This document shows positions 1 through 64,000 of a DNA stretch of 64,000 bases, piece after piece. This stretch comes from an uncultured Actinomycetes bacterium (GTDB lineage: Bacteria; Actinomycetota; Thermoleophilia; Gaiellales; F1-60-MAGs149): contig CAVTAC010000008.1 in assembly GCA_963732645.1 (NCBI GenBank), positions 251,127 to 315,126 of the forward strand, written 5' to 3'. The notes beneath the pieces were generated by a model. The model worked only from the letters and a program-made list of their open reading frames with translations. It ran no database searches and had not been told where the DNA came from. Every line of letters starts with the position of its first letter. Within the stretch, counting starts at the first letter, position 1. Position numbers and translations under genes: made by a program.

Positions 1-995
1 GATGAGCGCCTGCGCCGTCCCGCCCTGGTAGCGCTGCAGCGGCAGCGCCGCCGCCTGCGCGAAGCCGCCCAGGCCGGCGGTCTCGGTGATGATCGACTCG
101 CCGCCCATCCACGTGATCTCGTCCTCGGTGTGACCCTGGAAGAGCTTCGCCGTGGCGACCGCGTGCGGGCCGCGGAACCAGGTGTCGCCGAGGCCGGAGA
201 CGCGGATCGCGAAGCCCTGGCACGAGAACGTCATCGCCGTCACGACGGTCGACCCCTCGATGCCGTGCGCCGCGTCGCAGGCCGCCTTGCAGGCCGCCAT
301 CGAGAGCCGCAGGAAGTGGTAGTCGTTGCCCTGGAACGCCTCGTACAGCGCGCGGACGCCGGCCGGGTTGTCGACCGCCAGGTCGAGCAGCGGCAGCGCC
401 AGGGCCTCCTCGAACAGCATCGTCGCGGCCGCGGAGCGGGAGTGGCACTCGTCGCCCATCTGCACGGCGCGGCGCATGATCGGCACCAGCTCGATGCCGC
501 CGACGGCGCGCACCGCCGCGCCCACGACGGGCCGAGCACCGTGTTGATGTGCTCGAGGCGCTCGTGGACGCCGGCGTCGTAGCAGCCGTAGTTGAGCCGC
601 CGGCGCTCCTTGCCCTCGTAGAAGTTGCAGAACGCCGTGTTGCCGAACGGCGGGTTCTCGACCACGAACACCGGCATCGAGGCGGTGTAGACGCCGGCCA
701 GCGATCCGACGCAGCCGTAGCCGTGGGCGCCGTCGACCTCGACCTCGCCCGACTCGAGCTTGGCGATCGCCTCGTCGCGCGTCGCGGCGAGCCCCTCGAA
801 CTGCGCGGCGCCGATGAGGGCCTCGCGCTGCCCGCCGGTGTACTCCGCGAACGGCAGCGGCGCGCCCGACGTGAGGATCAGGTTCGGCTTGTAGCCGGGG
901 ACGACCTCGCCCGCGGGGCGCACGTCGACGAGCCGCGGCTCCGACGCGCAGAGCCGGCGATGGGCCTCGGTGTTGGCAGCTGCCCGGTCGCTCAC
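1..995 (-). CDS. DUF1116-family protein (YlbE/AllG-like). The C-terminus is cut by the window edge. One apparent frame disruption near 530-545.
   Basis: ORF 240..1232(-) carries PNLILTSGAPLPF...GEVEVDGAHGYGCVGSLAGVYTASMPVFVVENPPFGNTAFCNFYEG. My own translation of the next minus frame below ~540 continues with VVGAAVRAVGGIELVPIMRRAVQMGDECHSRSAAATMLFEE... down to base 1. The GTG start at 995 overlaps the upstream SDR stop (GTGA). Confidence 0.6.
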
Positions 996-1708
996 AGCGC
1001 GGTCACGCCGCCGTCGGCCACGATCGTGGTGCCGGTGATGTACGAGCTGCGGTCCGAGAGCAGGTACTCGACGATGTCGGCCATCTCGTCGACGGTGCCG
1101 AGGCGCTTCAGCGGCACCTGCTCGATGAGCGGCTCCTCGCCGCCGGAGACGGCGCGCATCGCCGGGCTCATCGGCACCGCGATGTACCCCGGCGCGAGGC
1201 AGTTGACGCGCACGTTCGGCGCCAGCTCGCACGCCAGGTAGCGGGTGTAGGCCATCAGCCCGGCCTTCGACGCGCCGTACATCGATGCGCCCGTGAGCCG
1301 GCCGATCAGGCCCGTCAGGCTGGCGATGTTGACGACCGCCGAGCCCGCGCCGAGGTGCGGCGAGGCCGCCTTCAGCACCCGCGCCGCGCCGGCCACGTTG
1401 ACGCGCCAGAGCACGTCCATCTCGTCCTCGTTCGAGTCGAGGACGGGCGTGAAGCGCACCAGCCCGGCGCAGTTGACGACGCCGCGCAACGTGCCGAGCG
1501 TGACCGCCTTCGCCACCGCCGCGTCGACGGACGCCTGGTCGCGCACGTCCATCTCGACCGGGTGGATGTTCTCGCCGCTCGGGTCGTCCTTCGCCAGCAT
1601 GTCGGCGAGGTCGCCCGCGACGACGGTGTAGCCCACCTCGACCAGCCGCCGGTTGATGGCCTGGCCGATGCCGCCGGCGCCGCCGGTCACGATCGCAACG
1701 TCTGTCAC
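992..1708 (-). CDS. Short-chain dehydrogenase/reductase (SDR), intact
   Basis: ORF 992..1768(-) has VAIVTGGAGGIGQAI (TGxxxGxG), NIASLTG and YGASKAG (YxxxK). GTG at 1708 is preceded by GGAGGAG, so I prefer it to the ORF-track start at 1768. Confidence 0.85.
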   Translation of the reverse strand: MTDVAIVTGGAGGIGQAINRRLVEVGYTVVAGDLADMLAKDDPSGENIHPVEMDVRDQASVDAAVAKAVTLGTLRGVVNCAGLVRFTPVLDSNEDEMDVLWRVNVAGAARVLKAASPHLGAGSAVVNIASLTGLIGRLTGASMYGASKAGLMAYTRYLACELAPNVRVNCLAPGYIAVPMSPAMRAVSGGEEPLIEQVPLKRLGTVDEMADIVEYLLSDRSSYITGTTIVADGGVTAL

Positions 1709-1739
1709 CCGATCTCCTCCTGCACGATGAATTCCGTTC

Positions 1740-2664
1740 CTACGCGAGCGCTGTGCGCAGCGCGTCACCCGCGTCGCGCAGCGCGTCGGCGGCGACCGGG
1801 AAGACCGACTCGAGGCCGAAGTACCCGTGGATCATGCCGTCGTAGACCCGGTAGTCGACGGCGACGCCGGCCGCCCGCAGGTGGTCGCGGTACTGCTCCG
1901 CCTGCGGGTGCAGCGGGTCGCACTCGGCCGACTGGATCTGGGCCGGCGGCAGGCCGCTCGCGTCGCCGTAACAGGGCGAGGCGCGCGGGTCGCGCGCGTC
2001 GTCGGGCGACGTGAAGTAGTGGCCGTAGTGCCAGAGGATCTCGTCCCGGTACAGGAAGTAGCCCTCGTACGCCATGTCGAAGCCGGTATCGATGTCGGCA
2101 CACCGTGCAGGGGTAGATCAGCAGCTGGAACCGCAGCGCCGGACCGCCGGCGTCGCGCGCCAGCTGCGCCACGACCGCGGCCAGGTTGCCGCCGGCCGAG
2201 TCGCCCGCGACCGCCATCCGGCCCGCGTCGGCGCCGAGCTCGGCCGCGTGCTCCGCCGCCCACTTCGTCGCCGCCCACGCGTCGTCGACGGCGGTGGGGA
2301 ACTTCGCCTCCGGCGCCAGCCGGTAGTCGACGTTCAGCACCACCGCGCCCGAGGCGTTCGCGATCGAGCGGCAGATCGTGTCGTGCGACTCGTGCGAGCC
2401 GAGCAGCCAGCCGCCGCCGTGGAAGTAGACGACCAGCCCGAGGCCCTGCTCGTCGGTGGGCCGGTAGGACCGCGCCTTGATCGTGCCGCCGGCGACCGGG
2501 ATCTCGTGGTCGGCCGTCGAGGCCACGGACTCGCCCGGGCGGAGGCCCTCGAACAGCGCCTCGAAGTTCGCCCGCGCCTGCTCGACGGGGAGGAGGTGGG
2601 CGTTCGGGCGACCCGACGCCACGAAGTCGTCGAGCATCTTCTGGGCTACGGGGTCGAGCGGCAC
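1740..2664 (-). CDS. Alpha/beta hydrolase, hormone-sensitive-lipase-type esterase. One frame disruption near 2090.
   Basis: ORF 1765..2664(-) carries the N-terminal part with HGGGW and GDSAGGN motifs. ORF 1740..2075(-) carries the C-terminal part (DPLHPQAEQY...DGMIHGYF). The GTG start follows GGAGGAA. Confidence 0.75.
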
Positions 2665-2769
2665 CGGTTCCTCCGTTGAACTTTTGGTCTACTTTAGGGC
2701 CCATTGTCCCCGCCAGCAAGGAGCTGCCGCCTTGACGCCGCCCCCGCGACCGTGGTACCACGTGCCTCC

Positions 2770-4106
2770 GTGCTGACCCTTTCCGAGCTGCAGGCTGCCG
2801 TCAACGCCGGGACGATCGACTCCGTCGCGATCGTCACTCCCGACCTCCAGGGCAAGCTGATGGGGAAGCGCATCCCGGCGCAGGCCTTCCTCGACGCGCC
2901 CCACGGGATCGAGGTCTCGTCCTCGATCTTCATCTACGACAACGAGCAGAACGTGAACGAGGGCTTCCCCGAGATCGGGGAGCAGAACGGGTGGGCCGAC
3001 ACGGCCTGCGTGCCCGACCTCGACACGCTGCGCCACGCCGTGCACCTCGACCGCGTCGCCCTCGTGCTGGGCGACCTGTGGTGGTCGCCGGAGCGCCGCG
3101 TCGAGGTGTCGCCGCGCAACGTCCTGCGCGCCCAGGTGCGAGCGCGCGACCGCCGCCGGCTACACGCCGTGGGCGGCCGTCGAGTACGAGTTCTTCGTCT
3201 TCGCCGACACCTTCGAGGAGGCCCTCGCGAAGGGCTACCGCAACCTCGAGCCGGTGCACCGCACGCAGACCGACTACTCCATCTACCGCGTCGACCGCGA
3301 CGAGGACCTGCTCGGCAAGCTGTGGCGGACGTTCGTCGCCAGCGGCATCCCGGTGGAGTCGATCAAGAGCGAGATGGGCCACGGCCAGTACGAGATCACC
3401 TTCGAGCCGACCGCCGCCCTGACCGCCGCCGACCGGGCCGCGCTGGGCAAGCTGTTCACGCGCGAGATCGCCGCGCAGACGGGCCGCTCGGCCACGTTCC
3501 TGGCGCGTCTCGCGCCGGCCGGCATGGGCTCGTCCGGGCACATCCACCTGTCGCTCTCCGGGCGCGGGCGGCGAGAACCTGTTCGACCCCGACGGCAAGG
3601 GCCTGTCGCAGGTCGGCCGCCAGTTCATCGGCGGCATCATGCGCCGCGCACCGGAGTTCATGGTGCTCGCCTGCCCGTACCTGAACTCCTACAAGCGCCT
3701 CGATCCGGCCAACTTCGTGTCGGCCTCGCTCGACTTCGGCGCGGAGGGTCGCACGACGCCCTTCCGCGTCTGCGGTCACGGCAAGTCGCGCAACGTCGAG
3801 TACCGCATCCCGGGCGCCGACGGCAACCCGTACCTCGTGCTGGCGGCGATGGTGGCCGCGGGCCTCGAGGGCATCGAGAACGGCGCCGAGCCGTTCGAGG
3901 CCGGCACGCCCGAGGCCGAGGCGGTCGGCAACCTGCCCGACAACCTGCGCGACGCGATCGACCGCTGGGAGTCGTCGGAGTGGGCGCGCGCGACGTTCGG
4001 CGACCTGGTCGTCGACCACATCGGCGTCGAGAAGCGGCACGAGCTGGCCGTGTTCGCGCGCGAGATCTCCGACATCGAGCTGCGGCGCGGCTTCGAATGG
4101 GTGTAG
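2770..4106 (+). CDS. Glutamine-synthetase-like gamma-glutamyl ligase (GlnA3/PuuA-like), copy 1. Two frame disruptions (~3137, ~3560). Start uncertain.
   Basis: Three collinear frames: 2704..3684 (LSELQAAVNAGTIDSVAIVTPDLQGKLMGKRIP), 3254..4540 (YEFFVF...GMGSSGHIHLSL) and 3639..4106 (PYLNSYKRL, EYRIPGADGNPYLV). Start candidates are GTG 2770, GTG 2752 and TTG 2704. Confidence 0.75.
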
Positions 4107-4815
4107 CCCTCGTCACGGGCGGGGCCGGCGGCATCGGCCTCGCCACCGCGCGGCGGCTGCAGCGCGACGGCCTCGACGTCGTCGTCGCCGACGTGCTCGA
4201 TCCGCCGGCCGACCTGGACGCGACGTTCGTGCGCTGCGACCTGTCCGACGTCGACGCGTCGGTCGCGGCGCTGCGCGAGGCGATCCCCGGACCGCTGCAG
4301 GTGCTCGTCAACGCCGCGGGCATCGTCGAGCGCACGCACTTCGGCGAGTACACGCGTGCCCGAGTTCGAGCGCGTCTACGCGGTCAACATGCGGGCGCCG
4401 CTGTTTCTGATCCAGGGCCTCTCCGACCGCTTCGGCGAGGGCTCGGCGATCGTCAACGTGGCGTCGATGGAGGCCACCGACGTGGTCGCCTCGACCGGGC
4501 GCACGACGTCCGATCTACGCGTCGACCAAGGCCGCGCTGAAGAACCTCACCGAGACGATGGCGGCCGAGCTCGGCCCGCGCGGCATCCGCGTCAACGCGG
4601 TCGCGCCGGGCCTGATCGTGACGCGGCTGACGACCGGCATCCCGTCCGAGACCCGCGACTGGTTCAACCGGCTGACGCCGCTCGGCGACGGCTTCGGCCA
4701 GCCCGAGGACATCGCCGACGTGATCGCGTTCCTGGCCTCGGGCGACGCGCGGTTCGTGACCGGCGTCTGCGTCGCGGTGGACGGCGGTCTCAGCCTCGGC
4801 CTGGTACGTCGTTGA
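4097..4815 (+). CDS. SDR oxidoreductase. Two frame disruptions (~4350, ~4520).
   Basis: Fragments are MGVALVTGGAGGIGLA (tail of ORF 3254..4540), PEFERVYAVNMRAPLFL...IVNVASMEA (4356 frame) and MAAELGPRGIRVNAVAPGLI...FVTGVCVAVDGG (4558..4815). ATG 4097 overlaps the GS-like stop. Confidence 0.75.
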
Positions 4816-5719
4816 CGCCGACGCGCGAGGAGGGCGAGCTCGCGCACTGGGCGCCCGCTCGGGCGCGACATCCGGACGGGCACGTGGACGGAGCAGGCCG
4901 AGGCGACCGCCGACCGCATCGAGCGCGCGGTCGCCGAGGGCCGCGGCGACCGAGGCGCGGGCGCTGGTGCGCCAGCTGCCGGTCGAGGCGCAGGAGATCC
5001 ACGAGCTGTTCACCGCCTGGAGCCCGCGGATGGCGGAGCTGCTCGGCGTGCCCGGCGCCCGACCAGGCGCCGCACGAGGCCGCGTGGCAGGCGTGGGTAG
5101 CCGCGTGCGACGCGTGGGTGCCGGGCGAGCCGCTCGAGCCGCTGCTCGAGGCGTGGGCCGACCGCGCACGACCGGCACCTGCAGGAGGTCGCCGACCTCG
5201 TCGACCGCGTCGTCGAGGCGTGGGGCGAGGAGCGCCTCGGCGAGCTGTGGGCCGACCTGCAGGCCGGCGGCTCCGACTTCTACCGCGCCACGTACGGCCC
5301 CGACCACCCGTGGCCGGCGTCGGCCGAGCGCCTGATCCAGGTGGCGATCGAGGGCATGCACGGCCATCTCGGCGGGCCCGCCCGGCGCGGCGAGGTGACC
5401 GTCGTCCGAGCACGACGACCGCGTCGCGCTGTCGTTCCACACCTGCGGCTCGGGCGGGCGGATCCTGGCCGGCGGCCGCAACGGCGTCGTCGCGGGCACG
5501 CACGACTTCGCGTGGTCGACGCCCGGCGTCTGCAGCTACTGCGTCCACTGCTGCGTGCTGCAGCAGCTGACGCCGATCGACGACTTCGGCTACCCGGCGC
5601 GCGTCGTCGACCCGCCCACGCGCCCGGGCGAACCCTGTACCTGGACCGTCTACCGCGACCCGTCGCTCGTGCCCGCCGAGGCCTACGAGCGCGTTGGGAG
5701 GACCAAGCCCGATGGCTGA
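4812..5719 (+). CDS. Hypothetical Cys-rich protein (about 300 aa as reconstructed). At least 4 frame disruptions.
   Basis: My own stitching of three frames gives ...EARALVRQLPVEAQEIHELFTAWSPRMAELLG...LIQVAIEGMHGHLGG...ALSFHTCGSGGRILAGG...GVCSYCVHCCVLQQLTPIDDFGYPARVVDPP...TWTVYRDPSLVP. TTG 4812 overlaps the SDR stop (TTGA). I do not recognise the family. Confidence 0.4.
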
Positions 5720-7056
5720 CGTACCCGCGATTCCGACCTCTCGCATCCGCATCGAGATCCCGGACAACGAGGGCAACCTGCGGGGCAAGTACAGCGCCTC
5801 CGCGAAGCTCGCCAGGGGCAAGGGCGCGACCCTCTCCGACGTCTTCTACGTGCTCAGCATCCGCGACGACGTGTTCGAGGCGCCGCTGACGGGCGTCGGC
5901 ACCGGGTTCCCCGACGTCGTGATGATGCCCGACTGGTCGACGCTCGTGCCGGTGCCGTGGGAGAACGACCTGTCGGCGGTGATCGCCGACGTCCACACCA
6001 AGGCGGGCGAGCCGCTCGAGGTCGACCCCCGGCGCCAGCTGCGCAAGGCGGTCGAGCGCCTCGAGGCGACCGAGTTCGAGGCGCTGTTCGGCGTCGAGTA
6101 CGAGATCTACATCTTCCACTGCGGCGAGGCCGGCGACGCCGCGCTGCGCGCCGGGCGAGCCGCGCGAGCTGCTGTCGGTCGGGCGCGAGTGGCACGCGTA
6201 CAGCCTGTGGCGGTTCGAGGACATGCACGAGTTCGTCAACGACGCCGAGATCAAGCTGCGCGGCTACGGCGTCGAGATCGAGTCGTGGTCGACCGAGCTC
6301 GGCTACGGCATGATCGAGTGCGCCGCGAACGCGCTGCCGCCGCTGCAGGCGGCCGACGCCGCGGCGCGGTTCAAGCTCGGCTTCAAGGAGCTCGCGAAGC
6401 GGCACGGCCTCGTCGCGACGTTCATCGCGAAGTGGAGCATGACCGAGTCGGGGTCGTCCGGGCACCTGCACCAGTCGCTGCTGAGGGACGGCGAGAACGC
6501 CTTCGCCGGCGGCGAGATGGACACGCTGTCGGAGACCGGCCGGCACTACCTCGGCGGCCTGATCGACACGCGCGCGCGGAGCTGTCGGCGTTCTGCACGC
6601 CGAACGTCAACTCGTACCGCCGGCCGAGCCCCGAGCTGTGGGCGCCGACCAACGCCAGCTGGGGCTGGGACAACCGCCAGGCGTCCATCCGCGCGATCAC
6701 GATCGACCAGGAGGCGTCGCGGCTCGAGTACCGCCGGCCGGGCGCCGACCTCAACCCGTACCTGTCGATCGCGGCCTGCCTCGACTCCGGCCTGCGCGGC
6801 GTCGCGGAGAAGATCGAGCCGCCCGCGGCGTCGGTCGGCCCGGCCTACGCCGACGAGTCGATCCCGAGCTTCCCGCTCACGCTGGAGGAGGCCGCCGACG
6901 CGCTCGCGGGCTCGAAGCTCGCCCGCCAGTGGTACGGCGACGACTACATCGACCACTACGTCGCCTCGCGCCGCGCCGAGGCGGGGTACGTGAAGGCGAT
7001 CGCAGAACGCGCAGGTGCCGGACTACGAGATCGCCCGCTACTTCGAGATCGCCTGA
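5712..7056 (+). CDS. Glutamine-synthetase-like gamma-glutamyl ligase, copy 2. About 3 frame disruptions.
   Basis: The 5694 frame gives MADVPAIP...GVEYEIYIF. The 6223..6993 frame gives WSTELGYGMIE...ESGSSGHLHQSL. The 5694 frame resumes with NVNSYRRP...EYRRPGADLNPYL. The tail ...EIARYFEIA ends at TGA 7054-7056. GGGAGGA lies 9 nt before ATG 5712. Confidence 0.75.
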
Positions 7057-7777
7057 TGATCGACCTGACGGGCAAGTCCATCCTGCTGACGGGCGCCGCG
7101 AGCGGCATCGGCGCGGCCGCCGTCCGCCTGATGACCGGCGCCGGTGCGCGCGTCGCCGGGTTCGACCTGGCGCCGTCCGACACCGAGCTGTCGATCACCG
7201 GCGACGTGACGCGGGCCGGCCGACCTCGAGGGGGCCGTGGCAGCGGTCGAGGAGCAGTTCGGCGGGCTCGACGCGCTGGTCTCGAACGCGGGGCTGTTCC
7301 TCGCCGGGGGCGGCGACGGGCCGTCTCCCCGGCTGTCGGAAGACTCGTGGCACCGGACGCTCGACGCGAACCTGATGTCGGTCTTCCTCGGCGCGAAGTA
7401 CGCGATCCCGGCGCTCCAGCGGCGCGGTGGCGGGGCGATCGTCAACGTCGGCTCGGTGGCCGGCGCTCCGGGTCGGGTCGGGCGCGTCCGACGCGTACAC
7501 GGCCGCCAAGGGCGGCGTGCACGCGATCACCCGCACGCTGGCCGTCGAGCACGCGCCGTCGATCCGCGTCAACGCCATCGCGCCGGGGCCGATCGAGACG
7601 CCGATGACCGACGACCTGCCGGAGGAGAACTTCGGTGCACTGCGCGCGCTGATCCCGATGGGACGGCTCGGCCGCCCGGAAGAGGTGGCCGCGATGATGT
7701 GCTTCCTGGTCTCCGACCTCGCCTCGTACTGCACCGGCCAGGTGTACGTCGTCGACGGCGGCTACATGGCCAAGTAG
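7056..7777 (+). CDS. SDR oxidoreductase. Two frame disruptions (~7215, ~7470).
   Basis: Fragments are MIDLTGKSILLTGAASGIGAA (5694 frame), NAGLFLAG...IVNVGSVAG (7237 frame) and YTAAKGGV...VNAIAPGPIETP...YCTGQVYVVDGG (7427..7777). The start is in TGATG with the preceding stop. Confidence 0.75.
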
Positions 7778-7786
7778 CATCGCCGC

Positions 7787-9390
7787 ATGCTCCGACTCCT
7801 GACCGGCGGCAACGTCCGCACCCTCGACCGTGGCCGGCACCGTCGCCGAGGCCATCGCGCTGCGCGGCGACCGCATCGTCGCCGTCGGGTCGGACAGCGA
7901 GATCGTCGCGCTCGGCGGGGCCCGCGAGGACCTGGCCGGCCGCACGGTGATCCCCGGCCTCATCGACGCGCACAACCACCTGCAGATGACGGGGCGGGTG
8001 CTCGACCAGGTGCAGCTGTTCGACTGCCGCTCGATCGCCGAGATCGTCGAGCGCGTGGCGGCGCGGTGCGCCACGCTGCCGCCGGGCACCTGGGTGCTCG
8101 GCCGCGGCTGGGACGAGAGCCTGCTGGCCGAGCGCCGGCATCCGACGCGCCACGACCTCGATCCCGTCTCGCCCGACCATCCGGTGCTGCTCGAGCGCGT
8201 GTGGAACAAGCTGGTCTGCAACGGCGCCGCGCTGCGTGCGGCCGGCGTCAACCGCGAGACGCCCGATCCGGCTGGGACGCTGTACGCGGGCTCGTTCGAG
8301 CGCGACGACGACGGCCATCCGACGGGCCTCTTCCGCGACCGCGCCAAGGAGCTGATCTGGCGCGCCATCCCGGAGCCGACCGAGATCGACTGGGTGACGG
8401 CGGTCGAGACGGCGTGCCGCGAGTACAACCGCGTCGGCCTCACCGCGGTGTGCGAGCCCGGCCTGTCGCCCGAGCAGATCCGCGCGTACCAGCAGGCAGA
8501 GCGCGCGGGCGTGCTGTCGGTGCGCGTCGACATGATGATGTCCGGCTGGGGCTTCGGCACCGCTGCCGAGGAGGTGGGGCTGCGCGAGCGGCTCGCGCAG
8601 GTCGGCGCGCAGACCGGCTTCGGCGGCGACTGGCTGCGGCTGGGCGGCGTCAAGCTGCTGCCCGACGGCGGCATCGGCGACCGCACCGCGCGCATCTTCG
8701 AGCCGTACCTGGCCGAGCCCGGCAGCCACGGCACCTGGGTGATCGACCCGGACGAGCTGCCCGACATCGTCCGCTTCTGCCACGACCACGGCTGGGCCAT
8801 CGACACCCACACGTGCGGCGACGAGGCCCAGGAGGTGACCGTCGCGGCGTACGCGGCGGCACAGGACGCGAACCCGAAGCCGTGGGTGCGGCACCGCGTG
8901 CACCACGCGTACTTCCCGACGCGCGCGGACGCTCGAGCTGATGGCGCGGCACCAGATCGGCGCGGCCACCTCGAACCCGTTCCTCGTCTACCTGGCGGAG
9001 AGCTTCGTGACGTCGCTCGGCGCCGACCGCGTGCACGGCGTGATGCCGATGCGCACCTACCTCGACCACGGCATCCCGCTGGCCGGCTCGTCCGACACGC
9101 CGGTGTCCGACCACAACCCGTGGACGGGCATCTACGCGGCGTGCACGCGGCGGACGGAGCTCGGCCGCGAGCTCGATCCGGCGCAGCGGCTGACGGTCGA
9201 CGAGGCGCTGCGGTCGTACACCAACGCGGGCGCGTGGATCATCGGCCGCGACGGCGACCTCGGCTCGCTCGAGCCCGGCAAGCGCGCCGACCTCGTGCTG
9301 CTCGACGATGATCCGTACACGATGCCGCTCGACGACCTGCGCCACGTCGTCCCGGCGTCCACGATGGTCGCCGGCGCCTGGAGCACGTGA
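7787..9390 (+). CDS. Metal-dependent amidohydrolase (amidohydrolase-3 / YtcJ-like). Two frame disruptions (~7830, ~8930).
   Basis: Fragments are 7787 (MLRLLTGGNVRTLD), 7830..9311 (VIPGLIDAHNHLQMTG...GGVKLLPDGG...AIDTHTCGDEA) and 8941..9390 (LAGSSDTPVSD...GSLEPGKRADLVLLD). Confidence 0.8.
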
Positions 9391-9391
9391 G

Positions 9392-10015
9392 GTGGCGCCG
9401 CTGCAGCTGTACTGGCGCGCGGGCGCCGCGGCGATTGCGCCGCACGCGGCGCTGGCCGAGCTCGGGCTCGACTACGAGCTGGTCGAGATCGACCGCGACG
9501 CGGCGCAGAACTCGCCGGCGTACCGCGCGCTGAACCCGCTCGGCGTCGTGCCGACGCTGGTCATCGGCGACGAGGTGCTGACGGAGTCGGCGGCGATCAT
9601 GCTGACGCTCGGCGACCGCTATCCCGAGTCGCGCCTGGCCCCGGCCGACCGCACGCAGTACTACCGCTGGCTGGTGTTCATGACGAACACGGTGCAGACG
9701 GCGTTCCTGCGCTTCCTCTACCCGGAGCGCTACGGCGCCGAGGCCGTCAGCGAGGTCGCGGCGGCCGAGCTGCAGGGGCTGTTCGCGGTGATCGAGCGCG
9801 CGCTCGAGGGCCGCGAGTGGCTGGCCGCCGACCACCGCACCGGCGCCGACCTGTACCTCTTCATGCTCACGAGGTGGGGCCGCCGCCTGGATCCCCCGGC
9901 CTGGGACAGGCCGAATCTCCGCGCCCATTTCGAGCGAACGCTGGCCCTCCCGGGCGTGGCGCGGATGGTCGAGGAGCAGGGCCTCGACCTGCCGGACTGG
10001 GCCGTAACGGCGTAG
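9392..10015 (+). CDS. Glutathione S-transferase family protein, intact
   Basis: The tail of ORF 9308..10015 reads LQLYWRAGAAAIAPHAALAELGLDYELVEID...NPLGVVPTLVIGDEVLTESAAI. GTG 9392 lies directly after the amidohydrolase stop. Confidence 0.8.
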   Translation: MAPLQLYWRAGAAAIAPHAALAELGLDYELVEIDRDAAQNSPAYRALNPLGVVPTLVIGDEVLTESAAIMLTLGDRYPESRLAPADRTQYYRWLVFMTNTVQTAFLRFLYPERYGAEAVSEVAAAELQGLFAVIERALEGREWLAADHRTGADLYLFMLTRWGRRLDPPAWDRPNLRAHFERTLALPGVARMVEEQGLDLPDWAVTA

Positions 10016-10039
10016 GCGCCAACACGCGCCCGCCCCACG

Positions 10040-10080
10040 TCTGCGCAGGTGGGCGCGGATGCGTGCAGCTCCTGCGCAGA
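10040..10080 (+). terminator. Candidate stem-loop 25 nt after the GST stop
   Basis: TCTGCGCAGG (10040-10049) and CCTGCGCAGA (10071-10080) form a perfect 10-bp inverted repeat with a 21-nt loop. There is no U-tract. Confidence 0.3.
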
Positions 10081-10200
10081 AGTCAGCTATCGCAAGCGCT
10101 GAAGCGCCTCACCAGCGTTCCACCTAGAACCGAATGCTCCATCCGCAACCGCGACTTGGCCGATCGCAGACGCGCCCCGGCGCCGCTCGAACGCGCCGTG

Positions 10201-10254
10201 CTTCGAGTCCGCGATGTCCGATTTGGCACGCGGTGGCGAATCGGACATTCGAAG
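10201..10254. repeat. Inverted repeat in a gene-free gap
   Basis: ATGTCCGATT (10214-10223) and AATCGGACAT (10239-10248) are perfect 10-bp arms. They are flanked by CTTCGA (10201-10206) and TCGAAG (10249-10254). Confidence 0.5.
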
Positions 10255-10445
10255 TCTGTTTCGTGACGTGTTCGTATCGCTCTCGACACCGTCTGCGCGT
10301 CCTCGGTGCGCCCTCAGGCCCTGCGATCGGCGAGGGGCCGTCTCGGAGGCCGTTCTGGTGCCTGGCGCGAAACGGCCACAACGTCACGCTCTGGCGCGGG
10401 TTCGCGCACGGCCCGGCGCGAAGCGTTGTGAACGACGCGGTCGGA

Positions 10446-11284
10446 TCAGCGGGCGGCCTTCACCGCTCGCATCACTCGCTCCCGGCGCGCCAGCAACTCG
10501 GCGACGCTGGCCTCGTCGTAGTCGCCGCGCAGTCCCCTGCCCGTCGACGTTCCCCTGTCGCCCCTCGCCACCATCTCGCGCAGCGCGGCCGGCGGCTGCC
10601 GCTGCCCTCCAGCACCGGCATCAGGCTCTCCGCCACCGCCAGGTGGACGTCGAGGCCGGCGACGTCCTGCACCTCGAACGGGCCGATCGCGGCCCAGCGC
10701 ATCCCGAGGCCGTGCGTCAGCGCGCGGTCGACGTCCGCGAAGTCGCAGACGCCCGACTCGACGAGGTTCCAGGCCTCGCGCATCAGCGCGTACTGGAGCC
10801 GGTTCAGCAGGTAGCCCGGCACCGGCCAGCGCAGCACCGCCGGCGCCTTGCCGAGCGCCTCGGTGATCGCGATCAGCCGCTCGATCACGGCCGGATCCGT
10901 CTCGGCCCCGGGACAGATCTCGACCACGTCCATCAGGTCGGGCGGATTCGACCAGTGCCAGCCGGCGAACCGCGCGCCGCGCGCCAGGTCGTCCAGCGAC
11001 AGCGCCGAGGTCTGCGTCGTCACGATCGCGTCCGGACATCGCGCGAGCGCCCGCTCCAGCACCGCGCGCTTCGGCTCGACCGCCTCGGTGATCGCCTCCG
11101 AGACCAGCTCGGCGCCGTCCAGCGCGTCGTCCAGATCGGAGGTCACGCGCACGCCGGGGATCGCGAGCTCGCGCGGCGTCCGCACGTGCAGCGCCACCTC
11201 GCAGCCGGCCTCGGCCAGCACCCGGGCCAGCACCGCGCCCATCGTGCCGCCGCCGATGACGGTGACGCGCCCTGGCAGGCTCAC
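10446..11284 (-). CDS. 3-hydroxyacyl-CoA dehydrogenase family protein. One frame disruption (~10600).
   Basis: ORF 10472..11284(-) reads RVTVIGGGTMGAVLARVLAEAG...WHWSNPPDLMDVVEI...GYLLNRLQYALMREA. The C-terminal end (...EMVARGDRG...GLRGDYDEASVAELLARRERV) is in ORF 10446..11039(-). Confidence 0.7.
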
Positions 11285-11678
11285 GCCGGCGCGGCGGCGG
11301 TGACCTCGATCTCGACCACCAGCGCCGGATCGACGAGGCCGGCGACGATGACGAGCGTCGAGGCGGGCTTCGACTCGCCGAGGGCGGCGTCGCGGCCGAC
11401 GCGGTACAGCGGCACCTGCTCGAGGCTCGTCACGTAGGCGTTGACGCGCACGATGTGCTCGACGCCCATGCCGGCCGCTGCGAGCACGCCGCGGACGTTC
11501 GCCCAGGTCTGCTCGTGCTGCTCGTCGTGCGTGGCGCGGAATCGAGCCGTCGGGCGCGCATCCCGATCTGGCCGGACGTGTGGAGCCAGCGGAGTCCGGG
11601 CACCGCCTCGACGGCCTGGCTGTAGCGCGAGGCGGACGAGACCTGTCCGGCGGGGTCGTGGGTCGCGTGGATCGTCAT
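11281..11678 (-). CDS. RidA/YjgF-family protein. One frame disruption (~11530).
   Basis: The N-terminal part is in ORF 11430..11678(-) (MTIHATHDPAGQVSSASRYSQAVEA...LHTSGQIG). The C-terminal part is in ORF 11281..11712(-) (EQTWANVRGVLAAAGMGVEHIVRVNAYVT...ASTLVIVAGLVDPALVVEIE). The stop overlaps the next gene's GTG. Confidence 0.65.
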
Positions 11679-11749
11679 CCGGCGAGGATACTGCGCCGCG
11701 TGCCGGTAGCATCTGCGCTGGACGGGATGCGACGCGAGGAGCTCGGCTG

Positions 11750-13103
11750 ATGTCTGTTTCGGAACGCCCGGCGCACGGCGGGCCCCAGAGCCTGTTCTAC
11801 GCGACCGCGATCACCGAGGGCATGCCGCGGATGGTGCGCGGCGAGGGCATCTACTTCTGGGACGAGAACGGCAACCGCTACATGGATGTCGCGTCCGGCA
11901 CGTTCCTGACGAACCTCGGCCAGGGCAACGAGCGCGTGCTGCGCGCCATGTACGACCAGGGCAAGCAGCTCACGTTCAGCTACGTGCGCAACACGCGCCA
12001 CGACGCGAACGAGGCGCTGACCGAGCGCGTCGCCCGCCTCGCCGGCCCTGGCTTCGAGCGCGTGCACCTGTCGTCCGGCGGCTCCGAGGCGAACGAGATG
12101 GCGATCAAGTTCCTGCGCCAGTACGCCGTCGCCACCGGCCAGCCGCAGCGCACGCGCGATGATCACGCTGATGCCGAGCTTCCATGGCGCCACGTTCGGC
12201 GCGATCGCGATGAACGGCGACCTCGACGCGCCCGAGCTGTTCGGCCCGTTCGCGACGTTCTCCGAGAAGGTCCCGGCGCCGCTCACCTTCCGCTCCGAGA
12301 GCCCCGAGGCGGCCGCGCGCATCACCGCCGCGGCGCTGGAGGAGACGATCGCGCGCATCGGCGGCGAGAACGTGCTGGCGTTCGTCTGCGAGCCCGTCGG
12401 CGGTCAGTCGAGCGGCGCCAACGTGCCCGACCCGCTGTTCTTCTCCGAGGTGCGGCGCATCTGCGACCAGCACGGCATCCGCGTCATCTACGACGAGATC
12501 ATGTCGGCCGTGCGCAGCGGCAAGTTCCTGGCCGCGCACTTCCAGCCCGACGCGATGCCGGACCTGGTCGTGATGGCCAAGGGCCTCGGCGCCGGCTACG
12601 CACCGCTCGGTGCCGTGCTCGCCCCGGCCACGATGGTGGACGAGCTGGCCGGCCTCACCGGCTTCAACGTCGGGCACACCTTCAACGCGAACCCGATCTG
12701 CTGCGCGGCCGGCGTCGCGGTGATCGACGAGGTCGTCGACCACGACCTGATGGGCAACGCGGAGCGGATGGGCGAGCGCCTCCGCGCCGGCCTCGAGGGT
12801 CTGAAGGAGCGGTCGCCGCTGATCGGCGACGTCCGCGGCCGCGGCCTGCTGAATGCCATCGAGCTCGTCGCCGACCGCGAGACCAACGCCACGTTCGGAC
12901 CGGACGTCGACCCCGGCAACCTGCTCCGCGTCAACGCCACCCGGCACGGGATCCTGCTCTACGCGCGGCGGCAGAACGGCGGCAAGTTCGGCGACTGGTC
13001 GGTGATCGCGCCGCCGCTGATCGTCACCGAGGCCGAGGTCGACGAGATCGTGGAGCGCCTCGGCCGGACCGTCGACGACACCGCGGCAGAGCTCCTCGGC
13101 TGA
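11750..13103 (+). CDS. Class-III (omega) aminotransferase, PLP-dependent. One frame disruption (~12150).
   Basis: The 11441 frame from ATG 11750 gives VRGEGIYFWDENGNRYMDVASG...SSGGSEANE. ORF 12159..13103 gives SFHGATFGAI...VIYDEIMS...VVMAKGLGAGYAPLGAV. Confidence 0.8.
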
Positions 13104-13126
13104 GCGCCTCGGCTGATGCCCGTACA

Positions 13127-14116
13127 ATGACCGCCGGTGTGAGCGCCCCGGCAGTCACCTACCTCGAGGCGATCCGCGCGGCCATGCGCGACGCCATGCG
13201 CGACGACGATCGCGTCTTCCTGATGGGCGAGGACGTCGGCCACTTCGGCGGCCCGTTCGGCGTCACCACGGGCCTGTTCGACGAGTTCGGCGGCGAGCGC
13301 GTCATCGACACGCCGATCTCGGAGGAGGGCTTCGTCGGCGCCGCCTTCGGCGCGGCCTGGATGGGCGAGCGGCCGATCGCCGAGCTGCAGTTCGCCGACT
13401 TCGTCGCCTGCCCGTTCGACCAGATCGTCACGGTCGGCGCCAAGACGCACTGGCGCAGCGGCATCAAGCTGCCCGTCGTGATCCGCCTGCCCACCGGCGG
13501 CGGCGTCCGCGGCGGCCCGTTCCACGCCTCGTCGCCCGAGGGCTGGTTCGTCGGCGTGGCCGGGCTGAAGGTCGTCTGCCCGGGCACGGTCGAGGACGCC
13601 TACGGCCTGCTGCGCAGCGCCATCGAGGACGACGACCCGGTGCTGTACTTCGAGCACAAGGCGCTCTACCGCCGCCTGAAGGCGCCGCAGCCCGACACCG
13701 GCCACCGCACCGAGATCGGCCGCGCCGCCGTCGTCCGCGAAGGCCGCGACGTGACCGTCGTCACCTACGGCTCCGGCGTCACGCTGGCGCTCGAGGTGGC
13801 CGAGAAGCTGGCCGCGACGGCGTCGATCGAGGTCGTCGACCTGCGCACCATCTGGCCCGTCGACGCCGACACGGTGCTCGACTCGGTCGCGCGCACCTCG
13901 CGCGCGCTGGTGCTGCAGGAGGCGTCCGCGTCGACCGGCGTGGCCGACGCCCTGGTCTCGCTGATCGCGCGCGAGGGCTTCGCGAGCATGGACGCGCCGA
14001 TCTCGGTCGTGGCCGCGCCCGACTCGCCGATCCCGTACGCGCCCGAGCTGGAGGACGCCTACCTGCCGTCCGCGGCCGGGCTCGAGGCCGCGCTGGAGGA
14101 GCTCCTTGGTTACTGA
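13127..14116 (+). CDS. 2-oxoacid dehydrogenase E1 component, beta subunit (transketolase-like), intact
   Basis: Part of ORF 11441..14116 from ATG 13127: YLEAIRAAMRDAMRDDDRVFLMGEDVG..GGPFGVTTGL...RVIDTPISEEGFVGAAFGAA...VVDLRTIWP. Confidence 0.9.
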   Translation: MTAGVSAPAVTYLEAIRAAMRDAMRDDDRVFLMGEDVGHFGGPFGVTTGLFDEFGGERVIDTPISEEGFVGAAFGAAWMGERPIAELQFADFVACPFDQIVTVGAKTHWRSGIKLPVVIRLPTGGGVRGGPFHASSPEGWFVGVAGLKVVCPGTVEDAYGLLRSAIEDDDPVLYFEHKALYRRLKAPQPDTGHRTEIGRAAVVREGRDVTVVTYGSGVTLALEVAEKLAATASIEVVDLRTIWPVDADTVLDSVARTSRALVLQEASASTGVADALVSLIAREGFASMDAPISVVAAPDSPIPYAPELEDAYLPSAAGLEAALEELLGY

Positions 14117-15165
14117 GCCGAGCGCCGTGATTCCCTGCGACGAGGCACCCGACGTGCCCGACGACGTGCGCCGCTCGCTGTTTCGCTGCGTGCAGGTGCA
14201 CCGGCTGTTCGAGGAGCGCATCATCGCGCTCTACCGGCAGGGCCGCATCCCCGGCTCGGTCTACACGGGCCGCGGTCAGGAGGCGGTCGGCGCCGGCGCC
14301 GGGCTCGCGCTCGAGGACGGCGACGTGGTCGCGCCGCTGAACCGCGAGCTGTCGTGCCACCTGGCGCGCGGCGTGCCGGTGGCGCACGTGTTCCGCAACT
14401 ACCTGGGCCGCTCGACCGGCCCGACGCAGGGCCGCGACGGCAACATGCACTTCGGCGTGCCCGAGCACGGCGTCTTCCCGCTGGTCTCGATGCTGGGCGA
14501 CCTGGTGCCCGTCACGGTCGGCGCGGCGTGGGCGTTCAAGCGCCGCGGCAAGCCGCAACGTCGCGCTGACCTTCTTCGGCGACGGCGCCTTCAACTGCGG
14601 CGACACGCACGAGGGCCTCAACCTGGCCGGCGCGCTGAACGTGCCGGCGGTGTTCATCGCGCAGTCGAACCGCGTCGCGTACTCGACGGTCTCGGAGAAG
14701 GCGATGCGCAACCCGAACCTGTCGGAGCGCATCGAGGGCGGCTACTCGATCCCCTGCGCCCGGGTCGACGGCACCGACGCGCTCGCGGTGTACCGCGCGG
14801 TGCGCGCCGTGGCCGGTCGCGCGCGCAGCGGTGAGGGTCCGCAGGCCATCGAGGCGCTGTCGCTGCGCATCGACGGCCACGCCGCGCACGACGACGGGCG
14901 CTACATGGACCGCGCGCTGATCGAGGAGTTCGTCACCAAGCGCGACCCGGTCGAGCGCCTCGCGGCACGCCTGCTCGCCGACGGCATGTCCGCCGACGAG
15001 CTGGCCGGGCTGCGCGAGGCCGCAGTGGCCGAGGTCGCGGCCGGACTGGCCGAGGCCGAGTCGGCGCCGGCGCCCGATCCGGCCACGTTGCTCGACGGCG
15101 TCTACGCGACGCCGCTCCGCGCGCCCGGCGCTGAGCGCCGCGCATGGCCCTCGCCGACGACCTGA
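14106..15165 (+). CDS. 2-oxoacid dehydrogenase E1 component, alpha subunit (TPP-binding). One frame disruption (~14552).
   Basis: ORF 14106..14834 gives ERIIALYRQGRIPGSVYTGRGQEAVGAG. It continues as VALTFFGDGAFNCGDTHEGLNLAGALNVPAVFIAQSN in the frame of ORF 14641..15165. The TTG start overlaps the E1-beta stop. Confidence 0.75.
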
Positions 15166-16185
15166 TCGCGCTCGCGCAGACGCCCGCGCCGACCGGTGCC
15201 GAGGGGCCGCGCCTCGCGTGGCTCGAGCAGCGGCTGGCAGCCGCGCCGGGCACCAGAGAACGCGACGCGGCGGGCAATCTCGTCTGGCGTCTCGGTGCGG
15301 GTCGCCCGGCACTCGCGCTGCTGGCCCACGTCGATACCGTGTTCGCCGCCGGACACCGATCTACGGGTACGCGACGAGCGACGGCTGGCTGCACGGCGCC
15401 GGCATCGGCGACAACGCCGCGGCCGTCGCGGTCGCCGTGCACGTGGTCGAGCAGCTGGCGCCCGAGCTGACACGCCCGCTCGCGGTGGTCTTCACGGTCG
15501 GCGAGGAGGGCCTCGGCAACCTGCGCGGTGCGCTGCACGCCTGCGGCGAGCTGCAGCCCGGAGATGGCGATCGCGCTGGAGGGCCACGGCCTCGACGACG
15601 TCTGCGTCGACGCGGTCGGCTCGGTGCGCGCGCGGCTGCAGGTGCGCGGTCCGGGCGGTCACTCGTGGTGGGATCGCGGGCGGCCGAGCGCGCTGCACAC
15701 CCTCGTCTCGCTGCTGACCGTGCTGCTGGCGGAGGGATCGGCCGGCCGCGCCGATCAACATCGGCCGCGTCACCGGCGGCGGCGCGATCAACGCCATCGC
15801 CGCCGAGGCGGAGGCCACGATCGAGTCGCGCTCGCTGGACGAGCGGGCGCTGGACGAGTTCGCCACCACGCTCGCCGACCTGAAGCTGCCCGCGCCGCTC
15901 GAGCTGACGGTCGAGCCGCTCGGCCGCCGGCCCGCCGGCCGGCTCGACCGCGACCACGCCCTGCTGGCCGCCGTCCGCGAGACCCGCGCCGAGGTGGGCC
16001 TGCCCGACGTGCTCGGCGACGGCTCGACCGACGCCAACGCCGCCCTCGCCCACGGCATCCCGGCGCTGTCGATCGGCTGCGCCCGCGGCCACGACATGCA
16101 CGCGCCGACGGAGCGCATCGAGGCCGCGTCGCTGGCGCTCGGCGTCGCGCAGCTGGAGGGCGTGCTGCGCCGCCTCCTGACGTAG
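15144..16185 (+). CDS. M20-family metallopeptidase/deacylase (ArgE/DapE/ACY1-like). About 3 frame disruptions.
   Basis: Fragments are 15144 (LLAHVDTVF), the 15218 frame (GWLHGAGIGDNAAAVAVAV...VFTVGEEGLG), the 15528 frame (AIALEGHG...VRARLQVRGPGGHSW) and 15994..16185 (GSTDANAAL...MHAPTERI). Confidence 0.65.
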
Positions 16186-16264
16186 CCGGCCCGATTTGCA
16201 CGATGACGGCGCTGCCTGCCACCGTTGCGTCTGTGCGGGCGACCCGACGCTTGAGGAGAGACCG

Positions 16265-17764
16265 ATGATCAGGACCGGCGACGAGTACCGCGCAGTCGCT
16301 CCGGGACGGGCGCGAGGTCTGGATCGCCGGCGAGCGGGTCGACGACGTGACGACGCACCCGATGTTCCGGCCGCTCGTCGACGTCCGCGCCCGCATCTAC
16401 GACATGCAGCACGACCCGGCCACGGCCGACGTGATGACCTACGTCGACGACGCGATCGGCGAGCGCTGCGCGATCGGGCTGAAGCTGCCGCACACGCAGG
16501 CGGACTGGCACGCCAAGCGGCGCTGCCGCCGACGCCGTGATGGACGACGTCGGCGGCGTCGTGACCCGCGTCGGCGACGAGACCGTCGGCGAGATGTGGT
16601 CGCTGTACGACGGCCAGGACGTGCTGAACGAGGTCGACCCGCGCTTCGCCGCAGAACATCGAGCGGCACATCAACGCAGGTCGATCCACCGCGACCCGTT
16701 CCACGTGTCGGCCAACACCGACCCGAAGGGCGACCGCTCGAAGGCGCCGCAGGACCAGGACCCCGACTTCCTGCTGCACCTCGTGCGCGAGACCGACAAC
16801 GGCATCGTCGTGCGCGGCGCCAAGTACGAGACGGCGGCGGCCTACGCCAACCAGGCGTTCGTGAAGCCGACGATCGCCAACTGGGGCGACGAGCCAGCTG
16901 ACCGACTACGCGCTCGGCTTCATCGTGCGACATGGGCGCGCCGGGCCTGCAGGCACCTCTGCCGCACCGGGTTCGCCGGCCGCGCGCCGGCCGCCGACTA
17001 CCCGCTCGCGAACCGCTTCGACGAGGTCGACACGCTGCTGATCTTCGACGACGTCGAGATCCCGTGGGAGAACGTCCTCTTCTACCGGCACACGCGCGCC
17101 GCGCCGTTCATCCGCGCCACGCTGCACCGGTACTAGCGCCTTCGCGTTCGTGCAGCGCAACCTGCGCTTCGCCGACCTGCTGATCGGCGCCGCCCTGCAC
17201 AACGTCCGCCAGACCGGCCTCGAGCACCAGCAGGCGGTGCAGGAGAAGCTGGCGCAGCTGGCCGTGCTACCGCGAGGGCATCAACGCCCACCTGACGGCG
17301 GCGATCGCGCACGGCCGAGCCGTCGCCCGGCGGCCTGCTGATGCCGAACCAGTCGCTGCTCTACTCCGGCCGCGTCTTCGCCTGCTCGCAGCTGCCGAGA
17401 TGATGCACCTGGCCCGCGAGCTGTGCGGCGGCCAGATCTGCGTCACGCCCGACGCCGCGATGTTCGACGACGCCCGGGACCGGCCGAGTGGCTGCACAAG
17501 TACTACTCCATCAACGAGACCTGGCAGTCCGACGACCGGCGGCGCCTGCTGGCGTTCGCCCGCGACCTGCTCAACTCCGACTACGCCGGGCACCGGCTGA
17601 CCTTCCAGCTGTTCGCGCAGTCGCCGCCGTTCGCCCACCTGGCCGCGGTCTACCGGTCGTTCGACTGGGACGGGCCGCTGGCGATGGTCAAGGACGCCGC
17701 CGGGCCTCTCCGACCAGATCAACGCGGGCCGCACGTGCCGGCCGGGACAGGAGCGACGCGATGA
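16265..17764 (+). CDS. HpaB-family flavin-dependent monooxygenase, oxygenase component (4-hydroxyphenylacetate 3-hydroxylase-like). At least 7 frame disruptions.
   Basis: Collinear fragments are MIRTGDEYR, DGREVWIAGERVDDVTTHPMF (16347 frame), NTDPKGDRSKAPQDQDPDFLLHLVRETDNGIVVRGAKYETAAAYAN (16537 frame), FVQRNLRFADLLIGAA (17150), ARELCGGQICVTPD (17400) and EWLHKYYSI...LNSDYAGHRLTFQLFAQSP (17423). Confidence 0.6.
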
Positions 17765-18194
17765 GCGACCGCATCACCGCCGGCGGCCACGTGCGCGTGC
17801 GCCCGTTCAACACCGCCGACACCTACCCCGAGCAGCAGCTCGGCAACGACCTCTGCCAGGCCGTCATCGCCGGCAACACGGTCTACCTGCGCGGCCAGGT
17901 CGGCGCAGGATCTCGACACGCGCGAGTCGGTCGCGATCGGCGATCCGGCCGGCGCAGGCCGAGCAAGGTGATGGACAACATCGAGCTGCTGCTGGCGGAG
18001 TGCGGGTCGCGAGCTCGCGCACATCACCACGTGCCACGTCTACCTGACCGACATCCGCTACCGCGAGGCGGTCTACCGGGTGCTCGGCGAGCGCATGCAG
18101 GGCGTCTATCCCGGTCTTCACCGGGCTCGTCGTGCCGGCGCTGGCGCGGCCCGAGTGGGTCGTCGAGGTGACGGCGACCGCGGTGATCCCGTGA
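17761..18194 (+). CDS. RidA/YjgF-family protein. About 3 frame disruptions.
   Basis: MSDRITAGGHVRVRPFNTADTYPEQQLGNDLCQAVIAGNTVYLRGQVG (17488 frame), then VMDNIELLLAECGS, then HVYLTDIRYREAVYRVLGERMQGVYP...EVTATAVIP by my own translation. ATG lies in ATGA with the HpaB stop. Confidence 0.55.
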
Positions 18195-18877
18195 CCTTCT
18201 CGCTCGTCGGCGCGCTGCGCGCGCACGGGCATGTTCGGCGCGGTCGTCTCGTCGTCGAGCCCGGCCGTCGCCGCGCGCTGCGCGTTCGCGCGGGCCGGCG
18301 TCGGCGCGGCCTGCTCGCAGAACGTCACCGACCCGCGGCTCGGCCCGCGGCTGCTCGACCTGCTCGCCGCCGGGCTCGACGCCGACGCCGGCGCTGGCGA
18401 CGGTCGTGGCCGAGGCGCCCGCACGTCGCGCACCGCCAGCTGACGGTGGTCGACGCGCAGCGGCCGGGCCGCCGCCTACTCCGGCGCGCGGCACGCTCGG
18501 CACGCTACGCCACGCCACGTCGCGGCCGACTGCGTGGCGGCCGGCAACCTGCTCGCCGTCGACCGACGTGCCGGCGGCCATGGCCGCGGCCTTCGCGCGC
18601 GACCCGGCGGCGCACCTGGGCGACCGTCTGGTGGCCGCGCTGCGCGCCGGCGCTCGACGCGGGCGGCGAGGAGGGCCCCGTGCGCTCGTGCGGCATGGTG
18701 CTCGTCCGCGACGTCGAGTGGCCCGTGGCCGACCTGCGCGTCGACTGGTCGGAGGGCGACCCGATCGCCGACCTGCAGCGCCTGTGGGAGGTGTACGCGC
18801 CGCAGCTCGACGCGTACGTCACGCGCGCGCTCGACCCGACCGCCGCTCCGAGCTACGGTGTGCCCGGCGATGAGTGA
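18191..18877 (+). CDS. DUF1028-family protein (Ntn-hydrolase-like). About 3 frame disruptions.
   Basis: VTFSLVARCARTGMFGAVVSSSSPAVAARCAFARAGVGAACSQNVTDP (frames 18080/18231), then VRSCGMVLVRDVEWPVADLRVDWSEGDPIADL...YGVPGDE (18080 frame). The GTG start is in GTGA with the RidA stop. Confidence 0.55.
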   Translation: MTFSLVGALRAHGHVRRGRLVVEPGRRRALRVRAGRRRRGLLAERHRPAARPAAARPARRRARRRRRRWRRSWPRRPHVAHRQLTVVDAQRPGRRLLRRAARSARYATPRRGRLRGGRQPARRRPTCRRPWPRPSRATRRRTWATVWWPRCAPALDAGGEEGPVRSCGMVLVRDVEWPVADLRVDWSEGDPIADLQRLWEVYAPQLDAYVTRALDPTAAPSYGVPGDE

Positions 18878-20771
18878 CCGTCACCCCCTCGATCCGCTCG
18901 ACGCCGACCGAGATCACGCGCGGCGTCGCGCTGGCCCGCACGGCGCCCGGGCTCTCCTCGCGGGTCCGCGTGATCTTCGTCGAGGCGCGCGAGCCCGACA
19001 AGGCCGCCTACCACGCGTGGCGCGACGGCGGCGCGCCGGTCGCGCGCGAGGCCGTCGTGACGCTGGTCGACTGCGAGCGCGGCCGCGGGCTGGTGGCCGA
19101 GGTCGACCTCGACGACGACCGGCTGGGCGCGGTGACCGCTGCTGGACGAGGGCGTGCAGCCCGCCATCTCGCGGCGACGAGTTCTTCATCGCGCAGGACG
19201 TGATGCGCGCCGATCCCGCGGTTCCGCGAGGCGATCGCCAAGCGCGGCATCGACGACCCGGAGAAGGTCTACGTCGAGTCGTGGAGCGCGGGCATCCACG
19301 AGCCCGGCCCGCGGCGCATGGTGCGCGCCATCTGCTGGCTCGCAGGAGAACGACACCGACAACCCGTACGCCCGGCCGCTGTACGGCCTGGTGGGCGCCG
19401 TCGACATCAACGCGCTCGAGCTGCTGCGGCTCGACGACCACGCGCCCGGCACGCCGCCGCCGCCGCCCGGGCGGCGACTACCGCAACGGCGGCGGCCGGC
19501 CGTACCGCAGCGACGTGAAGCCGCTCGAGATCACGCAGCCGGACGGCCCGGGCTTCGCCCTCGACGGCCACGGCGTGCGCTGGCAGAACTGGGACCTGCG
19601 CATCGGCTTCCACCCGCGCGAGGGCCTCGTGCTGCACGACATCGCCTACCACGACGCGGGCGAGCGCCGCCAGATCTGCCACCGCGCGTCGATCGCCGAG
19701 CTGGTGATCCCGTACGGCGACCCGAACCCGACGACGCACTTCAAGAACGTGTTCGACATCGGCGAGTACGGCCTCGGGCCGCTCACGAACTCGCTGTCGC
19801 TCGGCTGCGACTGCGTCGGCGAGATCCGCTACCTCGACGCCGTCACGAACACGTTCACGCGGCGACCTGTACGAGATCCCGAACGCGATCTGCATCCACG
19901 AGGAGGACTACGGCCTGCTCTGGAAGCACACCGACGAGCACGGGCCGCGTCGACCGGGCCCGCTCGCGCCGCCTCGTGATCTCGTCCATCGTCACCGTCG
20001 GCAACTACGAGTACGGCTTCTTCTGGTACCTGTACCAGGACGCCACGCTGGCAGTTCGAGGCGAAGCTGACCGGCATCGTGCACTCCGCCGGCTGGGTGT
20101 CCGACGAGCGCTCGCCGTACTCGCTGCCGCTCGGCGACGGCTTCGTGACGAGCCACCACCAGCACTTCTTCTGCGCGCGCCTCGACCTGGACGTCGACGG
20201 CACGGCCAACACGGCGTTCCAGTCCGAGGCGGTCTGCGAGCCGTGGGGCCCGGGCAACCCCGACGGCGTCGCGTTCCGGCCCGAGCGCCGCACGTTCACG
20301 CGCGAGTCGCGACGGCCGCAGCGCACGTCTCGCCCGAGACCGCCCGCCGCTTCCGGGTCGAGAACCCGGCCCGCCCGAACCGCATCGGCGACCCGGTCTC
20401 CTACGAGCTCGTGCCGGGCGACTCGGTGGCGCCGATGCAGCAGCCCGACTCGTCGGTCCGCAAGCGCGCGCGGTTCATCGACCACAACCTCTGGGTCACG
20501 CCGTACCGCGCCGACGAGCGCTACCCGGCGGGCGAGTATCCCAACCAGCACGCGGGCGAGGACGGACTGCCGGCGCTGGACGGCCGCCGACCGGCCGCTC
20601 GAGGGCGAGGACGTCGTGCTCTGGTACGTGTTCGGCGCGCATCACTTCCCGCGCCTCGAGGACTGGCCCGTGATGCCCGTCGTGTACTGCGGCTTCCAGC
20701 TGCGGCCGGTCGGCTTCTTCGGCGCGAATCCGGCGCTCGACGTGCCGCCGCCGACGCACTGCGCGCACTGA
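18870..20771 (+). CDS. Copper-containing primary amine oxidase (topaquinone type). At least 10 frame disruptions.
   Basis: [10 protein letters not shown] start at ATG 18870. Motifs are spread over three frames: [12 protein letters not shown] (TPQ consensus NYEY), VTSHHQHFF (His ligands), [24 protein letters not shown] and [19 protein letters not shown]. Confidence 0.75.
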
Positions 20772-20799
20772 CGCGCCGACGGCTCTACCCTGCCCTGCG

Positions 20800-22145
<1,346 letters not shown>

Positions 22146-22168
22146 GTACAGTCCGACCATGCGACGAA

Positions 22169-23608
22169 ATGCTCGGCCGGGTCCTGTGCCTGCTCGCGTT
22201 CATCGCGGTGGCGACGACGCTCTCGCTCCCCTCGGCCGCCGCAGCGGCCGCGAAGATCAGCGGCCGCGTGACCGGCGTCAACGGCCACGCGAAGGCCGCC
22301 GGCCTGCGCCCGACCGTGCGCCTGGTGCGGCTGTCGCCCGCCTACCAGTCCCGCACGATCATGCTGCCCGCGGCCGGGGGCAGCTTCTCCGCCCGCGTCC
22401 CGGCCGGCGTCTGGGCCGTGTCGACGACGACCTATCGCGGTGGCCGCGCAAGCGGCAAGGTCCGCCTCTACAAGGCGACGAAGCGGAAGTCCGTGGCGAT
22501 CGGGAGCGGTCGGACGGTTCGCGTCGCCGCCCGCAGGTACCCACGGCCGGCCGCCGGCGTGCCGGTCGTCAGCGTCGCACCGATCGACGTCGCCGGGCTG
22601 GGCGACGTGTCGGGCCTGTTGATCAACGACATCTTCCAAGGGGTCGACAAGGGCCCCTGCAAGATCCACGTCGTGGAGGACCGGTCAAGCCCCTTCTTCT
22701 CGGCGATCATGGCCGAGGCCCGCCTGCGGGCCAGCAGGTACATCGACCGGGCGGACTACCGGTCGATGACCGAGTCGATGGCCATTCTGCGGGCCTGGAA
22801 GCCGAAGTTCCGCGTCACCGGGTCGCTGAGCATGGACGCCGGCGAGAACATCAGCGGAAAGCTCCGCCTGGTCGACCTGAAGACGGGGAAGGTGATCGCC
22901 GAGCGTACCGTCGCCCAGGGCAGCGACTTCGTCGCCGAGTCCGAGGCGTTCGGCCGCGAGGTCGACGCCGCGCTCTGCAAGTTCCCGCCTCGGCTGCGGC
23001 TCGCGATCTCCTCCAACGACACGCTGGTCCTCGGCCCCGGCGCGACGATCGCGTCGAACTGGAACGGGACGTTCGATTTCCCGCTGCAGGCGCTGTCGAA
23101 GAGCGGTGCCACGTATCTCGTCACGACACGCACGATCGGCGCCTGGAGCGCCGCCGTCACGGCCGACACCTGCTCGGGGACGCTGAAGTGGAACGGCGTC
23201 GCCGACAGGGGCGACGGCAGCGTCACGCTCAAACGGCGTGCCGACGGGAGCCTCACGTACTTCGTCTCCTTCGCGTGGCTGCGGTCGACGCTCGTCGACG
23301 GCGTCCTGACGTGCACCGATGACCCACCGACCCTGCCGTACTCGATGGGGGCGAACGCGCCGGTCGTGATCTCCGAGCGGGCGACGCCCAAGCTGCCCGC
23401 CCAGGGCTCGGGGCCGATCGGGCCGCGGATCGTACGGCGGGCCGCCGATGCAGGCGACCTGGACGCTGTCGGCGCCGCGTCGAGGTGGTCCCGGCGCCGC
23501 AGCGTCGTCGCGCCCGCCGCCAGCGCGGCGAGCGTCGCTGCGAGGATCACCGCGACATCCGCGAGCGGCAGCCCGCCGCCGGCTGCGACTGACGGGAGCC
23601 CGTCGTAG
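22169..23608 (+). CDS. Hypothetical secreted protein (orphan). No internal frame disruption. The true 3' end is uncertain.
   Basis: Part of ORF 20984..23608 from ATG 22169, with signal-peptide-like MLGRVLCLLAFIAVATTLSLPSAAAAAAK. G/C at codon position 3 is strong throughout. The last ~40 codons are antisense to the ABC-2 permease C-terminus. Confidence 0.5.
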   Translation: MLGRVLCLLAFIAVATTLSLPSAAAAAAKISGRVTGVNGHAKAAGLRPTVRLVRLSPAYQSRTIMLPAAGGSFSARVPAGVWAVSTTTYRGGRASGKVRLYKATKRKSVAIGSGRTVRVAARRYPRPAAGVPVVSVAPIDVAGLGDVSGLLINDIFQGVDKGPCKIHVVEDRSSPFFSAIMAEARLRASRYIDRADYRSMTESMAILRAWKPKFRVTGSLSMDAGENISGKLRLVDLKTGKVIAERTVAQGSDFVAESEAFGREVDAALCKFPPRLRLAISSNDTLVLGPGATIASNWNGTFDFPLQALSKSGATYLVTTRTIGAWSAAVTADTCSGTLKWNGVADRGDGSVTLKRRADGSLTYFVSFAWLRSTLVDGVLTCTDDPPTLPYSMGANAPVVISERATPKLPAQGSGPIGPRIVRRAADAGDLDAVGAASRWSRRRSVVAPAASAASVAARITATSASGSPPPAATDGSPS

Positions 23609-24208
23609 GCGTACGTCATCGGCAGGACGGCTGAAATCCACTGCAGGAGGGCGGCCATCGAGTCGCGCGGCGCGAAGATGCCGCAGAGCAGGAGCTGAGG
23701 GAAGATGAACGCGGGCATGAACTGCACCGCCTGGAACTCCGTCGAGGCGAAGGCCGAGACGAACAGGCCGAAGCTCATGCCGAGCAGGGCATTGAGCACG
23801 GCGAGCCCGATCACGACGAGCGCGGAGCCCTGGATCTCGAGCCCGAGCAGCCCGACGCCACGGTGCAGACGACGACGGCCTGGACGATCGCGAGCGCGGC
23901 GAAGGCCAGGCCGTAGCCGAACAGGATGTCGATCTTCGCCAGCGGCATCGTCATCAGGCGCTCGAGCGTGCCGCTGGTTCGCTCGCGCAGCATCGTGATC
24001 GAGGTCACGAGGAACATCGAGATCAGCGGAAAGATGCCGACGAGAGGCAGGCCGACGCGCTGGAATGTGCCCGGCGAGCCCTCCAACACGTACTTGAACA
24101 GCGTCAGAGCACGCAGGGCACGACCACGAGGAGCGCCAGCGTGCGCGGGTCGCGGCGGAGCTGGGCGAGCACGCGGCCGGCGGTGGCGAACGTGGCCTGT
24201 GCGTTCAC
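23485..24208 (-). CDS. ABC-2-type exporter permease. At least 2 frame disruptions. The 3' end is approximate because no stop codon occurs in any minus frame near the expected end.
   Basis: VNAQATFATAGRVLAQLRRDPRTLALLVVVP (tail of ORF 24104..24739), FPLISMFLVTSITMLRERTSGTLERLMTMP (23811..24089) and FQAVQFMPAFIFPQLLLCGIF...AVLPMTYAYDG (head of 22756..23814). The GTG start is in GTGA with the ATPase stop. Confidence 0.55.
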
Positions 24209-24933
24209 GGCGAGGCCTGCCCGGCGGCGCCGACGATGTGCAGGAAGGCCCGCTCGACGTCGCGGGCGCCGGTGCTCGGCAAGCAGGCCCGCGGGCGTGT
24301 CCGCGGCGAGGATCCGGCCGTCGCGCATCAGGAGCAGCGAGTCACAGCGTTCGGCCTCGTCCATCACGTGGCTCGAGATGAGCAGCGCGGTGCCGGCCCG
24401 GGCGAGCTGAGCGAAGCGGGTCCAGAGGTCGACGCGCAGCACCGGATCGAGACCGACCGTCGGCTCGTCGAGCACGAGAAGCTCCGGCTCGCCGAGGAGC
24501 GCTGTCCCGAGCGACACGCGGGCGAGCTCACCGCCGGAGAGCGCGTCGGCCACCTGGTCGGCATGGTCATCGAGGCCGACCGCCTCGATCACCGGCTCGA
24601 CGCGATCGACGACGCCGAGGATGCGTTCGAAGTAGCGAAGATTCTCACGGACGGTGAGATCGCCGTAGACGCTCGGCGCCTGCGTCACGTAGCCGACGCG
24701 GCGGCGCAGGCAGGGCGAGCCGGCCGGTTCGCCCAGCACGTCACGGTGCCGCCGGCGACGATCTGCACGCCGACGATCGCTCGCATCAGCGTCGTCTTGC
24801 CGCAGCCGGATGGTCCCAGCAGGCCGATGACGACGCCGCGCGGGACGTCGAGGTCGAGGGAGTGCCCAGCAGGCGGTGTTCCGCCGCGGTCAACGACGAG
24901 ATCGTGCGCGGTGACGGCGGCCTGTTCGTCCAT
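24205..24933 (-). CDS. ABC transporter ATP-binding protein. Two frame disruptions.
   Basis: GLLGPSGCGKTTLMR (Walker A, ORF 24685..25119) plus LSGGELARVSLG, LLVLDEPTVGLD and SSHVMDEAE (ORF 24104..24739). Confidence 0.75.
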
Positions 24934-24934
24934 G

Positions 24935-25465
24935 CTAGCCAGACGGGGTCGTGCGGGAGGCGCGACCAGATCTCGGTGTCCTCGCGCATGTGCCTGCTTG
25001 AGGTGGAGCGACCGCAGCGTGCCTTCGTAGCGGTAGGAGACGCGCCGATGCGACGCGCTTCGACGCCTCGTTGGCGGCGGAGATCCGCAGCTCGCTGCGG
25101 AGGACGTCCAGCTCCGCAAACGCCCAGTCGGTCAGCAGCACGAGTGCCCGCCTCGCGACGCCGGCGCCGCGCGCCGGAGGCGCGAGAGTCGGGCGTAGCC
25201 GAGCTCCACGCTCCGGCCCGGCCGGTCGATGTGCACCGCGAAGGCGACGCCCAGGAACTCCCCCTGGTCGCCGACGATCGCGAACGCCTCGCGCGTGCCG
25301 TCGCAGCAGGACAGCTCCTCGTAGGTGGCGATCCACGACTCGATCCAGCCGTCCGGCATGGGATCGGGCACGCGGGTGAACCGCACGGTGTCGGGGTCGA
25401 CGGCCAGGGCGACCATGTCCGCGAGGTGCGCGGGGGTGAGGAGCTCGAGGCGGATTCTGGAACAT
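24935..25465 (-). CDS. GNAT-family N-acetyltransferase (RimJ/RimL-like). 2-3 frame disruptions.
   Basis: ATG 25465 (MFQ), then RIRLELLTPAHLADMVALAVDPD...GVAFAVHIDRPGRSVELGY (25132..25536 frame), GAGVARRALVLLTDWAFAELDVLRSELRISAANEASKRV (24935..25465 frame) and YEGTLRSLHLK (24685 frame). Confidence 0.55.
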   Translation of the reverse strand: MFQNPPRAPHPRAPRGHGRPGRRPRHRAVHPRARSHAGRLDRVVDRHLRGAVLLRRHARGVRDRRRPGGVPGRRLRGAHRPAGPERGARLRPTLAPPARGAGVARRALVLLTDWAFAELDVLRSELRISAANEASKRVASARLLPLRRHAAVAPPQAGTCARTPRSGRASRTTPSG

Positions 25466-25493
25466 GGCAGATGGTGTCGCCTGCCCGCCGCAC

Positions 25494-25523
25494 CTGACAG
25501 GAGCCCCGCCGACCGCGTAGGCT
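25494..25523 (+). promoter_or_regulatory. Candidate leaderless promoter for the 25531 gene
   Basis: CTGACA (25494-25499), an 18-nt spacer, then TAGGCT (25518-25523). ATG follows 7 nt downstream with no Shine-Dalgarno sequence. Confidence 0.3.
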
Positions 25524-25530
25524 TTGCGCC

Positions 25531-26334
25531 ATGCACTCCTCGTACGCGCTCGCTCCGCCGAATTCGCCGTCGAGCGGGACGGCGCTCGTAGCCGCTCGCC
25601 GACCTCTGGCCGGGCGGCTACCAGCCCGACGACCGCCTCGGCGTCGTGCTCGCCCAGCCGATGGACGCGTGCGGCTGCTCGAACCTGATCTGCGCCACCA
25701 ACACGCTCTTCTACGACCTCCTGCGCGAACCCACGGCACCGGCAACTTCTTCCGCTACGCCGACACCTTCCTGTTCGGGGTGGGGTGCGAGCCGGGCGAC
25801 TTCAACCAGCTCGACGTGTGGCCGCTGCACAAGTTCGTGACGATCCTGCAGCCGACCGCCGAGGCGGTGATCGAGGCGATCAACGACCGCCGCATCACGC
25901 TGCTCGCGGTGCCCGAGACCGGCGCGCGCTGCCGCGGCGAGGTCGTGCTCTCGACCTGGAACACGTTCCTCGGACCGGTGCGCTCGTGGTCACCTACTCG
26001 CCGCGCACGGGCCGGGCCCGCGACGGCGACGTGACGCTGGTCGGCAACAGGGTGGTCGAGAGCTACGTCGAGCAGGCGATCTTCTCGACGCCCGGCATCG
26101 ACGCCGGCGTCCAGGCGCGCCTGCGCCGCCTGCGCCGCAACATCGACCGCGAGCGAGAAGCAGCGGTCGAGAAGTACCGCACGCTGCCGAACGCCGGCCG
26201 CCGCGCGGGCGCTGCTGGGCGTGACGCAGGTGCTGCCGCCCGGCCACCAGGAGCTGACGCGGCGCGCGACGCCGACGATGATCATGCCGGTCGAGGTGCC
26301 GATGCCGCCGCTCGAGGCGACCGCGCCCCTTTGA
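25531..26334 (+). CDS. Hypothetical protein of unknown family. About 4 frame disruptions. It may be the N-terminal part of the downstream GcvT-like protein.
   Basis: Stitched sequence: LADLWPGGYQPDDRLGVVLAQPMDACGCSNLICATNTLFYDLLREPT (25646 frame), GNFFRYADTFLFGVGCEPGDFNQLDVWPLHKFVTILQP...LLAVPE (25531 frame) and VVTYSPRTGRARDGDVTLVGNRVVESYVEQAIFSTPG (25785 frame). TGA is at 26332-26334. Confidence 0.4.
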
Positions 26335-27508
26335 CGTCGCCGGCCGCGGCCTGCCGGAGCCGCCGGCACCGTCGGTCGGCTACCGACGGCTGCTGCACAC
26401 CGCGTTCGACGCGGTCCAGCGGCGCATGGGCGGCAACGTTCGCCGAGTGGGAGGGCTGGGACTGGATCTCCGACTTCGGCGATCCGATCGCCGAGCACCA
26501 CGCCGTGCGCGAGGCGGTCGGGATCTGGGACGAGTCGCCGCTGCGCAAGTGGTTCTTCAAGGGGCCCGATGCGCTCGCCGCGGCCGACTACTGCTTCACG
26601 TGCGACATGGCGGCGCTCGAGGTCGGCCAGTGCCGGTACGGGCCGTTCTGCGACGAGCGCGGGCAAGATGCTCGGCGACGGCGTCGTCTACGCGGCGAGA
26701 CCGAGACGGCATGCTGGTCGTGACCGCGCTCGACCGATGCCGACCACTTCCGCCGCGTCTGCGCCGGCAATCGACGTCGAGATCGAGGAGCACACGTTCG
26801 CGCTGCCGCACCTGCAGGTGCAGGGGCCGCGGTCGCGCGAGCTGCTCGCCTCGCTGACGGATGCCGACGTGGCCGGCCTGCGCTACTTCCGCTTCATCCC
26901 CGAGCCGATCACGGTCGGCGGGGTGCCGGCTGCTGGGTGTCCCGCACCGGCTACTCGGGCGAGATCGGCTACGAGATGTTCTGCCGGCCGGAGGGCGCCG
27001 AGCGGCTGTGGCAGGCGCTGCTCGACCAGGGCGCGCGCTGGGCATCCGGCCGTACGGGCTGGCGGCGGTCGAGTCGCTGCGGATCGAGGCGGGGCTGATC
27101 TTCCTCGGCTTCGACTACTTCCCGGGCGTGACGTCGCCGTTCCACATGAACCTCGACCGCATGATCAAGCTCGACAAGGGCGAGTTCGTCGGCAAGGACG
27201 GCGCTGCGGGCCGAGCTCGAGGCCGGCGATCACCCACCGCATGGTGACGCTCGTGATCGCCGGCGAGGAGGCGCCCGACTACAACACGCCGGTGTGCCGG
27301 ACGGCCGCGGGGTCGGGCAAGCTGACGTCGCCGTCGGCCGGGCCGCTCGCCGACCGTCGACCGGCTGATCGGCATGGCCTGCATCGAGGCCGAGCTGGCC
27401 GAGCCCGGCACGCAGGTCGAGGTCACGCTGGCGGACGGGCGGCTGGTGCCGGCGATCGTCGACCGGTATCCGATCTACGACCCGGAGAAGACGCGGCCGC
27501 GGTCGTGA
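26335..27508 (+). CDS. Aminomethyltransferase-family (GcvT-like, folate-binding) protein. About 7 frame disruptions. No canonical start codon is visible.
   Basis: YRRLLHTAFDAVQRRMGATFAEWEGWDW, AVREAVGIWDESPLRKWFFKGPDA, HLQVQGPRSRELL, SRTGYSGEIGYEMF, GLAAVESLRIEAGL and ...[14 protein letters not shown], spread over three frames. Confidence 0.65.
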
Positions 27509-28111
27509 CTCGCGACCGCCCCGTGGGCGTGCTCGCCGAGGACGCCCACGGGCTCGGTCTGGCGCGCGTGCATGCGGCGGCTGCCCGGGAGGACGTCCTG
27601 CTGCTCTCCGACGACGCCTACGCGCCGTACGCGCGGCGGGCGGCGCGGGTCGTCGCTGACCGGGCGCCGCGGCTGACCGCCGAGCTGGCGGCGACGGCAC
27701 CAAGCTGCTCGTGCTGGCCTCGACGCAGGCCTCGGAGGAGCACTCGAGGCCGTCGCAACGGCGGCCGCCGTGCCGACGCTCGCGCTCGAGGCGACGATCG
27801 CCCAGGCCGGCGCGCGCGGGCGGGGAGGTCGCATCGCCGGCGATCTGGGCCGAGGGCACGCTGCGGGCGCAGCCGTGGGTGAGGGCGCATCGGTTCCAGC
27901 GGGGCGGCGTCGAGGTGGTGCCGCTGCCGTGGGCCGGGCTGGCGGCGGCGATCGAGGTGGGTCACGCGCCCGATCCGGCGACGGCGCCCGAGGTGCCTTC
28001 GGACCGCATCGTCGCGCTCATCTGCCCCTACGCCGCGATGGTGGCCGACCGGTTCGACGAGCCGGTCGACTGCGCGGCGCTCGACGACCGAGAGAGTGCA
28101 CCGGCAGCTGA
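27505..28111 (+). CDS. Weak glutamate-racemase-like (Asp/Glu racemase fold) protein. About 3 frame disruptions. The end is uncertain.
   Basis: [20 protein letters not shown]...[16 protein letters not shown]...[13 protein letters not shown]...[14 protein letters not shown] can be laid on the MurI pattern (DSGVGGL...GDTAR.PYG...LVIACNTAS...LGCTHYP). This is pattern recall only. The GTG start is in GTGA with the GcvT-like stop. Confidence 0.3.
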
Positions 28112-28218
28112 TGCGGATGGGCGCGCTGGCCCGGCGCTGCCTGCCGGGCGCCTGATGCTGCGCAGCTCGCATCCGGCGCGCGCGCAGGCGTCGCTGCCGA
28201 AGCGCCCGGCGCCGCGCG

Positions 28219-31013
<2,795 letters not shown>

Positions 31014-31128
31014 GGGCGGTAGTGGAGCACGATCGGCTCGCAGCACGGCGTCGATCTCGGCAGGGGACACGGGCTCGAGAACCCGAATTGACGGGTGGTC
31101 ACGCACACGAAAGGAAAGGGAGCGCCCC

Positions 31129-31807
31129 ATGGAATCCCCGCCGCTCACCAAGCGCCTCGTCGCCGAGGTCATCGGGACATTCGGGTTCTTCTTCGCCGGC
31201 TTCTGCGGGCATCGCGACCCTGGCCACCCAGGGCGCACCCGCCATCCAGTCGCTCGGCATCGCGTTCGGATTCGGCCTCGGGCTGGCGATGATGATCTTC
31301 GCCTTCGGTCACGTGTCCGGCGGCCACGACAACCCGGCGGTCTCCGTCGGCCTCGCGGTGCGCGGCAAGCATCCGACGTCCGAGCTGCCCCCGTACTTCG
31401 TCGCCCAGCTCGTCGGCGGCCTCGCTGCGTCCCTGCTCGCATCGTCATGTTCGACGGCATCGGCACGATCAGCAAGCCGACCTGTTCACCAACCCGGGCG
31501 ATGGAGTGTCAGACTTCAAGGCGCTGGTGTTCGACTGATCGCGCCGCCTTTCCTGATCGTCATCTCGGCCGTCGCGACCGACGAACGCGCCGTGGAAGGC
31601 ATGTGGCGCCGATCGCCATCGGCCTCTTCATCTTCACCGCGGCGACCGTGTTCGGCCCGATGTCCGGCGGCTCGTTCAACCCCGCCGTTCCCTCGCCCCG
31701 GCGATCTCGCGGGCAAGTTCAGGAACCTCTGGATCTACATCGTCGGCCCCCCCGTCGGTGGAGCCCTCGGCGGCGCCGCCTTCAAGTGGTTCCGCCAGTC
31801 GGCCTGA
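31129..31807 (+). CDS. MIP-family channel (aquaporin/glycerol facilitator-like). About 5 frame disruptions.
   Basis: MESPPLTKRLVAEVIGTFGFFFAGF, FAFGHVSGGHDNPAVSVGLA (first NPA), GGSFNPA (second NPA, 30901 frame) and LWIYIVGPPVGGALGGAAF (29912..31807 frame). AAGGAAAGGGAG lies upstream of the ATG. Confidence 0.65.
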
Positions 31808-31823
31808 GCGCCGCTGAAGCATT

Positions 31824-31920
31824 GGGGTCTGACCCCCGAAACGCCCTAATTAGGGTCTGACCCCGGTTCGGCCGTTTCCGGGGTCTGACCCCAATTTCGT
31901 GTATTCGGGGGACAGGCCTG
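31824..31920 (+). repeat. 28-bp-phased array of the palindrome GGGGTCTGACCCC (three good units plus one degenerate unit)
   Basis: Units are at 31824-31836, 31852-31864 (AGGGTCTGACCCC) and 31880-31892. An in-phase degenerate unit is at 31908-31920 (8/13). The spacers are 15 nt. Confidence 0.75.
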
Positions 31921-31922
31921 GC

Positions 31923-31944
31923 GCACGGAAGACGCACGGAAGAC
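31923..31944 (+). repeat. Tandem duplication of the 11-mer GCACGGAAGAC
   Basis: GCACGGAAGAC occurs at 31923-31933 and 31934-31944. There is a single diverged copy (cACGGAAGgC, 9/11) in the related element at ~49691. Confidence 0.7.
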
Positions 31945-32001
31945 GCGCGGATCGCGCGATCGGTGCGGGTGCGTGCGTGTTTGGACACGGACATTGCGCG
32001 T

Positions 32002-32037
32002 TTGACGCGACCTTGATTGTCTGACTAAAGTCAGACA
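32002..32037 (+). promoter_or_regulatory. Candidate leaderless promoter with an overlapping palindromic operator for the MarR-GNAT gene
   Basis: TTGACG (32002-32007), an 18-nt spacer, then TAAAGT (32026-32031). ATG 32039 lies 7 nt downstream. The palindrome TGTCTGAC-TAAA-GTCAGACA (32018-32037) covers the -10 element and the start site. Confidence 0.45.
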
Positions 32038-32038
32038 A

Positions 32039-32929
32039 ATGGACACCGCAGCCGTCAAGGCCGTGCGCAGCTTCAACCGGATCGTCACCGAGCGGGTGGG
32101 CGCGCTCGACGAGCAGTACCTCGGCACCGGACGGCCGCTCGGGCAGGCCCGGATGCTGTGGGAGATCGGCTTCGACGGGGCCGACGTGCGCGAACTGCGC
32201 CGGCGGTTCGGCCTCGACTCCGGGCACGCCAGCCGGCTGCTGCGCGCGCTCGAGCAGCAGGGCCTCGTCGAGATGGGGGCGAGTCCGGCGGACGGCCGCG
32301 TCCGCCGCGCTCGCCTGACGGCCGCCGGCAAGCGGGAGCGCCGCAAGCTCGACCGGCTATCCGACGAGCTCGCCACCTCGATGCTCGAGCCGCTCGACGC
32401 CACGCAGCGCACGCGCCTGCAGACCGCGATGGCCGAGGTCGAGCGGCTGCTGCGCGCGTCGCTGATCGAGATCGAGGTCGCCGACCCGGCCCCGAGGACG
32501 GCGCTGGTGCCTCGACCGGTACTGGGCCGAGCTGGCCGAGCGCTTCGACGGCGGCTCGACCGAACGGAGACCCTCCAGATCTCGCGCGACGAGCTGACGC
32601 CGCCGAACGGGCTCGTGCTCGTCGCCCGGCTGCGCGGCCGCCCGGTCGGCTGCGGCTCGCTGCTGTTCGACGGCCGGAAGCCCGCGTACATCAAGCGCAT
32701 GTGGATCTCGCCCGACGTGCGCGGCGCCGGCCTCGGCCGGCGGCTGCTGCTCGAGCTGGAGCGCCACGCGGCCCGGGTCGGCCAGGTGAAGGTCGTCCAG
32801 CTCGAGACCAACCGCGCCCTCACCGAGGCGATCGCGCTCTACCGCGCGACCGGCTACCGGGAGGTGGCGCCGTTCAACGACGAGAAGTACGCCCACCACT
32901 GGTTCGAGAAGCGCCTGCCGCCAACCTGA
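32039..32929 (+). CDS. MarR-family HTH fused to a GNAT acetyltransferase domain. Open as one ORF but with locally compensating indels (~32490-32580).
   Basis: ORF 32039..32929 gives VRSFNRIVTERVGAL...GQARMLWEIG..GADVRELRRRFGLDSGHASRLLRALEQQGLV (wHTH) and AYIKRMWISPDVRGAGLGRRLLLELE...LYRATGYREV (GNAT). RWCLDRYWAELAERFDGG is readable only in a neighbouring frame. Confidence 0.75.
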   Translation: MDTAAVKAVRSFNRIVTERVGALDEQYLGTGRPLGQARMLWEIGFDGADVRELRRRFGLDSGHASRLLRALEQQGLVEMGASPADGRVRRARLTAAGKRERRKLDRLSDELATSMLEPLDATQRTRLQTAMAEVERLLRASLIEIEVADPAPRTALVPRPVLGRAGRALRRRLDRTETLQISRDELTPPNGLVLVARLRGRPVGCGSLLFDGRKPAYIKRMWISPDVRGAGLGRRLLLELERHAARVGQVKVVQLETNRALTEAIALYRATGYREVAPFNDEKYAHHWFEKRLPPT

Positions 32930-32943
32930 CCTAGCCTTCCGGC

Positions 32944-33878
32944 ATGAGCGAGCGATACGTCGTCACGGGTGCCGGGGGCTGCATCGGCGCATGGGTTGTC
33001 CGCCGGCTGTTGGACGAGGGCGAGGACGTCGTCGCGCTCGACCTCGCCGGAGCGTCGCGCCACCGTCTGCGGCAGCTCGATGCCGACGGCGTCGCGAGCG
33101 GCGACTGCGACGTCACCGACCGCGCCGCGGTGGTCGCCGCGCTGGACGGGGCGACGCGCGTCATCCACCTCGCCGGGCTGCAGATCCCGTTCTGCCGCGC
33201 AACCCGTCGGTCGGCGCCGCCGTGAACGTGGTGGGCACCGTGAACGTGTTCGAGGCCGTGCAAGGAGTCGGGCACGATCAAGGGCCCGGTCGTCTTCGCG
33301 TCGAGCGTCGCGGCCTTCGCCGGCGACGACGACGGCACCGAGCCGCTCGGCCGCGCGGCGACCCACTACGGCGTCTACAAGCGCGCCAACGAGGGCACCG
33401 CGCAGGTGTACTTCCACGACAACGGCATCGCGTCGATCGGCTTCCGGCCGTATACCGTCTACGGCGTCGGCCGCGACCAGGGCGTCACCGCCTCGCCGAC
33501 CTGGGCGATGCTCGCGGCGGTGCGGGGCGAGCCGTACACGCTGAGCTACTCCGGCACCAGCCACCTGCAGCTCGCGGAGGACGTCGCCGAGGCCTTCATC
33601 GCCGCCAGCCGCGCGCCGTTCCAGGGCTCGCGGACGCTGAACCTCTCGGGTCCGTGCCCGAACGTGTCGGAGATCGTCGACGCGATCACCGCCGCGGTGC
33701 CCGGCGCGCAGATCTCGGTCGACGGCCCGGAGCTGCCTTCCCGTCGCGCCTCGACGCGTCGGCGTACGAGGGCGTCGTCGGCTCGCCCGAGCCGCAGACG
33801 CCGCTGGCCGAGGGCGTCGCGAACACGATCGACCACCTCCGGCGCCTGGACGAGGCGGGCCGCCTGGAGCTGCCATGA
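32944..33878 (+). CDS. NAD-dependent epimerase/dehydratase family protein. About 3 frame disruptions.
   Basis: MSERYVVTGAGGCIGAWVVRRLL (32944 ORF), YGVYKRANEGTA...FRPYTVYGVGRD (33406 frame; YxxxK) and the C-terminal end in the 32991..33878 frame. Confidence 0.7.
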
Positions 33879-34701
33879 GCTACGCGACGATCGAGCTGGA
33901 CCTCGACTACCCGCTCGCCACCATCACGCTCAACCGGCCCGAGCGCCTGAACGCGATCTCGCAGGAGATGATGGGCGAGATCACCGCCGCGCTGGCCGTC
34001 GCCGAGCAGGACGACGCCGTGCGCTGCGTCATCTTCCGCGGCGCCGGCCGCTGCTTCTCGGCCGGCTTCGAGATCGCCGACGAGGACGTCTGGGTCGAGG
34101 GCCGCGGGCCGGCCGAGATCGTCGACGACATGCGCTTCTACATGCACTGGGAGCGCTCGATCTTCGACTTCCCGAAGCCCACGATCGCCGCCGTGCACTC
34201 GTACTGCCTCGCGGGCGCGTGCGAGGTGATGATGCTCTGCGACCTCGCGATCGCCGCCGACGACGCGCGGCTGGGCGAGCCCGAGATCCGCTTCTCGAAC
34301 GGCCCGCCGTGCCTGATCATGCCGTGGCTGATCGGCATGCGCGCGGCGAAGGAGCTGCTCTACACCGGCAAGATGATCGACGCCGATCGCGCGCTGCAGC
34401 TCGGCATGGTGAACGAGGTCTGCGCGCCGGCCGACCTGGAGCGCCGCGCCCGGTACCACGGGCTGCTCATCTCGAAGGTGGCGCCGCTCGCCGTGCAGCT
34501 GCAGAAGCGCGCGCTGAACGGCGTGTTCGAGGCGCAGGGCCTGCGCCACGCGCTCGACTGGGGCGTCACGCTGACCGGGCTCATCGACGCGTCGGAGACC
34601 GAGGAGATGCGCACGTTCGGCGCGATCCGCAAGGAGCGGGGCTGCGCGCCGCGCTCGACTGGCGCGACGAGCAGTTCCGCGAGGTCGAGGAGCAGGCCTA
34701 G
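33875..34701 (+). CDS. Enoyl-CoA hydratase/isomerase (crotonase) family. One frame disruption near 34640.
   Basis: ORF 33875..34765 gives ITLNRPERLNAIS...VIFRGAGRCFSAGFEI...IAAVHSYCLAGACEVMMLCDL. The tail ...LRAALDWRDEQFREVEEQA is in the 33406..34701 frame. Confidence 0.8.
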
Positions 34702-34703
34702 AG

Positions 34704-36192
34704 CTAGACGCAGGCGGAGCCGGACGCCGCCGGGTCGGCGCCGGCGGCGGCCGTGCCGCCCTTGATCACGGCGGCCACGGCGGCGCGGATCTTGACGATG
34801 TCGGGAATCGAGTAGCCGCCGGGATCCCTCGCGCGCTCGAACTGCGGCGGCACGAAGCCGATCGAGGTGACCTGGTCGAGGTGGATGCCCGCGGCCAGCT
34901 CGGCGACCAGCGGCAGGTTCTTCGCGGGGATGTCGGTGCTCACGTTCTCCTTGAACGTCGACGCGAGGTCGCTGAACGAGCCCAGCACCTTGGCGGGCGT
35001 CGCCTTGCGGCCAGCGACGCGATCACGCAGCGCTGCCGCGCGATCCGCGAGTAGTCGGAGCTCTGCGAGCGGGCCCGCACGTAGGCGAAGGCCTGGTCGG
35101 GGTCGAGGTGCTGCTTGCCCGGCTTCAGGTCGATGCGCACCCATTCGCCGCCCTCCTCGTACGGCGACACGCGGTCGAGCACCGGCTCGGGGACGTTCAC
35201 GTCGACCCCGCCGAGCGCGTCGACGAGCCCGAAGAAGCCGCGGAAGTCGACCATCACGTAGTAGTCGATCGGCAGCCCGACCAGCTGGCCGATCGTCTGC
35301 TTCATGGCGGTCGGCCCGGGGTTCTTGCCGCCGACGAAGCGCTCCGGATGCTCGGCCGCCCACTCGTAGAGCCCGTTCAGCGGCTGCGCGAACACGTCGC
35401 GCCCACCCGGCAGCGGCACCTGCGCCAGGTTGCGCGGCACCGAGAACAGGGCTGCCCGCCGCGACTCGGTCGCGATCGTCGCGACGATCATCGTGTCGGT
35501 GCGCATGCCGCCGCGGCCCGGCCCGGCGTCGGCGCCGAGCAGCAGCACGTTCAGCCGCCCGCGCTGCTTCCACGGCGGCCCGGCCTCCTCCGGCAGCGCC
35601 TCGTTGGCGTTGCGGATCCGCACCTGGGTGCCGTTGCTCGACGCCAGCACCGGCAGCAGCGTCACGGGGCCGCCGTCACCGGCCGAGGCGATCTCGACCG
35701 GCTGGAGCACGTCGTCCGGCTCCTCGTCGGCGAACACCGTCTCGATCGTTTCGTAGCTCTGGTACGCGTAGTAGCCGATGGCCGCGTGCGGCGCGATCGC
35801 GAACAGCGTCAGGATGCCCAGCGTGGCGACGGCCGCCTGCGGGGCGCGACCGAGACGGAAGGCGTCGAAGATCGAGAAGACGCCGGAACGCCAGCAGGAA
35901 GAGGTTCAGTGCCAGCAGGCCGAGCAGGAAGCGGGTATCGACAGCGTGCGCAGCGATGCCGCCGGGCGAGTCCATCGAACGCACCCGCCGCAGCAGGTAG
36001 ACGAGGATCGCGGCGCTGACCGTCAGCATCGCGATGCCGCGGCGGCGCTCGACCCGCGTAGATCTGCCCCGCGCCCGGCACGAGGAACGAGAGGAAGGCG
36101 CACCGCGCCGCGAGCCGGCGGCGCGGTGGCGGTGGCGGACGCCGGCGACGCGGCGGCGCCTGCCCCCGCGGCGGCGCCCGCCTTCGGGCCAT
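34704..36192 (-). CDS. LytR-CpsA-Psr (LCP) family cell-envelope phosphotransferase. 3-4 frame disruptions.
   Basis: ORF 34940..35737(-) gives NVLLLGADAGPGRGGMRTDTMIVATI...FSVPRNL...IDYYVMVDFRGFFGLVDALGGVDV. The membrane N-terminus is in 35676..36029 and 35809..36192. The C-terminal end is in 34704..35573. Confidence 0.7.
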
Positions 36193-37094
36193 CAGCAGCG
36201 CTCCGTCTTGCCGCTGCCGGTGAGGTCGTAGCCGCCCAGCGCCTCGATGCGCTTGCGCACCGCCGCGCTGCGCAGCGCGCGCAGCAGCGGGTCGAGGCCG
36301 CCGAGCGCGTCGCCGCCGACGGCGATCGCCACCGGCTCCCAGGCGAGCGAGACGAAGCCGAGGCCGAACCGGTCGGCCACCGAGCGAGAAGCGACGCCGG
36401 CGTCGGCCGAGCCGCTGCCGACGGCGAGCGCGACGTCGAGGTTGCGCGGCACCTCGGGGTCGCTCGCGTCGAGCACGATGCCCGCCTCGCCGGTGACGCG
36501 GTCGAGCAGCGAACGGGCGCCCGTCCCGACCGGCCGGCGGGCGACCCGCAGCCCGCCGAGATCGGCCGCGCGGCGCACGCGCCGCGGGTTGCCGGGCGCG
36601 ACCAGCAGGCCGGACTCGCGGTTCCAGAGGTGCACGAGCCGTGCGTCGGGCACGGCGCCGCGCGCGTACGGCGCGTTGTAGGCGCCCGACGCGTGCCAGA
36701 GGTGCAGCGTGGCGCCATCCGCGGCACCCGCCTGCAGCGCCGCGAGCCCGGCGCCCGAGCCGTCGGCGGCGACCAGCTCGACGGTGGCGGGCGTCTCGCC
36801 CAGCAACAGCAGCAGCGCCGGGTCGTCGGAGCCCGCGAGCCGGAAGATGCCGCCGCCGCGCAGGAACCGCGCCGCGGCGAGCGCGCCGCCGGGTGCCACG
36901 CGGCCCACGCGGCGCTCCTCGGTCGTGATCACCCCCGCGTCGGCCAGCTCGCGGTAGGCGCGCAGGGCCGTTGCCTGGCTGGCGCCGCGGTCGCGCGCGA
37001 GGGCGCGCAGGGCCGGGAGCTCGTGCCCCTCGCCGATCTGACCCGCGGCGATCTCCTCGGCGATCGTGCGCGCGAGCTCCCCGTAGCTGGTCAT
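36192..37094 (-). CDS. HTH transcriptional regulator with a periplasmic-binding-protein-like (PF12727-type) sensor domain, intact
   Basis: ORF 36192..37322(-) from ATG 37094 gives LPALRALARDRGASQATALRAYRELADAGVI (wHTH), then RLVHLWNRESGLLVAPGNP...VARRPVGTGARSLLD...GLGFVSLAWEP. The stop is in TGATG with the LCP start. Confidence 0.7.
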   Translation of the reverse strand: MTSYGELARTIAEEIAAGQIGEGHELPALRALARDRGASQATALRAYRELADAGVITTEERRVGRVAPGGALAAARFLRGGGIFRLAGSDDPALLLLLGETPATVELVAADGSGAGLAALQAGAADGATLHLWHASGAYNAPYARGAVPDARLVHLWNRESGLLVAPGNPRRVRRAADLGGLRVARRPVGTGARSLLDRVTGEAGIVLDASDPEVPRNLDVALAVGSGSADAGVASRSVADRFGLGFVSLAWEPVAIAVGGDALGGLDPLLRALRSAAVRKRIEALGGYDLTGSGKTERC

Positions 37095-37139
37095 CGTCGT
37101 GCGGGACGATACTCCCCGGTGCGGATACCGTTCGCTTCC

Positions 37140-38244
37140 GTGGATGAACCGGTCGGAATCGAGCGCGCGGAGCGGTCGCACCACGCCGCGCCGCCGGTCG
37201 AGGCGCACGCGGGCGAGAGCCTGCGCCGGTTCGTCACCGTCGCGCTGGCCGTGTTCGCCGGCGTGCTGCTGCTGACCGGTGTCGCGAACGCCGTCGTCGA
37301 CCCGTTCGCGCTCGGTCGGCACCGGCCTCGTGCGGCCCGCGGTGTTCTCGGACCACGCCGAGCGGCTGCGCCTGATCGACGACCTGGAGAAGCCGCCGGG
37401 GCTCGTCGTGCTCGGCTCGTCGCGCGCGCTGAAGGCGGAGCCCGCCTACCTGCAGCAGCTGACCGGGCTGACCGGCTTCAACGCCGCGGCCGCCAACGGC
37501 AAGACCGAGGACGGCTTCGCCTACGCGAACCTGTTCCACGACCGCTGGCCCGACGCTCCCATCAAGTACCTGTGGCTCCTCGAGGTGGAGGCGTTCCGGC
37601 CGCTGCCGCCGAGCCCGCAGCTGCTCGCCGAGCCCGAGCTGGCGCGGCACTTCCCCGCGTCGCTGCGCGCCTCGACGCGGCTCGACGACTTCCAGCGCCT
37701 GTTCGAGTGGAACACCGCGAAGGCGTCGGCGAAGACCGTGTGGCGCGCGGCGCGCGGTGCACCGCAGGAGGGCGCGGTCGTCGAGCTGGCGCCCGACGGC
37801 TTCCGTGAGGTCGACCAGCACGACCGGTCCGAGGCCGCCGGCGTGTCGTTCGACGCGCGGCTGGCCGAGTCGGTGGCGACCGCCAAGGGGTTCGTCCCCG
37901 TCATGCAGCGGACGGGTCTCGCGCCGGAGGCGCGCGGCTACTTCGAGCAGGCCGTCGCCGACATGAACGAGGCTGGGACGGAGCCCGTGATCGTGCTCGG
38001 GCCGGTGCATCCGCGGTACCGCGAAGCCATGGGCGGCGCCGCGTACGACCGGCTCAACGACGAGCTCACGACCTACCTCGACGGCCTGCACGACCGCCTG
38101 AAGTTCACCGTCGTCGACCGGCGCGACCTGGACTCCTTCGGCGGCTCGCCCAGCGAGTTCTACGACGGCATCCACCTGCACGTCGCGAACATGCGAAAGA
38201 TGCTCGCGAGCGCGGTGCAGGAGGCCGGCCCTGCTCTTCACTAG
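37140..38244 (+). CDS. Membrane-anchored DltD/SGNH-like protein (putative acyl-transfer partner of the MBOAT). One frame disruption (~37310).
   Basis: The TM segment RRFVTVALAVFAGVLLLTGVANAVV is in the 35778 frame. ORF 37279..38244 carries PGLVVLGSSRALK (DltD-like GSS) and SEFYDGIHLH (DxxH). Confidence 0.5.
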
Positions 38245-39620
38245 CCGCGAGTTCCTGTTCGCCTTCCTGCCGCTGGTGCTGATCGGCTGGTGGGCGCTGC
38301 GCCCGCCGACGCTGCGGCTCGCGTTCCTGGCGGTCATGTCGTACGTGTTCTACGCGTACTGGGACTGGCGCTTCCTCGGCCTGATGTGGCTGTCGACCGG
38401 CATCGACTACGTCGCGGGGCGCATGATCGCGCGCACGTCGGACCGGCAGCCGCGCGAAGATCTATCTCGTCGTCGCGCTGACGGCGAACCTCGCGCTGCT
38501 GGCCTACTTCAAGTACGCGGGCTTCTTCCTCGACTCGCTGAACGGCATCGCGCTCCGCGCTGGGCGCCGACACCGACATCCCGGTCGTCAACGTCGTGCT
38601 CCCGATCGGCATCTCGTTCTACACCTTCAACTCGATGTCGTACACGATCGACGTGTACCGCGGCGTGTGCCGGCCGGCGAAGAACGTCGTGCACTACGCG
38701 GCGTTCGTGGCGATGTTCCCGCACCTCATCGCCGGCCCGATCGTGCGCTACGCCGACATCGAGTCGCAGCTCGCCCGGCTGGCGCCGCGGCTGACGGCGG
38801 GGCTCGCCGCGTCGGGCATCTTCTTCTTCACCTGCGGCCTCGCGAAGAAGCTGCTGTTCGCCGACGAGATCGCGCCGACGGTCGACGCGCTGTTCGCCCG
38901 GCACGACTCGCTCGGGCTGATCTCGGCCTGGGGCGCGGCGCTCGGCTACTCGCTGCAGCTGTACTTCGACTTCTCCGGCTACTCCGACATGGCCGTCGGG
39001 CTGGCGTTCCTGCTCGGCTTCCGCTTCCCCCAGAACTTCAACTCGCCGTTCAAGGCGGTGAACATCTCCGAGTTCTGGCGGCGCTGGCACATGTCGCTGT
39101 CGTTCTTCCTGCGCGACTACCTGTTCATCCCGCTGGGCGGCTCGCGCGGCAGCCGGGCCCAGACGCTGCGCAACCTGCTGATCGTGATGTTCCTGGGCGG
39201 GCTGTGGCACGGCGCGGCCTGGACGTTCGCGGTGTGGGGCCTGCTGCACGGGGTGTTCCTCGTGGTGCACGCCGTCGCGAGCGGCGCCGGCCTGACGCCG
39301 TCGTCGAGAGATCGTCAACCGGACGATCACGTTCGTCGCGGTGGTGGCCGCGTTCGTCGTCTTCCGCGCCGCCACGGTGTCCGACGCGATCGACGTGCTG
39401 TCGGGCATGGCGGGCCTGAACGGCATCGGCGTGGTGTCGTTCGGCGCGTGCCTACGCGCTCGCGATCGTGGCGCTGCTGGTGTTCGTCAACGTCGCGCCG
39501 AACACGTGGGAGATCACGGTCCGGCCGACGCCGCGCGTGGCCGCCGCGCTCGGGCTGGTGGCGGCGTTCGCGGTGCTCCAGATCGCCGAGCCGAGCCCGT
39601 TCCTGTACTTCCAGTTCTAG
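38231..39620 (+). CDS. MBOAT-family membrane O-acyltransferase (DltB/AlgI/PatA-like). About 4 frame disruptions.
   Basis: LLFTSREFLFAFLPLVLIGWW (38276 frame), PIGISFYTFNSMSYTIDVYRG...FPHLIAGPIVRY...FDFSGYSDMA...FWRRWHMSLSFFLRDYLFIPLGG (38596 frame) and the tail ...AEPSPFLYFQF with TAG at 39618-39620. The start codon is uncertain (CTG 38231). Confidence 0.75.
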
Positions 39621-39662
39621 GTCGAGCACCGCTACGGTTGCACGGTCAGCGAAGGAGGACGG

Positions 39663-40622
39663 ATGTCGGCGACCGACTCGACCATGTGGACCGGGCTCTT
39701 GCACGGCGGGCTCGCGGGCACGTTCCTGCGCGTGCCGTTCGTGCCGCCGCAGGCGGACGCGATCCGCGAGAGCGGTGCGAAGGCGGCCATCTACGGCCTG
39801 CCGTTCGACGGCACCAACATCTCGCGCACCGGCGCCAACATGGGCCCGCGGCAGATGCGCGACGTGTCGTGCATGACGACGACGTACCACGCGATGTTCG
39901 ACTTCGACCTGGTCGAGGAGTCGAACCTCGTCGACTGCGGCGACTGCTCGGTCGTGCTCGGCAGCGCGGCGAAGACGTTCGAGCGCGCGCAGGCCGACAT
40001 CTCGCAGATCGTCGCGGGCGGCGCGATGCCGGTCGTGCTCGGCGGCGAGCACTCGGTGACGATCCCCGCCGTGAACGCGATCCGCGAGCACGTCGCCGAT
40101 CCGGGCCTGGTGCTGATCGACACCCATCTGGACACGGCGCAGGACGTGGGCGGCGAGCTGCTCACCCACTGCGCGCCCATCTCCCGCGCCGTCGACGCCG
40201 GCTTCGACCCGCGCAAGATGGCGCTGATCGGCATCTCCGGCTGGCTCAACCCGCGGGCCGAGCTCGACTACTGCCGCGAGCGCGGCATCACGGTCATCTG
40301 GCTGGAGGAGATCTGGGAGCACGGCACCCGCTGGGCGGTCGAGAAGGCGCTCGAGGTGGCCGGCGTCGGCGATGGGATCTACCTGTCGTTCGACATCGAC
40401 TCGCTCGACGCCGCGCACGCCGTCGGCACCTGCTGCCCGACGCCGGGCGGGCTGACGAGCCGCGAGGCGATCGAGCTGACGCGCGGCGTGGCGGCGGCCG
40501 GGCTGATCGGCGTCGACGTGGTCGAGATCGCGCCGACGCTCGATCCGACGCCGGCGTCGGCGCTGATGGGCAACCGCATCGCGATGGAGGCGATCGCGTT
40601 CGCCAACGGCTGCGGCCGGTGA
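39663..40622 (+). CDS. Ureohydrolase family (agmatinase/guanidinobutyrase-like), intact
   Basis: ORF 39663..40622 gives YGLPFDGT, PVVLGGEHSVT, LIDTHLD, YLSFDIDSLD and VDVVEIAP (Mn-ligand blocks). GAAGGAGGA lies upstream. Confidence 0.85.
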   Translation: MSATDSTMWTGLLHGGLAGTFLRVPFVPPQADAIRESGAKAAIYGLPFDGTNISRTGANMGPRQMRDVSCMTTTYHAMFDFDLVEESNLVDCGDCSVVLGSAAKTFERAQADISQIVAGGAMPVVLGGEHSVTIPAVNAIREHVADPGLVLIDTHLDTAQDVGGELLTHCAPISRAVDAGFDPRKMALIGISGWLNPRAELDYCRERGITVIWLEEIWEHGTRWAVEKALEVAGVGDGIYLSFDIDSLDAAHAVGTCCPTPGGLTSREAIELTRGVAAAGLIGVDVVEIAPTLDPTPASALMGNRIAMEAIAFANGCGR

Positions 40623-41693
40623 GGCCGTCTCCGCCCGCCGCGCCCGGCGACCCGGTCGCCGCCGTCGACACGCCCGCGCTGCTGCTCGACCTCGACGCGT
40701 TCGAGGCCAACATCGCGCGGCTGCACGACGAGGTGCTGCCGACCGGCGTCGCGATCCGCCCGCACGGCAAGGCGCACAAGTGCCCGGAGATCGCGCGGCG
40801 GCAGATCGCCGCGGGCGCCGTCGGCGTGTGCGCGCAGTCGCTGGGCGAGGCGGAGATCTTCGTCCGGGCGGGCATCGACGACGTGCTGCTGTCCAACGAG
40901 ATCGCGGGTACCGACAAGGCCGCACGGCTGGCGGCGATCGCGGGCGAGGCGCGCGTCGCGGTGTGCGTCGACAACCTCCAGCAGGTCGCGGAGCTGGCGG
41001 CGGCGACGGCTGCCGCGGGCACGACGCTCGGGGTGCTGATCGAGGTCGCGATGGGCCGTCGCTGCGGCGTGGCCGGCGTGGCCGAGGCGCTGCGGCTGGC
41101 CGACGCCATCGGCGCCGCGCCGGGGCTCGAGCTGCGCGGGCTGCAGGCGTACGCGGGCTCGGCGCAGCACTACCGGGCGCCGCAGGAGCGGGCGGAGGCG
41201 ATCGAGCGGGCACGGGCGACGGTCGAGCCGGTGCGCGACGCGCTCGGCGTCCCCCACGTGACGGGGGCGGGCACGGGCACCTACCCGCTCGAGGTCGCGA
41301 GCCGGGGTGTGGACCGAGATCCAGCCGGGCTCGTACGTGCTCATGGACGCCGACTACGCGGTCAACCAGCAGCCGCCGCCGTTCCGCCAGGCGCTGTTCG
41401 TGCAGGCGCGCGTGATCTCGAGCCACTCCGACCGGGTCGTGCTCGACGCGGGGCACAAGGCCGTCGCGCTCGACTCGGGCAAGCCCACACCGCCGCCCGG
41501 GCTGTCGGTGCTCGGCCTCTCCGACGAGCATACGATCCTCGTCGTCGATGACGGCGTGCCGCCGGCGTACGGCTCGATCGTGCGGCTGATCCCCGGCCAC
41601 TGCGACCCGACCGTCAACCTGCACGACTGGATCGTGGCGGTGCGCGGCGACGTGGTGGAGGACGTGTGGGCGGTCGAGGCGCGGGGCGCATGA
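40619..41693 (+). CDS. DSD1-family PLP enzyme (D-serine dehydratase / D-threonine aldolase-like, alanine-racemase N-terminal fold). One frame disruption (~41295).
   Basis: The 39341 frame gives TPALLLDLDAFEANIARL...IRPHGKAHKCPEIARRQ...GVCAQSLGEAE. ORF 41307..41693 gives EIQPGSYVLMDADY...RLIPGHCDPTVNLHD. Confidence 0.75.
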
Positions 41694-42650
41694 TGCTCGC
41701 GGCGCCGACCATCGACGAGATCCGCGCCGCGCGCGAGCGCCTGGAGGGCGTCGTCGTGCGCACGCCGCTGATCCGGCTGAACGCGGACGGTCTCGACGCC
41801 GAGGTCTGGATCAAGCTCGAGAACCTGCAGCCGATCGGCTCGTTCAAGCTGCGCGGCGCTGCGAACGCGATGCGCCTGGCCGGGCCCGACGCGGTGCGCG
41901 ACGGGGTCTACACGGCGAGCGCCGGCAACATGGCGCAGGGCGTCGCGTGGGCTGCTCGCGAGATGGGCGTGCCGTGCACGGTCGTGGTGCCCGACCACGC
42001 GCCGGCGACCAAGCTGGCGGCGGTCGAGCGCCTCGGCGGGAAGGTCGTGAAGCTGCCGTTCGACCGCTGGTGGCAGGTGGTCGTGGAGCGCTCGTATCCC
42101 GGGCATCGACGGGCTGTTCGTGCATCCGGTGTCCGATCCGGCGGTGATGGCGGGCAACGGCACGATCGCGCTGGAGCTGCTCGAGGACCTGCCCGACGTC
42201 GACACGGTGCTCGTGCCGTTCGGCGGCGGCGGCCTGTCGAGCGGCATCGCCGCCGGGCTGGCCGCGCTGCGCCCGGAGGCGCGCGTGTTCGGCTGCGAGG
42301 TGGAGACCGCCGCGCCGCTGGCTCCGTCGCTCGCCGCCGGCTCGCCGCAGACCGTCGACTACACGCCGAGCTTCGTCGACGGCATCGGCAGCCGCAGCCT
42401 GCTGCCCGAGATGTGGCCGCTCGTCAGCACGCTGCTGGCCGGCTCGCGCGTCGTCTCCCTGGAGCAGGCCGCCGGCGCCGTCCGCCTGCTGGCCGAGCGC
42501 CACCGCGTGATCGCCGAGGGCGCCGCGGGCGCGTCGGTGGCCGCCGCGCTGGCGGGCGTGCCGGGCGCGCGCAAGATCGTCTGCATCGTCTCGGGCGGCA
42601 ACCTGGATGCCACGAAGCTGGGCGCGATCCTGGACGGCCGGGTGCCCTGA
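41690..42650 (+). CDS. PLP-dependent serine/threonine dehydratase family. One frame disruption (~42105).
   Basis: ORF 41666..42664 gives KLENLQPIGSFKLRGAAN...SAGNMAQGVA. ORF 42120..42650 gives HPVSDPAVMAGNGTIALE...LVPFGGGGL. Confidence 0.8.
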
Positions 42651-42656
42651 CGCGCC

Positions 42657-43124
42657 TCAGGTGAAGATGATCTGCCCGCCGGCCGCCTTCTCGTAGAACT
42701 GGCCGACGGTGATGATGTCGTCGACCTGGTCGATGAAGTCGTCGCGGGTGAGCTTGAACATGTCGACGGAGGCCTTGCAGGCGTACAGCCCGGCGCCGGA
42801 GTCGGCGATCATCTCGATGAACTCCGGGATCGGCGGGATGTCGAGCTCCTCCATCGACTTCGCCAGCTGGTGCGTGACCATGGCGCTCATGCCGGGAAGC
42901 CCGCCGAGCCACGTGGCGAGGTGCAGGCCGGGGTTGCCGACGCTGGCGGCCTTGATGTGCTCGTGCCGCTTGCGGTTGATCGCGTCCATGCCGAAGAACG
43001 TGAAGAACAGGTTCGCCTCGATGCCCTCCATGCGGGCGCCGTTGGCCATGATCAGCCCCGGGTACACGCCGTCGAGCGAGCCCTTGGAGATGATGATCGA
43101 GACCTTCTCGATGCTGTCGGACAT
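42657..43124 (-). CDS. DsrE/DsrF-like sulfur-relay family protein, intact
   Basis: The tail of ORF 42657..43748(-) from ATG 43124 reads KVSIIISKGSLDGVYPGLIMANGA...FFTFFGMD...LYACKASVDMF. AGGAGGC lies upstream. Confidence 0.7.
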   Translation of the reverse strand: MSDSIEKVSIIISKGSLDGVYPGLIMANGARMEGIEANLFFTFFGMDAINRKRHEHIKAASVGNPGLHLATWLGGLPGMSAMVTHQLAKSMEELDIPPIPEFIEMIADSGAGLYACKASVDMFKLTRDDFIDQVDDIITVGQFYEKAAGGQIIFT

Positions 43125-43135
43125 CAGCGTGCCTC

Positions 43136-43453
43136 CTAGATGCAGCCGTGCGGCTTGGGGATGCCGCCGATCTTGGCGGCGAGCTTCGCGGGGCCCTTGG
43201 GGAAGAGCTGGTACAGCTCCTTGATCGGGACGCCCGACGACTTGCCGAGGCTGCGGATGCTCGGCGCCTGGCCGGTGCGCAGGTACGTCTCGCGCATGAA
43301 CAGCACGACCTGCCAGTGCCGGTCGGTCAGCTCCTCGATGCCGTTCTCGGCGGCGATCGCGGCAGCGACCTGCTCGTTCCACGCGCCGGTGTCGGTGAGG
43401 AAGCCCTCGGCGTCGACGTCGACGGTCGTGCCGGCGAGGGTGACGGTGGTCAT
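43136..43453 (-). CDS. DsrC/TusE-family sulfur carrier, intact
   Basis: The tail of ORF 43136..44782(-) reads VDAEGFLTDTGAWNEQVAAAIAAENGI.ELTDRHWQVVLFMRETY and ends in the diagnostic C-terminus PKPHGCI. Confidence 0.8.
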   Translation of the reverse strand: MTTVTLAGTTVDVDAEGFLTDTGAWNEQVAAAIAAENGIEELTDRHWQVVLFMRETYLRTGQAPSIRSLGKSSGVPIKELYQLFPKGPAKLAAKIGGIPKPHGCI

Positions 43454-44698
43454 GCGTGCTCCTTCGTGGCGTGTTGCAGCTGCGCGTGGATGCCGGGGAG
43501 GTCGCGTCCCGGCAGGAGGGCGTGCCAGTAGATCGACTGGAACAGCAGCTTCGCGAGGTGGTTGGCGCGGGATTCGCGCAGCAGGGGCAGCGGGCCGAGC
43601 GCGCCCGGACGGATACCGACCGGGCAGCGGCTCGACGTCGTAGTTGAAGTCGATCAGCAGGGCCTTGCCGAACCCGCTCTCGATGAAGCAGTTGGCGTGG
43701 CCGTCGAACGACGCCTCGAGCGGCTCGCCGGCGAGGAAGCGCTCGCACGTTCGCCGTGAGCGTCGTCGGCCTCGAAGTGGGTGACCGAGCCGGCCTTCGA
43801 GGTCGGCAGGTTCGTGGCGTCGCCGATCGCGAACACGTTCGGCGCCGCGAGTCGCCTGCAGCGTGTGCGGGTCGGCCGGCACGAAGCCGGTGTCGTCGCC
43901 GAGCCCGGGCGAGCGGTCGACGAACTCGGCGCCGGCGTGGAGCGGGATCGTCACCAGCAGGTCGAACGGCTCCTCGCGCTCGTCGTAGCTCCGCAGCATC
44001 CCTGCCCGTCCGTCCACCTCGCCGGCGTTGAACTCCGTCACGAGCTCGATGCGCTTCGTCTCGAGCAGGCCCGGACAGCAGGCTGGGAGGCGGTCGGCTT
44101 CGTGAACGCGCCGTCGAGCGGGGTGACGAAGACCAGCTCGGTCCGGTCGCGGATGCCGCGCTCCGTGAGGAACCAGTCGGCCAGGAACGCGAACTCGAGC
44201 GGCGCGACCGGGCACTTGATCGGCATGTCGACGAGGTTGACGACGAGCCGGCCGCCGGCGAAGCGCTGGAGCGCTCCGGCCAGGGCGGTCGCCCCCTCCG
44301 GCGTGTAGAAGGGGAAGACCGTCTCGAGCCAGCCGTCGCCCGTCATGCCCTCGGTCTCCTCGGGCACGAGCCGGGCGCCCGTGGCGACGATCAGGACGTC
44401 GTAGTGCAGGACGGTCGCCGTCGCCCAGGTGCACCTCGTCGGAGGCGGTGTCGACGCGGTCGATCTCGGCCTGGACGAACCTGATGTCGCGGTGCAGCTG
44501 CCGGTGCCGCGGCCGGACGAGGTGCTCGGCGTCGGCGAGCCCGAACGGGACGAACAGCAGCCCCGGCTGGTAGAGGTGGGCGTCGTCGCGGTCGACGACG
44601 ATGATCTCGACGGCGTCGGGCGAGTAGAGCTTGCGCAGGCGGTTCGCCATGATCGTCCCGCCGGTGCCGCCGCCGAGGATCACGATTCGGTGAAGCAT
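43450..44698 (-). CDS. SQR-like FAD-dependent pyridine-nucleotide-disulfide oxidoreductase. About 5 frame disruptions.
   Basis: MLHRIVILGGGTGGTIMANRL (43136 ORF frame), YDVLIVATGA...MPIKCPVAPLEFAF (44038..44367), VFAIGDATNLPTSKAG (43654..43836) and FDGHANCFIESG. The stop is in ATGA with the DsrC start. Confidence 0.65.
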
Positions 44699-44735
44699 GC
44701 GTCGGATCGTCTCGTGCGCGGCGCGGCCTGCCGTC

Positions 44736-44800
44736 GGGAGGACCGCCGAACCGGGTTGCGGGCAACCCGTACATCGGGTCACCGTGCCGGCGGTCCTCCC
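44736..44800 (-). promoter_or_regulatory. Nested stem-loop between the MMPL stop and the SQR-like start
   Basis: GGGAGGACCGCCG (44736-44748) and CGGCGGTCCTCCC (44788-44800) form a perfect 13-bp inverted repeat. It encloses a second hairpin, GGGTTGC-gg-GCAACCC. Confidence 0.5.
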
Positions 44801-44806
44801 AGGGTG

Positions 44807-46943
44807 TCAGCCGTGGCCGTGCCCGAACGAGATGGCCGGCAGGACCCGGGCGAGGGGCTTCGGGCTCCACCACGCCCACCGGCCGAGCAGCCGCAGCGCG
44901 ACCGGGATCAGCAGCAGCCGCACGAGGAACGCGTCGAGGGCGACCGCGACGCCGAGGATGATGCCCATCTCCTTCGGCGGCAGCGGGCCCGGAGATGGCG
45001 AAGGTGAAGAACACCGCGACCATCACCGCGGCGGCCGCGAGGATGACGCGGCCGGAGTGTGCGAGGCCGCCGATCATGGCCTCCCTGGCGTCGCCGCCGC
45101 TGTGCTCGAGGTGCTCCTTGGCCGAGGCCAGCAGGAACACGGTGTAGTCCATCGAGATCGCGAAGATCATCGCGAAGAAGAACACCGGGCCCCACGCGTC
45201 GAGGAAGCCCTGCGACTCGAAGCCGAGGATGCCCGTCAGGTTGCCCTCCTGGAACACGAGGCGGGCGACACCGAAGGCGGCGCCGGTCGCGAGCAGGTTC
45301 GTGAGCACGCCGACGAGGGCGATGATCGGCGCCTGCAGCGCGACGAGCAGCAGCAGGAAGCCGAGCGCGAGCACGACGCCGATCACGAGCGGCGTGGCGT
45401 CGGCGAGGGCGGTCTCGAGGTCGTGGTTCTCCGCCGCCGCGCCGCCGACGAGCGCGGTGGCCGGCAGCGTCGACGCGGAGCCGGTCGATCGTGGCGCCGA
45501 CGGCGGGATCGGACGGGTTCTGCTTCGGGATCGCCTGCACGAGCGCGTAGCGGCCGTCGGTCGACGTCTGCGCCGGCATGACGTTGGCGATGCCGCGGTC
45601 GGCCTGCGCGGTGGCCTCGAGCGCCGCGGCGTCGGCGATCGGCGCGACGAGTTGCAGCGCGCCGGGCGCGCCGGGGCCGAACGCGGCCTGCACCTGCGTG
45701 TAGCCGATGCGCGAGGTGTCGCTCGCCGGGACGACCTTGATCGACGGCATGCCCGTCTTCAGCCCCATCACCGGGGCGGCGAGCGCGAGCAGCACCAGCA
45801 GCGCGGGAACGCCGAAGAGCAGCGGCTTCGCCCAGATCCGCTCGGCCCAGCGGGCGAAGAACGGCGAGCGGTGCTCGCCGGAGTGCACCCACTTCAGCGC
45901 GAGGTTGTCGACCTTCGATCCGAGCGCGCCGAGCACGGCGGGCAGCAGCGTCAGCGACGCGGCGAGGATGAAGATCGACCGCGACCATGATCCCGAGCGC
46001 CATCGACCGGAACGCCGGGCTCGGCACGAGCATCACCGCCGACAGCGAGATCAGGACGGTGACGCCGCTGAACAGCACGGCCTTGCCGGCCGTGTCCATG
46101 GCGACGCCGACCGCATCGGCGGGTGACATGCCCTGCCCGAAGTGGGCGGCGCGATAGCGCACGACGATGAACAGCGCGTAGTCGATGCCGAGCGCCAGCG
46201 CGAACATCAGCGCGAAGTTCATCGACCAGATCGAGATGTCGGCGGCCAGCGTGCCGAGGTAGAGCACGCCGGCCGACGCGATCAGGCCGATGATGGTCAG
46301 CATCAGCGGCAGGCTGGCGGCGACGAGCGACCCGAAGGCGAGCGCGAGGATCGCCAGCGTCACCGGCCAGGAGTAGAGCTCCGACTTCATCATCGCGGAG
46401 CGGTTCGCCTCGTTGAAGTCGGACCACATGCCCGACGCGCCCGTGAGGCTGACCGTGAGATCGCCGCTGCCGAGCTCCTTCAGCGGACCCTTGAGCCGGT
46501 CGGCGGCGAGCACCATCTCGGTCGGTGAGTCCGCGGCGCCCGCCGTCACGATCGCGGTGTGGCCGTCCTGCGAGATCGAGACGCCGGCGGACGGGGGCGT
46601 GACGCTCGCGACGGCCGGGTCGGCCTTGCACCATCGCCGCGACCTTGTCGGCGGCGGCCGTGAAGGCGGGATCGGTCGCCGTCAGCGACGGCGAGTGCAG
46701 CACGATCATCAGGCCGCTCGAGGCGTTGCCGGCGAACTGCTGCTGGATCAGCGAGCGCGCGGCGACGGAGTCGGAACCGGTCGCCTCCCAGCCGGCGCCC
46801 GAGAGCGCCGTCTCGACGCGTGGCGCGAGGAAGCCGAGGCCGACGGCGACGACCACCCAGGCGAGCGCGACGAGGCGGACGTGCGTGGCGGCGTAGCGAC
46901 CGAGGCGGCCGACCGGGCCGAGCTGCAGCGTCGGCGCGCTCAT
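44807..46943 (-). CDS. MMPL-family (RND-superfamily) membrane transporter. About 6 frame disruptions.
   Basis: MSAPTLQLGPVGRLGRYAATHVRLVALAWVVVAVGLGF (45951..47216 frame), MKSELYSWPVTLAILALAFGSLVAASLPLMLT...ALGIDYALFIVVRY (45383..46549) and FAISMDYTVFLLASAKE (44391..45386). TGA is at 44807-44809. Confidence 0.7.
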
Positions 46944-47203
46944 CGGACGCACCCGCGCTCGACGCCGAACACCTTGCGCAACACGACGGAGGCGACGCAG
47001 TCGCCGAACGCGACGAACGCGAGCTGGTTGACGCCGACGAAGGCCGCGAGCAGCAGCCACCAGGGGCTGACGGTGGCGGCGAGCAGCGACGCGGCGAGCG
47101 TGACGGTGCCCGCCATCGCGAACAGGATCCGCTCGAGCGGCCAGGCGGCCGCCGTGCGTGTCGTCGGGCGCGCGGGCGCGCCGACTTCGACGTTGGTAGT
47201 CAT
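46940..47203 (-). CDS. DUF2892 (YgaP C-terminal-like) small membrane protein, intact
   Basis: ORF 46940..47203(-) gives WPLERILFAMAGTVTLAASLLAATVSPWWLLLAAFVGVNQLAFVAFGDC. The stop is in ATGA with the MMPL start. Confidence 0.65.
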   Translation of the reverse strand: MTTNVEVGAPARPTTRTAAAWPLERILFAMAGTVTLAASLLAATVSPWWLLLAAFVGVNQLAFVAFGDCVASVVLRKVFGVERGCVR

Positions 47204-47212
47204 CGGGAGACC

Positions 47213-47560
47213 TCAATCGTTTCGGGGTGGGAATCGGGACGGGCGAGCAGCTCGTCGGCTGCCTCCTGCATCGCGCGGCGGCGAACCTTCGCCGCCTTCT
47301 CGCGGTGCGCGTCGGCGCCGGCGGGGTCGGCGAAGTGCGCGTCGAGCCAGGCGCACGATCGCCGCCTCGCCGGTCACGGGCGTGCCGTCATCGAGCACGA
47401 GCGCCGGGATCGTGTCGGTGCCGGTCGCGGCGAGCAGCGCGCCGCGATCGGCCTTGTCGACCGGGACCTGGTGCACGACGTAGGTGACGTCGAGCTCGGT
47501 GAGGCGCTGGCGCACGCGCCGCGAAGCGGGGCACCACTCGGTCTGCCAGAGCTCCATCAT
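47213..47560 (-). CDS. Glutaredoxin / GST-N-terminal-like thioredoxin-fold protein. One frame disruption (~47350).
   Basis: ORF 47213..47560(-) gives MMELWQTEWCPASRRVRQRLTELDVTYVVHQVP...TIPALVLDDGTPVTGEAAIV. The remainder is readable in another frame. Confidence 0.5.
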   Translation of the reverse strand: MMELWQTEWCPASRRVRQRLTELDVTYVVHQVPVDKADRGALLAATGTDTIPALVLDDGTPVTGEAAIVRLARRALRRPRRRRRAPREGGEGSPPRDAGGSRRAARPSRFPPRND

Positions 47561-47919
47561 CGCGCGCTCCTCGCTCGGTCTCGAGCGGGCCTTCGAGCAT
47601 CTGCGCGAGCTCGGCGACCTGCTGCTGGAGGCCGCCGCAGACCGTCTCGCAGAGCGCGAACACGGTCTGGTCGGCGATCGCGTAGACGACCCGGTTGCCG
47701 TCCTTGCGCCGGGCGACGATCCCGGCCAGGTGGAGCGCGCCGAGGTGCTTGGAGACGTTCTGCTGCGTCGCGCCGAGCGCCTCGGTCGAGCTCGCCGACG
47801 CTCTGGTCGGCGTACCGCAGCCGGTCGAGCAGGCGGATGCGCATCGGCTCGCCGATCAGGCGGAAGCGCTGCGCGACGAGCTCGACGAGCGGCTCGGGAA
47901 GCGGATGGGGAATCGGCAT
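47557..47919 (-). CDS. ArsR/SmtB-family regulator (YgaV/BigR-like). About 2 frame disruptions.
   Basis: LVELVAQRFRLIGEPMRIRLLDRL...SVGEL (47557..48912 frame), then ATQQNVSKHLGALHLAGIVARRKDGNRVVYAI by my own translation, then VFALCETVCGGLQQQVAEL (47388..47663). AGGAGG lies upstream of ATG 47919. Confidence 0.7.
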   Translation of the reverse strand: MPIPHPLPEPLVELVAQRFRLIGEPMRIRLLDRLRYADQSVGELDRGARRDAAERLQAPRRAPPGRDRRPAQGRQPGRLRDRRPDRVRALRDGLRRPPAAGRRARADARRPARDRARSAR

Positions 47920-47937
47920 CGTCGTGGACCTCCTGAG

Positions 47938-47978
47938 GAATACACTATACAAGTACGTAGTTGTAGAGTTGTGTATTC
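47938..47978. promoter_or_regulatory. AT-rich imperfect palindrome in the ArsR / DUF302 divergent region (candidate ArsR operator)
   Basis: GAATACACtatacaagtacgtagttgtagagtTGTGTATTC. The outer 8-bp arms are perfect and the inner tatacaa/ttgtaga arms match 6 of 7. This is the only strongly AT-rich stretch in the region. Confidence 0.5.
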
Positions 47979-47997
47979 CCGATCGAGGAGATCCGCC

Positions 47998-48445
47998 ATG
48001 CCAGCCACCGAGTCCACCAGCTACGCGATGATCCGCAGCGTCGAGAACACCTTCGATGACGCCGTCGCCGAGGTCACCAGGGCGCTCGCCGCCGAGGGGT
48101 TCGGCATCCTCACGACGATCGACGTGCAGGCAACGCTGAAGGCCAAGCTCGACCTCGACCGTGGCCCCGTACACGATCCTCGGGGCCTGCAACCCGCAGC
48201 TCGCGAGCCGCGGCCTGGCGCTCGAGCCCGACCTCGGCGTGCTCCTGCCGTGCAACGTCGTCGTCCGGCGCGAGGGCGACCGGACGATCATCGCGGCGAT
48301 GGAGCCGCTCGCCGCCCTGGCCCTGGCCGGGAACCCCGAGCTCGAGCCGATCGCCGCCGAGGCGCGCGACCGCCTGCGGCGGGCGATCTCGAGCGTGATC
48401 GAGCGGCCGCGCATCGCGAAGCCGTCCGCGGGAGCGGCGGCATGA
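47998..48445 (+). CDS. DUF302-domain protein. One frame disruption (~48160).
   Basis: MPATESTSYAMIRSVENTFDDAVAEVTRALAAEGFGILTTIDVQATLKAKL (47695 frame), then APYTILGACNPQLASRGLALEPDLGVLLPCNVVV (48161..48445). Confidence 0.65.
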
Positions 48446-48780
48446 GTCTCCGCGACCTCTTCCAGCGCGGCGGGTCGATCGACGTCGCCGAGGCCGCCCG
48501 CCTCCTCGGCACCGGCGATCTCGTGCTCGTCGATGTCCGCGAGAGCGCCGAGTGGCGGACCGGTCGCGCACCCGGCGCGCGGCACGTCCCGCTCTCCGGT
48601 CTGGCACGCTCGGTCGATGTGCTGGCACGGGAGGAGAAGCAGGTCGCGTTCATCTGCCGCTCGGGCCATCGATCCGGCGCCGCCTGCGCCGCCGCCCGGT
48701 CGCGGGGCCTCGACGCCGTCAACGTGCGGGGCGGCATGATCGCCTGGCAGCGCGCCGGGCTCGCGGTCACGAAGGGCTAG
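48442..48780 (+). CDS. Rhodanese-domain sulfurtransferase, intact
   Basis: The tail of ORF 47695..48780 from ATG 48442 reads LVLVDVRESAEWRTGRAPGARHVPL...VAFICRSGHRSGAA (active-site CRSGxRS loop). Confidence 0.8.
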   Translation: MSLRDLFQRGGSIDVAEAARLLGTGDLVLVDVRESAEWRTGRAPGARHVPLSGLARSVDVLAREEKQVAFICRSGHRSGAACAAARSRGLDAVNVRGGMIAWQRAGLAVTKG

Positions 48781-48782
48781 GG

Positions 48783-49559
48783 GTGCTGGTCGCGCTCGCC
48801 GCGGGCGCGTGCGTCGGCGATCGCGGTCGGTCTCGCCGGCGGCGGCGGCGCGGTGCTCGCGGTGCCGATGCTGGTCTACCTGCTCGACCAGTCCGTCCAC
48901 GCAGGCGACCACCGAGTCGCTCGTGATCGTCGTCGCCGCGTCGGGTGCCGGGGCTCTCGGCCACGCCCGTCATCGCACGGTCTGCTGGCGGCTCGCGGCG
49001 ACCTTCGCGGCGGCCGCGCTGCCGGGCACCGTCGATCGGCACGCTCGCGAACCGGGCGTTCGCGGCCGAGCTGCTGCTCGGGGCGTTCGCGGTCCTGCTG
49101 CTCGGGGTCTCCGTCCTCACGTGGCGCCAGGGCCGGGGAGCCGCGGTCGACGGCGCCGACCGGTGCCCCGAGCTCGACCTGCGCGTGGTCGCCCTCGCGG
49201 GGTTCGCCATCGGGTCGCTCACGGGCCTGTTCGGTGTGGGCGGCGGGTTCGCGGTCGTGCCGGCGCTGGTGCTCCTCCTGCGGGTGCCGATCCGGCGCGC
49301 GATCGCGACGAGCCTCGTGATCGTCACGGTCGTCTCGGCCGCCGGTCTGGCCGAGCATCTCGTCGCGGATGCGGATATCGCGTGGGACGTCGCGCTCCCG
49401 TTCGCGGTCGGTGCCATGGTGACGGCCTCGCTCGGCGGCACGCTCGCCCGGCGCATCCCGCAGCAGGTCCTGGTGCGCGGCTTCGCCGTGTTGCTGGCCG
49501 GGCTCGCGGCCTACCTGATCGTCTCCGTCACGCTGCTCGGCGGCCCGCCGAACGGCTGA
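48783..49559 (+). CDS. TauE/SafE-family anion (sulfite-type) exporter. About 3 frame disruptions.
   Basis: VLVALAAGACVG, then GLAGGGGAVLAVPMLVYLL (48853 frame), ATTESLVIVVAASGAGALGH (48809 frame) and GLFGVGGGFAVVPALVLLL...ATSLVIV (48945..49559). Confidence 0.7.
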
Positions 49560-49634
49560 CCGACGCAATCAGCTCGGCGTACCGTCGCCTCTTCCGGCCC
49601 GCGAGGCGTGGCCGACGTGACGCGCGCTTCAATA

Positions 49635-49679
49635 CTGGGGTCTGACCCCAAAAACGCCGTTCTCGGGGTCAGACCCCAG
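49635..49679. repeat. Perfect 15-bp inverted repeat made of two 28-bp-phased GGGGTCWGACCCC units
   Basis: CTGGGGTCTGACCCC (49635-49649), the loop aaaaacgccgttctc, then GGGGTCAGACCCCAG (49665-49679). This is the same motif and phasing as at 31824-31892. Confidence 0.8.
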
Positions 49680-49690
49680 AACGTTTCTCA

Positions 49691-49774
49691 CACGGAAGGC
49701 GCGCGGATCGCGCGACGGGACACGGTCCGTGACGGTTCGGGCACGAATCGATGTCTGACTTTCGTCAGACAAAT
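49691..49774 (+). repeat. Second copy of the conserved blocks of the composite intergenic element
   Basis: CACGGAAGGCGCGCGGATCGCGCGA (49691-49715) matches 31935-31959 at 24/25. GGACACGG is at 49718. TGTCTGAC-TTTC-GTCAGACAAAT (49752-49774) matches 32018-32040 apart from the 4-nt spacer. Confidence 0.75.
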
Positions 49775-49781
49775 TTCCCGC

Positions 49782-51482
49782 TCAGACCTCGATCGGGACG
49801 ACCTGCCAGCGCTCCACGTCGATCAGGCCCTGGTCGGTGATCTTCAGCGCCGGGATCACCGACAGCGCCAGGAACGAGAGGGTCATGAACGGCGCCGCCA
49901 CGTGGACGCCCATCTCGCCCAGCTCGTGCACCAGCACGTCGAGGGCCGGGACGACCTCGCTGGCCGGGCGGTCGCTCATCAGGCCCGCCACCGGCAGGGG
50001 GAGCTCGGCGCGGATCCGGCGGTCCTCGATCGCCACGATGCCGCCGCCGATCTCGGCCAGGCGGCGCACGCAGAGCGCCATGTCCTCGTCGGAGACGCCC
50101 ACGCAGACGATGTTGTGCGCGTCGTGGGCGATGGTCGTCGCGAACGCGCCGCGCTGCAGGCCGAAGCCCTGCACGAAGCCGAGGCCGACCTGGCCGGTGG
50201 CGTGGTGGCGCTCGATCACGGCGATCTTCGCGAGGTCGCGCGCCGGGTCGGCGACGACGGCGCCGTCGCGGACGGTCGGCTCGCAGCTCGAGCGCGTTCG
50301 TGATCAGCTGCATCGGGACGATCTCGATCACGCGGATCTGCCGCCCGTCGACGGCACGTGCAGCGCCGAGCGGCCGAGCGGCGCGGGGTGGACGCTCTGG
50401 CGCACCCAGATCGGCACCTCGGGCGACGGGAAGTCGGCCACCGCGCCGTCGCGGCAGACCTCGCGGCCGTCCTTGTAGACCGCCTCGGGCGCGAACGACA
50501 CCAGGTCGGGGAGCAGCATGAAGTCGGCGCGGTAGCCCGGCGCGATCGCGCCGCGATCGGTGAGCCCGTGGCAGCGGGCGCCGTTGGTGGAGGCCAGCAG
50601 GATCGCGTCCTCGGGCGACACGCCCTCCTCGACGGCGACGCGCGCCATGCCGTTGATGTGGCCCTCGCGCAGCAGCTCGTCGGGCTCGCGGTCGTCGGTG
50701 CAGAACGCCGTGTAGTCGGGGCCGTACCTCGTCACCAGCGGCAGCAGGTCGCGCAGGTTGCGCGCGTTCGACGCCTCGCGGATCAGCACGAAGCAGCCGC
50801 GCCGGCGCTTCTCGAGCGCCTCCTCCAGCCCGAACGACTCGTGGTCGGTCGAGATGCCCGCAGCCAGGTACGCGTCGAGGTTGCGGCCGGTGACGCCGGG
50901 CGCGTGGCCGTCGGCCCGCGTCGCCAGCGCGCGCTTGGCGAGCTCGCGCTCGTCGCCGGCGATGACGGCCGGGAAGTTCATCATCTCGGCCACGCCGAGC
51001 GTGCGGCGGCGGCGCAGGATCGACTCCATGTCGCCGAGCGTGAACGGGCGCCGCGGCGTCTCGAACGGGCTCGCCGGCACGCACGACGGCGCCATCACGA
51101 ACACGTCGAGCGGCACGCCCTCGCACGCGTCGAGCAGCCAGTGCACGCCGTCGGTGCCGAGCACGTTGGCGATCTCGTGCGGGTCGCAGACGATCGCGGT
51201 CGTGCCGTGCGCGATCACGAGCCGGGCGAACTCCGCGACCGTCAGCTTCGACGACTCGATGTGCATGTGCGCGTCGATGAACCCCGGCACGAGGTAGCGG
51301 CCGTGCGCGGCGACGCGGACGCCGCCGTCGTAGGCGCCGACGCCGGCGAACAGCCCGTCGGCGATCGCCACGTCGCCGTGCAGCCACTCGCGCGTGAACG
51401 CGCAGAAGACGTGCGCGCCCTCGACGACGAGATCGGGCTCGGCGTCGCCGCGGGCAACGGCGATCAGACGTCGGCGATCCAT
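49782..51482 (-). CDS. ade: Adenine deaminase (amidohydrolase superfamily). Two frame disruptions (~50230-50330).
   Basis: ORF 50328..51482(-) gives YLVPGFIDAHMHIESS...AIVCDPHEIANV...HAPGVTG..LDAYLAAGISTDHES. ORF 49782..50219(-) gives VIERHHATGQVGLGFVQGFGLQRGAFATTIAHDAHNIV. Confidence 0.8.
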
Positions 51483-51506
51483 CTCCCGCAGTATGATCGG
51501 CGGCTA

Positions 51507-52730
51507 GTGGATGCCGCGACCGTGATGGAGCGCTGTGACGCGCTGCAGGAGTTCACCGCCGAGCCCGGCAAGCTGACCCGGTTGTTCGCGACACCCGAGC
51601 TGGAGGCTGCGACGTCTGCGGTCGAGGGCTGGATGCGCGAGGCGGGCCTCACCACCCGGCGCGACGCGGTGCGCAACCTCTTCGGCCGCTACGAGGGATC
51701 GCGCCCCGACGCTCCCGCCTTCCTGCTCGGCTCGCATCTCGACTCGGTGCCCGACGGCGGCCGCTACGACGGGCCGCTCGGCGTGCTCACCGCCCTCGCC
51801 GTGGTCGAGCGTCTGGCGGCCCGCGGCGTGCGGCTGCCGTTCGCGCTCGAGGTGTGCGCGTTCTCCGACGAGGAGTCGGTGCGCTACGGCACCGACTACC
51901 TCGGCTCGTCGGCGCTCGCGGGCGCCTTCGACCAGGCGTGGCTCGACCGCGTCGACCGCGATGGCATCACCATGCGCGACGCGATCCGGGCCATCGGCGG
52001 CGACCCCGACGACATCCCGTCGTGCGCCCGCGACGCGGCGTCGACCGTGGGCTGGCTGGAGCTGCACATCGAGCAGGGCCCGGCGCTCGAGCGCGAGGGC
52101 CTGCCGATCGGCGTCGTCACCGGCATCCAGGCGCAGGTGCGGCACTCGTGGGAGATCCGCGGCACCGCCGGCCATGCGGGAACCACGCCGATGGCAGGCC
52201 GCAAGGACGCCCTCGCAGCGGCCGCGGAGCTGGTGCTGGCCATCGAGGAGATCGGCCGTGCGACGCCCGACCTGGTCGCGACCGTGGGCATCCTCGATGC
52301 CGAGCCCGGCGCCATGAACGTGATCCCGGGCCGGGTCGTGCTGACCTCCGACATCCGCCATCCCGACGACGCGAAGCTGGTGTACGCGCTGACCGCCGTC
52401 GACGATGCCGCCGCCGCGATCGCCGCCCAGCGCGGCGTGCCGATCACCGCCACCGAGCTGTCGGGCGACCCGGCCGTACCGTGCGACGCGCGGCTGCGCG
52501 CCGTGCTGGCCGACGCGATCGGCGCCGAGGGCTTCCCGGCCCGCGACCTGCCGAGCGGCGCCGGCCACGACGCCGCGGCGCTGGCGCGCATCTGCCCCGT
52601 CGCCATGCTGTTCCTGCGCTGCGAGAAGGGCATCTCGCACAACCCGGCCGAGAACGTCGACGTGCTCGACGTCGCGATCGCGCTCGACGTGATGGAGCGC
52701 GCCATCCTCGACCTGGGCATGCGCCCGTGA
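51507..52730 (+). CDS. Allantoate amidohydrolase / N-carbamoyl-amino-acid amidohydrolase (M20 family), intact
   Basis: The tail of ORF 50358..52730 reads GSHLDSVPDGGRYDGPLGV, FSDEESVRYG, LELHIEQGPALE, GTAGHAGTTPM and PSGAGHDA. The start is GTG 51507 or ATG 51525. Confidence 0.8.
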   Translation: MDAATVMERCDALQEFTAEPGKLTRLFATPELEAATSAVEGWMREAGLTTRRDAVRNLFGRYEGSRPDAPAFLLGSHLDSVPDGGRYDGPLGVLTALAVVERLAARGVRLPFALEVCAFSDEESVRYGTDYLGSSALAGAFDQAWLDRVDRDGITMRDAIRAIGGDPDDIPSCARDAASTVGWLELHIEQGPALEREGLPIGVVTGIQAQVRHSWEIRGTAGHAGTTPMAGRKDALAAAAELVLAIEEIGRATPDLVATVGILDAEPGAMNVIPGRVVLTSDIRHPDDAKLVYALTAVDDAAAAIAAQRGVPITATELSGDPAVPCDARLRAVLADAIGAEGFPARDLPSGAGHDAAALARICPVAMLFLRCEKGISHNPAENVDVLDVAIALDVMERAILDLGMRP

Positions 52731-53143
52731 GCGACGACGTGCGCATCGCCAGCGGCGACCTCGTGTTCGGCGCGCGCCTGGAGCGCGGCCGGGCGCCGCT
52801 CACCTGCGCGGCGTTCGAGCGCCTGCTGCCGTACGAGCAGCAGGTCATCCACGTGCGCTGGTCGGGCGAGTCGTGCTGGATCCCGCTGGGCGACCTGGAT
52901 CTCGGCGTGCCGTTCGAGGACGCCACGAGCTACCCGGCCCCGGGCGAGCTGCTCTGGTACCCGGGCGGCATCTCGGAGACGGAGATGCTCCTGCCGTACG
53001 GCAACTGCTGCTTCGCGTCGAAGGCCGGCCAGTTGGCCGGGAGCCACTTCCTGACGATCACCGAGGGCCGCGACCGTCTGCGCGAGCTCGGCGTGAAGAC
53101 GCTCTGGGAGGGCGCTCAGCCGATCCGGTTCGCGGCGGCGTGA
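52727..53143 (+). CDS. DUF3830-family (cyclophilin-like) protein, intact
   Basis: The tail of ORF 51854..53143 from GTG 52727 reads ARLERGRAPLTCAAFERLLP...VIHVRWSGESCWIPLG...GELLWYPGGISETEMLLPYG. The family call is from recalled pattern only. Confidence 0.5.
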   Translation: MSDDVRIASGDLVFGARLERGRAPLTCAAFERLLPYEQQVIHVRWSGESCWIPLGDLDLGVPFEDATSYPAPGELLWYPGGISETEMLLPYGNCCFASKAGQLAGSHFLTITEGRDRLRELGVKTLWEGAQPIRFAAA

Positions 53144-54650
53144 GGCTCGAGCGCATCGCGGCGACCTCCGAGGCGCTGCGCGCCACGCGGGCTCGCACCA
53201 CCAAGGCGGCGCTGCTGGCCGACGTCATCCGCGAGCTGCAGCCCGACGAGATCGAGGCCGGCGTCGCGTTCCTGTCGGGCGAGCTGCGCCAGCGGCAGAT
53301 CGGCGCCGGCTGGGCCTCGCTGCGCGACCTGCCGCCCGCCGCGGCCGAGCCGTCGCTGACGGTGGCCGAGGTCGACGGCGTCTTCGCCCGGATGGCGACG
53401 GCGTCGGGTCGCGGCTCGGCGACCGAGCGCCGCGCGCTGCTGACCGACCTGCTGACCCGCGCCACCGAGCCCGAGCAGCAGCTGCTCGCGGGCCTCGTGA
53501 TGGGCGAGCTGCGCCAGGGCGCGCAGGCATCGCTGGTCGCCGACGCCATCGCCGCCGCCGCGGGCGTGCGCACCCGCCGAGCTGCGCCGCGCGCTGATGC
53601 TGCGCGGCGACCTCGGCGCCGTCGCCGTCACGGCGCTCACCGAGGGCGCGCCCGGCCTGGCGCGCATCGGGCTCGTCGTCGGCCGGCCGCTGGCCCCGAT
53701 GCTGGCCTCGCCGGCCGCGTCGATCGAGGAGGCGCTCGCCACCGCACGCGCCGGCGTCGGTGGAGTGGAAGCTCGACGGAGCGCGCGTGCAGGCCCATCG
53801 CGACGGCGACGACGTCGCGCTCTTCACCCGCAGCCTCGACGACGTGACGGCCCGGTTGCCCGAGGTGGTCGAGGCGGTGCGGGCGCTCCCGGTGCGCGCG
53901 CTGGTGGCCGACGCCGAGGCGATCCTGCTGCGGCCCGACGGCCGGCCGGCGCCGTTCCAGGAGACCGCCAGCGCCTTCTCGCGCCAGTCGGGCTCGACCC
54001 TCGACGTGCTGCTGTTCGACCTGCTGCACCTGGACGGCGACGACCTGCTCGACCGCCCGCTCGCCGACCGCCGCGAGGCGCTGGAGGGCGTCGCCGGCGA
54101 CCACGCGATCACGCGGATCGTGACCGGCGACGTGGCCGCCGCGACCGCCTTCTACGACGATGCGCTGGCCCGCGGCCACGAGGGCGTGATGGTCAAGTCG
54201 CTCGACGCGACCTACGAGGCCGGACGCCGTGGGTCGGCCTGGCTCAAGGTCAAGCGCACGCACACGCTCGACCTCGTGGTGCTGGCCGTGGAGTGGGGCA
54301 GCGGCCGCCGGAAGGGGCTGCTGTCGAACCTCCACCTGGGCGCCCGCGACGAGGAGTCGGGCGGGTTCGTGATGCTCGGCAAGACGTTCAAGGGCCTCAC
54401 CGACGCGGTGCTCGCCTGGCAGACCGAGCAGCTGCTGGCGCGCGAGACGCGCCGCGAGGGCCACGTCGTGCACGTGCGGCCCGAGCTCGTCGTCGAGATC
54501 GCGTTCGACGGCATCCAGGCCAGCACGCGCTACCCCGGCGGCATGGCGCTGCGCTTCGCCCGCGTCAAGGGCTACCGGCCCGACAAGCGGCCGGACGAGG
54601 CCGACACCGTCGAGACGGTGCGCGCGATCTTCGCCGGCGGCATCGCATGA
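53140..54650 (+). CDS. ATP-dependent DNA ligase (three-domain, LigB-type). Two frame disruptions (~53575, ~53760).
   Basis: The N-terminal DNA-binding domain is in the 52873 frame. The adenylation motifs are [11 protein letters not shown] (motif I KxDG), [17 protein letters not shown] and WLKVK. The OB domain is in ORF 53760..54650. GTGA and ATGA overlaps occur at the two ends. Confidence 0.75.
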
Positions 54651-55498
54651 CCGTGGTGGAACGTCCGCGGTCGCTGGCCGAAGCCCTCGACCTGCGGGCG
54701 CGCTACGCCGACGCCGTGGCCATCGCGGGCGGCACCGACGTGATGGTCGAGGTGAACGGCGGCCGCCGCCGGCCCGAGCGCATGATCGACCTGACCGGCG
54801 TGCCCGAGCTGCTCGACTGGGAGCGCCGTGACGGCGCCGTCCGGCTCGGGGCCGGCGTGCCGTACGCGCGCCTCATCTCGGAGCTGTCCGGCCAGCTGCC
54901 GGGCCTCGCCCATGCGGCGCGCACCGTCGGCTCGCCGCAGATCCGCAACCGCGGCACGATCGGCGGCAACCTCGCCACCGCCTCGCCCGCGGGAGACGCG
55001 CTGCCGCCGCTGGTCGCGGTCGACGCGGTCATCGAGGTGGCCTCGCAGCGCGGCGGCCGCACCATCGCGATCGGCGACTTCCTGCTCGGGCCGAAGCGGA
55101 CGTCGCTGGCACCGGACGAGCTCGTCGTCGCGGTCGACATCCCCGCCGCCCGCGGCCCGCAGGTGTTCTCCAAGGTCGGTGCCCGCAACGCGATGGTGAT
55201 CGCCGTCGCCTCGTTCGCGCTCGACCTCGACCCGTCGGGACGGGTCGGCGCCGCGATCGGCTCGGCCGGCCCCACCGTGCTGCGCGCGCCCGAGGCGGAG
55301 GCGTTCCTGGCCGGTGCGCTCGCCGCCGGCGAGGTGGACGACGCCGTCGCGGCGCGGTTCGGCGAGCTGTGCGCAGCCGCCGCGCGGCCGATCGACGACC
55401 TGCGCGGCACCGCCGCCTACCGGCGTCACGCCGTCGGCGTGATGGCGCGGCGCGCGGTCACGTGGGCGATGGCCGAGATCGAGGAGGCCGACGCGTGA
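54647..55498 (+). CDS. Xanthine dehydrogenase / CO-dehydrogenase family, FAD-binding subunit, intact
   Basis: The tail of ORF 53597..55498 reads [30 protein letters not shown] and [12 protein letters not shown]. Confidence 0.85.
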
Positions 55499-55961
55499 AG
55501 ATCTCGCTCACCGTCAACGGCGCGCCGCGCGACGCCGAGACGCCCGACCCCTGCGAGAGCCTGCTGACGCTGCTGCGCGAGCGGCTCGACCTGCCCGGAT
55601 CCAAGGGTGCGTGCGAGCAGGGCGAGTGCGGCTCGTGCTCGGTCTACCTCGACGGCGTGCTGGTGTGCGCCTGCCTGGTCGCCGCCGGCCAGGCGGAGGG
55701 GTGCCGGGTCGTGACGGTCGAGGGCCTCGCGCCGGAGGGCGGCTCGACCCGGTGCAGGAGGCGTTCGTCGAGGCCGGCGCGATCCAGTGCGGCTTCTGCA
55801 CGCCGGGCCTCGTGATGGCCGCGCACGATCTGCTGGAGCGCACCCCGATGCCGTCGGACGGCGCCATCCGCGAGGCGCTGTCGGGCAACCTCTGCCGCTG
55901 CACCGGCTACGAGAAGATCCTCGACGCCGTCCGCATCGCCTCGGCCCGGAGGCCGGCGTGA
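55495..55961 (+). CDS. Xanthine dehydrogenase family, [2Fe-2S]-binding small subunit. One frame disruption (~55745).
   Basis: [16 protein letters not shown] (55369 frame) and [11 protein letters not shown]...GNLCRCTGY (55611..55961). Confidence 0.8.
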
Positions 55962-58120
55962 GCACGCGGACGCAGATCAAGCTCGTGCTCGGCCGCGTCG
56001 GCGAGCTGCTGGTGCGCAGCGACGCCGAGCCGAAGGTCAACGGGCAGTTCGCGTACGCCTCCGACCTGCGGGCCGAGGGCATGCTCTGGGGCGTCACCGT
56101 CCGCAGCCCGCACCCGCACGCGCGCATCCGCGGCATCGACGTGGCGGCGGCGGTGGCCACGCAGGGCGTGCACGCGGTGCTGACCAGCGCCGACGTGCCG
56201 GGCCGTCACACCTACGGCGTCGAGGTCGCCGACCAGCCCGTGCTGGCCTGGGACGAGGTGCGGTACGAGGGCGAGCCGGTCGCCGTCGTCGCCGCCGTCG
56301 ACCTCGAGACGGCGCGGCTCGCGGCCGCGAAGGTCGAGGTCGACTACGAGGTGCTGGAGCCCGTCACGGACGCCGCCGCCGGCGAGGTGCTGCGGGCGGT
56401 GTCGCATCCGCCACGGCGAGCCGGTGACGGGCGCCGACGTGGTCGTCACCGGCAGCTACGAGGTCGGCATGCAGGACCAGGCGTTCCTCGGGCCCGAGTC
56501 GGGCCTCGCGATCCCGGCCGAGGACGGCGGCGTCGACCTGCACGTCGCGACGCAGTGGCTGCACGTCGACCGCGACCAGGTCTGCGCGTCGCTCGGACTC
56601 GCGCCGGATCTCGTCCGGCTGCACCTCGCCGGCGTCGGCGGCGCGTTCGGCGGCCGCGAGGACGTGTCGATCCAGATCCACGCGTGCCTGCTCGCGCTGC
56701 GCACGAAGCGGCCCGTGAAGATGGTCTACAGCCGCGAGGAGTCGTTCTACGGCCACGTCCACCGGCACCCGGCGTGGCTGCGGTACGAGCACGGCGCCAC
56801 GCGGGAGGGCGAGCTGGTCTACGTCAAGGCCGACGTGCTGCTGGACGGCGGCGCGTACACGTCGTCGTCGCCGGGCGTGGTCTCGAACGCCGCGTGCTTC
56901 GCGGCCGGCCCGTACCGCGTGCCGAGCGCCGAGATCGACGCGCGCGTCGTGTTCACGAACAACCCGCCCTGCGGCGCGATGCGGGGGTTCGGCGCCGTCC
57001 AGGTCGCGGTCGCGCACGAGGCGCAGATGGACCGGCTGGCCGACGGCGCTCGGCATCGATCCGGTCGACCTGCGGCTGCGCAACGCGCTGCAGACGGGCG
57101 ATCGCCTGATCACGGGACAGGTGATCGACGGGCCCGCGCCGGTGCGCGAGCTGCTCGAGCGCCTGCGCGACATGCCCATCCCGCCCGACCATCCCACCAG
57201 CCCGGTCGACCTGCGCGAGCTGCCCGGCGGCATCGCCAACACCACGCACGGCGAGGACGTCGCGCGCGGCGTGGGGTACGCGATCGGCTTCAAGAACGTC
57301 GGCTTCGGCGAGGGATTCGACGACTTCTCGACCGCGCGCGTGCGCGTCTCGCTGGTCGGCGGCGAGCCGCTGGTCGAGGTGCACACGGCGGCGGCGGAGG
57401 TCGGGCAGGGGCTGGTCACCGTGCTGGAGCAGATCGCGCGCACCGAGCTCGGCTTCGAGCGCGTCGTCGTCGCTGCCGGCCGACACGACGGTCGGCTCCG
57501 CCGGCTCGTCGTCGGCGTCGCGGCAGAGCTGGATGACGGGTGGCGCCGTGCGCCTGGCCTGCGAGGCCGTGCGCGCGCGCCTGCACGAGCTGGACGAGGC
57601 GCACCCGGTGGAGGAGACGGTCGAGCACCACCACCGGCCCACCTCGCCGCTCGATCCCGAGACCGGCCAGGGCGACGCCACATGGCGCTGTGCTTCGCCG
57701 CGCACCGCGCCGTCTGCGACGTCGACACCGCGCTCGGCCTGGTGCGCGTCGTCGAGGTCGCCACCACGCAGGACGTCGGGCGGATCATGAACCTCGTGCA
57801 GTGCGAGGGGCAGGTGCAGGGCGGCATCGCGCAGGGGCTCGGGCCTCGCGCTGATGGAGGAGATCCGCGTCGTCGACGGCGTCGTCGTCGAACGCGAGCT
57901 TCACCGACTACCTGATCCCGACCATCCTCGACATGCCGCCGGTGCGGATCGAGCTGCTCGAGACGCCGCATCCCGACGCGCCGTACGGCCTGAACGGCGT
58001 CGGCGAGCCGCCCGCGATCGCCTCGACGCCGGCCATCGCCGCCGCACTGCGGGCCGCCACCGGCCGGCCCGTGACGCGGGTGCCGGTGCGGCCCGACGAC
58101 CTGCTGACGCCGGGCCGTGA
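55958..58120 (+). CDS. Xanthine dehydrogenase family, molybdopterin-binding large subunit. About 8 frame disruptions.
   Basis: KVNGQFAYASDL...VAVVAA (55787 frame), GVGGAFGGRED...NPPCGAMRGFG (56424 frame), AAAEVGQGLVTVLEQIA (57121 frame) and DAPYGLNGVGEPP (57933 frame). TGA 58118-58120 is reachable only after a terminal frame change. Confidence 0.75.
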
Positions 58121-58524
58121 CGCTGGACGAGATCAACGCGCTCGACCGCGAGGCGTTCACGGTCCGCCTCGGCCACATCGCCACGGGCTCGCCGTGGGTG
58201 GCCTACGGCGCCTGGGACTACCGGCCCTTCGGCGACCCGCTCGAGCTGGTGGCCGCGTTCCGCGGCGCCATCGCGCGGGCCGACGACGAGCGCCAGATCG
58301 CGCTCATCCACGCGCACGCGGCGGCGCCCGGCGACGCGACCGATGCCTACCGGGAGCGGTTCGGCTTCCCGTTCGTGCTCTGCACGTACCAGCAGTCGCC
58401 GGACGCGCAGCTGACCTCCTACGAGACGCGCCTCGCCCACGAGCCGGAGCTCGAGATGGCGATCGCCCTCGACGAGGTCGTGAAGATCATCCGGCTGCGG
58501 ATCGCCGACCTGCTGGCGGTCTAG
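58117..58524 (+). CDS. OHCU decarboxylase-like (2-oxo-4-hydroxy-4-carboxy-5-ureidoimidazoline decarboxylase), short form, intact
   Basis: ORF 58117..58524 gives LDEINALDREAFTVRLGHI.TGSPWVA...IALIHAH...YRERFGFPFVLC...ETRLAHEPELEMAIALDEVVKIIRLRI. Confidence 0.65.
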   Translation: MTLDEINALDREAFTVRLGHIATGSPWVAYGAWDYRPFGDPLELVAAFRGAIARADDERQIALIHAHAAAPGDATDAYRERFGFPFVLCTYQQSPDAQLTSYETRLAHEPELEMAIALDEVVKIIRLRIADLLAV

Positions 58525-58829
58525 CGGTCGCCGCGATCGCCGCGGTCGCCACGAGGGCCACCACGACGCGGCTTGTCGCCGCCTTCCTTCTCCATGATGT
58601 ACGGCAGCAGCGCGAGCTCGCGGGCGCGCTTGACCTCGCGTGCGGCGAGCGCCTGCTGGCGCCGCGACAGGCCGGTCATGGCGCGCGAACGGATCTTGCC
58701 GCGCTCGGACAGGAAGCGCTTCAGCACCTCGATGTTCGTGTAGCGGATCTCCGAATCGGCGATCTGGATCCGCTTGCGCTTCTTGGGCTTACCCGTCGCG
58801 CGCTTCGTGCGCTGTCTCATCGCTGCCAA
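58521..58829 (-). CDS. rpsR: 30S ribosomal protein S18 with an Arg/Gly/Asp-repeat C-terminal tail, intact
   Basis: ORF 58521..58829(-) gives IRYTNIEVLKRFLSERGKIRSRAMTGLSRRQQALAAREVKRARELALLPY and the tail KPRRGGPRGDRGDRGDR. The TTG start lies 7 nt after GGAGG. TAGAAT is at ~58876. Confidence 0.85.
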   Translation of the reverse strand: MAAMRQRTKRATGKPKKRKRIQIADSEIRYTNIEVLKRFLSERGKIRSRAMTGLSRRQQALAAREVKRARELALLPYIMEKEGGDKPRRGGPRGDRGDRGDR

Positions 58830-58912
58830 CTACGTGCCTCCGGAAGAAAGGTCGAGCGGGTCGCATTCTACGCGGCTCGCGCGAGCGAACGCTCCAGTTG
58901 CGCGGCCGAGGA

Positions 58913-59859
58913 TCAGGCGGCGGGAGCGCGGCGGCGCTCGAGCGCGCTGGCGTCGGGCAGCTTCACGTCCCAGATCACGTGCCAGCGCTCGAGCAGCTTC
59001 ACGACGCCGCGCCGTGAGGTCGAACTGGTGCGGCAGCAGGCCGTGGCGGGCGCTGGCCGGGAAGGCGTGGTGGTTGTTGTGCCAGCCCTCGCCGAACGTC
59101 AGCATCGCCACCGCGAGGTTGTTGCGGCTCTCGTCGCGGGTCTTGAAGTCGCGCGAGCCGAACCGGTGGCAGACCGAGTTGACGGCCCACGTGGCGTGCT
59201 GGAACAGGAAGATCCGCAGCACGGCGCCCCAGACCATGGCCTGCAGGCCGAGCTCGACCGAGCCGCCGCCGACGGCCCACCCGATCACGAACGGGATGGC
59301 GAACGTGAAGCGCGACCCAGACGAAGTAGAGGCGGTCGATCAGGCGGATCGTGGGATCCTCGAGCAGGTCGCGGCCGTAGTGCTCGCCGCGCTCCATGCC
59401 CTTCGTGCGGAACAGCCAGCCGACGTGGGCGTGCCACATGCCGAAGACGTTCGAGATCCAGGTGTCGCCGTCGTGCGTGTGCGGCGAGTGCGGGTCGCCG
59501 GGCTGGTCGGACAGCGCGTGGTGCTTGCGGTGATCGGTCACCCACTGCGTGACGGGGCCCTGCAGCGTCATCGAGCCGAGGATCGCCAGCGTGACCTTGA
59601 GCCACGGCCGCGCCTGGAACGAGCGGTGCGTGAAGTAGCGGTGGAACCCGAGCGAGATGCCGAGGCCGCAGATCACGTACATCGAGAAGAACAGCACCAG
59701 GTCGACGGGGCCGGCGGCGACGCCCCACAGCAGGCCCATTGCGAGCAGCAGGCCGAGCGGCGGGCCGGCGACGGCCGCGAACGTGATGATCCGGCTCGGC
59801 CACGACGTCCGCTCCCGCACGGTCCCGACCGGGCCGGTGCTCTCGTCCACGATGCTCAA
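58913..59859 (-). CDS. Membrane fatty-acid (acyl-CoA/acyl-lipid) desaturase. About 2 frame disruptions.
   Basis: The His boxes HRYFTH and HRKHH are in ORF 58999..60024(-). HNNHH is in ORF 58830..59288(-). The tail ...[11 protein letters not shown] is from my own translation. The TTG start is at 59859. Confidence 0.7.
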
Positions 59860-59878
59860 TGCCCACCCTCGCGTGTCT

Positions 59879-59898
59879 TCCGGAGTATCGATCCGGAG
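59879..59898. promoter_or_regulatory. Direct repeat of the self-palindromic TCCGGA(G) in the desaturase / FAD-oxidoreductase divergent region
   Basis: TCCGGAG at 59879-59885 and 59892-59898 surround ATCGAT. A possible -10 TACGTT (59946-59951) lies 5 nt before ATG 59957. Confidence 0.3.
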
Positions 59899-59956
59899 TT
59901 CGCCGTCGTGCGAATGATCCTTCGTTGACCGGCGCGATGACCCCATACGTTCCCGC

Positions 59957-61165
59957 ATGCGCATCGCGGTAGTCGGCACGGGCATCGCCGGCCTGGGTGC
60001 CGCCCATGCGCTCGATCCTCCCACGAGGTCGAGCTCTTCGAGCGCGAGCTCGCGTCGGCGGGCACACCAACACCGTCGACGTGCGCGGCGGCGAGGACCG
60101 CCTCGCGATCGACACCGGGTTCATCGTCCACAACGCCGTCAACTATCCGCGGCTGCTCGCGCTGTTCGCCGAGCTCGGCGTCGCGACGCAGGACTCCGAG
60201 ATGTCGCTCGCGGTGTCCTGCGCCGGCTGCGGCCTGGAGTTCTCGAGCCGCCGGCCGCTACCGCGCGGGCCGGCTGCTGCGGCGAGATCCTGCGGTTCCA
60301 GCGCACGGCCGAGGCGGTCATCGCCCGCGACGAGCACGCCGGGTCGACCCTCGCCCGGTTCGTCGCGTCGGAGCGGTACTCCGACCGGTTCGCGCACCAC
60401 TACCTGGTGCCGCTGTGCGCCGCCATCTGGTCGACGCCGCCCGACGCGGCGCTCGACTTCCCGGCGCGGTACGCCGTCTCGTTCCTCTCCAACCACGGCG
60501 TGCTCGGCCTGCGGCACTTCCGCTGGCGCACCGTCACCGGCGGCAGCCGCGAGTACGTGCGCGCGCTGCTGGGCCGGTTCGGCGGCAAGCTGCACCTGGA
60601 CGGCGTGCGCAGCCATCGAGCGCGACGCCGACGGCGTCACGCTGCGCACCGGCGACGGCGAGCCGCGCCGGTTCGACCGCGTGGTCGTCGCCACGCACGC
60701 CGACGAGGCGCTGGCGCTGCTGGCCGCGCCGACCGCCGAGGAGCGCCGGCTGCTCGGCGCCTTCGCGTTCACCGTCAACGAGACCGTGCTGCACACCGAC
60801 GCAGCGGTTCCTGCCGCGCCGCCGGGGCTGCGCGCGGCCTGGAACTACCAGCTCGCAACCTGCGCGCCGGAGGGTCAGCACCCCACGATGACGTACTCCA
60901 TGAACCGCCTGCAGCGCCTGTCGGAGGACGAGGAGTACTGCGTGACGCTGAACCGCGGCCGCGAGATCGACGAAGCCAGGGTCATCGCCCGCTTCGACTA
61001 CACCCACCCGCAGTACACGCTTCACCAGCCTCGCGGCGCAGTCCGAGCTGCCGACGCTGAACGGGCCGAACCACACGGCGTTCGCCGGGGCGTGGCAGGG
61101 GTTCGGCTTCCACGAGGACGGCCTGGCCTCCGGGCAGCGCGCGGCGGAGGCGATCGTCGGCATGA
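59957..61165 (+). CDS. NAD(P)/FAD-dependent oxidoreductase (amine-oxidase / phytoene-desaturase-like). About 5 frame disruptions.
   Basis: MRIAVVGTGIAGLGAAHAL, GGHTNTVDV...IDTGFIVHN..NYPRLLALFAELGV (59997 frame), RYSDRFAHHYLVPLCAAIWS...RTVTGGSREYV (59957 frame), VVVATHADEAL (59997 frame) and AGAWQGFGFHEDGLASG (61162 frame). Confidence 0.65.
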
Positions 61166-61926
61166 CGCCGCACGTGCTCTACACCGGCACCGTCATGCAC
61201 GCCCGCCGCACGCCGGCCGAGCACGTCTTCCGCTACCGCGTGGCGTACTTCGGGCTCGACGTCGACCGCCTGGACGAGCTGAACCGGCTGCAGCTGGCCG
61301 GCTACGGCCGCCGCCGGCCGGTCACGATCCGCGACGCCGACTACCTGGCCGGCGACCGCCCGCTGGCGGACGCCATCCGCGCCTACGTGCGCTCGCGCGG
61401 CCACGAGCCGCCGAGCGGCACGATCACGCTCGTCACGAGCCTGCGGCTGGCCGGCTACGTCTTCAACCCCGTCTCGTTCTGGTACCTCGCGGGCGCCGAC
61501 GGGCAGACCGAGATGGTCGTCGCCGAGGTCAACAACACGTTCGGCGAGCGGCGCCCGTACCTGCTCGAGCCCGGCAACGAGGTCGCCGGCACGCGCCTGC
61601 GCAGCCACGTCCACCCGAAGGAGCTGCACGTGTCGCCGTTCTTCGGCATGGACCAGACGTACCGCTTCTTCCTGTCCGAGCCCGGCGAGCGCCTGTACGC
61701 GCGCATCGACGTCGAGCAGGACGGCGGCCGCCCCTTCATCGCGACGCTGACCGCACACGGCCAGCCGCTCTCCGATCTCGCGCTCCTGCGCACCCTCGCC
61801 CGCAACCCGCTGCTGTCGGGCCGTGTCACCGGCCTGATCCACTGGCAAGCCGTTCGCCTCTGGCTGAAAGGAGTCCCCGTGTTCCGCAAGCCCTCGTTCA
61901 CTCCGGGCCGGGGGTCGGCCCGATGA
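61162..61926 (+). CDS. DUF1365-family protein, intact
   Basis: ORF 61162..61926 gives LYTGTVMHARRTPAEHVFRYRVAYFGLDVD...YVFNPVSFWY...AEVNNTFGERRPY...KELHVSPFF. Confidence 0.8.
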   Translation: MTPHVLYTGTVMHARRTPAEHVFRYRVAYFGLDVDRLDELNRLQLAGYGRRRPVTIRDADYLAGDRPLADAIRAYVRSRGHEPPSGTITLVTSLRLAGYVFNPVSFWYLAGADGQTEMVVAEVNNTFGERRPYLLEPGNEVAGTRLRSHVHPKELHVSPFFGMDQTYRFFLSEPGERLYARIDVEQDGGRPFIATLTAHGQPLSDLALLRTLARNPLLSGRVTGLIHWQAVRLWLKGVPVFRKPSFTPGRGSAR

Positions 61927-63170
61927 CGCTCGTCGCGCGCCGCGCCAGGGCGCTGCGCGAGCTGCCGCGCCCGTCTGCCGGGCCGCTGGCCGCCGTCGCC
62001 GAGCGCGTGATCCTGAAGGGCCTCGGGCTGATGTCGCTGGGCGGCCTCGAGCTGGTGCTGCCCGACGGCACCGAGCACCGGTTCGGCGACCCGCAGGCGC
62101 AGGAGTGGCAGCGGCTCGAGATCGTGCGCGACGACTTCTTCCGCCGGCTCGCGCTGCGCGGCCGGGTCGGGTTCGGCGAGGCGTGGGTGGCCGGCGACTT
62201 CCGCACCGACGACCTGCCGGGACTGATCGCGCTGCTGGGCCGCAACATCGAGGTGGCCCGCGAGCGCGACCCGCTGAAGACGATCAACCGGATCACGAGC
62301 AAGCGCCCGCGCATCGGCCTGCCGAACACCCTGCGCCGGGCGGAGCGCAAGGTCCACTACCACTACGACCTCGGCAACGACTTCTACAAGCTGTTCCTCG
62401 ACGACTCGCTCACCTACTCGTGCGCGATCTTCGAGCACGAGGGCCAGAGCCTCGCCGACGCCCAGCAGGCCAAGTACCGGCGCATCTGCGACCGGCTCGA
62501 CCTCGGCCCGGGCGACCGCGTGCTCGAGATCGGCTGCGGCTGGGGCGGCTTCGCGCTGCACGCCGCCCGCGAGCGCGGCTGCCACGTCACCGGCATCACC
62601 ATCTCGCGCGAGCAGCACGACGAGGCGATCGCGCGCGTGCGCGCCGCCGGTCTCGAGGAGCGGGTCTCGATCGAGTACCGCGACTTCCGCGACGTCGCGG
62701 GCACCTACACGCACGTCGTCTCGATCGAGATGTTCGAGGCCATCGGCGAGTCGCTGTTCGAGCCGTACTTCCAGACGCTCGACCGCGTGCTCGAGCCGGG
62801 CGGCCGGGCGCTGGTGCAGACCATCGCGCTGCCCGAGCAGCGCTACGCCACGTACCGCCGCACGCGCGACTTCATCCAGGCGTACGTCTTCCCCGGCGGG
62901 CACCTGCCCTCGCTCGAGGTGATGCTCCGCGCGATGCGGCGCTCCTCGCGGCTGCACGTGCAGGGGCTGGAGGAGATCGGGCCGCACTACGCCGACACGC
63001 TGCGCCTGTGGCGCGAGTCGTTCCACGCGCGCATCGACGAGGTGCGCGCGCTCGGCTACGACGAGCGGTTCGTGCGCATCTGGGACTACTACCTGTCGTT
63101 CTGCGAGGCGGGCTTCCGCGAGCGCATCCTCCGCGACGTCCAGGTGGTGCTGGCCCGGCCCGGCCGGTAG
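61923..63170 (+). CDS. Cyclopropane-fatty-acyl-phospholipid-synthase-family SAM methyltransferase, intact
   Basis: The tail of ORF 59997..63170 from ATG 61923 reads HYDLGNDFYKLFLDDSLTYSCA, VLEIGCGWGGFA, VVSIEMFEAIG and IWDYYLSFCEAGF. Confidence 0.85.
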   Translation: MTLVARRARALRELPRPSAGPLAAVAERVILKGLGLMSLGGLELVLPDGTEHRFGDPQAQEWQRLEIVRDDFFRRLALRGRVGFGEAWVAGDFRTDDLPGLIALLGRNIEVARERDPLKTINRITSKRPRIGLPNTLRRAERKVHYHYDLGNDFYKLFLDDSLTYSCAIFEHEGQSLADAQQAKYRRICDRLDLGPGDRVLEIGCGWGGFALHAARERGCHVTGITISREQHDEAIARVRAAGLEERVSIEYRDFRDVAGTYTHVVSIEMFEAIGESLFEPYFQTLDRVLEPGGRALVQTIALPEQRYATYRRTRDFIQAYVFPGGHLPSLEVMLRAMRRSSRLHVQGLEEIGPHYADTLRLWRESFHARIDEVRALGYDERFVRIWDYYLSFCEAGFRERILRDVQVVLARPGR

Positions 63171-63194
63171 GCGCGTTCAGGCAGACTTCCGGCC

Positions 63195-64000
63195 GTGCTG
63201 GACGCCGCGATCGAGACGCTCGGGCCGGACGAGCTCGCAGCGCTGCAGGAGGAGCGGCTCCAGACGCAGTGGGCGTACGTGCGCGCCTCGTCCGGCGTTC
63301 TACCGCGACCGGCTGCCGGCGACCATCTCGCTCGACGCGCTGCGCGGGGTCGGCTTCACGGACAAGGAGGAGCTGCGTGCGAGCCAGGTGGCCGAGCCGC
63401 CGTTCGGGAGCTACGTGGCGGCCGATCTGGCCGACGTGATCCGCCTGCACCGCACCAGCGGCATGTCGGGCAGCGGCATGAACCTCGGCTACACGGCGCG
63501 CGACGCTGCCGTCACGGCGGCCGTCGGAGCGCGCGGGATGCGGGCCGCCGGGCTGCTCCCGACCGACCGCGTCGTGCACTGCCTGAACTACCAGATGTGG
63601 ACGGGCGGGCTCACGGACCACCTCATCCTGGAGGCGGCGGGCGCCACAGTCGTGCCGTTCGGCGTCGGCAACACGCGCGGCCTGGTCGAGGTGATCCGCG
63701 AGCTCGGTGTGAACGCCATCTCGTGCACGCCCTCGTACCCGGCCCTGCTGGCGAAGGTGCTGCGTGAGGAGACCGACCTGCACTCCGCGCGATCTGGGCC
63801 TGCGCATCGCCCTGTTCGGCGGCGAGGCCGGCCTCGACAACGCCGACTTCCGGCGCGGCCTCGAGGAGACGTGGGGCTTTGCGGTGCGCAACGCCAACTT
63901 CGGCCTGTCGGAGGTGCTGTCGATCCTCGGCTCGCAGTGCGAGGAGACGACCGACCTGCACTTCCACGCGAGCGACGTGGTGTTCGCCGAGATCATCGAC
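63195..64000 (+). CDS. Phenylacetate-CoA-ligase-like (PaaK / F390-synthetase family) adenylating enzyme. The 3' end is cut by the window. About 2 frame disruptions.
   Basis: MLDAAIETLGPDELAALQEERLQTQWAYV (63195 ORF), then FTDKEELRASQ...IRLHRTSGMSGSGMNLGYT...MWTGGLTDH...FGVGNT...ISCTPSY...FGGEAG in a second frame by my own translation. Confidence 0.7.

Follow-up and report, generated by a model that had tools for sequence, protein, structure and literature searches.

Two gene gaps in one stretch of DNA from an uncultured Actinomycetes bacterium carry the same series of short modules, in one case directly ahead of a MarR-GNAT gene and in the other between two convergent genes. What kind of element is this, and how did it come to lie in both places? 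A sequence-only reading of the stretch (64 kb in all, hereafter the window) had described a composite intergenic element, repeated with fixed module order and orientation, for which no annotated feature accounts, and had proposed no function for it. This description holds: every coordinate was correct on re-checking, the modules follow the same order and orientation in both copies where chance would produce none (Table 1), and copies of the element occur in many genomes and contexts. The 13-mers GGGGTCTGACCCC (49637-49649) and GGGGTCAGACCCC (49665-49677) of copy 2 start 28 nt apart and, together with their flanks, form a perfect 15-bp inverted repeat (49635-49649 / 49665-49679). CACGGAAGGCGCGCGGATCGCGCGA at 49691-49715 is identical to 31935-31959 at 24 of 25 positions, giving two matches in the window against 0.00 expected, and TGTCTGAC-n4-GTCAGACA occurs in the window only at 32018-32037 and 49752-49771 (again 0.00 expected). 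The core 13-mer has five occurrences in the window, all of them intergenic and all within its two element loci.

Table 1 Features of the two composite copies and their neighbouring genes (positions in the window; L numbers are locus handles)
Feature	Position	Strand	Content and remarks
Copy 1, whole composite	31824-32040		
Copy 1, three 13-mers at 28-nt spacing	31824-31836, 31852-31864, 31880-31892 (block 31824-31918)	+	Second 13-mer is AGGGTCTGACCCC
Copy 1, decayed fourth arm	31907-31918	+	GGGGGACAGGCC; common to L169 and L170, intact in L171 and L172
Copy 1, 11-nt tandem duplication	31923-31944	+	GCACGGAAGAC twice; runs into module B (31935-31959)
Copy 1, tail	31960-32001	+	Homologous to tails of dispersed and RAYT-upstream copies, up to GTTTGGACACGG
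Copy 1, promoter-like site in module D	32002-32040	+	TTGACG 32002-32007, 18-nt spacer, TAAAGT 32026-32031; module D 32018-32040
MarR-GNAT fusion gene, 296 aa	32039-32929	+	Pfam MarR_2 and Acetyltransf_1; outside the repeat, fused to copy 1
TauE-like membrane protein gene (weak), upstream of copy 2	48945-49559	+	Same strand as the element; stop 78 nt before the first 13-mer
Copy 2, whole composite	49635-49774		Modules ordered as in copy 1
Copy 2, left-arm remnant	49621-49630	+	CGCGCGCTTC; complementary to GAAGGCGCGCG of module B; RNA fold pairs it with 49695-49705
Copy 2, hairpin H1, REPIN-like	49635-49679	+	CTGGGGTCTGACCCC, 15-nt spacer, GGGGTCAGACCCCAG
Copy 2, linker and module B	49680-49715	+	Linker AACGTTTCTCA; module B is CACGGAAGG, then the near-invariant box CGCGCGGATCGCGCGA
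Copy 2, tail	49716-49751	+	CACG motifs GGGACACGGTCCGTGACGG and TTCGGGCACGAATCG
Copy 2, module D palindrome	49752-49774	+	TGTCTGAC-TTTC-GTCAGACAAAT; right end of the element
Adenine deaminase gene, convergent, downstream of copy 2	49782-51482	-	Stop 7 nt after module D

Some details of the first description needed amendment. The octamer GGACACGG is present at both 49718 and 31983, as reported, but in the family alignment the two occurrences belong to different units of a CACG motif with a 21-nt period and are therefore not positional homologs. The 11-nt tandem duplication in copy 1 is real, whereas the supposed GT-rich insert aligns with GGGACACGGTCCGTGACGG of copy 2 and is thus no insert. The extra length of copy 1 has three causes: (i) two additional 28-nt 13-mer units, (ii) the tandem duplication, and (iii) about 25 nt ahead of module D that bear the -35-like TTGACG. 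The heptamer GTCWGAC, said to be shared by both palindrome types, does exist in the source genome, but module D of the orthologs reads CCTGAC, TTTGAC or CTCTGAC instead; since the heptamer is not kept there, its significance is uncertain.

The tail of copy 2 is about 22 nt shorter than those of its siblings L122 and L163, its module D has lost the -10-like hexamer, no promoter-like site was found in it, and a terminator scan returned nothing. Its right end is sharp: along 148 nt copy 2 matches L128 at 92% identity between unrelated flanks, with homology stopping just past module D. The same subtype is thereby present at unrelated loci. The convergent adenine deaminase gene does stop at 49782, as had been read, and its reading frame is interrupted near 50220-50330. 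Pfam gave no match for a longer ORF that ends at 49765.

Hairpin H1 and the distribution of the family

The two GGGGTCWGACCCC 13-mers, about 28 nt apart, constitute one long hairpin, H1, whose inner stem covaries among the aligned copies. At its five variable inner pairs, 48 cells are changed on both sides, compared with 28.2 +/- 4.2 in shuffles (0 of 500 reach 48), and 88% of inner-stem cells are paired, compared with 23-59% when the partner columns are slid. Folded as single-stranded DNA, copy 2 reaches -47.8 kcal/mol (z = -8.4 against shuffled sequence). A model of two hairpins, with each 13-mer folding on itself, performed no better than shuffles across the family and was rejected. In a set of 49 copies, RNAalifold recovered H1 and a small hairpin in module B and no other conserved helices. 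Mismatches in the inner stem are symmetric (G.T versus A.C, 22 versus 24), so there is no sign of selection on one transcribed strand. Rfam returned nothing at gathering score, and relaxed E-values yielded only generic miRNA-precursor hairpin models.

Outside H1, other copies have a left arm built of two to three CCTTCCGTGCG 11-mers in tandem, which is the right arm in reverse complement. The box of module B is 100% conserved in the MarR-upstream orthologs, which were found via the protein and not via a DNA pattern; in the metagenome set, collected with a pattern that required module B, its apparent conservation is inflated. A model based on the hairpin only does not account for the absolute conservation of this box.

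The sequence-only reading had proposed that the family be delimited, with its ends and copy number, and its description was borne out. Searches with blastn and pattern scans recovered additional copies in many genomes and contexts, with the whole composite present in Gaiellales, in other uncultured actinomycete MAGs and in 55 soil-metagenome contigs, and relatives keep copy 1 at the orthologous site. Individual MAGs hold at least 3-6 copies. Clustering of the flanks by blastn separated 52 upstream flanks into 43 clusters and 59 downstream flanks into 46, which gives at least 43 different gene contexts; a tblastx version was discarded because low-complexity GC-rich frames linked everything. According to rough GC3-based gene calls, 17 of the 22 nearest upstream genes within 100 nt share the strand of the element and stop some 35-50 nt short of H1; of the 35 nearest downstream genes within 150 nt, 22 are convergent. 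The usual position is therefore just 3' of a stop codon, often in a convergent gene gap. Neither a blastn search of plasmids and phages with copy 2 nor a pattern scan of viral contigs (0 hits) gave a match, which argues that the element is not plasmid- or phage-borne. Every orthologous pair examined retains a copy, with no empty site or insertion polymorphism found among these pairs; because the orthologous sites keep the copy, the comparison does not demonstrate recent mobility. At such sites sequence change in the element usually outpaces that in the coding flanks (in one example, 71% versus 81-89% identity).

RAYT and RAYT-like genes beside the repeat

A scan of the genome collection for the hairpin-only pattern, with many phyla among the matches listed, brought to light a link to a transposase. 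Unbiased clustering of ORFs around 13-mer pairs, among 113 loci, recovered a Y1_Tnp family in which all five members pass the Pfam cut-off. The protein of L052, the one member scanned against NCBIfam, had 'REP-associated tyrosine transposase' (RAYT) as its sole match. Pairs or arrays of the 13-mer directly flank RAYT genes in four proteobacterial loci, lying on both sides of the gene in L052, L097 and L103 and at its 5' end in L037. Some actinomycete loci hold a divergent homolog, matched by tblastn to the proteobacterial RAYT (E = 8e-13) and 31-35% identical to the proteobacterial proteins. The actinomycete protein L141:2617-3195 matches NCBIfam REP_Tyr_transpos with E = 7.8e-13 at 48.5 bits, below the cut-off of 80, and has no Pfam match. 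All aligned members conserve an HxH motif (THHHVL aligned to NHVHLL) and the Tyr of Y-x-x-x-NPV (Y-I/V-x-x-NPV), which we take to be the catalytic residues from what is known of E. coli TnpA-REP, and JGI labels some relatives of the actinomycete homolog 'RayT'.

In the actinomycetes the gene starts about 75-100 nt past module B of a copy (L141/L152, L174, L175 and L176), and in these four Gaiellales-type genomes the element is found on the upstream side only. Two of these loci come from MAGs that also hold dispersed copies: L174 shares its MAG with L002, L017, L032 and L049, and L176 shares its own with L024, L042, L099 and L112. In the MAG of L176 (GCA_038321545.1), the RAYT-upstream hairpin is identical, loop included, to those of L024 and L042 (three copies compared). 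One RAYT locus was recovered per MAG, a figure that refers to recovery by locus and not to a count of gene copies. The window itself holds no RAYT gene, so for the source genome the link is by homology only.

Together with the dispersal of the family, the RAYT adjacency makes it probable, in our judgement, that both copies are members of a dispersed, non-autonomous, RAYT-associated repeat family of the REP/REPIN type in Gaiellales-like Actinomycetota. Its spread is most likely due to a dedicated REP-type transposase, for which the RAYT would be the candidate. The core of the element would be a REPIN-like doublet, two inverted 13-mer units folding as one long hairpin, and the attached 100-150 nt or so would be the counterpart of the sequence 5' of the RAYT, the one HUH/Y1 tyrosine transposase gene of the family; that sequence has the CGGAAGG 11-mers, the invariant CGCGCGGATCGCGCGA box and the CACG-periodic tail. 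By analogy with the REP-RAYT systems that have been studied, the RAYT would recognise the single-stranded hairpin and copy the element into extragenic sites; copies would survive mainly just 3' of stop codons, where the strong hairpin may, as a by-product, terminate or stabilise transcripts. Copy 1 would then be an old insertion directly 5' of the promoter/operator palindrome of the leaderless MarR-GNAT gene, now conserved together with it, and copy 2 a dispersed copy, in a convergent gene gap, of the subtype with module D at its right end, probably derived from the MarR-upstream composite.

Module D and the competing readings

Module D is older than its association with the repeat. The pattern CTGAC-TAWR-GTCAG, then 5-7 nt, then ATG, is present in six of the six MarR-GNAT orthologs examined, and L173 (62% amino acid identity) and the Chloroflexi locus L177 (55%) have module D without H1 or module B. 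In copy 1 the TAAAGT ends 7 nt 5' of the MarR-GNAT ATG, a promoter-like layout that recurs in L169-L173 and L177, and the mRNA is probably leaderless. Judging from the ortholog sequences, module D is the presumptive ancestral -10/inverted-repeat region of the leaderless gene at 32039. Its inverted repeat overlaps the promoter of its own gene and is conserved among the orthologs with paired half-site changes, which points to a putative MarR-GNAT promoter/operator. Most classified tails (60 of 82) have no module D, and copies that do bear it are found in at least ten contexts, copy 2 included. The tails of these D-bearing copies match the MarR-upstream copies best (0.72-0.78, compared with 0.63-0.70 for D-less copies), and the D-bearing copies elsewhere, again with copy 2, seem to derive from the MarR-upstream fusion. 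The element may thus have captured module D there. We also offer, tentatively and as an unlikely extension, the idea that a REPIN fused with the MarR-GNAT promoter/operator has been spreading copies of the operator around the genome, with the 13-nt core as an ancient, fixed RAYT code.

An RNA-level role could be the main reason for conservation, with the element acting as a 3'-UTR structure or intrinsic terminator, or giving rise to a minus-strand small RNA that runs from module D to H1. H1 is strong and covaries, and its position shortly after same-strand stop codons would suit such a role, as would the inverted module D of L163 and L122, which places a TAAAGT or CAAAGT facing H1 and would yield a transcript of about 110-130 nt. 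REPs in E. coli are also known, from work on REPs and BIMEs, to stabilise or terminate upstream mRNAs. We nevertheless regard this reading as unlikely: the Rfam matches are generic hairpin noise, RNAalifold found just H1 and the small B hairpin, the asymmetry between G.U and A.C is absent, there is no U-tract 3' of H1, the terminator scan of copy 2 was empty, and the element usually changes faster than the coding flanks at orthologous sites. An RNA role is moreover compatible with a REP origin and is no true alternative to it.

Also unlikely, in our estimate, is a cis-regulatory DNA array: module D, perhaps joined by the 13-mers and the B box, would supply operators for MarR-GNAT or another factor, and the copies would mark a regulon. 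It would fit the overlap of the module D inverted repeat with the MarR-GNAT -10 in all orthologs, the agreement of D variants within MAG GCA_038321545.1 (L099 and L172 both have TTTGAC/GTCAAAG), a B box as invariant as a protein site would be, and CACG motifs whose 21-nt spacing equals two helical turns. However, most copies lie after stops or between convergent genes, with nothing there to regulate, and most tails are without module D. The genes beside D-bearing copies (deformylase, TetR, PucR-type, glyoxalase, CNNM and chromate transporter) are unrelated in function, and the regulon idea was rejected for these copies. Copy 2 has lost its -10-like hexamer and shows no promoter-like site, and an array leaves the adjacency to RAYT genes unexplained.

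Finally, the similarity might reflect an assembly artefact (duplication or collapse) or a segmental duplication private to this genome and of no wider meaning, a reading that deserves next to no credence. Several interrupted genes in the window do suggest an error-prone long-read assembly, but identity between the two copies is as low as about 72%, their architectures differ, four independent assemblies show the copy 1 arrangement at the orthologous site, and more than 60 further copies occupy intergenic positions in NCBI, ENA and JGI data.

Relation to known repeat families and implications

REPs are GC-rich imperfect palindromes of about 20-40 nt that recur in extragenic space, with tens to hundreds of copies per genome. 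A REPIN consists of two inverted REPs and a spacer, and REPINs flank single-copy RAYT genes (PMC3337134; PMC5581495); REP/REPIN sequences with RAYT genes have been described in Pseudomonas and Enterobacteria (PMC3116915, PMC3337134, PMC5581495). The present element resembles these systems in that (i) a short GC-rich palindromic unit forms an inverted, hairpin-forming doublet, (ii) copies of the element are confined to extragenic space, (iii) copies adjoin an HUH/Tyr transposase gene, with the RAYT-flanking copy identical to dispersed copies of the same genome, and (iv) orthologous sites keep their copies, in line with vertical inheritance. It differs from them in its host, a Gaiellales-type actinomycete, in the one-sided flanking of the actinomycete RAYT, in the lack of a GTAG-type tag, in the host promoter/operator palindrome that some copies bear, and in a 13-nt core that is identical across phyla despite RAYTs only about 31-35% identical. 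The unit is also about 140-250 nt long, far above the classical REPIN, and includes about 100 nt of RAYT 5' flank with the invariant box. No paper linking REPIN or RAYT with Actinobacteria was found, and a literature search for the 13-mer gave nothing but primers and viral sequences, all unrelated. We judge the element to be a REP/REPIN-type repeat of unusual composite architecture, in a phylum where our literature search found none described.

Other families share parts of this architecture. The BIMEs of E. coli are mosaics in which REP hairpins of alternating orientation are combined with other short conserved motifs, located in intergenic regions at the 3' ends of genes. The present element is likewise a mosaic of hairpin units in alternating orientation and other short motifs at gene 3' ends, but its 11-mers, B box and CACG tail are unrelated to BIMEs in sequence. 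With MITEs derived from IS200/IS605 it has in common sharp ends and a hairpin at or near each of them (H1 on the left, module D on the right), and, as in IS200/IS605 elements, the associated enzyme belongs to the Y1 HUH family and no terminal inverted repeats or target duplications were noticed in the flanks viewed. Unlike in those elements, the gene for the transposase looks like a RAYT-type gene of the host, there is no tnpB, and no target tetranucleotide is defined. Repeats of the Correia/ERIC type measure 100-250 nt; they are long imperfect palindromes that occupy transcribed intergenic regions and may lie beside promoter elements or supply them. Our element is also a long imperfect palindrome in a transcribed intergenic setting with a promoter adjoining, but it has no sequence relation to them, and the promoter of copy 1 is ancestral to the gene and was not introduced by the repeat. 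Like a MarR autoregulatory operator, the putative module D inverted repeat spans the -10 directly 5' of a MarR-type gene; unlike in typical cases, the regulator is a MarR-GNAT fusion and its mRNA appears leaderless. A Tn3-type inverted repeat was considered for GGGGTCTGAC, which is shared with the Tn3 terminal repeat, and was dropped since neither 38-bp repeats nor a Tn3-type transposase are present.

To our knowledge, work on REPIN-RAYT systems has dealt almost exclusively with Proteobacteria, and the Gaiellales case extends their host range to abundant, barely cultured soil actinomycetes. The family accounts for puzzling conserved intergenic blocks in these MAGs and may serve as a lineage marker. 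That this version retains the transposase 5' flank is relevant to the proposal that REPINs arose from the ends of an IS200-like element. If the 13-nt core has indeed stayed unchanged from Proteobacteria to Actinomycetota, this would imply an ancient hairpin-recognition code of one RAYT clade. The fusion of such a repeat with a regulator's promoter/operator and the spread of operator copies would provide a concrete route to rewire or buffer regulation. On the unlikely extension offered above, the transposase would be distributing mobile cassettes that act as operators, decoys or promoters.

Two window copies of a dispersed repeat family

The repeated composite element described in the sequence-only reading is real: both copies were read directly, and their modules and module order match at an overall identity of ~72%. 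Their neighbours are likewise as that reading described them, with the stops of a TauE-like gene and an adenine deaminase gene beside copy 2 and a gene start at the end of copy 1. The 64-kb window contains exactly two occurrences each of the 25-mer of module B (the conserved box region) and of the 20-nt palindrome, against 0.00 expected from shuffles, and all five exact 13-mer cores lie within copy 1 or copy 2. A profile search of the window found no third full copy.

Features of the two element copies and their neighbours in the window
Feature	Position	Strand	Remark
MIP/aquaporin gene	29912-31860	plus	upstream of copy 1
Copy 1	31824-32040		same modules as copy 2, identical order
Candidate promoter	32002-32031		TTGACG, 18 nt, TAAAGT
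MarR-GNAT fusion gene	ATG 32039		starts where copy 1 ends
TauE-like gene (weak)	ends 49559		upstream of copy 2
Copy 2	49635-49774		
Copy 2, perfect 15-bp inverted repeat	49635-49649 / 49665-49679		CTGGGGTCTGACCCC / GGGGTCAGACCCCAG, read directly
Copy 2, module B	49691-49715		CACGGAAGGCGCGCGGATCGCGCGA, read directly
Copy 2, palindrome (module D)	49752-49774		TGTCTGAC-TTTC-GTCAGACAAAT, read directly
Longer ORF	ends 49765		no domain found
Adenine deaminase gene	49782-51482	minus	ends at 49782, beside copy 2
Out-of-frame stretch in adenine deaminase	~50220-50330		short, two in-frame stops

The window has a G+C content of 72.7%, and several of its genes are interrupted. The out-of-frame stretch of the adenine deaminase gene separates the amidohydrolase and C-terminal domains, and reflects either a compensating frameshift pair from sequencing error or a pseudogene. 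The MIP/aquaporin gene has Pfam matches in two frames and is therefore frameshifted near 31580; its orthologs in L169, L171 and L172 (loci of other genomes) are intact, with 219 aa. Many further high-GC3 ORFs look fragmented, which suggests an error-prone long-read assembly.

The element belongs to a family, as the sequence-only reading had supposed. Whole-element blastn against other genomes, the search it had called for, recovered the composite in MAGs of Gaiellales and 'uncultured Actinomycetes', at loci carrying H1 (the hairpin of two 13-mers) and module B, sometimes with module D (the terminal palindrome), in the same order. A pattern of hairpin arm plus module B added 55 copies from soil metagenomes, which were thus selected for containing module B. 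The same pattern had no match in viral contigs, and plasmid and phage collections held nothing resembling the element. With near-duplicates removed, 49 copies were aligned. On the element strand, the consensus runs from a left arm of two or three tandem CCTTCCGTGCG 11-mers, which some copies lack, through H1, AGAACGTTTC, GCACGGAAGG and the box CGCGCGGATCGCGCGA to a tail with CACG at +15, +36 and +57 (counted from GATCG of the box) and, in a minority of copies only, module D. Reverse-strand profile matches show that the left arm is the right arm inverted, which makes the element as a whole a large imperfect palindrome.

Copies occupy many unrelated contexts, since 52 upstream flanks fall into 43 clusters and 59 downstream flanks into 46. 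The clearest case of dispersal is locus L128, where a 148-nt stretch reaching from the first 13-mer through GTCAGACAAWTT is 92% identical to copy 2, with unrelated flanks encoding different proteins. By rough, heuristic GC3-based gene calls, 17 of the 22 copies with an upstream gene within 100 nt have the nearest one on their own strand, ending ~35-50 nt ahead of H1; of the 35 with a downstream gene within 150 nt, 22 have a convergent nearest neighbour. Hairpin-centred and sharply bounded, the repeats of this family are dispersed through extragenic space, most of them behind stop codons, and none of the orthologous sites compared was empty.

At one orthologous intergenic site, L121 and L124 carry clearly different element subtypes, 71% identical over only 129 nt versus 81-83% for both coding flanks, a hint that elements may turn over or be converted in place. 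A sub-family (L119, L121, L140, L145, L147, L148, L158, L162 and L168) shares the conserved end block GGCAsGCTGCGAGsGTGGTG, beyond which flanks diverge.

Covariation of the hairpin and the RNA reading

The covariation test that had been proposed for the element was positive for the inner stem of H1. Across the 49 copies the H1 arms are invariant, and five pairs inside them vary and covary: both sides are changed in 48 cells, compared with 28.2 ± 4.2 in shuffles (0 of 500 reach 48), the covariation score is 0.124 versus 0.078, and 88% of cells are paired versus 23-59% with partner columns slid. All four combinations of the central W of the two arms occur (T/A in 20 copies, A/T in 8, T/T in 19 and A/A in 2), so this position is free. 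A two-hairpin model, with each 13-mer folding on itself, gave no gain over shuffles.

As DNA, copy 2 folds with -47.8 kcal/mol (z = -8.4); its RNA fold has z = -4.8. A dedicated structured RNA lacks support, although a secondary RNA role may exist: no Rfam family matches the element, RNAalifold recovers H1 and a small GAT-loop hairpin in the B box with no helices beyond these, and G.T and A.C mismatches occur in similar numbers (22 vs 24), giving no sign of selection on only one transcribed strand.

Module D, copy 1 and the MarR-GNAT gene

The sequence-only reading had made its claim depend on conservation in relatives, and copy 1 is kept at the orthologous site in four of the six loci read for MarR-GNAT protein orthologs. 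The whole composite stands before the ATG in L169 (Gaiellales, 81% amino-acid identity), L170 (an ENA contig, 81%), L171 (Gaiellaceae, 77%) and L172 (Gaiellales, 63%). In L170 it is complete even though a NUDIX gene lies between the MIP and MarR-GNAT genes; the element is therefore tied to the MarR-GNAT gene and not to the upstream MIP gene. Nucleotide identity of the copy-1 element to these four is 86, 79, 72 and 78%, that of third codon positions in the adjacent gene is 76, 71, 72 and 62%, and the B box is unchanged. The remaining two, L173 (an ENA contig with a different neighbourhood, 62%) and L177 (Chloroflexi, 55%), have the palindrome without H1 or B: L173 carries TCTCTGAC-TATA-GTCAGAGA immediately ahead of the ATG, and L177 carries TTGACA, 17 nt, TAAGGT within CTGAC-TAAG-GTCAG, then 7 nt and the ATG. 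Module D half-sites change in pairs among the orthologs (GTCTGAC/GTCAGAC, CCTGAC/GTCAGG and TTTGAC/GTCAAA). The presence of module D even without H1 or B indicates that it is older than the repeat and part of the gene. The candidate promoter found by a scan of the window ends 7 nt before the MarR-GNAT ATG, leaving no room for a ribosome-binding site; the mRNA would thus be leaderless, its predicted -10 forming part of the loop in an inverted repeat that resembles an operator.

Dispersed copies also bear module D (window copy 2, L128, L122, L163, L017, L032, L099, L123, L126 and L165). The tails of six D-bearing copies best match MarR-upstream copies (0.72-0.78, versus 0.63-0.70 for D-less copies), this signal being weak in the copy-2 subtype, and the TTTGAC/GTCAAAG variant of L099 is also found in the MarR-upstream copy of the same genome. 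We infer that new sites received copies of the stretch from the hairpin to module D of the MarR-upstream composite, module D serving as its right-hand hairpin. Module D of copy 2, with its TTTC loop, has lost the -10-like hexamer, and the scan detected no promoter-like site in this copy. A regulon or operator array is contradicted both by the position of copies, mostly after stop codons, and by their neighbours: D-bearing copies adjoin unrelated genes, so there is no coherent regulon. Assembly duplication or collapse, the artefact that the sequence-only reading had allowed for, is excluded because the composite recurs in independent assemblies.

RAYT genes and the classification of the element

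One genome per species was scanned for paired 13-mers with a gap of 13-17 nt, and matches came from many phyla (at least 113 loci, among the matches listed); among these the 13-mer usually occurs in pairs or arrays, with mutually complementary immediate flanks. In an unbiased neighbour test, all ORFs from these loci that reach 100 aa were clustered, and one cluster was an IS200-like Y1 transposase from Burkholderiales, Comamonadaceae, two Halomonas and Desulfobotulus (L034, L037, L052, L097 and L103). All five members passed Pfam Y1_Tnp, and L052, the only one scanned with NCBIfam, matched solely 'REP-associated tyrosine transposase' (RAYT). In L052, L097 and L103 the gene is bracketed by 13-mers, the classical REP-RAYT layout.

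The 13-mer also sits in other repeats. Burkholderiales and other Pseudomonadota (L007, L014, L044, L045, L077 and L095) have in common a larger repeat of their own, with three or four GGGGTCWGACCCC units and conserved spacers (GGTTnTTCnnTTG ... CCGGGG ... CAACnGAAAAACC), so one 13-nt core seeds different composite repeats in different phyla. In AT-richer genomes (L066, L103, L015, L085, L106 and L113) it lies within AAAAGGGGTCWGACCCCTTTT, often in tandem pairs, a context that looks like a bidirectional intrinsic terminator. Another actinomycete MAG (L109:2663-2924 and L109:7447-7836) holds a different composite, with a D-like palindrome GGTGTCTGAC-TGAA-GTCAGACACC, a ~70 nt spacer and two or three abutting GGGGTCWGACCCC units, in two inverted ~260-nt copies ~4.5-5 kb apart around two large ORFs; both palindrome types thus co-occur outside the family as well.

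Copies of the element in four actinomycete genomes, and 13-mers in four proteobacterial loci, lie next to a RAYT-type gene. Searching with proteobacterial RAYT proteins (tblastn) matched L141 and L152, metagenome contigs bearing the actinomycete composite, in which a 192-aa ORF starts 75 nt past module B. Its product matches REP_Tyr_transpos (E = 7.8e-13, with a score that falls short of the curated cut-off) and no Pfam family; its relatives form a tight family of ~192 aa, several named 'RayT' by JGI, that keeps the H-x-H motif and the Tyr of Y-x-x-x-NPV. In the family members L174 (from a MAG also holding L002, L017, L032 and L049), L175 and L176 (from a Gaiellales MAG also holding L024, L042, L099, L112 and L172), an element copy (H1, module B region and tail) directly precedes the RAYT gene in the same orientation, a TAnnnT hexamer lies 6-8 nt ahead of the RAYT ATG, and no element copy follows the gene. 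Within one genome, MAG GCA_038321545.1, a RAYT-flanking copy and dispersed copies share one hairpin: that upstream of the RAYT gene matches those of the dispersed L024 and L042 exactly, with the same loop, and loops differ in three other copies. Just past the RAYT stop (L174:2890-2990 and L175:3070-3170) is a conserved inverted repeat of the CGGAAG/CTTCCG motif, GCCTGCCGGAAGGTCGACrGCGCTTCCGyCGCAGG, which may serve as a terminator or as a further hairpin for recognition.

The window family fits the published definition of REPINs, two inverted REPs plus spacer, which RAYTs are thought to mobilise (PMC3337134). We found no paper linking REPINs or RAYTs with Actinobacteria, nor one mentioning the 13-mer as a REP-type core. 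Unlike a bare REP doublet, the family adds a shared B box and tail that correspond to the 5' flank of the RAYT gene, suggesting that the 'left end' of an ancestral IS200-like element makes up the repeated unit. A REP/REPIN-type model does not account for the absolute conservation of CGCGCGGATCGCGCGA, the 21-nt CACG periodicity and the identity of the 13-mer across phyla. By analogy with REP-RAYT and IS200/IS605 systems, the RAYT would bind the hairpin on single-stranded DNA, cut near its foot and copy the element, and copies would survive at sites where they cause little damage. As a side effect, transcripts of the TauE-like and adenine deaminase genes may be terminated or stabilised by the 15-18-bp GC hairpin that lies between these genes. 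The classification that suits the element best is a repeat of REP/REPIN type, associated with RAYT genes and unusual in its composite architecture, of which copy 1 is fused to a host promoter.
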